DNA of 63,668 nucleotides, filler included, from Globobulimina sp. (GCA_003354225.1; 54 parts of 54 records of this genome joined end to end with filler, not necessarily neighbours in it), one strand, 5' to 3'. Shown: positions 1 to 63,668, numbered from the whole stretch's first letter. Translations and numbers: made by a program. The notes: generated by a model from the letters alone, not told the origin.

Positions 1-747
1 GCCGGCGAATATTTCGGATTAGGAAATTGGGACTATGCCTTCAATCGATACGAGAAAGCGCTGGAATACTTTGAAGCCGATGAAAAAATGGATGGCGAAG
101 AGAAGCACGAAGCCGCCCAATACATCACCATGGTGCACAATAATATGGCCATGATTCACCTGAAAAGGAATGAGTTTTTAGACTGCATTCGCGAATGCAA
201 TAAAGTGCTAAAACATGACACGAATAATGTGAAAGCGTGGTGTCGCAGAGGACAATCTAAAATGATGTTGGCTGAGTATAAAAAGGCAAATAAGGATTTA
301 CGGCATGCCTTGTCATTGGATGTAAATAATAAATATATTAAGAAATTAATCAAAATCAATAAAAATAAGAAAAAATCGTACAATGCGAATCAAAAAGAAT
401 TATATGGCGGAATGTTTGATAGATACAATCAAGCCATGAAAGACAGGAAAGCAGCCAAAGAACAAGAAAAACAATCGCAAGAAGAGAAAAACGCAGATGT
501 TCAACCATACGGATTGCGATCAGTGGAGGACATAAATTTGAATTATGGTGATATCGATGATTATGATAATGAGGACAATGAATCGGAGATGAGCATTGAT
601 TTTGATTTTGATGATATGGATGATGGCGATAAAGCAGATGATGATGCGGACAGTGATGATTCGTCAGATGATGACGATGATGAGTATTATAATAATAATA
701 AGGATAAGGATAACATTAACTCATTGGAAGCAATTGATGAAGATTAG
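1..747 (+). CDS. TPR co-chaperone, FKBP4/5/ROF1-type C-terminal region with acidic tail (5' partial)
   Basis: Open from base 1; TPR motifs (AFNRYEKAL, HNNMAMIHLK..CNKVL, NVKAWCRRG); KELYGGMF resembles the KLYANMF helix of large FKBPs. Confidence 0.75.
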   Translation, partial: AGEYFGLGNWDYAFNRYEKALEYFEADEKMDGEEKHEAAQYITMVHNNMAMIHLKRNEFLDCIRECNKVLKHDTNNVKAWCRRGQSKMMLAEYKKANKDLRHALSLDVNNKYIKKLIKINKNKKKSYNANQKELYGGMFDRYNQAMKDRKAAKEQEKQSQEEKNADVQPYGLRSVEDINLNYGDIDDYDNEDNESEMSIDFDFDDMDDGDKADDDADSDDSSDDDDDEYYNNNKDKDNINSLEAIDED

Positions 748-1083
748 CTGACTCAATTACAGTATATAATTGTTTGTAATTTGAATATTCGCAGTTTAGG
801 GCTCACTAAGTCACTATTTTCGAAGCTAAACTTACTAAACAAGGGGGTCAAGGGTCAGGTTTCTTCAATGTTTCCTGTTTATATGCGACGCATGGTATTA
901 AATAATAATTACAGCAAAAAAATCTTTTTGGTATCACAAAGAGATAATTTTTTTGCGCGTTTGATATCGCGTAAAAATAAAAATTTTGATCCGCGGAAAA
1001 AAACAATGCTAACAAGAAATGAAAGATATGCGCGAGTATTTGTATTTACAATTTATGGATTATTTGTATTTTTTTTATTTATT

Positions 1084-1183
1084 NNNNNNNNNNNNNNNNN
1101 NNNNNNNNNNNNNNNNNNNNNNNNNNNTTAATTAATTAANNNNNNNNNNNNNNNNNNNNNNNNNNNNNNNNNNNNNNNNNNNN
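1084..1183. other. Artificial contig spacer (N-run + TTAATTAATTAA + N-run); first of ~53 copies spaced ~1,182 bp apart
   Basis: Identical 100-nt structure recurs through the whole window; the 12-mer places stop codons in all six frames. Confidence 0.99.
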
Positions 1184-2366
1184 TCATATCCATTTCGGAA
1201 GAAAATATTTTTAATAAGCTGCTATTGTATAATATATTGTTATGATGCGTATGTCGTATGACTTTGGACAATAATAAATTATTTAGTGTCAACGAGGTTA
1301 AATATGTTATAAATATACTACCAATTGATCGGAAAAATATATCTAAATCTAGATAATTTATTGCATCTTCTTTTGCTTTTTCTATTGAATTTATTTCAAT
1401 ATAATCTGTTTTAATAACAGACGACGCTTTGGCTACATCCCCGTTATGTTCACATGTGCATATATACTCAACCACTTCTACACAATCTTCTAAGTAACAC
1501 ATGGTAGCAAAAGAAAGGTTGCTCTCGGCTAAAGAAAAAAAACTGTGGTTTTTGCGGATTGCTTTTTTTACCATGTCGCAACGATCCCGTCCAAAATCAA
1601 TTGGCATTCATAAAGATAATATACTTTGTTTGGGGACAGATACTCATTGTTTCAATGCATCAGAATCTATAATAACAGAATTAACAATGGATTTAACATA
1701 TATGCTTGTTATATTATGTATATCTTTGGTACTCACCTCATCTGTGATTGGATTAAATCATAATTATTTTGAATTATCAATATATGGATGTGTTGTTTCT
1801 GGAATTTTAGGATGTGTTACGTTTTACACTTATATGTGTTACGATAAACGAATTTTAAATAATTTTGTCTCTGATTATATCATATTTGATACAACAAAAG
1901 ATTTATTTCAAATATATGTTTTTTTGTATTAAAAAATGAATCTGAATTATTGTGGGAATGTTCGTTATTTGCATTGCAAAGATGTGAATATTTGGAGACC
2001 AGAGGGATTCTCATAATTTATTTTTATGATAAACAAAATGAAAACGATGAATTCGAAATGATACAATTTTCAAATTTATATTTTGTCAATAAAAAATGGG
2101 AAAGCAATATAAATTCAAAAATAAATCAATGTAAAGGTGGTTGCCATATCAAGCATGGAACTTGTTGCAAGATGACTGATGACTGATTGTTGCAAGATGA
2201 CTGATGACAATATGTTTTTCATTTTGATGTTTGTTTTGCTTTTCGACTCTAGAGTAAAAGTCTATANNNNNNNNNNNNNNNNNNNNNNNNNNNNNNNNNN
2301 NNNNNNNNNNTTAATTAATTAANNNNNNNNNNNNNNNNNNNNNNNNNNNNNNNNNNNNNNNNNNNN

Positions 2367-3449
2367 CACATCCATCATAGGCTGGGCGCTGCCGCCAAAT
2401 CGGCGCAATTCCTGCGACACGCGATAGGTTTTGATGTCGTTCAAGGGCAAGAAGCGAAAATGTCCGCGCCTGGTCTTGCGCATATGTTGCATGCATTTGA
2501 TGGCAGTTTGCTTGTTCTCCACAATGATGGCATTGTTGTTGACGCCTAAGCCCACCGCCACTGATAAGGCAAACCTTTTCTGCCGTACGTCGATTAAATC
2601 GCATAAGCGGCCATAAATGCCCGTGAATAATTTTTGTAAGGTCTGCAAGATTTGATATTGCTGCTTTTCTTTGTTGTTGTCACGAATGCCGATATCCATC
2701 ACTTTTAACTCTGACAATAAGCGTTCTAAGTTGTTGTTTATTTCCTTTTTTTGGCTATTTAAGCGGTCGCGATTCTTACTTACATCCAATAACTCATGTT
2801 CTCGCTCTTTGTATTCTGTCTTGACAGCCTCGATCTCGCCGTCTAAGATATTCAGATCGTGTTTGATTTTCACGTTGATATTATTTAAGAGTTTCTCTTC
2901 TTTTTTAGTCAAAATATTGGCATTGTTTTGTAAGGAGTCGAACCGATCTTTTTTACGTTGATAAATGTTTTCCAAATTGGTTTTGTTTGTATTTAAAGAC
3001 GCAGTTTGTTGGAAGATTTCGCTTTTAATATTTGCGTAGATTTCGTATTGATTTTCTTCCAATTCAATATCGTCCGATTCCGTTTTCAGTTCTTGTAAAT
3101 ATTCCTCTTCCCTCGCTTTTAACGCATCCGATTCTCGTTTTAATTGAACTAATTTATCATTATTTTCTTCTAAGTGCTCGATTAATACATTATTCTCTTC
3201 GGACAACTTACTTTCTTCAGTCTTAAACGAAGCTAATTGTTTATTCAACGTATCGCGTTGCAATTGTTTTCTATTCAAATTCAAACGCAATTTTTTGATA
3301 TTTTTGATGATGGTGGTTTTTTTCCGTAAACTCTTGCTTAAATCCGCTTGTTTTAATTTTATTTCTTGTTCGCAATCTTTTAAATGTCGATTGATTTCAT
3401 CCATTTCGCGATCGGTCCGTTGGATGTCCTGCCCCGCGGCGCCCACATC
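2367..3449 (-). CDS. SMC1: Cohesin SMC1, coiled coil and hinge (internal fragment)
   Basis: Long coiled coil followed by hinge motif LF.GIYGRLCDLI..RQKRF.LSVAVGLG..NAIIVE..TAIKCMQHM...R.G.FRFLPL. Confidence 0.9.
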
Positions 3450-3871
3450 NNNNNNNNNNNNNNNNNNNNNNNNNNNNNNNNNNNNNNNNNNNNTTAATTA
3501 ATTAANNNNNNNNNNNNNNNNNNNNNNNNNNNNNNNNNNNNNNNNNNNNTTTCTACAAAACTAATGAATTGGCCCACTTGAAGAAAATATGGCGTTTTTT
3601 AATGATTTCATTTTTGCTGTCAAGCATAACTGGAGAGATGTTAGTGAACATTTTAAGGTTTTTCATATAATGTTAAAAACGAAAACTTTATTGTTCAGAA
3701 ACATAAAAGCAGTTCGAACAAACAACATAAAATTTGCAGAATAACCAGTTATATAAATAATCCAAATACGTACTGCCTTATGTGTCGGTTTCATTATCAT
3801 TCTATGTTGATGCCATATGGTGGTATGTTGTTTACCTTTCTTCAGACTCTGTATACAACAAAAAATCACGA

Positions 3872-4498
3872 TTAATTTGGTGTATTTGGTTTATGGACGT
3901 TCCCATATAGATCGACAATCCGTTTATGTGAATCCGAATCCAGATTGGAATCAGATTGCGAAATATTGCCCAAAAGGTCTATAATTTTTGTGTTCCGACG
4001 ACTGAGACTTCGTAAAACTGCATAGGTTTCCAAATTTGTCTGGATATGGTCATTATGGTGCTGTTTGATAACGTGTTGCAATATGAAAGGGACAAGAAAT
4101 TGAATACAATTATCAGTATTCACAACATCGACAGAATAATAATCCAATCACTCTTTTAAAACATCATTCAATTTACGAATGTCAGCATCAATGAACGACA
4201 ATGTAAAATAATATCTGACACTGTCAGCAATGTTCCAATTATCGAAATGAGCCAATAACAAACGAGTCACTTTTACGCATTCCTTATTTTTTGCAAATAT
4301 TGACATTAATATTGTGAAACTTGCCTTATTTGGCTGAATGCCGTGTGATATCATTTTATTTTGTATAATGAACACTGCCATGTTTTGAGGATCATCGATT
4401 CCGTTATTCACCGCAATTCCGTTTAAAATTACATTAAAAGTATCAATATTTGCTTGTACTTGCTTCCAATCTGTTTCATTTCTTGTAAAAATTGACAA
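3872..4498 (-). pseudogene. PPR-like protein fragment with in-frame TGA
   Basis: MISHGIQPNKASFTILMSIFAK resembles a PPR motif; two ORFs in the same frame are separated only by TGA at 4148-4150. Confidence 0.3.
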
Positions 4499-4732
4499 AA
4501 CGAAGTGTCTTTAAATTCATTAGAGAATGTCCAACTAAGTTTTTTTCGAGACCGTTACATTTGATGTCTACTTATGTCTAAGAGGATTGCTTGCCCGCAG
4601 CGTGGATTAATAAACCAAACTAAAATACCCGANNNNNNNNNNNNNNNNNNNNNNNNNNNNNNNNNNNNNNNNNNNNTTAATTAATTAANNNNNNNNNNNN
4701 NNNNNNNNNNNNNNNNNNNNNNNNNNNNNNNN

Positions 4733-5455
4733 CCCCATCAATTACATGGTTATTTGTAACTATATATCCATAAATGGTCGCGAATTGACAGCATTTTCGA
4801 ATGGAAAACAGATACTGGAAGCTGATGAATTACATTTTTATGATAATATACAAATTAAAAATGGTGCCACATTAACTGTGACAAATGGATGTAGATTGTT
4901 TATTTTTTGCAAGGGAACAATAGAAATAAACGGGAAATTTGAAAATAATAACAAAGATTCAAAAAATGGAACAATAAATATGAATGGAAAAATGTTTGGT
5001 AGAAAAATATTTTATGCCGAGAAAAAACTCAGAAACGATATAAAATGGGACAAAACAATCAAAGATTTGATGGATAAAAACCCCAAAAACGTTATTGATT
5101 GGGATATAGCAATGATAAAATTAATTAAATGCGGTGGTGTTAGTGGCAGAGCTCCGTCAATTCAAACAGATGGTCGTTGTGGGAAAGGGGTAACAATGTC
5201 AACTAAAGGTGTTGGAGGTCTATATATTATAAGCAATAATTTAATAAATTACGGCATCATCCAATCAAAAGGTCGATCATTGGCAATGGTGGAACTATAT
5301 ACATCCACTGTAAAAATAAGTTCATAAATAAAGGTAAAATCATTACAAATTCAGTAGATTGGCAAGGAAATAAACATTATGGAAAAATTATATTAAACTT
5401 AGACAAATCAGATCAAAGATTTGGAAAATGCATACCCAAACCCATTCTTTTATAA
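4733..5455 (+). pseudogene. Gly-rich beta-helix-like protein, frameshifted near 5275
   Basis: GGLYIISNNLINYGIIQSKG continues in another frame as GNGGTIYIHCKNKFINKGKI to TAA at 5455. Confidence 0.4.
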
Positions 5456-5593
5456 CAATCACTTGAGTACCTTTTTTCATTTTGTACAGGCTCGTCATGT
5501 CAGCTCTTCAAACCAACTCACATGTTAAATTACATTATTTTGGTGTTACATGAACTGCATCAGCATACATCTCACATATCCAATAATTTGTAG

Positions 5594-5815
5594 ACATTAG
5601 AAGAACAAATAGTTGATTTAAATGTAGAGAATGGATCATTACGAAGTCAAATGAGAACACTCAAAGAAGAAATACAAATCCACAAATCTGAGGTATAATT
5701 GTGTTTGTTTTGATTACATCACATATGCAGTATTATTGTCAATTGAATTGTTTGAACATATGCCAGCTCGCTGTATTAGCAGAAGCAAATAATGAATTAA
5801 AAAATGAGAATAATA
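5594..5815 (+). CDS. Spliced coiled-coil protein fragment (exons 5594-5692 and 5767-5815), paralog of 62717-63668
   Basis: GT-AG intron 5693-5766 gives ..SLRSQMRTLKEEIQIHKSE|LAVLAEANNELKNENN, matching SLKSQLILSKEEIQIHKSVIYDLKQTNDELKIENN. Confidence 0.5.
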
Positions 5816-5953
5816 NNNNNNNNNNNNNNNNNNNNNNNNNNNNNNNNNNNNNNNNNNNNTTAATTAATTAANNNNNNNNNNNNNNNNNNNNNNNNNNNNN
5901 NNNNNNNNNNNNNNNTTGTTCTTTTTTTTGTACTACGCAGTTAGACACGGTCC

Positions 5954-6838
5954 ATGGACCATGCGGTTCGCATTGATGACAGGTCAGCACCTTTATTAGA
6001 CAATAATGCTCTGATCAGATCGTATGTCCTAGTAGAATGTGGAGAACTCTCTAACGGGAATGCCTCGCGCCCACGGGCCGGAGGTCTACCAAATGTAGAC
6101 ATTCAAAGTGATGAACTACCTCATGGAGTGTGTGGCAATATTGTTGAACTACCTCATGGAGTGTGTGGCGTGTTATGCTTTAAGCCAGTTTGTAGGCCCG
6201 CATGTAGTATTTGTATCATATTACCAGCAATTATCACTGCCGCCATTATGATATTGCAAAACTATGTGCCTCAATTTAAATCACACTGGATTCAATGGAA
6301 ATACATTGACGATTTTTATATCACTAACATCTATACAACACAAAACAACACAAATATTTATTATAATAATCAGTCTTTATTAAATGAAACAATATTTAAT
6401 CCACAAAATAATAAAACAATTCTTATGTATGATTATTTTCAAATTGATATAAAATTGGAAACCGTGGAGCTTGTATGTCTTTATTACTTGACATCAACGT
6501 GAAATTATTCACTATTTCTACATGTACAGATTGATGAATTTCGAGCAATTTTACAGCCAACAAATCAATCGAATGCCCTGATTGGTGATGTTCTTAGTGG
6601 TGCTACAGAATATTGGTATGGTCATATACGTGGACAATGGATGCAATTTGATACATCAATAAAGAATAAAGAGAGAAACAATACAAAACTGTTTCATCTC
6701 TCATTCAAACCAAAAGATTGCAAGTGGTATTCGATGGAAGATGGCTGTTTCAGAAGTGATACATTTAAAATAAAAATAACAAATAACCGCATCGTACAAA
6801 CCAATTTCTTAGTCACTGATCTTTCTTTGAGAAGTTAA
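5954..6838 (+). CDS. Hypothetical single-pass membrane protein, intron 6473-6529
   Basis: GTATGT..TACAG intron joins ORF 5954 in frame to ORF 6641-6838; one hydrophobic helix; internal duplication ELPHGVCG x2. Confidence 0.5.
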
Positions 6839-7098
6839 GTACATATATTTTTATTATTCGCATAAATGATTTATGATTAATTAATTTTATCCCCTTGGGA
6901 AAAGCGAATTTTTTGAGCTTCCCATGGGTTTTTTTTACTTAATATGGAACTAGTTGGATTTATTTGGAAAAAAAAAAAAAGAAAAAAAGACAAAAAGTNN
7001 NNNNNNNNNNNNNNNNNNNNNNNNNNNNNNNNNNNNNNNNNNTTAATTAATTAANNNNNNNNNNNNNNNNNNNNNNNNNNNNNNNNNNNNNNNNNNNN

Positions 7099-7501
7099 GT
7101 GATACGACATATACTCTTAAATCTATCTGAGTAGGGGCGCCGCGCCTGGCTCTCCCTCCTCCTGGTGGTGCAACTACGGGCGGAGTATGACGGATTGTAA
7201 GTTTCCTCCAAACACCATCTTAATATCAAAGTGCGAGGAATTGGAAGTAATATTAATTAAAATAAAATAAAATAAAAATACCATGATCTGTTTTAGCAAT
7301 ATCTGTAATATCTTCTGCACCAATACTACCATAATCAGCTGGGTTTGTAATATCAATTGCATACTGGGCATCGAGTGCGCCAGGTATTGATGATACTATA
7401 CGATCACACCACGATGGATAATTATTTGTTCGAGGTAAATATGGTCGCTGCCAAGCATTGCTAATATATGTAATCAATGCGAAATAAATGAGACAAATCA
7501 T
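7099..7501 (-). CDS. Inositol polyphosphate 5-phosphatase/EEP-like protein, spliced (intron 7219-7281), 3' partial
   Basis: YPSWCDRIV and, after splicing, KTDHDGVWRKLTI match the INPP5 motifs PSWCDRIL and SDHxPV. Confidence 0.45.
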
Positions 7502-7608
7502 CGATGGTAATTATGATGGTATCTGTATCGGTATGGATTGTTGATGTGACGTGGTGACGACTATGATGGTTGGATGGTTAGTACGAAAATCGTTGAGCTA
7601 AATAAAAG

Positions 7609-8181
7609 ATGGATTACGAGCTGGTAATAGACTTAACAGACGCAGCAACACAGACATACATGACAAACATCCAATCGTTACTCACTGCTCTGATCCCCGC
7701 CTTCAATGTGCATGATAGGGATAAGTACTTTACATCCATTCAATTAAAATGCAATCTAAATACATTAGCATTACCCGATGATAAATTACTGCCAGCATTG
7801 CAAGACTTAAATGATACCAAACCAATAACATTAGGTGGCAGTTTAGTAAAATTCAAAAATATTCAACGACCGTCGATGGAACAATTTATGAAACAGCACA
7901 AACAAAAAAACATAATGCATCAAAAGCGAATGAACAAAGCACCAAATTCATCCCCATCCAATCCATCCTCTCCTTCATTATCATTATCAAACAACAATAA
8001 CAATAAAAAAAATAAAAACCGAACCTTCATATCAAACAACAAAATAATGACTGACGCCGACGGCAAACAAGCATTGCATTCATCATTGCCTCCGCCCCAA
8101 CATCCAAACAACAGCAACAACAAAGAGGAGCGATCCAGCTCTCCGCCGCCGCCGCCTTACCATGAGGTTGTATCGCAAGAA
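7609..8181 (+). CDS. Hypothetical protein with Pro/Ser/Asn low-complexity region (3' partial)
   Basis: ATG-initiated ~190 aa open frame; no recognisable domain. Confidence 0.4.
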
Positions 8182-8281
8182 NNNNNNNNNNNNNNNNNNN
8201 NNNNNNNNNNNNNNNNNNNNNNNNNTTAATTAATTAANNNNNNNNNNNNNNNNNNNNNNNNNNNNNNNNNNNNNNNNNNNN

Positions 8282-9038
8282 AAGGAATAAACGATGAAAG
8301 AAGAAACATAAAAAGACTAAAAAGAAACGAAAACGGAGACAACCAAAACGAAAACTGGAGCGAATAAATAGCAACGAAGCGAATGATATGCCTGCATTTG
8401 GTGCGCATTCTAAGTCTGCTCCTGAACATATAGCAGATAATAAATATGTATTCCAGCCACAGCAACCAGTACAAAACCAATTGTATGTCCCGCAAATTCC
8501 ATATTCACATTCTGCCTCAAATTCGGTATCAGATTTGGAAACGATGGGATATGAAAACGATGCCCGTGCACAATACCAATCGCATGACAATAAACAGCAT
8601 AAATACAATGCAATGCATGCGATGATGCCGCACCAATATGAGCACAATCAGTCTATAAAAAGTAATTTGTATGTTCCACAAATTCCATATTCGCATTCTG
8701 CTTCACATTCTGTCATGAATTTGGAAGATATGGCCCAGATCCAACCACGCAAGAATCACTTATATGCGCCACCGAATGCATTTGCAATGGCAGGTTTTTC
8801 GCACAATCGTTCCAGCTCTGTGCCTGCATTGGATATGCAGTCGACGTCCGCTCCCGAAATATCTAAACGTGTACATTATGAGCAACCTAAAAATACAACG
8901 CATGGCAATGGAAATAATGAGCAATTTACCTCATATAAGCAATATTTATACGAACCTATAAATAATATAGAAGCTAAATTGAAGCAATTGCAAAGGGAGA
9001 ACAGTTCAAATAATTTTCGGTTTATTGGGTGTCATTAA
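8282..9038 (+). CDS. Hypothetical disordered protein with repeated LYVPQIPYSHSAS motif
   Basis: Long ORF; motif present twice plus a degenerate third copy. Confidence 0.45.
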
Positions 9039-9464
9039 AATAATTAGAATGTGTTTGCTCTGTCGCGTGTTTTATAATTTGTGTTGAAATATTAATAAAA
9101 TGTGTACTGTATTATAATGAAAAAAACGTAAACACCGCGACAATTAATTTTTTAGCGTCAGAAAATTTTATAACAATTGAACTTATCTCAAAATACAGTC
9201 AGTTTAATAATTGTTTCTGGCGCTAAAAGTTTCGTTGTGGAGGTGATTAATGTTTGTTTAATTTAAAAAAAAGCGTTTATGTTTTCTGTCAAAAAATATT
9301 CTGTATTTTCTGAAAGCAAGCATATTGTTTGTCGTTTAGCTTAATATTTATTGTTGTTTGTTATNNNNNNNNNNNNNNNNNNNNNNNNNNNNNNNNNNNN
9401 NNNNNNNNTTAATTAATTAANNNNNNNNNNNNNNNNNNNNNNNNNNNNNNNNNNNNNNNNNNNN

Positions 9465-9764
9465 ACTAATGATATTAAGAAAAAGCTGACAACCGAGCAT
9501 CTTGAAAAAATACAAAAAGTTCGGGAAGAGTGGGGTAAAAGAAAAGGTAAATTCTTTATTATGCAAGAGCCTGGAAACACGACTGTTCATAATATCCAAA
9601 AGCTTATCGAAAGGAATATAGATCTCATTAAGCCTAAGCTGGTTGTGATCGACTATGTTGCCAATCTTGAAGCTCATAAAGATAGGTATGGCAGGAATGA
9701 TCTTGAGATAGCATCAATGGCTGATCAGTCCAGGAATTTGTACTGTGTCCAATTTCATATGTAA
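9465..9764 (+). CDS. SF4 (DnaB/phage-type) replicative helicase fragment, probably chimeric at its 3' end
   Basis: Open from contig start: ..KFFIMQEPGNTTVHNIQKLIE..KPKLVVIDYVANL..RNDLEIASMADQSRNL; matches DnaB Walker B (VVIDY) and the following helix. Confidence 0.6.
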   Translation, partial: TNDIKKKLTTEHLEKIQKVREEWGKRKGKFFIMQEPGNTTVHNIQKLIERNIDLIKPKLVVIDYVANLEAHKDRYGRNDLEIASMADQSRNLYCVQFHM

Positions 9765-10242
9765 AAATAAAAGCTGATGTATTAACAATAACAAGCTGTT
9801 CCATAGAGCTGCACGCTATAACCATAGTTGACATACTTTGGCATATTATCATTTGTTTTGGATGTATCATTTGTAATCACTAATATTGTTAGATGGGGAT
9901 CAATAATAATCATAGGAGATAATATTTTATATAGTAATTACACCTCATGAAATGGCAAATATCTGTGTTTAATCATTATCGGTGGTGGTGGGTATTTCCT
10001 TGTTGTCAAGGAACAAACTTGCAAATAAAGTGATGTATTATTACTAGGTTATAGATGTGTAAATAAAATGTTACTTGTTTATACAGATATTTATAATTTG
10101 TATTGACATATGCGAGTATATTTTGTTAATCATATGGGTTTCACGCAATTTAACATATCGAATTGTGAAACAAGTGCACCATCACACCCAGTAGTGGGCA
10201 AGCCAAATATGTTTAATTGGTTTGCTGTGGGACGGCCCCCCT

Positions 10243-10534
10243 TTGTTATTGTTGTTTAGTCACGCTTGGCTAACACGCTATGATTGATCGATGACAGGTC
10301 TATGCATGAATCACCATTGTTATTGTCTGGCGGCTCGATGACGTAATATGATCGATCGTTGACAGGTCTACGCATGAGTCATCATTGTTATTGTTTGGCT
10401 GTCACTCTTGACCTACATAATATGATTGATCGATGACAGGTCTAGCCATGAATCACCATTGTTATTGTCTGGCGGCGGCCACGGCTCGATGACGTAATAT
10501 GATTGATCGATGACAGGTCTACGCATGAGTCATC
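10243..10534. repeat. Tandem repeat of 4 units (periods 68-77 bp) with A-B-A-B higher-order structure
   Basis: Core TATGATTGATCGATGACAGGTCTA..CATGA.TCA.C starts at 10279, 10347, 10421 and 10498 (the first three followed by ATTGTTATTGT). Confidence 0.85.
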
Positions 10535-10740
10535 AAAATAGGTAAAANNNNNNNNNNNNNNNNNNNNNNNNNNNNNNNNNNNNNNNNNNNNTTAATTAAT
10601 TAANNNNNNNNNNNNNNNNNNNNNNNNNNNNNNNNNNNNNNNNNNNNCAAAATCAAAAGTTTTCAAAAGTTTTTCACCTATATACGAATGCCAAAGCGAA
10701 ACATATAAAAACACATTTGTATGTTTAAATATATAAAAAG

Positions 10741-11730
10741 ATGTTATGGATATTATTTTTAACTATGATATCCAATTTATATCAAAGGAAATCCCAATGT
10801 CATTTATATCAAATCAAATCAAATAATGTTGATAAAACATGTAAATATAAGTATGACAAAATGGATAACGAATCCATACAAATTATATCAAACACAGCCA
10901 ATAAAACACAAATCTATGAAGTTATTATACAAAGCGAAGCGAAATGTTATAGTCCCCAATTGGTAATAGATTTTGATATAACTCCATTACGCGATAATCC
11001 AGATACTTATTATTCATTTTACATTTGGGAAAGTTATTTTGATAATGAATTCAACGAATCGCAATATATGCCAATGATTGAAAATTATACAACTCAAATC
11101 AGTCAATGCTTAAATATTAGCAAACGAATTTTAAAAACGAATTTGAATGAATGGGCAGTCATTGACGGTGAATATAAACATTTGTTTGAATCACAAAAAT
11201 TAAATGATAAAACAAAGAATATCCGCATCAAAATCGAAGTAGGTTCCAACGTATTATTATCATGTAATGAATTCAATGATTTTTCATTGAACGCAATAAT
11301 TAGAGTCCACTGTTCGTCAGAATTTGACTGGTCATTCGATTTTGAAGATGTACAAACAATAGCAACGTTTGGTGCTGCTCTCTGTCTATTTTGTGGTTTA
11401 TGGGCATATGCAATTTATCGAGTTAGGTGTTCTGAGTTAGACGAACAATATACAAAATTGAACGGCTCTCGCTCAAAAGCAACATGTGGTGATTTATTTC
11501 TATTTGGCTGCGGTTGTAACCAACGTAAACGATATTACTTGTTTTTCTCTTATGATGACGATGATGGACATTATAATTACCCATTAGCAAACACATGGAT
11601 TTGGTATATACTCTTTTCTATGATACTTGCAGTTTTTCCTATCTTATTAGCAATATTAGAGACTGATTTTTCTTATATTCAAGTCAATTTTCTTATATTT
11701 TTTGCGGCTGCACCATTTACAATTATTAAT
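10741..11730 (+). CDS. Hypothetical membrane protein with signal peptide and several TM helices (3' partial)
   Basis: 330 aa ORF, hydrophobic N-terminus, 3 hydrophobic segments near the C-terminal end. Confidence 0.55.
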
Positions 11731-11830
11731 NNNNNNNNNNNNNNNNNNNNNNNNNNNNNNNNNNNNNNNNNNNNTTAATTAATTAANNNNNNNNNNNNNN
11801 NNNNNNNNNNNNNNNNNNNNNNNNNNNNNN

Positions 11831-12437
11831 ATACATGTACTGTTCCGTTAATTTTGCAATCTGAAAACAAATTTGTTTTGATGTAAGGTCGCAAATAGTC
11901 AATAAATGCATGCGAGCCAGTAAAGTCTACACGGAATCCACCACAACGTTTAGCAAAATGAATACAACCATCACCATCAAAATAACCTCTTACAAAATGA
12001 TGTGCGTATTCATCAGGTAAATTAGCAGGCCATTGCAAAGTCAGAGATTTCCTTGGTGTACATCCCAGATTAATCAAATCTTGCCCCAATACATAATCAC
12101 GTATATTATGTCTACATGCACAATATGTCGATCGGCTATATTTATATAATCCTAAACAATATGTCGATTGTAATACACTTTTAAATTTAGCTACATGTGA
12201 ATAATCTGTGCATTTTAAAGTCAATGAGACAACATAAGACTGTTTGTTTTTGTGAACATTACCGTCAGCAAACAACAATCCTAACCAATAAGCCATTGTT
12301 GGATTCCATGACTTGAAAAATGATGAATCGCATATACAACGTCTTTTGGCGCCGAAGTTTCTGATTGATCTTTGATGAAGGGATGCACTGACCGGAAGTT
12401 TTAGATAACGCATTAAAGTGCTTACAACAAATACCAT
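11831..12437 (-). CDS. Double-motif LAGLIDADG (DOD) homing endonuclease with N-terminal presequence-like extension (3' partial)
   Basis: AYWLGLLFADG and HFVRGYFDGDG motifs, plus DLINLG.TPRKSL.LQWP..LP typical of free-standing bacterial/phage/intein-type LAGLIDADGs. Confidence 0.9.
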
Positions 12438-12913
12438 GGCAGACAACCTGCGGTTTGGTTCTTTGCCACATAAATTTGGACATGATATTGTGAAACCTAT
12501 AAGCGAATCATTTGTGGAAGCTAATACCTGGAAATATCTATGCCCAAATAAACAAGCACGTAATCAGTTAATCAATAATATTTATAAAAGACTGATAGAA
12601 AATAATATTAATATCAAATCAAAATCAAACTTATATGTTTTATTTGACATGGAAATGTATGATGATATATCATCAATTATCGGTTTTGTTGAAATTGTAT
12701 CACCACCAAATAAGAAATTGCAAATCAAAGATTGTTTATTCTCATACATTGACAATTTAGTTTTAGCTCCGCTTCATTTAAATGATGGAATATCATTTAT
12801 TTGGCGATGCATTAAATTAACATCAATTATTAACTATTCATTGCATGATATTATCACAAAGTACATCGGAGATTATTGGTTTTTAAATCATTTATGTATT
12901 AAAAACGACAAAA
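12436..12913 (+). CDS. Hypothetical protein (3' partial)
   Basis: ~160 aa open frame from ATG 12436, divergent to the endonuclease. Confidence 0.35.
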
Positions 12914-13013
12914 NNNNNNNNNNNNNNNNNNNNNNNNNNNNNNNNNNNNNNNNNNNNTTAATTAATTAANNNNNNNNNNNNNNNNNNNNNNNNNNNNNNN
13001 NNNNNNNNNNNNN

Positions 13014-13645
13014 TATGGGAATATTGCCATATAGTTTCAGCACCAACACCAGAAATAATAATATTATTATCATCAAAATTGATAGGATATGCAAAGTCCC
13101 ATAAACCTCGACCCATATTAAATTCACCATTTCCATTATATTTATCACATTCACCTGGAGGAAAACCTGATATTTGCGCTAAAAAACATTTCCAGCCAAA
13201 ATCAATTGTTTGACAAGTTGGCTGATAACTAACTGCATTGCTCGGTGCAGTGGTTGGACTCAATGATGGTACCGGTGTTGGACTATTTGTCGTGCAGCAA
13301 TACTCGGAAGCTGCGCCGATTAGTGGTATTTGATTAACACAAGCATCGGTATAATTTGTATATGCATATCCACAATCTATATATTATGTATTTTGTGAAT
13401 ACACATTAGTATTTTTGTAATTTCCTTAAATGCATGACATGACCTGCATAATCGCAGCCAGTTTTTCTTACATATACATGTTTTAGTGTTAGTGTAGGTG
13501 CATTTGTAGGTGCACCCGGTCTATATGATGGTGCTATGGTAGGTGCAGCGGTTGGTGCATTTGATGGACTGAATGTAGGTGTGGTCGATTTGGAATAGTT
13601 TACAAAGACAATCAAGAGTAGAAACTGTGGCAGCATGCTAAGCAA
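13014..13645 (-). pseudogene. Secreted Pro/Thr-rich (PTxAP repeat) surface protein, disrupted
   Basis: Signal-like N-terminus and SPSNAPTAAPTIAPS repeats; the frame is broken into several pieces. Confidence 0.4.
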
Positions 13646-14196
13646 GACTGTTTTTACTACACTTCAATTTGAACGCACAAACTATTAAAATGCTGGCCAT
13701 GGAAACTCTCCGCAGTTTTATCGAACAAAATGCATTGTATCTATTTTTCGCGACATTCTTATGTTCAGTTCAGTCATTTATTGCGAACTTAATCTCGAAA
13801 GCAAGTAACAGCAAATGGGTGGTTGGTATAATTGTGATCATATTGGGTTCAGTGTATCCATTAATTCTAAAATATACAAAAAACGGACAATCAAAATATC
13901 CGTTTATGATCGGCGTCGCAGTTTGTGTAAAGAATATATTTATGCTAATCTATTATTTTGCGCGTTATCTAACATTTTTATATAATGAATCCCACGAAAA
14001 AGTAGTCTATAATTATCAACACATTACCAATGAGAATCTCTCATCACATTCACATGCATCACCCCCACAATCCAACCATATGCATAATAGCAATACNNNN
14101 NNNNNNNNNNNNNNNNNNNNNNNNNNNNNNNNNNNNNNNNTTAATTAATTAANNNNNNNNNNNNNNNNNNNNNNNNNNNNNNNNNNNNNNNNNNNN

Positions 14197-15157
14197 CGCC
14201 CTGCGAGGTATCAATGACAACGGCGTCCACTCCTTTCTCCACCAACGCATTCAGCCGTTTCTTGTCATAGTCGCGAGTGCCAATGGCAGCGGCACAGCGC
14301 AGTCTTTTCCCATCGTCTTTATTCGCGTTGGGATAGTTCCGATTGGTTAACAAATCAGAACGAGACATCAGACCAACTAATTGCAGCTTGGCATTCAACA
14401 CTGGCAATTTGCCCTTTTTGCTCTGTACTAAGATCTTGTTATACGATGCCAACGAGGTGGACAGCAACGTGTTGATACTATGCGGTGAACTCGCTCCTGT
14501 TTCGTTGATTTTGTTTTCCTGCGCGTATACAATCTGCGAAAAGGGAGTCATTACATTTTTGATTAATTCTGTGCGATCTTCTAAGAAATCGATATCTCGG
14601 TTGGTCACAATGCCCATCAACTTCTGCCCCATTTGGCCATGTTTTGTGATGGGAACCCCACTGAAACCGTACTTGGTTTTAATTGCATCGATCTGAGAAA
14701 CGGCGTCGTCGGGAGATAAGGTTTGCGGTTTGGTGATGAAGCCATTTTCATATAATTTTACTAATTCGACCTCGTGTGCTTGTTCTTCGATGGATAAGTT
14801 GTTATGAATAACGCCCATCGCGCCTTCCAAGGCCATGCCGATGGCCATGCTGTGCTCGGTCACGGTGTCCATTGGGGAAGAGATGAAGGGTGTTTTTAGA
14901 GGGATGTGACTGCTGAATTTGGATAAGAGACTGACATCGTGCGTGGTGAAATCAATGTGGTCGGGCAGTAGTATTAAGTCGTCGTAGGTGTAGCCGTATT
15001 TTTGTGAAAATACTTGGCTTGCGGATAACCCGCATTCGTAGGGCTCAAAGTATGAGGTGAAAATGTCTTTTGTTGGTGGTGATGTGGTGTGGTTTAATTG
15101 TGATGTGGTAGCGGTGTTTGATTTTGTGGCTTGTTTTTCTTCATCGATAGACGACAT
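14197..15157 (-). CDS. IMPDH: Inosine-5'-monophosphate dehydrogenase (3' partial)
   Basis: GYTYDDLILLP, SSPMDTVTE, CBS pair (GFSGVPIT, SKKGKLPV), AAAIGTR, VVIDTSQG; an alternative upstream ATG lies at 15190. Confidence 0.97.
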
Positions 15158-15232
15158 GGTTGTGTAGTTTGCTGACTTTTTTAAATCCATTTCTACTACG
15201 TTAATTTCAAAGGTTTTTGAGCAAGATAAAAA

Positions 15233-15279
15233 ATGGAAAAACAGAAAGGACATCTGAAGGTTGTTGTCATTGGTGACGG
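15233..15279 (+). CDS. Small GTPase N-terminus, Rho/Rac-like (3' partial)
   Basis: MEKQKGHLKVVVIGDG matches the KxVVVGDG P-loop entry; only 16 codons are visible. Confidence 0.55.
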
Positions 15280-15379
15280 NNNNNNNNNNNNNNNNNNNNN
15301 NNNNNNNNNNNNNNNNNNNNNNNTTAATTAATTAANNNNNNNNNNNNNNNNNNNNNNNNNNNNNNNNNNNNNNNNNNNN

Positions 15380-16462
15380 GAGGAAAAAAGGGGTACACAA
15401 ATTATGCAAGCAGCAACAACACAAGCTATGTGCAGAGATATAGAGGACGCCTTAAACGAGACAGGGAGAAATGATATAATACAAGGTCGTTCACAACAGG
15501 AGGTGCGAGACGCTATTTACGAGAGCGCCAGAAATGGGAAAAGTGATAATGTTAGACAATGGGCTAAAAAGTATGCGAGCGGAAATACAGGGATGTTTAC
15601 AACAGAGCAATTAGCCAGAATTAGTAGTACAGAAATATTAAGGCACGGACAACTGCAAAGACAAGCAGACGCAAGCGAAAGAATAGAGTTATATAAACAA
15701 AGAGAACGAAATATGGTACCAGAAAATAGACGTAGAGAAAGGGATGATTATTATACTAGGCCAAGACAAGATAGATACCGACAGCCACCTAGGAGAACAA
15801 ATTATGATAGGGAAACGATAGCAGAGGAAACGGAGGAGGACGTAGATAGAACAACAGAGGATAATACAGAACAAAATCGTAGTCAAGTAAATTACGGTAA
15901 TGGAGCGAGAGGTGACCCAAAGAGGACAGTAAGAGTAACATGGGACGAAACGGAAAAGAGAGAAGGTGAAAGGTCACCAAGAAAGGAGGAAAGTGGCGCA
16001 GCAAGTAGTGCAAGCGCAGGTAAAGAGAAAGAAAGGGAGGAAACAGATTCTGAGGAGGAAAAGAAAGATTACAGTAGGAAAGAAAGAGACACAGAAAGAA
16101 GAGACGGAGACTACGATAGACGAGACAACAGAGGGTACGATAGGAGAGATAGAAGGGATTATGACCGTAACAGAGACAATAACAGAGACAGAAGATACAA
16201 CAATAGAGATGATAATTACGGTAGAGGCTATCAGGATGACTATTATAACAGATCTAATAGGGGCGGCGACCGTGGAAGAGGCGGTAGAGGCGGTAACTTT
16301 AGAGGCGGCCAAGGTAGAGGTGGAGGTAGAGGTGGAAGCACACCACCGGATATGGGAAAATGTTATACTTGTGGCGAGGAAGACCATAGAGCTAGGGAAT
16401 GCCCATATCGACAAATTGCAAGGGATGCAGCCGAAGCGGCAGTAAAAGAAGCAGGGCGAAAG
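15380..16462 (+). mobile_element. Gag-like protein of an LTR/DIRS-type retroelement with RGG tract and CCHC zinc knuckle
   Basis: CYTCGEEDHRAREC (CX2CX4HX4C); strongly purine-rich intronless frame, unlike host genes. Confidence 0.65.
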
Positions 16463-17745
16463 NNNNNNNNNNNNNNNNNNNNNNNNNNNNNNNNNNNNNN
16501 NNNNNNTTAATTAATTAANNNNNNNNNNNNNNNNNNNNNNNNNNNNNNNNNNNNNNNNNNNNTTTATGTGATGGGCACGGAATATTCTGTGCAAGTTTGT
16601 GCAATTATAGCGCTGTATGGACTGCCAGTGATTGATTATTTGCTTTGGCTGCTTATCATCTGGCACGTTCCAGCGGATGTGGTACTTATTTTGCTTGATA
16701 GATTGTTGAATGGTGGCCTCACCATCAACATAACTGAAATCGTTTATAAATGTATGGATGTCATTGATCACCGCTGGATCTTTATGGTAGGCGTGCAGCT
16801 GTTGGGAGGCGATTTGCTCATCGCTGGGGTCCGAGTAAGGGATCTTTTTGAAGCGGAGAGGAATATGTTTGGGAAAGTGCTGCAGGATGTGATATTTAAC
16901 TGGATTGAAGCGGTGGACCGGCATTCGTAAAGTGATCCATCTCATTGATTTATGCATTATGATTTGGATATGTTTGAAGTAACCTCTTATGGAATGTTGG
17001 TTACGTTGTATGTACGTATATAAATGTTGTGTGTGTTTGTTGTGTACTGTGCTGAGCATATAGCCCGTGTTATATTTTTGTATACTAGTCATTGCATAGT
17101 GGTTTCTCATTATTATTTGTGTTTTTATTGCTGCAATGAGCACTGAAGAAGTTCAGAATGTTTAAATTTGCGTACATAAAATACGAGGTACGAGGATAAG
17201 TAATAATAATTAAAAAAGAAAAGACTAATAAAAATGTATGCACGCTAAATGAGGTATAATAATAGTATATATTACAAAAAATAAAAAAATAGAAAGGATA
17301 CTTTAGTTTCTTGCCCGCACCTCTAGAAATCCGCTGAGATGCGAGAAAAACCATTATGATTATTGCGCGAATTATTATTGTTTGCCATATCCGGGACTGT
17401 TGCGGTGATCGTATAACTGATCTCTTTTGTTTGTAGCGGTTTCGATCTGAACGAATACTTCAAACCTAAAAATGCTTCGACTTTATCCATGCAAACAGTC
17501 ACCGCAAATTGGTCATTTCCGTCCACTGCCTCCGATTTCTCTTCCTTTGTTTCGACCAAACCATGAAAGAATAGATCATCCAATGTGAGATTGCCAATTT
17601 TCCGTTTGGTGCTATCCTGCGATCGCCATTCCATTATATTCCGATNNNNNNNNNNNNNNNNNNNNNNNNNNNNNNNNNNNNNNNNNNNNTTAATTAATTA
17701 ANNNNNNNNNNNNNNNNNNNNNNNNNNNNNNNNNNNNNNNNNNNN

Positions 17746-18828
17746 TCTTTGTTTCAGATAGGATGTCATGCACAGTGTCGTACTGTTTATTAGGTAGAAG
17801 CATTAAATACACATCATCTCCTAACAACTTATTTGCGTCTCGAACATCTTTGTCACACAACTCAGTTTCGACCAGACCATGACCAGCATAATGACCAGTG
17901 GTCATTGCTCTTACTATAACTCTGTCATCATGGACATCTTTGAATGGGTTTGTGATCGCGACGTCACCACACAATCTATCAATAATATCATAGCAATGTC
18001 CTTCTCCCGCAATAAACAATAATCTATGCTCAGTGCATTCATTTATGGCCAAGCTCATCATATCATTTCTGTATCCGGCGACAATGTATAAATGTGGCTG
18101 CAATCGAACTGCACACATTCTAGCAAATTGCGTCGGTAAAATGCCAATCATCAATTTTTCTAACTTCTTTATCGGGAATTTCATCATTTCATAAAACGCA
18201 CTTTGATATTTATCCATTGCTTCAGCGAACGCAAGAAATGGCACAATATAACTCTCTGAATAGTCGCTGCAAACAATGGGGATTTTCTCTTTCATCGCAA
18301 TGTTAATTGCTTGTATTGATGAATATGATGGTGGCAACACACAGAATTTCCGCATAAAGCTCATCCATCGTTTACCAACACTCGATTCGTTCGATTTTCT
18401 GGTGGTTTTTTGTCGGATTTTGAGTAAAGGCATTATAAAAAAACGATATCTCAATTTCTGAAACGATTTCAAACCAATTGAGGCGCCGTCGGGAGATAAC
18501 TCTAATATTATTTTATTTGGTTCATATTTGTCTATTATTTCTTGTATTTTTTTCATATTCGATAGGTTGTGATGTAAATCTCTATAAATCAACAATGTTT
18601 GCTCTGTGTTTTTATGCAGTTTGCGGGTTAAAATTGGTACATTGCGATCTATAGAATCCTCGAAATTGTATTTCATTGCATCTTTATTGGTCATTAATTT
18701 CCAGGATTTTGATACAGATTTTTTGCTGCTTTTAATTGTTTGTTTTTGCTGCGTTGGATATGTTTGCGGAAAGGGATAATAATCAATTGTGGAAGTTACA
18801 GGAACACCGATTTCTTGTTGTGTTTTGT
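17746..18828 (-). CDS. TraB-domain (TRABD-like) protein, internal fragment
   Basis: IIDKYEPNKIILEL, AINIA..KIPIVCSD, RNDMM..AI, LFIAGEGH; frame open across the whole contig. Confidence 0.65.
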
Positions 18829-19169
18829 NNNNNNNNNNNNNNNNNNNNNNNNNNNNNNNNNNNNNNNNNNNNTTAATTAATTAANNNNNNNNNNNNNNNN
18901 NNNNNNNNNNNNNNNNNNNNNNNNNNNNATGATGTTGATAAAAGTAAAACAAAAAAAAAAAACCAAAACTGAAAAAGTACCAAAATACGAGCAACAATCA
19001 AACAATCCGCCAAGAAAAAAACGGAAAATTTCCAAGAAATGTGATGATTACGACAGAAAAACACATATTTTAAGCTCAAATAATGTGTTAATACCTATTG
19101 GCTTAGTGCGTAGATCTTCTCGTTTGGCCTCAAAAAAGCAATAATAAATAATTAAATAATGTTGGTTGT

Positions 19170-20011
19170 ATGACAAACAAAAACTTTTCATTGGAGTTTT
19201 GGCGGAGTACCTTTACTAATCCGATGTCGTTAAGTGGCAAACATTTAGGGGCGCCACAAGAATATATGATCGCTGCATCACATGAAGCGGATAGTGATTA
19301 TGATGCTTCTTCATCAGACATAGAATATGGTACACCATCGGTTGGTAATGTAACACATTTACGTGGCAAAACATCACTCAATACAAAAATAAGGAGAATA
19401 AAGGAACAAAAAACTGTTCAAGCATTATCAAAAAAGAAACGAGTAAAAGATATTAAATCTGTTAAAGATTTGTGGTTTTGGTATTGGCAACATCCAATTG
19501 CTCATTTTCCATTTATATATTTTTTCATAACATTATTATCAACAATGGCATGTACAATATATTGGTTTATCGACAATGATTCATCGTTCATATTATGCGG
19601 AATTATTGGTCTATCAATGTGTGGCTATGCATCATATAAATTTAAAATATCGATTCAATTAAAAAGAGAGATTGATAAATATAAGCGTTTGAATTTGCAA
19701 TTTAAACATGAAAATCGCAAAATTGAGGATGCTGTAAATCGTGCAATCAAAGCCAGCCAATTATTAAAAAAAACAAAAAAACGGTTAGCTACTGCAAACT
19801 TGAAAAATCGTCGAAATCTGATAAAATTTGAAAAGGTGGAAGAAAATATGAAAGTTGTTGGTGAAAAAACAAACTTGAAAATATCACAAATGCATGGAAT
19901 GGCAAGACAAATGAGAGAGAAATGGAGAGACGAATACTTAAAACATGAGCGGAATCTGTTACATGCCGTATTCAATCGATATGAAAGAAAACATACAGAA
20001 ATAGCTAATTT
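19170..20011 (+). CDS. Hypothetical 2-TM plus coiled-coil protein (3' partial)
   Basis: ~280 aa ORF, two hydrophobic helices then a basic coiled coil. Confidence 0.55.
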
Positions 20012-20111
20012 NNNNNNNNNNNNNNNNNNNNNNNNNNNNNNNNNNNNNNNNNNNNTTAATTAATTAANNNNNNNNNNNNNNNNNNNNNNNNNNNNNNNNN
20101 NNNNNNNNNNN

Positions 20112-21023
20112 ATATTTTGCATAATCATGGTCTGATTTGCTATATATTGCATAATTTTGACTTGTATTCGTATTGTATACAAATGAATGTATATTGCTTT
20201 CTAATTTTATTTGTCGATCATTGCGTGGTGGATGATTATATAATTTTATATGACATTCATCGGACAACAAATTTTGCCCTTTTTTTAAGCGAACAAATGC
20301 TGCACATTCCAGTCCATGTTTACATTTTGCTTTCTGTTTAAATTCATCCTTAAATCAAAACAACATTATAACATTAAAAAAATCGTTTTTGCGAAACAAC
20401 CTCATGTTGTTTGTCGTTTATTAAATGCGAAAAACACATACTTTAAAATGGCTGTCTTCAAATAAATGATTCAAATTTTCTTTGCTATACTGGCCATCGA
20501 CAAACATTGCTTTGTAAACAGGACACTGCAATGGATCAGATTTTTCATCATTACCTTGCATATATTTGCATGATATATCTTCTTTATCGACGTTATGTGT
20601 ATATTTGTTTAATATATTAATACTTAATCCCGTTCGCATGATAGTCATTTTAGCGTATTGTGTCAATGGCGTTGCACATAAATTATCCCATTCTTTCTTG
20701 TTTTTGTGGAACCCCATCACATATTTACCAATGAATGAATTATCATTAATTACACTGGTATAGAATTTTTTTGGATGACATTCAATATGGATTTGTTTCA
20801 TTGCTTTCTTTATAACATCACCAATTGTTGTTGATGAAGAATACGAAATTTGAATCTGTTTCCTTACAAAGGATGAAACATCGCCACCTGCTGATACGCG
20901 GATTCTTATCACGTTTGTTTCTGCGTTACATGTGTCACAATGATAAGCAGTTAATTTGTTTTGTGTCAAACACGAATCACATTGCCATTTTTCTGTATGG
21001 TCAATTTCGAGTTCTGATGCCAT
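20112..21023 (-). CDS. RanBP2-type zinc finger protein with Cys/His-rich domain, intron 20349-20441 (3' partial)
   Basis: WQCDSCLTQN..CDTC; a GTATGT..TAAG intron restores FK|DEFKQKAKCKHGLECAAFVR..DECHIKLYNHPPR. Confidence 0.6.
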
Positions 21024-21747
21024 CTTCAACGAAGAGACATGAAATGTTAAAAAAAATGAGCTAGTACTTCTAGCGCGTCTTGAAAGTAACAACAAGAAAA
21101 AACATTATTCGATCAGAACAATATATCCATGCACTAATCATTAATTAAGTAATACACTTTTAAATTAAACAATATATAATCAATTGAATTGCTANNNNNN
21201 NNNNNNNNNNNNNNNNNNNNNNNNNNNNNNNNNNNNNNTTAATTAATTAANNNNNNNNNNNNNNNNNNNNNNNNNNNNNNNNNNNNNNNNNNNNTTACTC
21301 TTTCCTATACTTTTTTTTTTTTGTTTCAGATTCTATTTTTTAAAATAAATGGCAAGATCAGATTATTATTGTTTCTGGTGTTGATGCCGTGCCTTAACTT
21401 AACGACTTGTTTGTGATGGTTTTGTGGTTGTTACTTGAGACTTAGTGAAAACCTAGAAACGTTATCTAAATCAAGTCATTCCTCCAACAAGTAGTCGACA
21501 CCACCAGAGGAGTCTCCACATAGTAGTTGGCCCTGCGTTCATTGCAACAACATACGTGTTGTCCTGAAGACAGAGTCAATCTCAGGTTTCTGAGTGTAAT
21601 TATTTAAATTATACTTTACTTGAAAGGTTTTCACAGAAAAGAAAAAAAAAGTTTATTGTTCAGTTGTTGACAGATTGATGATTATTTTGTATATTACGTA
21701 TACTGCACATACTAAATACACTGAAAAACACAAATAGTACAAAATTA

Positions 21748-22376
21748 TTACATATTATATATGTCATTAAAATCATTTAAAAAAATGGTCTCTCCTTTAG
21801 AACGTGTATCCAATGCAACAACCAAATAATATGTTTTTTCCAACTGAATATTCCTAAAAGCAATTCCTTGATCACTCCCATTTACTGAATATCCCATTTC
21901 TTGTTTTTCAAAATCAACTCTCATTTCAATTACATCACCGGCACCCCATTCAATTCCATATTCTTCCTCTTTTCCTAAATCCCATTTACTACCATCATAT
22001 CCATCATATCCATAATCTATCTCATCCCACTCAGCATCAACATTCCTGTTTGATTGAATACCAATGAACATTGAACCACTCCTTTGCTTGCATGTCAACT
22101 TCCATTTATATTTATTTTTATATTTGCTGCCTGCCTCAATTGCTATACTTCCAAATGCATTGCCATAATCACCATAATAACCACCACCTCCTTTGCTTGT
22201 GACAGTTTTCCCATTGTTTGAGATTGTAATCAATTTATGAGCAATTTTGAATGTGTCTACAATATTTTTATAATAATCGCCATAATAATTATGACAAATT
22301 TGATTAATGGATATTGGAATGATTTTCTGTTTAATTGTTTTTTGAACTTTTCGTATGTAGCCAGAAACAATTAAAA
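21748..22376 (-). CDS. SPRY/B30.2-domain protein (5' partial)
   Basis: AFGSIAI..KYKWKL..MFIGI..YGYDG.DG..YG.EW.AGDVIEMRVDF..MGYSVNG.DQGIAF..YYLVVAL. Confidence 0.8.
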
Positions 22377-23175
22377 NNNNNNNNNNNNNNNNNNNNNNNN
22401 NNNNNNNNNNNNNNNNNNNNTTAATTAATTAANNNNNNNNNNNNNNNNNNNNNNNNNNNNNNNNNNNNNNNNNNNNCGCATTTTCCGCAGATTTATCAAT
22501 TTCTTTTTAATTTTTTTCCGAAAGAGAGAGTGTATTATTCCGTATTTATTATTGAATATTATTGAATTTAATTGTATTGAATTTTATGGATTGTATCAGT
22601 TTGCCAGGTCGTGGTATTCCAGGAGGCTAATCTTAGTATGTGGCGTAGGTTGTATTTATTGGTGATGCATTTAAGTATGATATCAATAAAATGGTCCAAG
22701 CGTTGTAGAAACTAACCCTATTTATTGTGCAATGGATCTATGTATAATTTATTATTGGAATTAGTATGCCGACTAAAGATGCCTCTCTGCTGGTAGCAAA
22801 TGACCGGATCCACTACTGATTTATCCTTTATTTTTCATTTTATTTTATTCCGTGATTTATATATATTTTTTCTTTTTGTATATATGATTTGGTTTCTTCT
22901 GTTCCGGGGTAACACTTTGTTTTATTTTATTATTTCTGACTTTTTTATTTTTGAGTGAATTCTATTTCTTAGTGTGAACTTGTGTTTTTTTCTAATTAAT
23001 TTACAAAACTCAAACAACTTACGTGTTCTCAAAGGTCATTGTTTAGACCGAGACGTTAACAGCAAATTTTATACCGACCTCAATGGTTCCTATCTCAATA
23101 TTAGTCACAAAATCCTATCGATTGTCCGATGTGACATTGTTAGTGTTTTAAAAATCACGACCTTTAATAAATAAA

Positions 23176-23322
23176 ATGCATCGAAAGAAAGCACCAACAA
23201 CAGCTCGTAAAACTCAACGGTCACGAAAGACAGTCCAATCAGCTAGAAAAGCACCAACAACAGCTCGCAAAACTAAACGATCACGGAAGGCAACAAAATC
23301 AGCGAAAAAAGCAAGCAAATAA
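23176..23322 (+). CDS. 48-aa highly basic peptide made of a 20-aa tandem duplication (histone-tail/H1-like)
   Basis: MHRKKAPTTARKTQRSRKTVQSARKAPTTARKTKRSRKATKSAKKASK*; 60-bp in-frame duplication. Confidence 0.35.
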   Translation: MHRKKAPTTARKTQRSRKTVQSARKAPTTARKTKRSRKATKSAKKASK

Positions 23323-23893
23323 TAATTGGAATAAATTAAGATGGATTTCTGTAGGAATCCTCATTTTGGTGCAACTTTAACATATGGTCGTCTGGCTGGT
23401 GTTATCTCAGATTTCATTCATTAAAAAAAAAACAAGACAAATGTATCTGTTTGTAAATACCACGGGCGAGATTCCCCAGAACAACAGCCTGCGACAAAAA
23501 AGAGAAAGTATTAATGTAAACTTTGTTAAAATCATAATTTAATCTTTTTTTTATGAAANNNNNNNNNNNNNNNNNNNNNNNNNNNNNNNNNNNNNNNNNN
23601 NNTTAATTAATTAANNNNNNNNNNNNNNNNNNNNNNNNNNNNNNNNNNNNNNNNNNNNCCGTAATTATTTTTGTAGGCCGTGAAAATTACCCCGTTTACT
23701 ATGAAAAAGAAGCTAACTTGAATATCTTCAGCAAGGTTAATAAACTAAATAACATCAAAAAAGGTTTATTATATTTTGTAATCACATTGTTATTTGGACA
23801 ATTATTGTCATCAATACCAAATGCAATTTATCAATTTGGGTAAACTTAAATCATTACAATGCAAAGTTTTTTTTTACACACTCGAAAGTCACC

Positions 23894-24592
23894 ATGCCTA
23901 TAGTCATATGTATTTTGGGAGAATCAGGAACAGGCAAAACCGCATTATTATCACAATATATCAATAATGAATTCATAGAAGATGATAAACCAACACCTTA
24001 CTGGAAAATGTTGACAAAAGAGTTGTTTTTAGATAGAAATAAAAATGTGACATTACACATATGGGATATACCAGGAAATTATAGCTCACTGCAAATGAAA
24101 AGCTTGCATCATATTGATTTCGAAGCTTGCATTCTAATGTATGACATTAATAATCATGATTCTTTTTTAAAACTTGAGAGTTGGCGAACAAACGTCATTA
24201 ATATCCAAACTGCAGCTCATCGGTTGAATTTTCCATTGTTGCTATTTGCAAATAAATTAGATTTGGTTAGAAATGATAGAATTTATATCACCAAACAAAA
24301 CTGTAACAAATTAACAAATGACTTAATAAATGATGGACATGCTTCGAATATTACATTATTAACAATTGGTTTTTGCCGAGAAAGCTGTACAGCGTTGGAT
24401 CATAATATCCCGTGTGGTGTTATCAATATATGTTTGGAATATGTTTGGTATTTATCTGATATGAAATGTTGTAAAGGAAAGGGATATGCTGAAAAACATA
24501 ATATGTTATTTTATGAAACGAGTGCATTGTATAAATGGACAATCGAGGAAGCAATGATTGAATTAATTCAGTTGGTACTGAAACATACATGA
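23894..24592 (+). CDS. Divergent Rab-like small GTPase with ~60 aa insertion and no prenylation motif
   Basis: G1 GESGTGKT, G3 WDIPG, G4 NKLD, G5 ETSAL; complete ORF. Confidence 0.85.
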   Translation: MPIVICILGESGTGKTALLSQYINNEFIEDDKPTPYWKMLTKELFLDRNKNVTLHIWDIPGNYSSLQMKSLHHIDFEACILMYDINNHDSFLKLESWRTNVINIQTAAHRLNFPLLLFANKLDLVRNDRIYITKQNCNKLTNDLINDGHASNITLLTIGFCRESCTALDHNIPCGVINICLEYVWYLSDMKCCKGKGYAEKHNMLFYETSALYKWTIEEAMIELIQLVLKHT

Positions 24593-24849
24593 AAAACATC
24601 AGTAATTCGATTTTGCATTCATTGCAAACCAGGAATATGGCATTTTTTCCCATAAATAAAAAATTAATAATCTTTTCTATTTGTGAATGGCCTGACTCGT
24701 AAATGTCGTTTCTTAGACTTGTTTAGGTGATCCTTAAACTNNNNNNNNNNNNNNNNNNNNNNNNNNNNNNNNNNNNNNNNNNNNTTAATTAATTAANNNN
24801 NNNNNNNNNNNNNNNNNNNNNNNNNNNNNNNNNNNNNNNNCTCTCGCAT

Positions 24850-25050
24850 ATGATACGAACACGAACCCCACCACCTCCACGATAACCACCTCCTCCACCT
24901 CCGCCCCATACACATACACGATAACCCTCGCTGTATCCACATCCTCATCTATAACCTCCACCGCCTCCTCTCCCATTACCACACCTCCACCATAACCACA
25001 GATCCACCATAACCACACCTCCATCACCACACCTCCATCACCACACATCC
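24850..25050. repeat. C/A-rich degenerate low-complexity repeat (CCACCTCC / ATAACC units)
   Basis: Repeated ccacacctccac / ataacctcc words; a similar tract lies at 61570-61651. Confidence 0.6.
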
Positions 25051-25608
25051 TCGGGGGCGCGGCTCTACCCGCCTAAGACGTGCCCCATCGGTGCGAAAAA
25101 CCGCGTTGTATCATTTTATGATTTTAAGGTTGAAAAATAATTATGATTTTATGATTTTACTGTTTTTTGAAGTTAGATTAAAAACTGCTTAAATAAGTGC
25201 ATTAAACGCTCATGGCTTGCATTAAACGCTCCGACAACAAATAAATAGGAACAGAAACGTTGCTCATTCCAAATTTAAATCAACATACACAAACATGCAT
25301 TCATGGGATGATTGGGATCACACATTGGAGATCAAACATATTCAATGGTACAACAAAACAATGGATCTGCCACACATTATTATTTGTCAAACAAAAGAAG
25401 ATTATTATTTCCATAATAGTTTACCATTACCAGCAAAGGAAGAACAAACGCTGCTAAAGAATGATCAACAGACACCTATGTTTTGTACTTTGTAGCATGT
25501 AATATTTCTTGCAGTCATAAAATAGCTCTGGATTTTCTATGTAATAATAAAATAAAAATAAATAGACGACGGCCGACAAAATATGCAAACAAAGGTATGT
25601 CTTTTTGT

Positions 25609-25922
25609 TTACTCTGTAAATTCCGTAAATGTATCAAATTTATTTGTTTGTGGATGGCCAACGATTAAAAACCAAGTCTCATATTTCTTGAATGGATATC
25701 TTTGCACATTTACAACTTTTGGATATAAAATAGTTTGGTCGCGATCGACATCTTCACTTTCAATTTCAACCAACAATGTAATTTCTTCATTGGTTTGAGA
25801 AACAATGTTAAAATTCAGCTCCAAATCGGGATAATTATTACAAAAATGTGCGATCTGATTCAATTTGTTTGTATCATTAATGTCAATCGCTTTGAATGCT
25901 TTTCATCGAATATTTTCGTCTT
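25609..25922 (-). pseudogene. Brr2/SNRNP200-like Sec63 domain fragment with nonsense codon
   Basis: IAHFCNNYPDLELNF..RYPFKKYETWFLIVG resembles Brr2 VARFCNRYPNIEL..WWVVIG; TGA at 25903-25905; similarity lost after GHPQTN. Confidence 0.6.
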
Positions 25923-26022
25923 NNNNNNNNNNNNNNNNNNNNNNNNNNNNNNNNNNNNNNNNNNNNTTAATTAATTAANNNNNNNNNNNNNNNNNNNNNN
26001 NNNNNNNNNNNNNNNNNNNNNN

Positions 26023-26190
26023 ATACAGATCCAATCACAAAGCGAATGCCATGAACGTATGCGCGCAGTGAGTGACCGATAAACGGTTTCAATGGACACA
26101 AAACGAGGCACTACAGCGAATGTTCATGAATGATCAAAGACATTGATACCAATGGCCAGGATGCGTTCAAGCGTCGCATGGCTCAATGGG
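26023..26190 (+). pseudogene. Coding-like fragment broken by two 4-bp tandem duplications
   Basis: Removing GTGA (26068-75) and ATGA (26126-33) duplications gives one frame IQIQSQSECHERMRAVTDKRFQWTQNEALQRMFMIKDIDTNGQDAFKRRMAQW. Confidence 0.35.
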
Positions 26191-27383
26191 TACAGTTTTT
26201 GTTTATTTATTTATTTATTTGCCTCTTCAACGACGAAATATTTGCGGATGCAATACCCGAAATCGTGATTGCCGCCATCACCAATATCGCCAATAATGAA
26301 TTTGTAAATAATGCGATTGTAAATAATACGATTGTAAATAATGAGATTGTAATAAATGCGCATTTGCGTGCTCGGAATTTGAATCGCCGCGATCGGCAGA
26401 TTCATTAAATGGTTAATGGACAATTTGCCGCGATCGGCGAATTGACCCATTGTTGGACTGACCATCGAGGTCATGATGATGATGGATGATTCAAACATCA
26501 ATTGATTACCAAGTCAATCAATGAATGAAGCGGGTTCAAGACATAAAGCCAAGAACCCATGGTTGCCGAGGACAAGGACAAGAGAAAAGATGTTTTTGTT
26601 TTTGATGAAAAGACTAAGAAAATTCAAGGACTTTAAATCAAAAAAAATGGAGTAATGTAGTATATTGACATATTATACCCCCTATTGTAAGCCCCTAAGC
26701 TAAAACTATTGTTAGTCCTTAAATTAGTACTTCACCATTCCTAGTAAGAAGTCACGATATACCACAATACAATACAATTCAATTCAATTCAAATTCCATT
26801 ATCTTTATTCAATTTCAATTTCTATCCAATTAATTATAAATCCAATTAATATAATGTTGCTTCATTTAATTGCTTAATTCAATTTGGAGTGCTCTGCTTT
26901 GAGCTATGCTACAATCCATAGTCCATAATATATATATATCCAACTCCCTTTTTGCAGATTGCACAGAATCACTATTCTCCCTCCAACTTCAATGCATAAA
27001 TATCACCGCTGCACATAAAACCAAGCAATTCATCAAAAAAAACCTTTACCTGCATGTTCTAAAAATATATATGGATTTGAGACTGGTTTCGAACTGAAAT
27101 GGATNNNNNNNNNNNNNNNNNNNNNNNNNNNNNNNNNNNNNNNNNNNNTTAATTAATTAANNNNNNNNNNNNNNNNNNNNNNNNNNNNNNNNNNNNNNNN
27201 NNNNATTGTCCCAAATGTGATTTATTTCTGTTTCGTCGTCGACTCGAGATTCTTAGCCGAAATTCTGTCGTAGAATAGAAATCATATTTTAATTTAGGAT
27301 CGAGAATTAAAAGTATCGCTTTTAATAGTTGATGTAACACAGAAAATACAAGAGTTAGTGTGGTCAAACCTAAGTGTAACATC

Positions 27384-28286
27384 ATGTCGTCTTTGCCTCG
27401 CCTAAACTCAGCGAAATTGGATGCAACGAACAGCATTGATGGGAATAAGAAAAGGATTGCGGCATTTAAGAGTTTAATTTATCCATATTTGGGATTAGGA
27501 GCAAGGCAGAAGAGCGGGCCGCAAATCTCAGCAATAAAAGAATTTATAGGTTACGTTGTGGATCAAATTGGAGAGAATGACACAACGACATCGAAACCAC
27601 TGCTATTATATTTATCCAATGAATTAGAAAATGTGGCGCAGGATTTTAATGATCCCTTATTAGAGATTTGTAAGTTTTTTGTGTCGCGCGTCCGTCCAAA
27701 ATATAGCTACTTTGCTGAATCGCTATTAAAAGTTTGTAAATTATTGGCGGCTTTGTATCAGGCGGAAGAGGACTGGATCAATGCGGGCCGCGTCATGGCC
27801 TCCGTCGACACGGAAGACCAACATTTTTGGAATGACGCCTCCTTTGACATTGCCGCGCGCTGTGAGTGGCGCATCGAGACCGCGGAGTTCTTCCTGCAAA
27901 ACGAGGACAATACGTCGGCCACCAAACACATCCAGAAATGCCGCAAGTTGATGCGCGAAATACCTTTATCTGCGGCCAAAGTCAAGCAACAGTTAGGTTT
28001 GCGATACAAATCGTGTTATTCTCGCATTTTGGACTCGGAGCGCAAGTTCTTGGCCGCCGCGGTGAACTACTTAGAGATCGCCCAGATTGACACCAACTTA
28101 TTCGATAAGAACGAGATAAATCCCAACGATTTGCTCAAGTCGTTGGAGAATGCGGTGACCTGCGCCATATTGGCAAAAGCAGGCGGTCCAAGAACGCGCG
28201 TCTTGGCCATGTTGCATCGCGACGAAAGAAGCAAAAACTTAAAAAATTATAAAGTGTTGGAAAAGATGCATAAAAATATGATATTG
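27384..28286 (+). CDS. COPS4: COP9 signalosome subunit 4 (3' partial)
   Basis: LAALYQAEEDW..A, RILDSERKFLAAA..Y, AVTCAILAKAG..RTRVLAMLHRDER, LEKM. Confidence 0.9.
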
Positions 28287-28386
28287 NNNNNNNNNNNNNN
28301 NNNNNNNNNNNNNNNNNNNNNNNNNNNNNNTTAATTAATTAANNNNNNNNNNNNNNNNNNNNNNNNNNNNNNNNNNNNNNNNNNNN

Positions 28387-29468
28387 AGTACAGGAAATCT
28401 GACTATTTATTGTATCAATGGAAGGTGAAACCGAATGATTTGTTGCCTGTGATTGTGAATGAGGAGAAGGAGAATAATATTAAGGAGAAATCCAAGAAAT
28501 CCAAGAAGAAGAAAGATAAAGACGAGGTGGAGCAGAGTAAGAGCGGTGAAAAAGAAAAAGATGTTGATGTGTTACAACCACATGAGCTGAAATTAGCAGG
28601 GCAGGATTCTGAGGGTAATTTGTGTGGCTCTGAAGGTGAAAGTGGTAGTATGGAGGTGCCGGTACATCGCATGTATCATAGATGTGCGCATTGTGATTAC
28701 CATTATCAACCGGATGCATATTATAATAGCAGTCATCCACAAACTGAAAGTAAAGCGCATGCTAAGAAACAAAAGAAACATAATTTGTTACCTTCTACTA
28801 CATTAATATTACACTGTTCGCATATTTTTGCATTTACTTCACCGTCAGAGGTGAAACCAGGACATTCTGTGGCATCGATAACCAATCATTCAACATTGGA
28901 TATCAGTGGTTTACGTTTTGAATTGGGGCATAATTTACGTACGGAACAGTTATTATACCCGATTATGTCCCCTATGAATTTAACTCTCTCTCAGAATATA
29001 AAATGGTTAGTGGCCACTGCACAGGACGGACGCTGGCCGGTTGGCTGTCCTTTCGAACCAATTAAAAACGTATCCATTGCAGCAGATGAGATACAAATTC
29101 GTATCGAACCGCAGCATATAAATACTGCGTATAGTTTGGCATTAGAATTGCAAGACATTATGGAATATTCATCTGATTTACAATTATCTCTTGCTTCATT
29201 ATCATACAATATATCGACATCATCGTCAGATAAAGATAACAAACATATAACTTCGCCTACACCACCACCCACAGTGCTCCATACAGTCAAAAGTTGTCCA
29301 GAAGATGATGTATTTGCCATTCCCTCGCCGCCCATTGATCACAGCCTGGATGAAAAAAATGGACAGGATGGATGGGAGACGCCTTCTGACGGCGAAGAAC
29401 AGGATCAGTTTGATTTGGAGCCACATCATGGTCGGTTGAACAGTTTTAGTTTAAGCAAATCCATAACC
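28387..29468 (+). CDS. Large protein fragment, possibly VPS13/bridge-like lipid transfer family
   Basis: Long open frame; beta-rich segments (IMSPMNLTLS, VSIAADEIQIRI) only weakly reminiscent of VPS13 repeats. Confidence 0.35.
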
Positions 29469-29642
29469 NNNNNNNNNNNNNNNNNNNNNNNNNNNNNNNN
29501 NNNNNNNNNNNNTTAATTAATTAANNNNNNNNNNNNNNNNNNNNNNNNNNNNNNNNNNNNNNNNNNNNGACTTTAAAATATTTGAGAATATGGTCAATAA
29601 ACGCTTTATTTGTTTGTCTCTGTCTTGATTGCTATATATTCA

Positions 29643-30580
29643 TTATATAAATTTATATTGATATTGCACATAAAAAATATCCAGTTTCACATCGATAAAT
29701 ATTAACTTCATTCGTTTTAAAGCATCAATGCGTGCAATCATAGTGTCCGGCGGATGCCGCTTTGGCACAATTAATTTATTATAATTGTCAATGTTAAAAA
29801 GTTTTAATTGTTTTGAATATCTTTGTATATCTGCAATTTTATCCAAATCGTTTTCTTTATATTTAATGGCTAACCATTCGCCTTCATCGTCATTTAAGAC
29901 TGATATTACTTGTCCTTGGTACCATATATTTGAATATTCACTTAATATTAAACATTTTGAAGCAATTCGGAGTGATAAAATGCTCTCTGGTGACACTGGC
30001 TTAATATCTCTCGAATTTCGTTGGATTTCTTTGGTGGATTTGTTGTTATATTTAACCACTAACCATTCATCTTCGTATTCACCATAGATTTCAAGTATTT
30101 TGCCGTCAAACCACTGTCGTTTTGATCGCGAATATATGCTACAAAAGGAATTAATTTGCCAATTTTCACGCTCTATGGTGTCATTGTCCTGTTTACAATT
30201 ATTTATTGTGTGTATAACTTAGAAACAAAACATAAATCGACCTTAATATAAATATGTGCTATTTTGCTGTTTTCGGTTTTTTCATCTTTGTCATTTTCGT
30301 CGCTGCTCACATCGCTACTTCCATTGTCAAATATGGCTATTATATCATCAATATCATCAATAATTAATTGTTCGTTGCCTACGCGCTCAAATAAACGGAA
30401 GGTTTGGGTTAAACCATATTTTTCTTGTATAGTTTGCATAATTTGTAAAAATGTGTCATGATTCCATGTGCTAGAATGTGTTGTTAGTAAATATTCAAAT
30501 TGTTTGTCTCCGTAATGAATTGCAACAACACTCTCATGATCTTCTTGCATTAATTCGTTTAAAAATTGAATTGAATTCAT
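29643..30580 (-). CDS. PB1-like domain plus two tandem Tudor/SH3-like domains, intron 30189-30241
   Basis: Spliced frame gives CSIYSRSKRQWFDGKILEIYGEYEDEWLVVKY..KEIQR and CLILSEYSNIWYQGQVISVLNDDEGEWLAIKY..ADIQR. Confidence 0.55.
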
Positions 30581-30774
30581 TGTTTATGAATCAATCAAAT
30601 CAAATCAAATCAAATCAAAATATCAAATCAAATGAGCACATGCAACGAAANNNNNNNNNNNNNNNNNNNNNNNNNNNNNNNNNNNNNNNNNNNNTTAATT
30701 AATTAANNNNNNNNNNNNNNNNNNNNNNNNNNNNNNNNNNNNNNNNNNNNTGCGCTTTTTTGCCTTTCTGAGTG

Positions 30775-31302
30775 TTATTTATATGTATGTTTATATTTTG
30801 CGGTGCGAATTTGCGAATAATTGGTGCAATTAACTGAAAATTCATCCTGCGTGGCGTATAACATTAGGGTTTGATTCTGGAATACGACGTATTGCTTCTT
30901 CCAAAAACCTTTGCCGGTGGCCTTGGAACATTTGAATAAATATCCTTGCCAAAAGACGGGTTTTTTGCTGTCGACTTTCATTTTGTCGCGCAACGGTTTG
31001 TCGCCACATTGCGACGGCGATTCTAATAAAATGGAATAGCGGTCGATTTGGCCAAGGCCTTCAAAGGAGGGATAGATTGAGACGAAGTAGGAGATGGTGT
31101 GGTTGTCGTTAAAAAACAGTTCGGTTGTATATAATCGAAATCGTGCGTCAGTTTTGCTACAGCCGAAATCTTTGGATTTTTTGTGCCAACATTCACTGCG
31201 TAATTCTGCGAAAGTGGTCTTGCCGTATAATTGGAGAGTGCATGTGTATCCGGTTGGGAGATAGACTCGAATACGGAATTGTGTGTTATCAGACTCTGAC
31301 AT
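30775..31302 (-). CDS. Ubiquitin-like/RA domain plus PH domain protein, first exon
   Basis: FRIRVYLPTG..TTFAELR; WQGYLFKCS..GFWKKQYVVF..LMLY is a PH domain start. Confidence 0.6.
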   Translation of the reverse strand: MSESDNTQFRIRVYLPTGYTCTLQLYGKTTFAELRSECWHKKSKDFGCSKTDARFRLYTTELFFNDNHTISYFVSIYPSFEGLGQIDRYSILLESPSQCGDKPLRDKMKVDSKKPVFWQGYLFKCSKATGKGFWKKQYVVFQNQTLMLYATQDEFSVNCTNYSQIRTAKYKHTYK

Positions 31303-31438
31303 GTTCACTTTGAACACTTGAAAAAACTCTTAAGTGAGTGAGATGTTATAAATCAAATAAGTTATTTTGTTCTGTGTATCGTTGATCAATATAGGAATAA
31401 ATAGCAAAAAAACAGCAAGACTATAATGTGCAATGGTA

Positions 31439-31832
31439 TTATTTGACCATATTGTAGTTTAGGTCAGTCGTAACATGTTGCATTTCGTGCTCAATATTTT
31501 TTATATGGTTAGTTAACGAATACTGTGTAACAATTTGCGCGTATTCGTTTAACGAATTTATTTGTTTTGCTCCGATCTTTTCGGTAATGATAGGAATATC
31601 TTTTGCATTTTTATGTAAATAAAACAATCCATAATAAGCCTCCATCCATTCCACCGTCACATAATGAAAAGTTATGGGTGTTTTCGAGATATAATTAATG
31701 CCTTCTTTTTGCGCAATTTGTCCAATATTTCTTTTATATTTTGTATACCAATCAATTGGTAACTTATAAATGCCACCAAAGCCAAACAATGTCATTGGAT
31801 CCCACACATTAAATTTTTCATTCTCGTCCATA
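31439..31832 (-). CDS. GT31 (core-1 beta-1,3-galactosyltransferase-like) C-terminus
   Basis: DENEKF..DP..W..Y..G..ISKTPITFHYVT..M..Y. Confidence 0.55.
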
Positions 31833-32383
31833 NNNNNNNNNNNNNNNNNNNNNNNNNNNNNNNNNNNNNNNNNNNNTTAATTAATTAANNNNNNNNNNNN
31901 NNNNNNNNNNNNNNNNNNNNNNNNNNNNNNNNTTTAGATTAGATCCAAATAATATGTACAGTTTACAATACTTTTCTTGACGTATATTACAAAGCGATGT
32001 AAATCTATCCAAATCCGATGCAAAATTGAACCAATATGGATCAAACCATCCCAAACCTGCCAAAGAATAATTTGTTGTTGTTTCTGTCGATATTGTATTG
32101 TTTTTATTGTCCATTTTTTATTTATTCCATAAACTATGAAAACCATAATGCAAACGGATGGTTTGCATATGCAAACGTATAGTTTGCATTTGTAATCCAT
32201 GTAAACTCTTAGATATTGATTGTAATAACTCACAAATGGTCAGTAACAATTCCTAATGATATTGTAACCATATTTTGACAGATAACGAATTCTTTCATGG
32301 GAAGATCAAGCCATGCATTGAATTTAAAAATGTTTTTTGAGCTAAAGTAAAATCATAAATCACTAGCCTTTTTTTTTGTCATG

Positions 32384-33014
32384 TCATTTACACCAAAAAT
32401 TCATTTTTTGAAATACTTCCAACACCCCTGGGAATGGTTTGAATTCCCCACACACTTCAATATTCAAACAATTATCCCAATCAAGTCTTAAACAATGACA
32501 ACATTTACAATCCAATGCCCGCATATATATTTTTTTTGCTGAATGAATATCAAATTGAAAATATGAATTGATCCCTTTCAATGCTGAACAAACATTTTTC
32601 CTCTTCATTTCATGCGCAATAACATCACAGGGAATGGTTTCAAATACACGTGGCTTATTTTTATGGTTTGCTTCTAATTTATAAGTCAAATAATTAACCA
32701 TTGTTTCATCATATGATTCTAGCTCTGTATTATATATTATTTTTCCACATTTCTCGCCACGGTTTAAAGTAGATTTCATTATACTCCCAAAGCCATCACA
32801 AACACACTTACCATGTTGAGGACAGGAAAATGTCCATATGATTCGGCGCAAGTTATATTTTTCTTTTATATATCCCAATCCAACTAAAAAATGGGTTGCT
32901 GAAAATTCACCTCTATCTGAATACCCATATACAGTGGTGAGTTTTCTGTGTAATGTATTTTTAAAAAAATTTATTTGATTTTTAATATGTTGCTCTATAT
33001 AATATATAGCAGCC
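32384..33014 (-). mobile_element. DNA transposase C-terminal part, Sola-like (DDD)
   Basis: YSDRGEF..WTFSCPQHGKCVCDGFGSIMK and C-terminal R.LDCKCCHC..C.N..CG. Confidence 0.6.
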
Positions 33015-33229
33015 NNNNNNNNNNNNNNNNNNNNNNNNNNNNNNNNNNNNNNNNNNNNTTAATTAATTAANNNNNNNNNNNNNNNNNNNNNNNNNNNNNN
33101 NNNNNNNNNNNNNNTTTTGCGAGTGCAAGGATAATCCACGAATGCAAACAAAAATTTAACAAAAGCAGACATTTTAAATAAAAAAATTATGTTTTATTTT
33201 CTGTGTTGTATCAAAATTTTTTTTTGCGG

Positions 33230-34019
33230 TTAAAGTTCATTCCTCGGAATATTTGAGTTCTTATTTTCAAATTGTTGATTAATTTGATTATAAATGATTG
33301 AGACCGATTCTTTTAAAATAGAACTGCCTCTTTGAATAAAATACTGTGCATTTGGAACAACGGAATCCCATTTTTTCTCGTCATTATTTTGCATAAATTC
33401 TCCAGCAGAATGCATATAATTTTTACTTTTATTTAAAATGGATGTGGTTGAATTTGGTGAATCTGTAAAATAAATTTGAAAATAAATACCAATTAAACAG
33501 ATAACAAAACCAACAAATGCACAGAAACCAGCCATCATATTATCATATTGCCCAATGCATGGAATACAATCTGGTATCAAATCAATTGGTAACTGGCGAT
33601 ATAATAAACCCAAAATACATAAGGTTGCGCCTGACACTACAAATATTTCTGTTAATGGGTCCATAATTTTGGAGTTTGATAATAATCCGCTTGAATTACC
33701 GGAGATCGTATCATTGAATGCTGTCGGAGATGGATGCAAATTAAAAAGTAAATGCAAATAGCTGCATACCTGAAAGAATGGCAGTCGTTCCGAGTTGCAT
33801 CAACACGGAGGCATGTTGCGACATTAAAACATACCAAATGGTACAACAAATTAACATGATACTCATAACAATTATTTGTTTGGCTAATTTATAAATAATT
33901 TTCCAAATTCCAATTTGAAATAATATTAAATATGTGCTAAACACCAGGAACGCGTAAGGCCAGTATTGTTCCATCATCTGTCCCATTTTTGGACCAAACA
34001 CGTCTTTGAAGGTTGTCAT
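33230..34019 (-). CDS. Membrane protein with DUF1232/YkvA-like motif, intron 33721-33769
   Basis: Splicing joins the two ORFs (ILS|AFND); LY..LPIDLIPDCIPCIGQYD resembles the P.D.IPD.IP..G..DD motif. Confidence 0.6.
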
Positions 34020-34296
34020 TATGCTACTACAGAGAGTGAGGTGTTGAGGGTTAAAGTTGAAAAGTTTTTGTGATTAATTATCGACAAAGAAATATCTGTT
34101 TTCCCGAAGAACCTGTATTGTAATGGAATTTGTCTATAAATATTTAAAAATTACACCTTTGATATTAGCTAAAAAAAAATGAAAAATCATTGCAAGNNNN
34201 NNNNNNNNNNNNNNNNNNNNNNNNNNNNNNNNNNNNNNNNTTAATTAATTAANNNNNNNNNNNNNNNNNNNNNNNNNNNNNNNNNNNNNNNNNNNN

Positions 34297-34953
34297 ACAA
34301 TCCAAACAATAGATTTCTGTAATATTTGTCATCAAATATCTCAACCTATAGCTATATATAAACTGTCCCGTACGGTCACAGCCCGCTTGACAGTGTGCGT
34401 ACATAACAGTGGATAACTTATCCTCCCGTTCAGTCAACAAAAATTGGCGAGTCATATCAATTCGAGTTGGTATTTTGTCGTGATACCATAAATACGATTC
34501 ATTATAAACACACATATCATAAATGGCAGCAGAAGACATATTTGATAAATTTAAGTGTTGCTCTGGATTATGGTTTAAGTCCCATTGGTAATTATATCCA
34601 AATTTATATTTATAACCCATTGCACTAAAATAGTCATCTTCTGGCTGCCAATCTGGTTCATCAGCGGGACCATCCAAAACTAAATCGGTTAAAAAGAATT
34701 CTGCCGGGAATGGGAAACCAGCCTCGATTGCCCGAATTGCCATATATTGGATCAATGAATCATAAGCAAACGAATTATTCAAAATAGGCGAATTGCCACG
34801 GAACAAATAATTGATTACACCATCTTCAAATTTATGAACGTCAACTAAATGGACTCTGTCTAACTCTAACGTATGTCCTACCAATCCACATTTGACCACA
34901 TTCATACAGCAAATAAATGAAATAATAAGGGTTAGCAAAATCGTGAATGCCAT
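34297..34953 (-). CDS. Secreted PTP/DSP-superfamily phosphatase (3' partial)
   Basis: Signal peptide; YLFRGNSP; active-site loop YAHCQAGCDRTG (HCX5R). Confidence 0.75.
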
Positions 34954-35056
34954 GATTCAACGAACCGGAACAGCGAGACTCAAGCTTTATTAATAAAAAA
35001 AATATTATATTCAAATTGTTTAAAATTTCTTGGCAAAGCAATATACTATCAATTGT

Positions 35057-35378
35057 TTAAAATTCACATTTTGATACTTTTATTTCTGTATCTTTCTGAT
35101 ACATTGAAAAAGCAGGAACAATTTTTTTACAGCCAGCCAATGTTAATGTTACTGCCTCTGTTCCATTGTGATAAACTTTGAATTCATCGCTTTCAAAATT
35201 GAAAAACAACATAAATGTATCATTCTTCTTAAATTTGTTTGGTGCTTTATAATTAGTTAAATTTGTGCCTTTGTTTTTGATATATGAATAAAAATAATTG
35301 TTTGCAGAATATACATAAATTCCAACTGAATTTTCTTGATTCTAACCATATCCTGTATGGCAATTCGAATCTTTAATC
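35057..35378 (-). pseudogene. SPRY-like C-terminal fragment with in-frame TAG
   Basis: FKKNDTFMLFFNF..FKVYHNG..IVPAFSM; stop codon at GYG*. Confidence 0.4.
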
Positions 35379-35478
35379 NNNNNNNNNNNNNNNNNNNNNN
35401 NNNNNNNNNNNNNNNNNNNNNNTTAATTAATTAANNNNNNNNNNNNNNNNNNNNNNNNNNNNNNNNNNNNNNNNNNNN

Positions 35479-36321
35479 GTCAGGACTGCGAGGATAATCA
35501 GTCTCTGTCGATATGGATAATATGTGTATGTTTTTGTAATTTATGGACCACCACATATTCATCACACCGCCGCCACTTTCATTTTGAGCGGATAATGGCA
35601 TGCGGAAATATTCCCGATACACTGTAAAATTCTCCAATGAAGAATGGCAATGATAGTCTGACCACATATGGCATGTTTGTTCATGGTTTCCGGGTGCGGT
35701 CATATACGGAATTGTGCTCCAAATGGGCTCTAATAATGTTCCAAATTGGTCATAGATTTGTGTATAAGCCGGATTGTCAGAGACTAAATCACGATCATCG
35801 GCGTATGAAATATCACCCAAATGTAAGATAAAATCGATTGCGTTGGTTGGAGCGATTAATTGTTGGATCAAAGAGACTGTGTTTTGGGCATTGGTCACTC
35901 CCAAATCGCCATAGGATAAGAAACTGAATGGTTTGGTGCCGTTTGTTGTGGATTGTGATTGATTGCGCGCAGTAAATGTATATATTGATGCATTTGGTCC
36001 GGGCTGATACCAATATTGCTTTAATGCGGTTAATGAGGGTGTTATCGCGTGGTGATAGTAACGATTTATATCCAAGTTCGGTTGTGTATAGCTTGCAATT
36101 TGTGTTGAATTAACTGTGATGTTTTGAAAGATTGGATTGGTGGATGCTAAATAAACAATTGGTGGATCGCTGTATGATGCATTTGTTACCCATGATATTG
36201 ATATTTTGTTGGGTGGAATCAAACCAATATGGACTTGAGTCGAGAATGGAATTCCATTGGTTGGGAAGAAGGTAAGTATTAAGATATTCAACACGACTTG
36301 AATTGGAAGGAGGAACCGCAT
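35479..36321 (-). CDS. Purple acid phosphatase (3' partial)
   Basis: Signal peptide, FN3-like N-domain (QVHI..ISWVT, YHHA), metallophosphoesterase motifs GDLG, GDISYAD, PGNHE, WWS. Confidence 0.92.
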
Positions 36322-36660
36322 TATAGTTGACTTGAAATTAATGTCACTGACATTAAAACATTATGTCAGAATTCACAGTAAACAAATGGTTAATTTAAAA
36401 AATAATAAACAAATCTGTGTTTTCGGGAAACGTTACTCATCCAAGAGATAAAGTTGCATATGAATACGATGCTTTATTCCCAATAATGACCATATAGGGA
36501 ATTTGGTATTATCATATTAAAAACAAATAATATATGGTTTCGGATTTTTGATTGGTTTCANNNNNNNNNNNNNNNNNNNNNNNNNNNNNNNNNNNNNNNN
36601 NNNNTTAATTAATTAANNNNNNNNNNNNNNNNNNNNNNNNNNNNNNNNNNNNNNNNNNNN

Positions 36661-36955
36661 CTTCCTTGTCTCCCCGATCTTCCCGATCTCTTCACCTTCG
36701 CCGATGGTCGTAAGGTAGAAACGCCTGAGGATTGGGCCATCCGGCGAGAAGAAATGAAGGCGATGTTGCTCTATTACCAGTACGGCAGCATGCCTCCTCG
36801 TCCCGATCAGGTCATTGAAGTGGATTCCACCAGGACACCTCACAGGAGTGGAATGGGCACTCTCGAACTGGTGACCCTCGAAATTGGGATAAAAGATACC
36901 CAGCATTCTCAGTTACTCTTCACCAGTTCCAATCCGGATGGGACCGAACACCGTT
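36661..36955 (+). CDS. Bacterial CE15 (glucuronoyl esterase-like) N-terminal fragment, chimeric
   Basis: LPDLFTFADGRKVETPEDWAIRREEMKAMLLYYQYGSMPPRP; much higher GC than the downstream DNA. Confidence 0.65.
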
Positions 36956-36962
36956 ATATTTT

Positions 36963-37742
36963 ATGCAGATTACTACAATTGGCGCGGATGCATTTTATAT
37001 CGATTTAATAGCCTCACAAATCGATGAAAAAATGCAAAAACGTTTGCGAATAATTAACGTTACGGACGCGTCCATCGTAAATAAATATGTTACACTCGAC
37101 AGAGAGAAAAAATGCGTCAGAGCTACCATAGAAATTGTGCAGGATTATGAGAAATCATATGATTTAGCAATATTTGATCCGAAAAATACGGACGATCCAA
37201 TTCCAGACACCAACCAGTTACAATTTAATGTTTTCAAAAACGACAATCAATATCCACCCAAAAACAGTGAGTATAAACCAAATCCAATCGACATTACAAC
37301 ATTGACCAAAGTGAGAGATTTGGCAAATAGTACAATCAATATTTATTGGGATGTACCGACCTTGTCATTTGGTGATATTTCGTATGAAATTGTGAGATAT
37401 GATGAGAATAAATCGCATGATATTGCTGATAATATCAAATCATTGCCATATACAGTACCAATATCAGCGATTCCTACATCGTTTACTGTGGTAACAATAG
37501 CGACAGCAAACGGAGATAAATACGAATCAGAAGCATCCGGCAATGTATTTGTTGGCGATAAAGGAGTATATATTAAAGAAACCTTAGCCGAAGCATATCA
37601 GACCGATGATCACCAACTCATTGCTTTGTTATCGTTGGTGTACAGCCAACAGGAAAATGATATTAAATACGAAAGTTCGAGTGATTCTGAGGTCGACGAG
37701 GCCAAAATATCTGAACACGAGCAACAAAATCGGGAGTTGATT
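36963..37742 (+). CDS. Fibronectin-III-like domain protein fragment
   Basis: INIYWDVP..GDISYEI..FTVVTIA..YESEAS; AT-rich host-like composition. Confidence 0.45.
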
Positions 37743-37842
37743 NNNNNNNNNNNNNNNNNNNNNNNNNNNNNNNNNNNNNNNNNNNNTTAATTAATTAANN
37801 NNNNNNNNNNNNNNNNNNNNNNNNNNNNNNNNNNNNNNNNNN

Positions 37843-38326
37843 CTTCGTGAATAATTAAACTTATTTCTTTTAATAAATTGGCATAGATTTCATTATCAAA
37901 TGTCTCAAAATCCATTAAATCATTTTTGTTTTCACAAATATTAATATATTCATTCGAATTTGAGTTATTATCAATGGATATTAGCGATGAAATTGAAGCT
38001 CTTTTTTTTAATCTTGCATTTTTTCCATAATTTTTTCTTTCAATTAATTGTTTGTAATGAGAGGATAAAATATTTTGTGATTTATTTCTGAATGGTTCTA
38101 ATATTTCTTCTTTTAAATATTGTTGAATTTCATTAAAATACCAATCAATAAATAATCGATCTAACTCGAAATTAAATAATGTTTCGAATGAGGATAAAAT
38201 ATTTATGTTTTGGAAGATATTCTCATTTTCCGAGGAATGGGTCAAATCACCAAATGCTGTGGTCAACAATTCCCAGCTTTCACTGATTTTGTTTAAAACG
38301 TCTGCAGAGGGAAGACAAGAAGCCAT
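37843..38326 (-). CDS. Possible APC/C subunit 2 N-terminus (3' partial)
   Basis: LFIDWYFNEIQQYLKEEILEPF resembles the APC2 N-terminal LEEWF.E.LQ..L...ISPEF segment. Confidence 0.4.
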
Positions 38327-38543
38327 TGTCTTACAACATGAAAAAAAACTTTACTGGCTCAACCAAGCATATATATATCACCCAGTCGCTGATTCATAAT
38401 CAGCCAGTCTCTAGTTTGTTGGTTCTCCATTATTGACTACTAGTTCGTCATGTCATTATTGACCACTTTATTTCCAGGTATAATTCATTGTTTACATCCA
38501 TATGTTTGCAATCGTGTTAACCTCCTTCTATTATGTTGACTAT

Positions 38544-38831
38544 ATGCTAGCCACTATCGATGAGGACGGATGTAAAGCAATTATCGCACATAAATATGTT
38601 CCAGGCAGTAAATCGATAACCATGCCATACTTGAATTACTGGTGGGAAATTGCTGTTAATTTTTTACCTCTAAATTTAGCACCAAATGTTGTCACATTAA
38701 CCGCATTCGTTCAAGGAATAGTCGCATTTTATGTTTATATGTACTTCGAACCCAATTTTGCAGGGATGTATGATTCAAACATATTATCTCTTGCATCATC
38801 AAATGTGTCCACATCATGCCAGATAAGGTGA
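38544..38831 (+). CDS. Choline/ethanolamine phosphotransferase (CEPT/EPT) N-terminus, truncated
   Basis: HKY..SKS..YLNYWW..VNFLPLNLAPNVVTL; similarity ends near 38790. Confidence 0.7.
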   Translation: MLATIDEDGCKAIIAHKYVPGSKSITMPYLNYWWEIAVNFLPLNLAPNVVTLTAFVQGIVAFYVYMYFEPNFAGMYDSNILSLASSNVSTSCQIR

Positions 38832-39024
38832 AGACCTAACAAGCTAGGGACATAGCAGGGAAGGCTTCAGAAAGACCCAAGGTTTATCCATTTTTCCTCA
38901 GGACCCAAAGCTGGATGAGCGAACNNNNNNNNNNNNNNNNNNNNNNNNNNNNNNNNNNNNNNNNNNNNTTAATTAATTAANNNNNNNNNNNNNNNNNNNN
39001 NNNNNNNNNNNNNNNNNNNNNNNN

Positions 39025-39405
39025 TTTTAGCAACTCCCTTCCTGCAACGAAAACCAGCAGTGTGCATAGAGCGTGCAGCAGAATGCTAAGTAAGTGGAAG
39101 CCCCACGGATTTAAGCCGGAAAGCTTATAGGTGACAGCCCATGAGATAAGTAAAAGGGGACGCCAGTAATGAAAATGACTGTGGTAATCCTCCTTGTAAT
39201 AGAATGACCATATGTCTGTAGTGAAGAAAGAGGAGATATTGGAAAAATCCCTGATGGATTCATTCTGCTCGATAATGTTGTGATCGTCCAAGACAAAGTC
39301 ATTGCCAAGGATAGGAAGATATATCAGGATCGAAAGAGCAATTAATGCACAGGCACATCGCCATGTATGGGAGAAAAAGGTGATATTTATGTTTTCTGTA
39401 GCCAT
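39025..39405 (-). CDS. TMTC-like GT-C glycosyltransferase N-terminus, bacterial type (3' partial)
   Basis: IY..LGNDFVLDD..I..N..I..FFTTDIW..YWRPL..S..L.GLNPWGFHL.SILLH. Confidence 0.8.
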
Positions 39406-39475
39406 ATTACTTTGAGGATTGATTATTTTTGATATAACGAAATAAACGGATATTGTCAAGATTCCTTAAGTGAGT

Positions 39476-39720
39476 CTCCTCCCGCCGAGCGGGAGGCCTC
39501 AGGAAGCCCCCTCGAAGGGGGCGTTAATTTAAGTGCCTTAAGTTGAGGTCGCCTTCGGCGGATCTGTTTTAATGTTTAAATATGAGATTTTACAAAGATC
39601 CTATATTAGGCAGATATATGGCATTCTAAATTTATTTGTAACTCAAAAAATATAAAAAGCCGGAGCAAAGCGACTCCTTAACTATAGGCACTTAGGCACT
39701 TGTAACTTTAGGCACCCTTT
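39476..39720. repeat. REP-like palindromic cluster of prokaryotic type
   Basis: Hairpins CTCCCGC-CGA-GCGGGAG, GCCCCCT-CGA-AGGGGGC and CGCC-TTC-GGCG; repeated TAGGCAC words in inverted orientation to AAGTGCCT. Confidence 0.55.
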
Positions 39721-41388
39721 GTTGCCTCACCGGATCGGTAAAACCTTTTCGGGTCCACCGTTTGAAGCGGTGGTTTTAAATAATAATAAGTGGTCGGTAC
39801 AACTCAATACAGTGAATGGTAACGTCCATCCAAAAACAGTTTAACCATATGTACTACACCGGCAATTGTTGTATAAATTTCGTACATAGAAAACGCATTG
39901 ATATTATGGTGTTTTGAATATTGACCGGCAAATCGACTCAAATTCATACAGAAATTCATACAGGTTGATGAAAACTATCGGCATTTTTACCCGCGACCCG
40001 AACTTGCATATCAAGTTATTGAGAAGTTTTATAAATACTGCTTTTATATAAACTATTAATCATAGTTATTTGAGACATTTCGACACCTGATCGTATGAAA
40101 AACGTTNNNNNNNNNNNNNNNNNNNNNNNNNNNNNNNNNNNNNNNNNNNNTTAATTAATTAANNNNNNNNNNNNNNNNNNNNNNNNNNNNNNNNNNNNNN
40201 NNNNNNCTCTTTCTTCAGCTGCCTCTTATAGCCCTCCTCATGGACTGTGAGTGTCGGGAGAATCCTGCTATTGATAACAGTAATGATGAAAACAAATGCC
40301 TTATGGCTGTTTAAAAGATTTTGTTTATATTGTAATTATGTAAAACGTAAATATAGTAAAGTCATTTTATGACAACTTTATCAACTCACCGCAGTAACAA
40401 ATGTGACAAATATAATCTAAATTCCATTATTATCAAATTCTTCATCACTACTTTCGCTCTCTTCACTATCTTGATTAGTACTACAACGACCACGGCCCCC
40501 ACTTGTCAAACCGATCTCGAGATGACATTTAAGATTTGTTCTGCTCGTCGGAGTTCGGTATTTCAGTGCGCAGACCTTTCTACCCTTGAGCAAGTGCCGA
40601 TCTGGTGTCTCAATGTCGATAACCACATCTTTGAATGTAAGCACTGCCTAAAACATCTAATTTACTAGTGAAATATAAAATAAAACTATGAAATACCTTA
40701 AAATTGTGGCATTTAGTCCGTTTGTCGTTACCAGTACAAGTACACTGCTTGGACATATTTGTGTAGTATAGGATAAACAGACAAACGACCAACACAACGG
40801 TGAGCACAGAATATACAATGGTAGTTTGGCGATTATGATGACAAATCATTTCGAAATAGCACAAAATCACATGATAATTTCACAATATTCAATAGATGTA
40901 GACTATGTATATACACGACAACCATTGACATTGTTTACTGAAACTAATATACATTATTAAAAATTGAATTTGTGTTTAAAACTAGAAGATTACAATCAGA
41001 AGTTTTGTTTGTGAAAAGCTCACCAATGTATGTAACTACTTTTTTGACTATACGTACAGCAATATAGAAAATGGCAAAAGTCCAGATAGGGGCAGTAACT
41101 CCAGAGGCCGTTCGAACGAGATCGACCATTTTTTGATGGTTTCTTAGCTGTGAAAATGCCTGCTTCCAATCTTGGTAGTTGCGGTATTTGGTCATTATGT
41201 CGCAGCCCACTGTTAGACCAAAGAGATCCTCCCAGTTGGCCGCCCTTGTAGAGTAATCGAAACATCTACATTCCAAGCAGCGGTGATANNNNNNNNNNNN
41301 NNNNNNNNNNNNNNNNNNNNNNNNNNNNNNNNTTAATTAATTAANNNNNNNNNNNNNNNNNNNNNNNNNNNNNNNNNNNNNNNNNNNN

Positions 41389-42470
41389 ACATCACAGAAA
41401 CAGAGACACAAAAACGGGATAAATACGTCAAAAAATATTAAACCGTCATTATTACAAAAGAAATGGAACATGGATAATTTCAAAAATAATATGAAAAAAA
41501 TACGCCGAATATCCCCTCCAATGAAACCATTCACAAAAATTGTCGAAATCTCCAAATCATTTATTAATGACACACATAGCAAAAAAAACGGAGTCGAGCC
41601 CGGAATATCTATCAAAGAACGAAAAAAAGAAATCATTCGGTATTTACAATGTGATATGGACAAACAACATATATTTGATTCATTTATATTGGACAACAAG
41701 ACAAAAGAAGGGAGGATTATAAATCAATGGCTTTCATTCATTAACAAGAAAGAAAAGGAAATCACATTTAAAGATTTAATGGATTTTATCCAAAAAATAG
41801 CACATACATTTATCCATTCGTACGCATTGGAGACTGACAAGTATTATTCATATATATTGCTATCATGTTACCGATGTATTTTACGACAAAATATCGTTAA
41901 AAAAATTGTATACAACTTACTGAATAAACATATATTAGATTTGGATGAGATTTATCAAAAAAAAGTGATGTGGATGCGGGCATTGAATAAGGACCAATTA
42001 GGCATAAAACACGATTATTGGATTAAAAAAGTTGAATATAAAGAAAATAATAATAAACAGCAAAAACGACGCTTGTCACAAATTGGATTAATGGCAGGCG
42101 ATGATGTGGCTTTTGCAGAAGCGATTAATTTGACCGGCAAGTTACAGATAAGCAATAAAACGATTATCAAATGGGAAAATCAGTTAACATTAGAAAAGAA
42201 TGAGAAAAAAAATATGTCGAAAATACCGTTTCTGTCATTGAATAATCATAGAAAATCCAGTGAGAGCAAGAGAGAGAAAGTGGAGAAGAAAGAGCAGGAA
42301 GATATTATTCCATTTATTTTACCAATGGAAGGATTATCGACATTGATAGCAGCCACAAAATGTATGGAATCCACTGCAATTAAATATTTTTATGAATATC
42401 ATTCAGATAAAAAAGAAGAAGCTGATGGGAACAGTCCATGTATATCGCAAGACATATTGTTGCCGATCAT
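41389..42470 (+). CDS. Possible VPS9-domain protein fragment
   Basis: Long ORF ending LSTLIAATKCM..ISQDILLPI, resembling the VPS9 (g/s)ADxLLP motif. Confidence 0.45.
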
Positions 42471-42570
42471 NNNNNNNNNNNNNNNNNNNNNNNNNNNNNN
42501 NNNNNNNNNNNNNNTTAATTAATTAANNNNNNNNNNNNNNNNNNNNNNNNNNNNNNNNNNNNNNNNNNNN

Positions 42571-42988
42571 ATATGTACCTGTATTTAAACAATATGTGAG
42601 TCCGAATAGTTTTTATGAACAGATTAAAATTAAGGATATAAAATGTGGATTTCACAACAATTTAGCACTGGATCAGAATGGTTGTGTATATTTTTGGACG
42701 GGTCATTTGTACAAAGAAAGGTCGAAACCGCCTCAAGTTATTAAAGCGTTAATGCAATATAACATTATTGAAATAAAATGTGGATCAAAACATATGTATG
42801 CAAAGAGTGATGATAATAAGCATTTTTTATGGGGCGCAAATTCATATAATCAATGTTTGACAGATAATGGGCAAGTAATGGTTCATGAGCCATTTTGCAT
42901 CAATCAAGTTGTTCAAAAAGAAACAAATTGTGAGTCTATTGTTAGTGTCAATTTGGGTAATGATAATACACAAATAATTTGTTTATGA
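42571..42988 (+). CDS. RCC1/BLIP-II repeat protein C-terminus
   Basis: IKDIKCGFHNNLALD..G.VY.W; IIEIKCGSKH..FLWGANSYNQC. Confidence 0.75.
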
Positions 42989-43084
42989 ATGACATAAAAT
43001 TCTTTGATGAGTACACACTCTTAAAAAAAGTTACAGACAAATATGTGCTATTTCTAAAATATGTGCAATTTTAAGATAAATGGG

Positions 43085-43652
43085 TCAGCCAAGTAATTTC
43101 ATTAAATCCGGATTATTTGCAAGTTGATCACCGAATAACTCCAATAACTGTTCCTTTTGCGTTTGTTGTCTTTTTGTCAGTGCAATTGTCTGTATTCCAT
43201 CCGTTTCATCCAATACATTCAATGCAAAATCATTATCATCTTTAACATTGCCAGCACTCCGAGCAATTAATACTTCGCATTCATCCGGAAATTTAGAAAT
43301 CCATGAAACGTTACAACACAACACACCCAGCATACTTCTATATTGCTCATCAAATTCAACAACCATTCCTTTATCACTTTTAGTATACACAAAGTTGAGC
43401 GCAATGATTTTCTTCCACGACGTTGATGTATATGTTGGAAAATAACCAGACAAAATATCTTTTTTATTCACTTTCACTCCACTTAATCCTGAATATAATT
43501 TATATGTACCTTGTTCTTTAAAACCTAAACTTTTTATTGCATAATATAGGCAAAAATCAAACCATTTCCATTTCTTATAATCTCCGTTTCTTTGACTTTT
43601 ACATAAATCATAATTACATTCACAACCTGTATACAAAATCAATGCTAATATT
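43085..43652 (-). CDS. Mono-ADP-ribosyltransferase domain (ARTC/R-S-E class), 5' partial
   Basis: ILYT..NY..L, KLYSGL, YTSTS..AL.F, VSWISKFPDECEVL (ExE). Confidence 0.75.
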
Positions 43653-44287
43653 NNNNNNNNNNNNNNNNNNNNNNNNNNNNNNNNNNNNNNNNNNNNTTAA
43701 TTAATTAANNNNNNNNNNNNNNNNNNNNNNNNNNNNNNNNNNNNNNNNNNNNATTTTATGATGGGCTTTTTTTTAGAATTTTCTGATGAGTCCAACAACT
43801 TTGCCGGCTATGCGGAATTCAGGTGAATACATATCAACTATGATTGGTTCAAAGTCATCGTTTGCGACATTAGATCGCGTAGCAATCAGCTGTCATAATA
43901 TTGCTTTATTGGTAGCGATATCATCATGTTTCTTTTGGCATAGTGGGGATTCAAATTGCTTCCAACATCGGGATCAGTTAAGGATATTAACTTTAATATG
44001 GAGTGTGGTGGATTCTGTTTTCCAGTGCACAATTTGGAGGCCATTATCTGTGCGTTCAATGGTGTTTGTTGATTTGGATGATGCTCAAATAATGTAAATT
44101 TTATTGTAAATTTTGGCGCTATTCACTACTCACAATTGCATGCAACGAATTTGTTAATGTAAACGATAATAAACCGATTATTATCAATAAATATTTGCAA
44201 GGATTTAGATGTCGCTCCAAAAACGTTTACTGAAGTATTCTACTCATTGTTTGAAAAATGTTATTTATTGTTCAGCGTTAAGTGAAA

Positions 44288-44834
44288 TCAAGAAATGGAA
44301 GAATTTGTTAATGATTTTACGCTTAGAGGTCCTTGCGATGTCACAAATTTACGTCCATTATAACAAACAATACTGTTTTCATCAGTTTTTAAATCTGGCT
44401 GTATTTTGCCCCATGGATTATTCTTTTTTTTTGCTTTGATTTGGTAGCACGGATTATATTGAGCCAAGTCCTCGTCCTCCAATACAATCCTTTCACCAAT
44501 TATTGATCCTTTTGGAGGTCGAACAATCTCTAATTTGGATCTATCCGCATTTGAAGCAGCTAAAATCATTCCATTTGATTCAATGCCTCGTAATTTTGCT
44601 TTTTTTAGGTTGCTAAAAACAATGACAAGGGAGTTCACCATCTCTTCCTTTGATACTTTGCCTTTAATGCCAGAGCATATTTGCCTCGGTTCCTCCTCAC
44701 CGATATCAATCATCTCAACATACATTGAATCTGCATTTGAATGCTCTGATATTTCTAAGATTCGCCCAACCACAAATATACAACGACCAATTGCTGGCAA
44801 ATCTGCATCTTTTTGTGCGTTGTTTGCTGGTCGT
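44288..44834 (-). CDS. tRNA-binding OB domain (EMAP II/Arc1p/MetRS-TyrRS C-terminal type)
   Basis: VGRILEISEHSNADSMYVEMIDIGEEEPRQICSG..NLKKAKLRGIESNGMILAAS..PP.G..IGER. Confidence 0.9.
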
Positions 44835-46206
44835 NNNNNNNNNNNNNNNNNNNNNNNNNNNNNNNNNNNNNNNNNNNNTTAATTAATTAANNNNNNNNNN
44901 NNNNNNNNNNNNNNNNNNNNNNNNNNNNNNNNNNGTACTGAAACAGATGATTAATAAATGTTTGAAAAAAGTAATAATAAAAACGAGAATGAAATTCACT
45001 CGAAACAAAAAAATGATCATATTCTGAGATCTTGCAATCTATAGAGCTTACAAACAGTCAATATCCTCTTTATAATGGTGCTACTAACAGCAAATCATCG
45101 TCTTCAGTCTCTTTATTCTCATCATTATTATTACTGCCATTCTTATTATTTTTTGTCGTCGGAGATGGTGAATTACATGGCACGGTCAAATCGGGCAAAT
45201 CATCCTCATCCTCTGTATTCTCATCATTTATACACTCCACATCATCATCAATGCCCTCCTCTACCTCAACTACACTGCTATTCACTACCTCGATTCCTAT
45301 GCCATTCCCTTTGGAGGTCTCCTCCATTGCCACTTCCTTATTATTGCCATTATCAACATCTCCTATCTCATTATTATTACTCTCATTGCCATGCTCATTC
45401 TGTTCAATTTCCATAGGAATCGCTTCAAACGCTTCCAACGCGGGAGGCGGTCCTACCATATTATCAACGTCATCGCTCACAATAACTGCTGGCGGCGAAC
45501 AGCCTGGGTACAAATCGCAAATTGCATTCAAATCACACAGTTTCAAAGCAAACACAAACCTGTCGAGTGCGCAGGTTCCATGATGGGCGGAGGCGGCATA
45601 TCCGCGGCCCTGTTATGATTATGGTAGTTATTGCCATTGCTATTGCTATACAACATCGGTGGGTTTGTAATGGGTGGATAGGCTCCATACTGTCCATTAT
45701 AACCATGCTGTGATTGCACATATCCATTTTCATGATAATAGCCATTGAAGCCAGTCATAGGCGGATAATGAACAGAGGGCAACGAGGTGGTTTGCTGGAT
45801 TATTGGTTGTTGTATCACATCGTTATGGTTCCGCCGGTGTCTCTTCCCATTGCCATTTGTGTCACATTCCTCCTCACTGTTTTCCCTTTTCCTCTTCTTG
45901 GTCTTTGGCTTTGTATACGCGCCACTTTTCCGTGCAGAAGCGGGCCTTTTTTTGCCTCTGTCCGCGTAGTACGCAGCCTTGGTCTCGTCCTCCCCATCAC
46001 TGTCCGGGTCGGTGTCNNNNNNNNNNNNNNNNNNNNNNNNNNNNNNNNNNNNNNNNNNNNTTAATTAATTAANNNNNNNNNNNNNNNNNNNNNNNNNNNN
46101 NNNNNNNNNNNNNNNNTCGTTCCGCAGCAGGTCTTGTCGCACGCATTTGCGCTCTTGTCAACGGTGCAGGAATTGGGGCACTTGGCAACGGAGCAGGCTT
46201 TGGCGC

Positions 46207-47198
46207 TTAACGAGATAATGACATATATCTTTTTTTACCATTGAATACGCACAATTTATCATAAATATCTTGATTATAAGTGACATATTCATACAAATTG
46301 TCATAGATGAATGTATCTTCATATCTGTTTATCGTTAGTTGTGTATGGATATTATACTCATCATTGATCGGCGCTGCTGCACCGGGCATAGGCGCGCCAT
46401 GTGGTATTATACACGGAGTTGGGGCTGGGACTGAGGGTCTTGTTGCAATTGATGCTGGAGGCCATACGGTCGCCTCTCTGTTATATTGCGGTGCGTACGG
46501 AGCTAACGGGGCTAATCGAGGAGCATTGCGGTCGAAACATTTCTGGCATAAATCATATTGACATATTGCACAATGCCAAGCAAATGTATTCGGGAAAGTT
46601 GCTCGGCAAATATCACATATAAAGCCAATGTAGTGTCCATTAAAATATTCAGGATGTTTGTTTACTAATTCATTTGGTGATAAATGATGGAGAGTATGCT
46701 TGTAATGACAGGTTGGTTTAATATCTTTTTTGTTCTTGTCTTTATTTCTCTCATTTTTATTGGTTGTTTTTTGTTTGTTTTTATTTGTAACATATTCCAG
46801 AGTTTGTCTATGGAATAAATTGTTGAGTGTAGGAGTAGGACGAGGGAATAAACAGTGTATATTATGGTGGTTTGTATTGATACACGATAAGTTCTTTGGA
46901 ATCCATTGGAATGAATCAGATGCGAATTTTGTAGCACCTAATACCAATAATGACTCTCCGTCATTATTGTTTTGCAGTTTACGTTTTTTATCTTCATTTG
47001 TCGAGTTATCTATAAATATGCAATACGCTTCTAAGTAGGTGATGTACTCTTCATTTTGGTTGAAAAATGTGAATTCTTGCAGTTCTGATGGGTTATCAGG
47101 TTCGCGATGAAGAATATGCAAAAACAATTTCCATATTTGTTTGTTATCTGTATAGACAGCACCAGGGAGAGGTGCTGCGTACAGTGGATATCCTCCAC
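46207..47198 (-). CDS. Protein with ZZ/C1-like zinc finger and Pro-rich segments
   Basis: FICDICRATF..WHCAICQYDLCQKCF. Confidence 0.5.
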
Positions 47199-47298
47199 NN
47201 NNNNNNNNNNNNNNNNNNNNNNNNNNNNNNNNNNNNNNNNNNTTAATTAATTAANNNNNNNNNNNNNNNNNNNNNNNNNNNNNNNNNNNNNNNNNNNN

Positions 47299-48380
47299 TG
47301 ATTTGATTCGATTATTAATTCAATTGGTTTTTTCATTAGTTTTTCAACCTTAAATTTATATAATTTCTTATATTCAAAATAGTTTTCAGCCTCAACAATA
47401 TAAAAATAGACATTATTGTTCTGAGATATAAATTGAACATTCATAGTATCTAAAACAGACCATTTTTCTTCCTCAGATTCATTACATTCCATATATTTTA
47501 CCACAAATTCAGAGCTCGAATTGTTTTGTTTTTCATCATCACATAGATTTTGCATTGAATCCAAGTCCCATTGCAATGTAACATTATAGGCTTTATTGTC
47601 TTCTTTGGATTTAAAAACATCCGTCAATTCTATCGATGGGAACCAATATTTTTTATTCAATATATCCCTATTTATGTTTCCATATTCTTTTAATTTGTCC
47701 ATTTGGGTTTTTTCATCAAATGCAACAGATAATAATTTAGTGTTTTCTTCAATATATTGTTGCAATAAATTCATATCATTTAAAGTTTGATAAGCTTTAT
47801 TATTGCCAAATTGCTCCGTTATTTGTTGAATTTTATGTTGTCTCTGCTGTATAATATATTTATTATCACTCAGTAAACCATCAAACTGTGAAAGCATCCC
47901 TTTTAAATCATTGTTATATGTCGAAATATGTGTAAGTTGGACATTTATTTGTTTTATTTTATTTTCTTTCCATTCATCAACCTATAAATATAATAAATAT
48001 TATATATTTTTATATATCTATAACAATTAGCAAACTGAACTGCATTATATAATGTTTGTTGTTGTGTTTGTAACAACTGAATGGTAGCACCGATTTGTCG
48101 ATTGATTCTTCCTTTTGTTTGAACGGATTGATGTTGTATTTCATTGAGATGCGTGTTAAATATTTGATGAATATTATCTGATCGTTTTAAGGCTTCTTCG
48201 ATTTTATTAATATGCTGTTGTTCTATGTTTGTTACTGCAACGATATTTTTTCTTGGACTCAATAATTGGTTTTGATTTTTTAATTTACGAACCAATGTTT
48301 TAAATTTCATCTTATTCCCCACTGATAAATTTAATTTATCACACACCCGATTTAAGTCAATGTCATCACAGAATATAAAG
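47299..48380 (-). CDS. SAM-like + coiled-coil + FN3-like protein, intron 47982-48040
   Basis: DIDLNRVCDKLNLSVGNKMKF (SAM-like); splicing gives YNA|VDEWKE in frame with the 47897 ORF; VTLQW..FVVKY..YKFKV. Confidence 0.5.
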
Positions 48381-48480
48381 NNNNNNNNNNNNNNNNNNNN
48401 NNNNNNNNNNNNNNNNNNNNNNNNTTAATTAATTAANNNNNNNNNNNNNNNNNNNNNNNNNNNNNNNNNNNNNNNNNNNN

Positions 48481-48659
48481 CTTATATTTTTCTCTTCTTT
48501 TTTTTTTAATCGTTCTATGATCTCTACTAAAATCGATAAATTCCAATCTGTGCCGCGTCTGCTCTTTCTATGAACCTTCATAGCTCTCTCAATATACGTT
48601 TCAAGATAGCCCATTGACATTAGAATGGCAAATTGTTGATCAGCGCCATTGTTGCACAT
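48481..48659 (-). CDS. UBA-like domain protein N-terminus
   Basis: ILMSMGY..YIERAM resembles the UBA L..MGF....AL motif. Confidence 0.4.
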
Positions 48660-48827
48660 GTTTCAGTAATTAATGTTAACGGAAGATATGTATAATAAAG
48701 AAAGTTTTAAGCTAAGCCAAGTTGAATGTTATTTATAATGTCAGTGTTGAATTAAATGTCAATGAGCATCGAGTCTTGGTCTGAATTTTGTCATTCAATT
48801 GTATCATCAATTAATTGTTGCGATCGA

Positions 48828-49562
48828 ATGGAATGGTGTTATTTTTTAGGATGTATGATGGTTTCATTCAGTGCACCTCTTGCTTTATTAATATTTATTA
48901 TTGCCCCCAAACCGCAGCTAATCGTGTTAGCCATCACAAGGTACAGTACATATTCACATTACATATTTATCCGATCCTTGCACAGCACACAATTTATTTA
49001 TATTTACAGTTCCATATTTTATTTGGCCGCAATAATGATCAATACAATAATTTGGAAATTATTACCCTTTTTACAGTCATCGGCAACTATATTTATAATG
49101 ATTTCTGTGTTAATAATTGAGACAATGCGTCCAATTTATTTTAATTATTTTAATATCGGCCGTCGATCTTTTCGCACCGTGTCAACAAATCGCGTCATTT
49201 TCCCATTGGACGATTTGACCTCAAGTATTGCCTCCGGATATGGCTGGGGTTTATGCCATATATTCATTTATTACATACCGTACGTCACAAAATCAATGGG
49301 TCCGGGCACATATTTCAATAAATCTGAATGCGAATTGTTTAGCATTGTGACCAAAGCATCGTGGCTCAGTTATTGCATCTTTTTGCAACACATCTTTTTA
49401 ATGATTATTTTTTATGACGCAATCAGTAAAAAATCAAATTTACAGTGGTGGTTTGCCGTTTTTTTACATTTATTCAGCTCATTGTGGAACGAATTGAATG
49501 TGCCTTGTTTGGCACTCATATTTGGGCAGTTTGCTATGTCAATGGCTCATGGAGCATGGGCT
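48828..49562 (+). CDS. APH1: Gamma-secretase subunit APH-1, intron 48941-49009 (3' partial)
   Basis: FLGC..VSFSAPLAL..IA.KP.LIVLAI, E..R, ASGYGWG, SMGPGT, FLQH..I..YDA, LHL.SS. Confidence 0.8.
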
Positions 49563-49662
49563 NNNNNNNNNNNNNNNNNNNNNNNNNNNNNNNNNNNNNN
49601 NNNNNNTTAATTAATTAANNNNNNNNNNNNNNNNNNNNNNNNNNNNNNNNNNNNNNNNNNNN

Positions 49663-49875
49663 TGTACTGATGATGTGAAGTGGTTTATTGGTAAGACATT
49701 TGGCTATATTTCGCCCGGACAGTTGGAGAGATTTCGATCATTGTTGGATGATGATTGCAAGCCAATTCTTAGGAATTGGAGGGATGTGGTTGATAATACC
49801 AATGCTGTTTATGATTGCGACGGAGGAGGAACTACAGGAGGGACTACAGGAGGAACTACAGTTATCAGCAACTAG
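49663..49875 (+). CDS. Alpha-carbonic anhydrase C-terminus with GGTT repeat tail
   Basis: CTDDVKWFI..ISPGQLERFRSL..ILRNWR matches C.E.V.W..IS..QL..FR..N.R. Confidence 0.7.
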   Translation, partial: CTDDVKWFIGKTFGYISPGQLERFRSLLDDDCKPILRNWRDVVDNTNAVYDCDGGGTTGGTTGGTTVISN

Positions 49876-50254
49876 ATATTTGTTTATTTGTGTTAATTTT
49901 TTTCGATCCGTTATTATAAGCCGTAACTATATTCTATTTAGTATTAATTACTTTATTTTTTTTCTTAGTTATTTTTTTTTATTTGTCTGCTTACTTTATT
50001 AAGTTATAATAAACAATTTTAATTAAACAATTTTAAATACGTACTTTTTGAGACTTGGATTTTTATACAGTTACAATATTAAAAACAAGTGCGAGATTGG
50101 TTGCTTGAAACATACAAAATGTCAAAATGTCATTGGAATATCAATTTAAAAACATTGTCCAAAACACCTTCCTCACTTTAACTCCCTTCTAAACCTTACA
50201 TAATAGCCTGTACTCGAACATTCCCTCATTACATCATCTGATCCTATTCGCAAA

Positions 50255-50744
50255 ATGATAACAACCATATATATATTATTAATATTCGCCACGTCATCCT
50301 CAGTCAATGCTCAGTCGCTGAAGAAAATATTACCAAATGATGGAGCTGCAAATGATTGGTTTGGTTTGGTCTTTCTGTGTCTATTTATCAAAATACTGCA
50401 GTAATTGGTGCGTATAATGATGACGTCAAGGGATCAGTATATGTATTTGCCTTCGACGATACAGCAAATGAATGGACACAGACAGCCAAATTAGTGGCCA
50501 GTGACGGAGCTGCAAATGATCAGTTTGGTTTTTCTGTGTCTATCTATCAAAATATTGCAGTAATTGCGGCGAATAATGATGATGACAAAGGGAGCAGCCT
50601 CTGGCTCAGTATATATATTTACCTTCGACGATACAACAAATGTATGGACCCAGACAGCCAAATTAGTGGCAAGTGACGGAGCTACAGATGATTTGTTTGG
50701 TTATGCTGTGTCTATTTATCAAAATATTGCAGTAATTGGTGCGT
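50255..50744 (+). pseudogene. Secreted FG-GAP repeat protein with two frameshifts
   Basis: Signal peptide; repeats of KLVASDGAANDQFGFSVSI..AVIGA..GSVY.F..WTQ; TGGTT duplication near 50360 and +1 shift near 50590. Confidence 0.75.
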
Positions 50745-50844
50745 NNNNNNNNNNNNNNNNNNNNNNNNNNNNNNNNNNNNNNNNNNNNTTAATTAATTAA
50801 NNNNNNNNNNNNNNNNNNNNNNNNNNNNNNNNNNNNNNNNNNNN

Positions 50845-51926
50845 TTTGGGCATACTTATCCAGCATCAATACCTCCACATTATCAGTCTACGCGCAACGC
50901 GAAGGTTCAGTTTGTTTCCCACGTATACCGCTAATACGCGTGGAAGGGCCGGTTGCTGTCTGTCAATTGATCGAGACCACGCTATTAAATTTAATCAATT
51001 ACTCGTCCTTAGTGGCCACCAACGCGTCGCGCATCCGTCGCGCAGTGGGTCCCAGCAAATCTTTACTAGAATTTGGTCTGCGAAGAGCGCAGGGCCCGGA
51101 TGGCGCGATGAGCGCTAGCAAGTATGCCTACTTTGGCGGCTTTAACGGCACATCCAATGTATTGGCCGGCCTCACCAACCATATACCTATCAAAGGGACG
51201 CATGCTCATTCCTTTGTGTCCTCCTTTATTAGTTTGGACATATTGAATGAGGAATGCATACAAATACCCTCCAAAACCTCTGAGAAGAAGTCGTTTCTTG
51301 AGTTGGTGATCCGATATCGACGCGAAGTGGACCAGGGTTCGTCCACTAATGAAGGCGAATTAGCAGCGTTCATAGCGTATGCCGCAGCGTATCCCACTGG
51401 CTTTTTAGCGTTGGTCGATACGTACGATACGTTGAACAGTGGCATTGTGAATTTCATTGCGGTCTCATTGGCGCTGCACGCGTTGGGATATAAAGCCGTT
51501 GGCATACGGTTAGACAGCGGTGATTTGGCGTATTTATCCAAAGAATCGCGCAAATATTTCGTGAAAATAGCTGGGAAATATAATATTGCGGCGTTTAAGA
51601 AATTTACCATTGTGGCGTCCAATGATATCAATGAGGCGGTGTTGCATGCTTTGAATGAGCAGGGACATGAAATCGATTCGTTTGGCATTGGAACGCATTT
51701 AGTTACTTGTAAGAGACAACCGGCACTGGGCTGTGTGTATAAATTGGTGGCTATTAACGGTATGACGGCATATTTGTTTTTTTTATTTGATTTTGAGTAT
51801 TTAAATTCAGGTAAACCGCGGATTAAAGTGTCTCAAAGTCAGAGTAAAATGACTATTCCTGGCAAGAAAATGGCGTATCGATTATGGACAAAGGGGAGAG
51901 GGAAAGAACCCATTTTAGACATATTA
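50845..51926 (+). CDS. NAPRT: Nicotinate phosphoribosyltransferase, intron 51760-51810 (internal fragment)
   Basis: EFGLRRAQGPDG, TSNVLAG, GTHAHSF, LVDTYDT, RLDSGDL, ASNDINE, GIGTHLVTC, LGCVYKL. Confidence 0.95.
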
Positions 51927-52026
51927 NNNNNNNNNNNNNNNNNNNNNNNNNNNNNNNNNNNNNNNNNNNNTTAATTAATTAANNNNNNNNNNNNNNNNNN
52001 NNNNNNNNNNNNNNNNNNNNNNNNNN

Positions 52027-52855
52027 TGTATTATTGGGAAAAACTCAGATTTTATGACTAAACAAAAAGATATAAATGCACGAATGAGAATAGTTTTGGT
52101 CGACTGGTTAGTCGAAGTTCATCGCAAATTTAAATTATTGCCATCCACATATTTTTTAGCAGTCAATCTCTTGGATCGCTTTTTAAGCAAACAACAATTA
52201 CATCGGAGAAAATTACAACTTTGCGGTTAAGTTTGTATATTTTATATTATTTCTTCATATCCATATTTTCTACAAAGGCTGTACGTGTCTATGGATCGCG
52301 AGTAAATATCAAGAGATCTATGCGCCAGAAATGGATGATTTTATATATATATCGGACAATGCCTTCACTGCTCACGATTTGACATCGATGGAAATCTTAA
52401 TATTAAAAACGTTATCATTTACACTGACTGTTCCCACCGTATATAATTACTCAGAGAGATATAGAAAAATATCTGCGTATTATTTAAAACGAGAAAAGGA
52501 GAAAAAGATCATTAGTGACTTAATTATGTACTGTATTGAACATTGTGTGATGAGTTATAAATTGTGCCGACTGAAGCCTTCATTAATTAGTGCAGCTGCC
52601 TTTGTTTACAGTTGTGTGGCGACCAAAGTATTTTCGCTGGAAACCTTTAAAAATGATAAGATTGCCGGCGCCATTGGCTATGGTTTGGGAGATGGCGAAT
52701 TAATGCGTGTTATGAAAGAAATTAATATTATTGTCGGCAATGCGAAAAGAAGTAAACATAAAGCGGTGTTTAAAAAATATTCCAAGCCAAAATATAGCAA
52801 CATTTCGAAATTGAATTTTGCAAAATTAAACACTTCATTTTTAAATCAAAATTAA
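52027..52855 (+). CDS. A/B-type cyclin, intron 52226-52277 (5' partial)
   Basis: QKDINARMRIVLVDWLVEVHRKFKL..LDRFL..KLQLCG|CTCLWIASKYQEIYAP..DFIYISDNA. Confidence 0.92.
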
Positions 52856-52939
52856 ACGACTTATAATTATATATTCTTATTATATATTTTTTTTATTATT
52901 TACCAAAAATTGACAACTTTATTATTAATATTACAACTA

Positions 52940-53034
52940 ATTACAAGCTATAACATAAGGGACATTTTGCTCCATTTCGGGGGGTCGAATCGGAAATTAT
53001 CCTTTCAACCCCCCGGTGTGTTATGCCCTGTAAT
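52940..53034. mobile_element. MITE-like element with nested inverted repeats
   Basis: ATTACAAGCTATAACATA vs TGTGTTATGCCCTGTAAT (14/18 complementary) and CGGGGGGTCGAA vs TTCAACCCCCCG (11/12). Confidence 0.45.
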
Positions 53035-53208
53035 ATTGTTTTTATGATTGCTGTGTGGGGTGGTTCTCGATTATTGTCTTTTTTTTTTATTTTTTTTTTT
53101 TTTAAATTNNNNNNNNNNNNNNNNNNNNNNNNNNNNNNNNNNNNNNNNNNNNTTAATTAATTAANNNNNNNNNNNNNNNNNNNNNNNNNNNNNNNNNNNN
53201 NNNNNNNN

Positions 53209-54289
53209 TTATTATTTGCCGTATTGTCTCCAAACTCGTTAAAAAATAGAAATCCCGGAATGGATACATTGAAAAATATTACTTGTGATTGTCGCGACAT
53301 ATATTTATGATTATCGCCATTCTCATTGCCATTGCCCTGTTGTTGAAAATAGCGAATTGCAGCTTGTATCTTCGTAAATGCCTCATTTATAGCAATATTT
53401 TGCTGCGATTTTTCAATTAATTTGAGCGGAATAACTATTTCTTTCGACTTATTTACTTTTATGATATCATTCTGATTTAATAATGTTTTCAAAGATTGTA
53501 CGCCTAAATAATTCTTATTAAACTTCATATCAATTTGATAGATGTCATATTGGCTAAAGTTTGTAATTAAAAATAAAATCTTATGTTTTAAAGTGTGATC
53601 AATCTTCATTTTAATTTGTAAGCCGCGTCCACTCGACGCATCCACCAATAATTTATAAGCAACACATTCTTTGTCAATAACTGAGTCCTCATCGCTTGAA
53701 TGATATTCTCTGTCGACGTCAATGCACACACTCTCAGTCTCTACTTCTTCTTCATCGGTACAACAATTATCACTGTCGCTGTCTTGCAATGCGATGTATC
53801 TCTCGTCCACGAAATCCTTTTCTGCCTTTTTATAAATGCCACTCAAACGACATAGATCGTGGTCGACGACATTATTTATATCGACATCCGGTTCCGGATC
53901 GATATCAGAAATGCATTTGTTTTGTATATTAATATTGGTTAATACTATTTTTTTGGCCGCGTTAATATCGTATTTTAATAGTCTTTGATACATAGTCGCT
54001 CTGCAACGCACATCTAAGTTGAAACAGTTATTGTTTGTATTGGTGCACAACGTGAATATGTGTGATAATAACGGTTTTATTTTGGATTTGCTTTCTTTGT
54101 TTATTTTTAAATATATTTTGGTGATGGCGGTGATTATCGATAATTGTATGACTTGTGACTCGGACTCAAATGTTGGTAATATATAATTAAACACATTGAA
54201 TATCTGTTCATTACGCAAATATTCACAATATTCTCCGGTTAAATATATGACTGAATTGGCCATGTTATTATTTGTGAATTTATTATTAA
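53209..54289 (-). CDS. Divergent beta-adaptin (AP-1/2-like), trunk end plus appendage
   Basis: VIYLTGEY, FESES..IQL.IITA..K.YL, LDVR.RA.MY.RLL, GRGLQI..ITN..KFNKNYLG. Confidence 0.75.
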
Positions 54290-54655
54290 NNNNNNNNNNN
54301 NNNNNNNNNNNNNNNNNNNNNNNNNNNNNNNNNTTAATTAATTAANNNNNNNNNNNNNNNNNNNNNNNNNNNNNNNNNNNNNNNNNNNNAAAATCATATT
54401 TAAACCTCAACAATTCTCATTCTTTACATCTATGGGAAATATGTTGAATTATTATTGTCAACACTCAACAAAACAGCAAACAAGTTTTTTTCTGTCGAAT
54501 CCTATGAATTTTGTAAGTTGAAATTGTTTATAATATTAAAGAGAATAAAATAAAACACTTTAACTAAAAAATATATTTAACACTGAACTTAAATAATGAA
54601 AAAAAAACACACAACACACAAAAAACACAGATATGATACATGTACAAAATAAGAT

Positions 54656-55470
54656 TCATCGAATATTATAATACAATTGAAATGGATTTAAATCTTGATC
54701 TTTTTTATTATTGTGATTATTATTAAACACATTCCAAAATCGTATGGTTTCATCATTTGATGCAGTTACAATATTTTGTTTATTTGAACTTAATGCGACA
54801 TATAAGACACGCTCAGAATGTCCAGTTAATCTCTTAATTGTTTTATTTTCATCAATATCCCATAAATTAATATCATTTGTATCAAAACCATGTGTCGACA
54901 ATATTTGATTTGATTTAAATGGATTCCAAATTATATTACAAACCTGAGATTTGCTGCGAATACATTTTATTGGCTTATTGATTGTTATACATTGACCATC
55001 AATATAATTATATAAATGTTTAAATTGATTGACAGTGTTCAAATTCCAAACACATATTTTTTTATCCAATGCACCGCCGCCAGATATTAATACATTATAA
55101 TTATGTGGAGACCATGCAATTGCACGTATTGACGATGTATGATATTTTAATTTAAATGTCCGAGAGCCTAAATATCGAATATCATATATTGAGATACATC
55201 GGTCCCGGCCGCCAATCGCAAACTTATTTTCATCCGGAGACCATTTCAATGATACACATTTTGTCGGAGTCACCAATGTTTTGCTTGCTTTATAATTTGC
55301 TTCGCGTAAATCAGAAATGCAAATGTTTTCGCTTAATTTTGACGCATAAATAATACATGAATTATTCCAATGTTTGGACCATTCTAAAACACCGATATGA
55401 TAATTAACAAATTCACCTTTATCATGTTGCATATATTTTACACATTTTCCTTTCTCAATGTCCCATATTG
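54656..55470 (-). CDS. CDC20/CDH1 (fizzy family) WD40 APC/C co-activator (5' partial)
   Basis: LKWSPD..AIGGRD, H.SSIRAIAWSPH..LISGGG..D..I, SQVCNIIW, LSTHGF, LTGHSERVLY.A.S, DETIRFW, C-terminal IR tail. Confidence 0.85.
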
Positions 55471-55570
55471 NNNNNNNNNNNNNNNNNNNNNNNNNNNNNN
55501 NNNNNNNNNNNNNNTTAATTAATTAANNNNNNNNNNNNNNNNNNNNNNNNNNNNNNNNNNNNNNNNNNNN

Positions 55571-56582
55571 TTTATACCACGAGTCCGTACAGCAGCTCCG
55601 CCCTATTTTATTCAATGTATAATATCCAAATTAATGTGTTGGATGGAAATGGAGAAACAGTGGAAAACGCAAACTGGTCATTGATTATCTCGTATTCAAA
55701 TATATTGATAATGGATTCTGTGTTTCCATCCAATGTTAATGTGTTATATCCCAATGTTGACGGCCATTGTTCTGTGGTTAATAATGATCGGTTAACAAAT
55801 AATGAAACCTATATTGCTAAGTTACTCATATTATGCGATAGTAAGAACGTAACTGATTTGCGCAATTTATTGACCAACACTGTACATTACGTGAATCATT
55901 TAAGTGCGACACAAATGCATTTCTCGTCCATCTCAGCCACATATTATCCAGGAGAAAAATTGAAATTTGATTATCAAATATTTGACAAATTAAATAACCC
56001 AATCCATGAACATAATTATTCCTTTTCTAGCTCTGACGATATTTTTACCGTCAATGTCTTTATAGAGTTACTAGGATTATCTCAAGATTTGGTGATTGCA
56101 GATGGCGGTGAATGCGTTACCTGCGATTCTGGAGTCATTATTGTTGGCATTGGTTTGGATGATGTAACAACGACACATTCCATGCAAACCTCGTTGGTAA
56201 ATGATAATTTAGTATTAATGGATGATGCTATCAACGTACATGTGGTATCCTGTCCGGTTGGCTATGGTCCCGATAGTAATAATTATCAATGTCATGTGTG
56301 TCCAGCTGGGACTTATAACTTATTAGCAAACAATACTGAGCAGTGTAGATCGTGCGATCAGGAAAATAATAAAGGTATTAAATGTTACGAAGGAGAGGTT
56401 TTTGTTAAAACAGACCATTGGATTGGATTTGGTCCAGAAGACGCTGCTTATACTGATATGACAGCGGACCTGTGTCCGGCGTGGTATTGTTGCAATGATA
56501 AAGAACAGTGTAATTATAATAATGCAACGAGTCTTTGTGCCGGAAATCGAAATCCCTTTTCAGCATTATGTGGTATGTTGCG
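55571..56582 (+). CDS. Cys-rich (GCC2/3, ephrin-receptor-like) surface protein fragment
   Basis: CPVGYG..CHVCPAGTY..C.SC..GIKC..W..CPAWYCC..CAGNR..LCG. Confidence 0.6.
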
Positions 56583-56682
56583 NNNNNNNNNNNNNNNNNN
56601 NNNNNNNNNNNNNNNNNNNNNNNNNNTTAATTAATTAANNNNNNNNNNNNNNNNNNNNNNNNNNNNNNNNNNNNNNNNNNNN

Positions 56683-57763
56683 TCATTTGGACACCGATCA
56701 AAGACTCATTGTTTGCTCCGAAATGTATAGGCAAAGCGTAGAAGAAAAAGAGTTTTTAATCAATCAGGGCGAGGAAGGAAACTCCTTTTATGTGATTGAA
56801 AAGGGCGAATTTGAAATTACCGTACAAGATGTCGGTGTGGTTGATACCTTAGTAAGTGGCCGATGTGTGGGTGAATTGGCATTATTATACAATGCGCCTC
56901 GTGCCGCATCCGTGCAATGTACGTGTTCCGATGGCGGCGTTGTGTGGTGTGTAGACCGTGCGTCATTTCGTAAAGCATTGATGGAAGTACATACCAAATC
57001 GAGTGATGAGAATATAAAATTTCTAAAAAAATGTGAGTTATTACGATCATTATTATCGTCGGAATTACAATTAATTGATCAAGCATTAGAAGCAAGAAAT
57101 TATGCTGAAAATGATGTTATTTTCAAATTAGGAGACGAAGGAGATAGGTTTTATATTATTAAAAGTGGCACAGTGAGTGGTAAAGCCAAAGATGGTTCGT
57201 CGTTTAATTTATCTGTGGGTGGATTCTTCGGAGAGAGAGCATTATTAACAAAAGAGCCTCGTGCTGCAACCATACAATGTACATCCAAAACTGTAGAATG
57301 TTTGACATTGTCACGAGAAGATTTTACAACGTTATTAGGTCCGTTGGAAGATATTATGGAACGTAATTTGGAGGAATATGAGAAACCTGCCGAAGAAAGA
57401 AAACCTATGGGACATAACCAGCAAGCCGGTAATGAGCATATTTGCAAATTATCCCAATTTAAAACCGTTGGTATATTAGGTCGTGGTGCATTTGGTACAG
57501 TTAAATTAGTCACAGATCCGTCGACGAGCAAATCCTATGCACTTAAAGCAATCCGTAAGAATCAAGTGGTTGAGTTAGGACAGCAATCACATATTTTGAA
57601 TGAGAAGCGAGTAATGCAGATGTTGGATAATAAATTCTTAGTAAATTTAAAAGCAACCTACAAGGATGAACATCGCGTTTATTTCTTATTAGAGGTCTGT
57701 TTAGGCGGTGAATTGTTCACAATATTGCGGAAAATGAGATCTTTTGATGAGCCAACAGCTCGA
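56683..57763 (+). CDS. PKG: cGMP-dependent protein kinase (two cNMP-binding domains plus kinase N-lobe)
   Basis: GELALLYNAPRAAS, FGERALL..EPRAAT, LGRGAFGTV..YALK..HILNEK..LE.CLGGELF. Confidence 0.9.
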
Positions 57764-58172
57764 NNNNNNNNNNNNNNNNNNNNNNNNNNNNNNNNNNNNN
57801 NNNNNNNTTAATTAATTAANNNNNNNNNNNNNNNNNNNNNNNNNNNNNNNNNNNNNNNNNNNNTACTTCTAAGGAGAGGACATATAATCATAGAACATTA
57901 CTATATGATCAATGATACTCTCCGCATTTGTAACTATAATCATGACACATGTTGATAAGGTATAAAATATATGTTGGACAATACCTATATGATAAGGTTA
58001 TAACAATCTGAAAATCCCTCAGATCGCATTTTTTCACTCCGATACTGCCATCAATCCAAAGATGTCCTCGCATTATTTCTGCTATTTTAGAATGTGAAGT
58101 TGTGAACCAAATATGGATGAATATATACATGTATACAGTTTGCCTAAATTTTGGATTATTGTGTGGCTTTTA

Positions 58173-58276
58173 TCACTGCAGTCACAGCTATTGAGCTAAT
58201 TTTAATTATCGGCTTTTAACTTTTGGAGTTGATCGCTCACAACAATAAATTAGCTCAATAGTTGTGTTTGCAGTGA
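58173..58276. repeat. 30-bp inverted repeat with ~44-bp spacer (hairpin/MITE-like)
   Basis: TCACTGCAGTCACAGCTATTGAGCTAATTT ... AAATTAGCTCAATAGTTGTGTTTGCAGTGA (27/30 Watson-Crick). Confidence 0.75.
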
Positions 58277-58625
58277 AACCATCAATAGTTGTGTTTTTAA
58301 AATATTATCTGGTTCATGGTGGTATGCAATATCGTTTCAAATTGATTTTGTATCATATCTAATATATTTGGCTTATGTAATTCAAATGTTGATATGGTTA
58401 ATGGCTTATGTTTGGTGTGTTTGTTTTGTAAATGAATAAACTTGGAATCATGATTGAAATACAGTCTTTAAACCAAGATGTTTTTGGAGGATCTAAAAGT
58501 TTTTTAAACACCTAACTTCACTTCATCACTTCCTCGCTTCCTCACCAAACTTCACTTCCACACTTCCTCCATCAGTGATTTTATTTGCTTCCCCAATAAT
58601 CATATCATATCATATCATATCAAAT

Positions 58626-58944
58626 ATGTCTGTGAATGTTATTGATGACAGTGTCCCATCAGAGACAGCAGTAAGAAATATAAAAGATATTATATCTTCT
58701 GCCCCAAAATGTGGTGACGAAAAAGATACAGAATCCCAAGATCAAGAGCAAGATATGGATGAACAAGAAATGTCTGGTGATAAAATTAAAGCTGATTCTG
58801 TTGATGATGATGACCAAGAAGAGGAACAATTAGGTTTAGGCCAAGATTTTATGCGCGAGATAATATTAAAAAAAGTAAGAGCTGATTTTCCCGCAAAATT
58901 TGGTCGTGAGCCAACCGATGAAGAATTAGAGAGTTATGTTTCTG
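58626..58944 (+). CDS. Acidic hypothetical protein (3' partial)
   Basis: ATG after a pyrimidine-rich leader; contains FPAKFGREPTDEEL. Confidence 0.45.
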
Positions 58945-59044
58945 NNNNNNNNNNNNNNNNNNNNNNNNNNNNNNNNNNNNNNNNNNNNTTAATTAATTAA
59001 NNNNNNNNNNNNNNNNNNNNNNNNNNNNNNNNNNNNNNNNNNNN

Positions 59045-59630
59045 ATTAATATTTTCATATAAAATATATTTATTATTTAAGTTTGACGCAGAAGTATTAA
59101 GAAAGGAGTTTTTAATGCCACGCAAGAACACGAAGGATACCATACATTCCATTATTGAATATTCAAAATCAACAAAGTTGCAAAGAGAAAGAGATAAATT
59201 AGCAAATGCATCGCATTCTTCCTTTCCAAAGGAAATAGGCATTGATGAGCAGCAACATTCATTGCTATCGAGCTTAGATTGTGGTGGTAATAATAAGTAC
59301 GCATATTTGTATAGCGATGCATTTCGAAGTGGAGGTGCTACGAATTTGAATGAGGCATATAATTTGAATAAATTCACAGTGAACAGTAATGGTGGAATCA
59401 TTGAGAATGTAATTACGCGAAGTGGCAGTGTCGACAGTGGGAGAATCAAAAGAGATAATTCGCGACAAAATTTAAGTGGAAAAATTGATTCGACGTCGAG
59501 GGATTCACGCGATTCGAGAGAAGAAGATGTTATATCTCAGTTAGTTGACACTGAATTCATTCCGAGTAAGTATGATATTGCAAGGTTGAGGAAATTGGGA
59601 TGGATTATAAAACCTCCTAACAATTCCTAG
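59045..59630 (+). CDS. Hypothetical protein C-terminus
   Basis: Over 170 aa open frame, no recognised domain. Confidence 0.4.
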
Positions 59631-60225
59631 ATTAATTTTTAACTGCATGTATATTTTGATTGATTGTTTTTTTATAATTGTTATTGTTATTAGTATAATA
59701 CTTTGTAATTACTAGTTGCATGTTTTTTATAGTAGCGCTGACGATGAACTTGGATGAAAACCAGCTTAAATAAATCTTTCCTTCCGACAGAGGATTAAAG
59801 ACTCCGAGCAACAAATAATTAATTCAGCAACGTAGTTTCGTCCAATCATACACAAACAACTTTCATGGGATAACACTGCGTCAAATTGCTTGTTATTTAT
59901 TCTCGTAAACCAACACAACATAAAAAAAGAGCCGTTCAAACAAAACAAAAATCAACATCTCAATAAAAATGCATGCAGTTCAATTAACAATTTATAAATC
60001 AATCGCATATTAATGTTGCACATATAAAAAAGCAATTATTCAAATTGAGCATTGATATCGATAAAATATTACACATTTTACCAAACAAATATATTCTGAT
60101 ATACATTTTACTATAGATTTGCTACNNNNNNNNNNNNNNNNNNNNNNNNNNNNNNNNNNNNNNNNNNNNTTAATTAATTAANNNNNNNNNNNNNNNNNNN
60201 NNNNNNNNNNNNNNNNNNNNNNNNN

Positions 60226-60872
60226 TGTTCAATAAATTGTGCCAATGTTATTATAGTAGCAGATGTTTGAATTGCTAATTCACGCGAGCTCACAATCCAT
60301 AATCCCTGCAATTTATCATTGTATTCATCCATCCGAGACAACATAATCAATGCCAAAGCAACCGTTGTTCCACATCCAGCACAACCGTCGAGGACTAAAT
60401 CATTGCCTTTGGTGTCATTGGAATTGTTATTTGATTGTTGATAGTTTCCAACACAAAGTGGAATAGCAATTGCTTGGATATTGGAAGGGTTAACGACATT
60501 TAGTTCGTCGCATGAATCCAATAATTCCTCTCTTAAACAGTTCATTGATTTAAAATCTGTGAAGGATTGCTTTTTTTGAATAATATTGTTTTTTTTTAAT
60601 TCATCATTTAATGGGGCAATGTCGTTATCGCAGCAGGTATTATTTATGTCGCTTTGTGGATGAAGAAATACATCAATACCATTTGGCAAATATGAGGTCA
60701 AAACAATGATAGCATTGTCATTGTCTTTACAGATAAAATTATCGACTTTAGTAATTTGACGCATATTTTGAATTATATCTTCCACAGGAGTTCCTTTGAA
60801 AATTTTTAGTTTCCATTTTTGTTGTTTATGATGCAAAGTAACGACAATGTTCTGTGGTTTGGGCGCTGCCAT
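60226..60872 (-). CDS. Degenerate DEAD-box (eIF4A-like) protein with ubiquitin-like/PB1-like N-domain (3' partial)
   Basis: F..MN.LREELL..PSNIQAIAIP (Q motif), DLVLDGCAGCGTT (motif I lacking Lys), SSRELAIQT (motif Ia). Confidence 0.7.
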
Positions 60873-60958
60873 CTCGCGTCGAACAGTTTAACTAAATGTG
60901 GTCGAGTTTTCTCTTTTTGTACAAGCTATAAATCACAATAAATTTTAACATTATTAAT

Positions 60959-61306
60959 TCATGACAATGTCAAAGGTGTACAACTTGTATCGTTTCTGAT
61001 TTGCTCCAATTGTTGGAAAAAGCCCACATCATTTAGACCAGCGATAACATTGTCACATTGTTGTTGCGTGTATGGTATTAAAGGCGGTCGTGGCGGTCCA
61101 AAATCAAAACTATATGGACCTAAATTTCTATATACACATCGTTCCCCTAATGGCCAGCTGGCAATGGCACCCATTGCAAGTATCCAGTTTTGATACCAAT
61201 ATGCATCATCTGTCCTGCCTTCAACAACCGCCATTCCTAAACATCTAAACGGCGGCGCCATAAAATCAACGAGACCATAACCAAAGCCTTTACCCATTGC
61301 CATTAC
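60959..61306 (-). CDS. DHDPS/N-acetylneuraminate lyase family C-terminus
   Basis: G..DDAY..Q..I..DFGPPRPPLIP..I.GL..VGFF. Confidence 0.55.
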   Translation of the reverse strand, partial: VMAMGKGFGYGLVDFMAPPFRCLGMAVVEGRTDDAYWYQNWILAMGAIASWPLGERCVYRNLGPYSFDFGPPRPPLIPYTQQQCDNVIAGLNDVGFFQQLEQIRNDTSCTPLTLS

Positions 61307-61480
61307 NNNNNNNNNNNNNNNNNNNNNNNNNNNNNNNNNNNNNNNNNNNNTTAATTAATTAANNNNNNNNNNNNNNNNNNNNNNNNNNNNNNNNNNNNNN
61401 NNNNNNTAAAATAGAAACAAAAAACAGAATTTTGACACTCAAAAAGCAAAGAATAAATTACAAAAAATAAAATAGAAAAA

Positions 61481-61539
61481 TGTGATGATGGGATTTGAAC
61501 CCAAAGCTTCTTTAATAAGATGCTCTCATTATCATCACA
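61481..61539 (-). ncRNA. tRNA-like element lacking a D-arm (possible tRNA-derived SINE or pseudo-tRNA)
   Basis: Ends pair (TGTGATG/CATCACA); T-arm TGGG-TTCAAAT-CCCA (B-box); internal hairpin; followed by TTTTT. Confidence 0.35.
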
Positions 61540-62716
61540 ATACATTTTGCGTCATTAATATATGCGGGATAACCTCCTCCTCCTTTATAACCTCCTCCAC
61601 CGCCTCCATCTACACATCCTCCACCTACACATCCGCCACATCCGCCACATCTGCAGTACTGTTTTTCACTTAACCCAAACACATCATGTGGCCTCGTTTC
61701 GGCAGATTCCAATTGCCACAATCATTGCAATACAAGCAATGAATATTATGACATTTATCATGGTACTATGACATGGATATTTATCACATCGCGTTATATG
61801 TTTCATGGATATTATGACATTTATCACATGCATGTAAATATGATTTTTTTCTGTTTTTTTTGTGGGTGTATTTGGCATTATCCATAAATAAACTACCTAA
61901 TCCGTGTAATTTTGTGTATACCATAATTTCAAATAACCTATAATGTAGCGCAGTATACATACAAAGAGTTTAACTTATTATCATTATGACATTAACGTGC
62001 ATTAGGCCTCTCCGATAATGCTGAAAAATTTTTTCTGTTTAAAAAGTTTTTCCATTTTATTCAGCAAAGTAATCAAACAGTCGGCATTCGTTATGCCAGT
62101 GTCTCAGTGTAATTAGTATTTTACCCATATTCAGTAATATCGAGACTGGGTAACGTGTTTCCAAAAACAAAGTTTTTCACGTCAATATTGAGAAATGGGA
62201 ATTTCAGAAATATTGATTTGTTTCATGGGACATAAAATATAACAAAACACAAAACAAAACAAAACAGATAATATAGATTCTTAATGCAATAAATCCATAA
62301 TATAACATTAAAATACCATCGAAAGACGAAACGAGGATGACATTAACTTAAAGTCCAAAACAGTTTTTGGCCTCAAACATCAAAAACAATGGATGCTTTG
62401 CCGAGCAAAGCGAGTAATCTATGGATATGGATTATTTATTATGGTATCTATGGCGGCGACGCAGTCGCCTCATCTATTTGGATATTANNNNNNNNNNNNN
62501 NNNNNNNNNNNNNNNNNNNNNNNNNNNNNNNTTAATTAATTAANNNNNNNNNNNNNNNNNNNNNNNNNNNNNNNNNNNNNNNNNNNNTTGCAAATTTGCG
62601 GATTTTAAAATGTGTTTCAAACATGTCCTGTTCTAAAGTAAGCCATTAATTTTTGTTCATGGATTTTATGAAAACACTTGTGTCCATGAAAACACTTTTT
62701 TTTTTTTAATCTTAAA

Positions 62717-63668
62717 TTAAATTGAAAAAAAATCAAACATATAACATGACTTTTTCCCTTTACCCAATTCATTATTTTTCGCTCTCAATTCATTGATTGC
62801 ATGTGATTTCTTCTTCAAATGTATTTTTTGTTCTTGACATTTCTTTTCAACGGTTTCCAATTTTAGCAATACATTTTCATATTCATCTTTTTGTTGCGTT
62901 ATAATCGTTTGCAAATCATGGTTTCCACACATTTCACACTCTAATAATGCACTACTCAAAGTACTTTGCGATCGTTGTCTAAAAAAATGAAGAGCCTCAT
63001 AGCTGCCAAATGAATCGATATCCGGAGTATTGATCATATTTTTTGTAATTGGTGTATTTGGTGCAAATGGTATTTTTGTAATGGATTTCCGGGCGGCATT
63101 AAGCTGTGGCATATATGGCATTGTTTGCTGTGTTTTCTCCTCGTCGATGGCGATGGCATTTGGTACCATTTTAAATGAATTTAATTGAGATTCCAGTGTT
63201 TGAACAGCATGTTGTAACTGAAGAATTATTTCATTTTGTTCAGACTCGATTTGTTTACAATTTGCAATCTGTTGTTGATTCATTTCGTTGCTAATTTCTT
63301 GTTGAGATGATTCCAATCGATATACTTCAACTTCTTGCGTTAATTCGTTACGTTGGTTTTCGAAGCGCTTTGTGTGTTGTTTAAATTTGTCAATATCAGC
63401 ATTTAAATGCGTGTTTGCATTGTTCATTGCATTCAGACAATCTTTTAATTCATGGTAACATTTTAAATGATATGTTAGTAATTGGTTGTGTTCTGCCAAT
63501 GAGTTATTCTCAATTTTTAATTCATCGTTTGTCTGTTTCAAGTCATATATCACTGATTTATGAATTTGTATTTCTTCTTTAGAAAGTATTAATTGACTTT
63601 TTAATGAATCACATTCTGTCTTTAAATCAACTAATTCTAAAGATAACATGTTTCAGCATGCACACAAA
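62717..63668 (-). CDS. Coiled-coil protein (5' partial)
   Basis: At least 310 aa open frame, heptad-rich; N-terminal part matches 5594-5815. Confidence 0.55.

Follow-up and report, generated by a model that had tools for sequence, protein, structure and literature searches.

A phage-type LAGLIDADG nuclease family of foraminifera with a candidate mitochondrial presequence

The nuclease gene and its locus

The window, i.e. the whole stretch of 63,668 nucleotides that was analysed, comes from a Globobulimina sp. assembly (GCA_003354225.1) and is made of 54 unrelated contigs of 1012–1083 bp each, laid end to end and separated by linkers of the form N44-TTAATTAATTAA-N44 (44 N on either side). As the window consists of joined contigs, the true context of the nuclease gene is its own contig alone (11831–12913; 1083 bp, GC 0.32). 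This contig carries two divergent open reading frames, P0001, which encodes a LAGLIDADG_3 endonuclease, and P0002 (Table 1).

Table 1. Features of the contig that carries the nuclease gene (window coordinates)
Feature	Coordinates	Strand	Remarks
LAGLIDADG_3 endonuclease ORF (P0001)	11831..12437	-	202 codons, ATG at 12437
LAGLIDADG motif 2, VRGYFDGDG (residues 149–157)	11967..11993	-	Predicted catalytic Asp156
Inter-domain linker LGCTPRKSLTLQWP (residues 124–137)	12027..12068	-	Phage/bacterial LAGLIDADG_3 signature
LAGLIDADG motif 1, WLGLLFADG (residues 51–59)	12261..12287	-	Predicted catalytic Asp58
Conserved lead-in CICDSSFFKSWNPTM (residues 34–48)	12294..12338	-	From alignments; pLDDT 94 from residue 31
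N-terminal extension MVFVV...AKRR (residues 1–33)	12339..12437	-	Candidate mitochondrial presequence; predicted unstructured
CATG palindrome with both start codons	12435..12438	.	Minus ATG 12437-12435, plus ATG 12436-12438
Divergent neighbour ORF (P0002)	12436..12913	+	159 codons, runs off the contig

The frame of P0001 is free of stop codons from its ATG to the first base of the contig, its 3' end being lost only through the contig edge. As the contig ends there and full-length relatives count 300–342 amino acids, the last ~100–140 codons are missing. The encoded protein matches the Pfam family LAGLIDADG_3 (PF14528; 29.6 bits for a cut-off of 22.5, E = 8.6e-7) and the phage family phrog_4645, named 'endonuclease' (E = 5.8e-37, profile positions 91–255 of 308), the latter match beginning at residue 31. 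Such a profile search of the LAGLIDADG families had been proposed in the initial annotation.

Both LAGLIDADG motifs carry their predicted catalytic aspartate. Asp58 is kept in 18 of 18 sequences of the foraminiferal clade described below and Asp156 in 17 of 18, the exception being P0024, which has an Asn. Within the linker, C126, P128, K130, S131, L132, L134 and P137 are invariant or nearly so among 74 aligned homologs, and the lead-in CICDSSFFKSWNPTM, common to foraminiferal and phage relatives, belongs to the folded core. No RNA family, and hence no intron RNA, was detected with Rfam on the 1083-bp contig at E ≤ 1. Neither Hint/intein nor PPR fusions were found in full-length relatives or in a search among longer proteins; the 59 longer relatives only display the HTH+LAGLIDADG_3 organization and are all at most 45% identical. 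The gene had been read at first as a free-standing endonuclease, devoid of intron and intein, whose two LAGLIDADG helices keep their acidic residues and whose FFKSWNPTMAY lead-in and LGCTPRKSLTLQWP linker are of phage/bacterial type; all of this holds, both lead-in and linker being common to such relatives.

The start codons of the two divergent genes overlap, leaving no intergenic spacer. Overlapping starts of this kind would be unexpected in a large nuclear genome; compact viral genomes show them more often.

P0002 corresponds to the N-terminal part of a small protein family. Among 1.84 billion representatives, the search found three true relatives, i.e. a Bolivina argentea protein (72–73% identical) and two unnamed ENA proteins (50% and 44%), and no prokaryotic one. 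All three share a conserved N-terminus and the Bolivina protein, too, starts with MADNLRFG; a fourth match was set aside as a repetitive protein. A 298-aa member of the family shows a sub-threshold match to GNAT acetyltransferases (E = 8e-4, 20.1 bits for a cut-off of 27), and a match of P0002 itself to Pox_G7 (E = 0.002, 17.6 bits for a cut-off of 27) was taken as due to chance. As the only named relative of P0002 is foraminiferal, the nuclease gene is physically linked to a foraminifer-type gene.

The longest frames of ten other contigs of the window were scanned with Pfam. Five of them encode cellular domains, i.e. IMP dehydrogenase with CBS, an SMC hinge, a nicotinate phosphoribosyltransferase (NAPRTase), a protein kinase with two cyclic-nucleotide-binding (cNMP) domains and a CCHC zinc knuckle, and the other five gave no Pfam match. 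The assembly thus is eukaryote-like, AT-rich and very fragmented, and Logan contig depths of 3.5–5 indicate that it is also low-depth. Both the GC3 of the nuclease ORF (0.25) and the GC content of its contig lie inside the range of the other contigs of the window. A scan for promoter and terminator consensus sequences found no excess over shuffled sequences. The eukaryotic setting initially proposed is therefore borne out, both by the character of the assembly and by a neighbour gene with a foraminiferal relative.

Relatives and phylogeny of the nuclease

A protein search with P0001 gave 506 matches at E ≤ 0.001, of which the best 120 were examined. Within this set, the closest relatives are EukProt proteins that are 55–64% identical to P0001. 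EukProt is the source of 19 of the 120 matches listed; 17 of these were looked up (P0007 and P0013 excluded), and 10 belong to Bolivina argentea and 7 to Nonionella stella. The EukProt proteins of both species are transcriptome-derived, and both polyA and total-RNA libraries were made in the study behind them. Seven unnamed ENA/Logan proteins are similarly close to P0001. Beyond this foraminiferal and ENA/Logan group, the matches listed reach no more than 47% identity and were found in metagenomes or viral contigs.

The nuclease family includes at least 10 clusters at 90% identity in Bolivina and at least 7 in Nonionella, with paralogs that are 50–60% identical, and fragments of nuclease paralogs were also seen in the sequencing runs X1 and X2. 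The domestication that had been suggested is not shown, at least as a single event, the family being multi-copy. A multi-copy family with such divergent paralogs is just as compatible with a selfish element or an expanded toolkit as with domestication.

The initial annotation had also called for a tree with phage, bacterial and eukaryotic homologs. The tree, unrooted and built by a quick method, comprises 115 rows; it excludes matches of less than 180 aa, P0002 and P0123, which are proteins of the neighbour gene, and P0125, a fragment of 110 aa. P0001 groups with the foraminiferal proteins within a clade of 20 rows (SH-aLRT 98), i.e. 12 foraminiferal proteins, 7 ENA/Logan proteins and the protein of the window. 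Next outside this clade are a divergent Nonionella protein (P0026) and a Logan protein with an N-terminal helix-turn-helix (P0027).

Most relatives outside the clade carry an N-terminal helix-turn-helix (HTH). Among the 93 that have a recognizable motif, 80 have a long N-terminus, with 47–125 residues before the lead-in (median 56, 10% acidic), and 13 a short one. Phage replication/recombination genes, encoding Sak4-like proteins, exonuclease VIII, DnaB-like helicase and HNH endonuclease, surround the gene of such a relative in both of the two large metagenomic loci that were examined. The Atlas clusters nearest to P0001 belong mostly to Uroviricota. The claim of a phage/bacterial-type LAGLIDADG protein therefore agrees with LAGLIDADG_3, phrog_4645, the Atlas clusters and the loci with phage genes alike.

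Larger scans gave distant relatives only. Those found in metagenomes are 30–47% identical, and the contigs that encode the close ENA/Logan proteins are not among them. In IMG/VR, a scan with a single foraminiferal protein found no relative, and a scan with an alignment found distant ones only, at least 509 viral relatives with identities of up to 46%. This best viral identity is at the same level as that of the metagenome relatives.

Predicted fold and C-terminal module

The AlphaFold2 model of P0001, obtained from an alignment of 74 sequences, has a mean pLDDT of 87.6. Residues 1–17 and 19–24 are below 50, and the core reaches 94–98 from about residue 31. Up to the contig end, the model comprises domain 1 and the greater part of domain 2, with LAGLIDADG helices at residues 46–58 and 142–156 that end in Asp58 and Asp156, respectively. 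The model of a full-length Nonionella relative, P0004 (pLDDT 88.9), begins with 22 unstructured residues; its double LAGLIDADG core is followed by helices and, at the end, by a beta-beta-alpha-alpha-beta unit. The double alpha-beta-beta-alpha-beta-beta-alpha fold of LAGLIDADG proteins is thus predicted for the nuclease family. When the P0004 model was compared with the PDB using Foldseek, monomeric meganucleases and maturases came out best (probability 1.00, E = 7e-9 to 1e-7), i.e. I-PanMI, I-AniI, I-SmaMI, I-Tsp061I and the bI3 maturase, these five at E = 7e-9 to 9e-8, as well as I-OnuI variants. A sequence profile found no PDB chain at E ≤ 1.

Full-length foraminiferal relatives cover positions ~87–305 of phrog_4645 and then extend by ~100 residues outside the profile. 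As positions 1 to ~90 of phrog_4645 are unmatched, the N-terminal HTH is absent from the foraminiferal clade. The last ~40 residues of full-length relatives show a weak match to phrog_20162, an HNH-endonuclease tail family, in two of the four proteins scanned (E = 6.7e-4 for P0005 and 3.2e-3 for P0003). Pfam found nothing meaningful in the last 63 residues of P0004, so that a NUMOD1-like nature of the C-terminal module is unconfirmed. This module is absent from the contig of the window, which ends earlier.

The N-terminal extension

About 35 Arg-rich and acid-free residues had been described upstream of the nuclease core and read as a mitochondrial presequence. The extension of P0001 is 33 residues long and indeed has no Asp or Glu and seven basic residues (5 Arg and 2 Lys). 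Ten sequences of the clade extend further upstream than the lead-in CxSxFFxxW, and all of them have tails of 12–33 aa whose sequence is divergent. Related proteins with similar extensions, the search for which had been suggested, are thus found, and their tails are of like character.

Because they stem from a single family, the ten tails do not count as independent samples in the following tests: Asp/Glu are absent from their 213 residues and make up 8.1% of the mature parts (Fisher p = 7.5e-8), and Arg accounts for 14.6% vs 5.1% (p = 7.7e-7), Ser/Thr for 18.8% vs 13.3% (p = 0.03) and Lys, without significant difference, for 6.1% vs 7.6%, the Arg:Lys counts being 31:13 in the tails and 133:198 in the mature parts (p = 1.7e-4). 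Among the non-clade homologs, one of 80 has no Asp/Glu in its first 20 residues. Spots like the RxF|G-type one noticed as a possible processing site are numerous in these Arg-rich tails.

Matrix-targeting presequences lie at the extreme N-terminus, span 15–40 residues, are Arg-rich, hydroxylated, acid-free, unstructured and fast-evolving, and form an amphipathic helix. In composition, the foraminiferal tails appear strongly presequence-like, with an excess that is specific to Arg in an AT-rich, lysine-favouring genome. A crude test of the hydrophobic moment (11-residue window, 100 degrees) gave values that do not exceed those of composition-preserving shuffles in eight of eight tails (p = 0.054–0.99), so that amphipathicity, one of the defining features of a presequence, is unsupported. 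Mitochondrial import, as first claimed, is favoured by the composition of the ten tails and not supported by the amphipathic-helix test. In a preprint (10.1101/2022.07.20.500910), MitoFates, TargetP and PredSL were applied to the Bolivina and Nonionella proteins.

Origin and possible function of the family

The reading that best accounts for these data, with a probability of roughly 0.5, is that P0001 is a 3'-truncated member of a foraminifer-restricted, multi-copy nuclear family of phage-derived meganucleases whose tail is a mitochondrial presequence. Its two parts differ in strength. It is quite probable that the family is nucleus-encoded, foraminifer-specific and expanded, and that it consists of phage-derived single-chain meganucleases with intact predicted active sites. 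Given such a family, the composition of the tail tips the balance slightly towards a role in directing these proteins to mitochondria.

The ancestors would be free-standing phage/bacterial HTH+LAGLIDADG_3 homing endonucleases. The HTH of the phage forms would have been replaced by a short, fast-evolving, Arg-rich and acid-free tail, and a clade-specific C-terminal module of ~100 residues, seen in the full-length relatives, would have been added. After import and removal of the tail, the two LAGLIDADG helices would pack together, Asp58 and Asp156 would bind Mg2+ and the enzyme would cut a long asymmetric DNA site, as expected from the established biochemistry of LAGLIDADG proteins. In the mitochondrion, such cuts would set off the recombination or repair of mtDNA; a role in assisting organellar RNA is less likely.

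Published foraminiferal mitogenomes have a GC content of 21.5–23.5% and are annotated with code 4 (PMC13421374). In the accessible parts of this literature, they are 22–50 kb long with 6 to about 15 protein genes and are said to evolve fast, to have fragmented rRNA genes and to be poor in coding sequence; one of them reportedly has a partial GIY-YIG gene. The same parts mention neither a group I intron nor a LAGLIDADG gene, so that the nuclease has no obvious organellar intron partner there. A mitochondrion-encoded nuclease was rejected on several grounds: the GC content of its contig is 0.32 vs about 0.21–0.24 in the mitogenomes covered by these sources, the standard code, with TGG for Trp, gives an uninterrupted frame, its paralogs are many, and its contig is short and low-depth.

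More tentatively, foraminifera might possess an expanded toolkit of catalytically intact phage-derived meganucleases, each with its own long target, that are imported into mitochondria and act on mtDNA. Such nucleases would cut or bind a repeat-rich, low-coding mtDNA with fragmented rRNA genes and would thereby drive its recombination and rearrangement or process its transcripts. They would then parallel the expanded PPR, OPR and HPR families of other lineages, with homing endonucleases in their place.

The family might instead act in the nucleus, either as a selfish free-standing homing endonuclease gene that actively spreads in the nuclear genome of foraminifera or as a domesticated cutter like yeast HO, the basic tail being then a nuclear localization signal or a DNA-contacting arm. 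This appears rather unlikely. The many divergent paralogs per species, with further fragments in X1 and X2, the intact catalytic residues, the lack of support for amphipathicity and the small basic clusters (KRR, RRK, PKK) in which several tails end would all suit nuclear action, as would the position of the gene hard against the start codon of a host gene, which is reminiscent of how tightly free-standing endonuclease genes are packed in phages. However, the enrichment concerns Arg and not Lys, and this enrichment, the absence of acidic residues, the location at the extreme N-terminus and the fast turnover are traits of presequences; furthermore, the tails of P0005, P0124 and P0129 lack a clustered basic motif.

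The contig could also belong, not to ordinary host chromatin, but to a dense mobile element associated with foraminifera, such as a giant virus or an endogenous viral element, which is unlikely. Divergent genes devoid of an intergenic spacer, an AT-rich sequence and the weak sub-threshold Pox_G7 match of P0002 would be compatible with a viral origin, viral mRNAs would pass polyA selection too, and large DNA viruses often have both homing endonucleases and GNAT-like genes. Nevertheless, neither IMG/VR scan found a close relative (46% identity for the best of at least 509 viral proteins), the GC and GC3 values agree with those of the other, cellular contigs of the window, and the family of P0002 counts no more than three true relatives, including a Bolivina protein, among the 1.84 billion representatives searched. 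A viral origin would also leave unaccounted for the Arg-rich, acid-free tail kept across paralogs.

That the extension does not belong to the protein, owing to a later start (M9 or M48) or to a mis-assembled junction with the neighbour gene, is very improbable. Many EukProt models of relatives begin at MAYWLG, which corresponds to M48 of P0001, the frame upstream of the ATG of P0001 stays open for 43 codons inside the coding region of the neighbour, and the assembly is low-depth. However, if translation began at M48, the protein would lack the lead-in CxSxFFxxW, which is conserved up to the phage relatives and modelled with a pLDDT of 94, and a start at M9 would still leave an acid-free, Arg-rich tail of 25 residues. 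Moreover, the short EukProt models look truncated, as P0006, which starts at MAYWLG, and the tailed P0124 share a 90%-identity cluster. The junction is bridged without any difference by a 342-bp Logan contig of run X1 (12183–12524), which is not independent support as X1 is probably the sample of the assembly itself; X1 alone bridges the start region, the contig of X2 ending at 12454, 16 bases short of the CATG. Among the sequencing runs listed for the stretch, no RNA run covers the nuclease part, and the runs X6 and X7, which are guessed to be RNA, cover only part of the neighbour gene (12549–12913). The X1 contig and the like tails of ten relatives indicate that the extension is not the chimeric junction that had been feared.

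Finally, a contaminating phage or bacterial contig is hardly credible: the nearest named families are those of phages (phrog_4645 and Atlas clusters that are mostly Uroviricota), but the prokaryotic and viral relatives are at most 47% identical vs 55–64% for the foraminiferal proteins, a branch with an SH-aLRT of 98 sets the clade apart, 80 of the 93 non-clade relatives have 47–125 residues before the lead-in where P0001 has its 33-residue acid-free tail, and P0002 has a foraminiferal relative and no prokaryotic ones.

If the preferred reading, i.e. a nuclear family targeted to mitochondria, is true, it would constitute a new instance of phage genes taken up by a protist and then retargeted, in which the genes are multi-copy and free-standing and keep their catalytic residues. 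It would also provide a handle on the upkeep of foraminiferal mitochondrial genomes, and the family would be a natural resource for novel scaffolds of single-chain meganucleases. Should the family prove to be a selfish nuclear element instead, it would show free-standing homing endonuclease genes spreading in a eukaryotic nucleus, which is rarely seen.

Comparison with known systems

No such family was found in the accessible parts of the literature that deals with LAGLIDADG proteins together with foraminifera, nuclear-encoded mitochondrial genes or phage-transferred genes. The phage/bacterial HTH+LAGLIDADG_3 proteins (phrog_4645, PF14528) share with the foraminiferal proteins the two-motif core, the lead-in FFxxW...AYWLGxxxADG, the linker LGCTPRKSLTLxFP and the motif RGYFDGDG, at 30–47% identity and with E values down to 1e-37. 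They too are encoded by free-standing genes, which lie among phage replication genes. They differ by their HTH, in place of which the foraminiferal clade has an acid-free, Arg-rich tail of 12–33 aa; furthermore, this clade is eukaryotic and distinct and adds the C-terminal module of ~100 aa.

The monomeric mitochondrial or archaeal enzymes I-AniI (1p8k/3eh8), I-PanMI (5esp), I-SmaMI, I-OnuI, I-Tsp061I (2dch) and bI3 (2ab5) share with the modelled protein a pseudo-dimeric single-chain fold, with a TM-score of up to 0.60 on the target in Foldseek, and are only 10–19% identical to it. The solved monomeric meganucleases are intron-encoded in organellar or archaeal genes, whereas the nuclease of the window is free-standing and lies on a non-organellar contig.

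The HO endonuclease of yeast is a domesticated, intein-derived LAGLIDADG nuclease that has retained cleavage and acts in the nucleus on one locus. Like HO, the foraminiferal nucleases would be encoded in the nucleus; unlike HO, they have no Hint remnant, are multi-copy and carry a presequence-like tail.

Only a few organelle-acting relatives of homing endonucleases are known to be encoded in the nucleus, e.g. OTP51 and the nuclear maturases, and most of these have degenerated or become fused. The nearest precedent found for a nucleus-encoded, organelle-acting LAGLIDADG-derived protein is OTP51 from Arabidopsis, described as a nucleus-encoded PPR protein with two LAGLIDADG motifs that is required for the splicing of intron 2 of the plastid gene ycf3 (PMC8393795). 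Whereas OTP51 is PPR-fused and acts on plastid RNA, the foraminiferal family is devoid of any fusion, keeps both catalytic Asp, is of phage type and is multi-copy.

Divergent gene pair

The start codons of the LAGLIDADG_3 nuclease gene and of its divergent, GNAT-like neighbour overlap within a CATG palindrome (12435-12438). No promoter-bearing spacer separates the two genes, so the 5' end of each mRNA must lie inside the coding region of the opposite gene.

Copies of the nuclease family

Short contig pieces from two sequencing runs, X1 (records 1 and 4; probably the assembly's own sample) and X2 (records 6 and 7), match the nuclease gene at about 90%, a match that is limited to its conserved parts and gives way to divergence beyond them. 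This pattern indicates additional nuclease paralogs, some of them in the organism that carries this gene and others in a second organism.

Among the foraminiferal transcriptome relatives, two paralog pairs from Bolivina argentea (P0003/P0007 and P0010/P0013) share long identical N- or C-terminal stretches and diverge in a central or N-terminal block. Such a mosaic could result from gene conversion among copies, from alternative exons or from chimeric transcript assembly.

Composition of the window and other coding sequences

The window joins 54 unrelated contigs ordered by size (1083, 1082 and 1081 bp, with one of 1012 bp) and separated by spacers; apparent ORFs or repeats that run across a spacer are artefacts.

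Features of the window outside the nuclease gene
Feature	Position	Strand	Content
Spacer between contigs	e.g. 11731-11830, 12914-13013		N44-TTAATTAATTAA-N44
Full-contig ORF	15380-16462	+	Arg/Asp/Gly-rich low-complexity region, then CCHC zinc knuckle
Kinase ORF	56684-57763	+	two cyclic-nucleotide-binding domains, then protein kinase domain

The full-contig ORF matches zf-CCHC (Pfam, E 1.8e-6), and its product may be either a Gag-like protein of a retroelement or a protein that binds RNA. The domain order of the kinase ORF is that of cGMP/cAMP-dependent kinases, an architecture that supports a eukaryotic source of the assembly.
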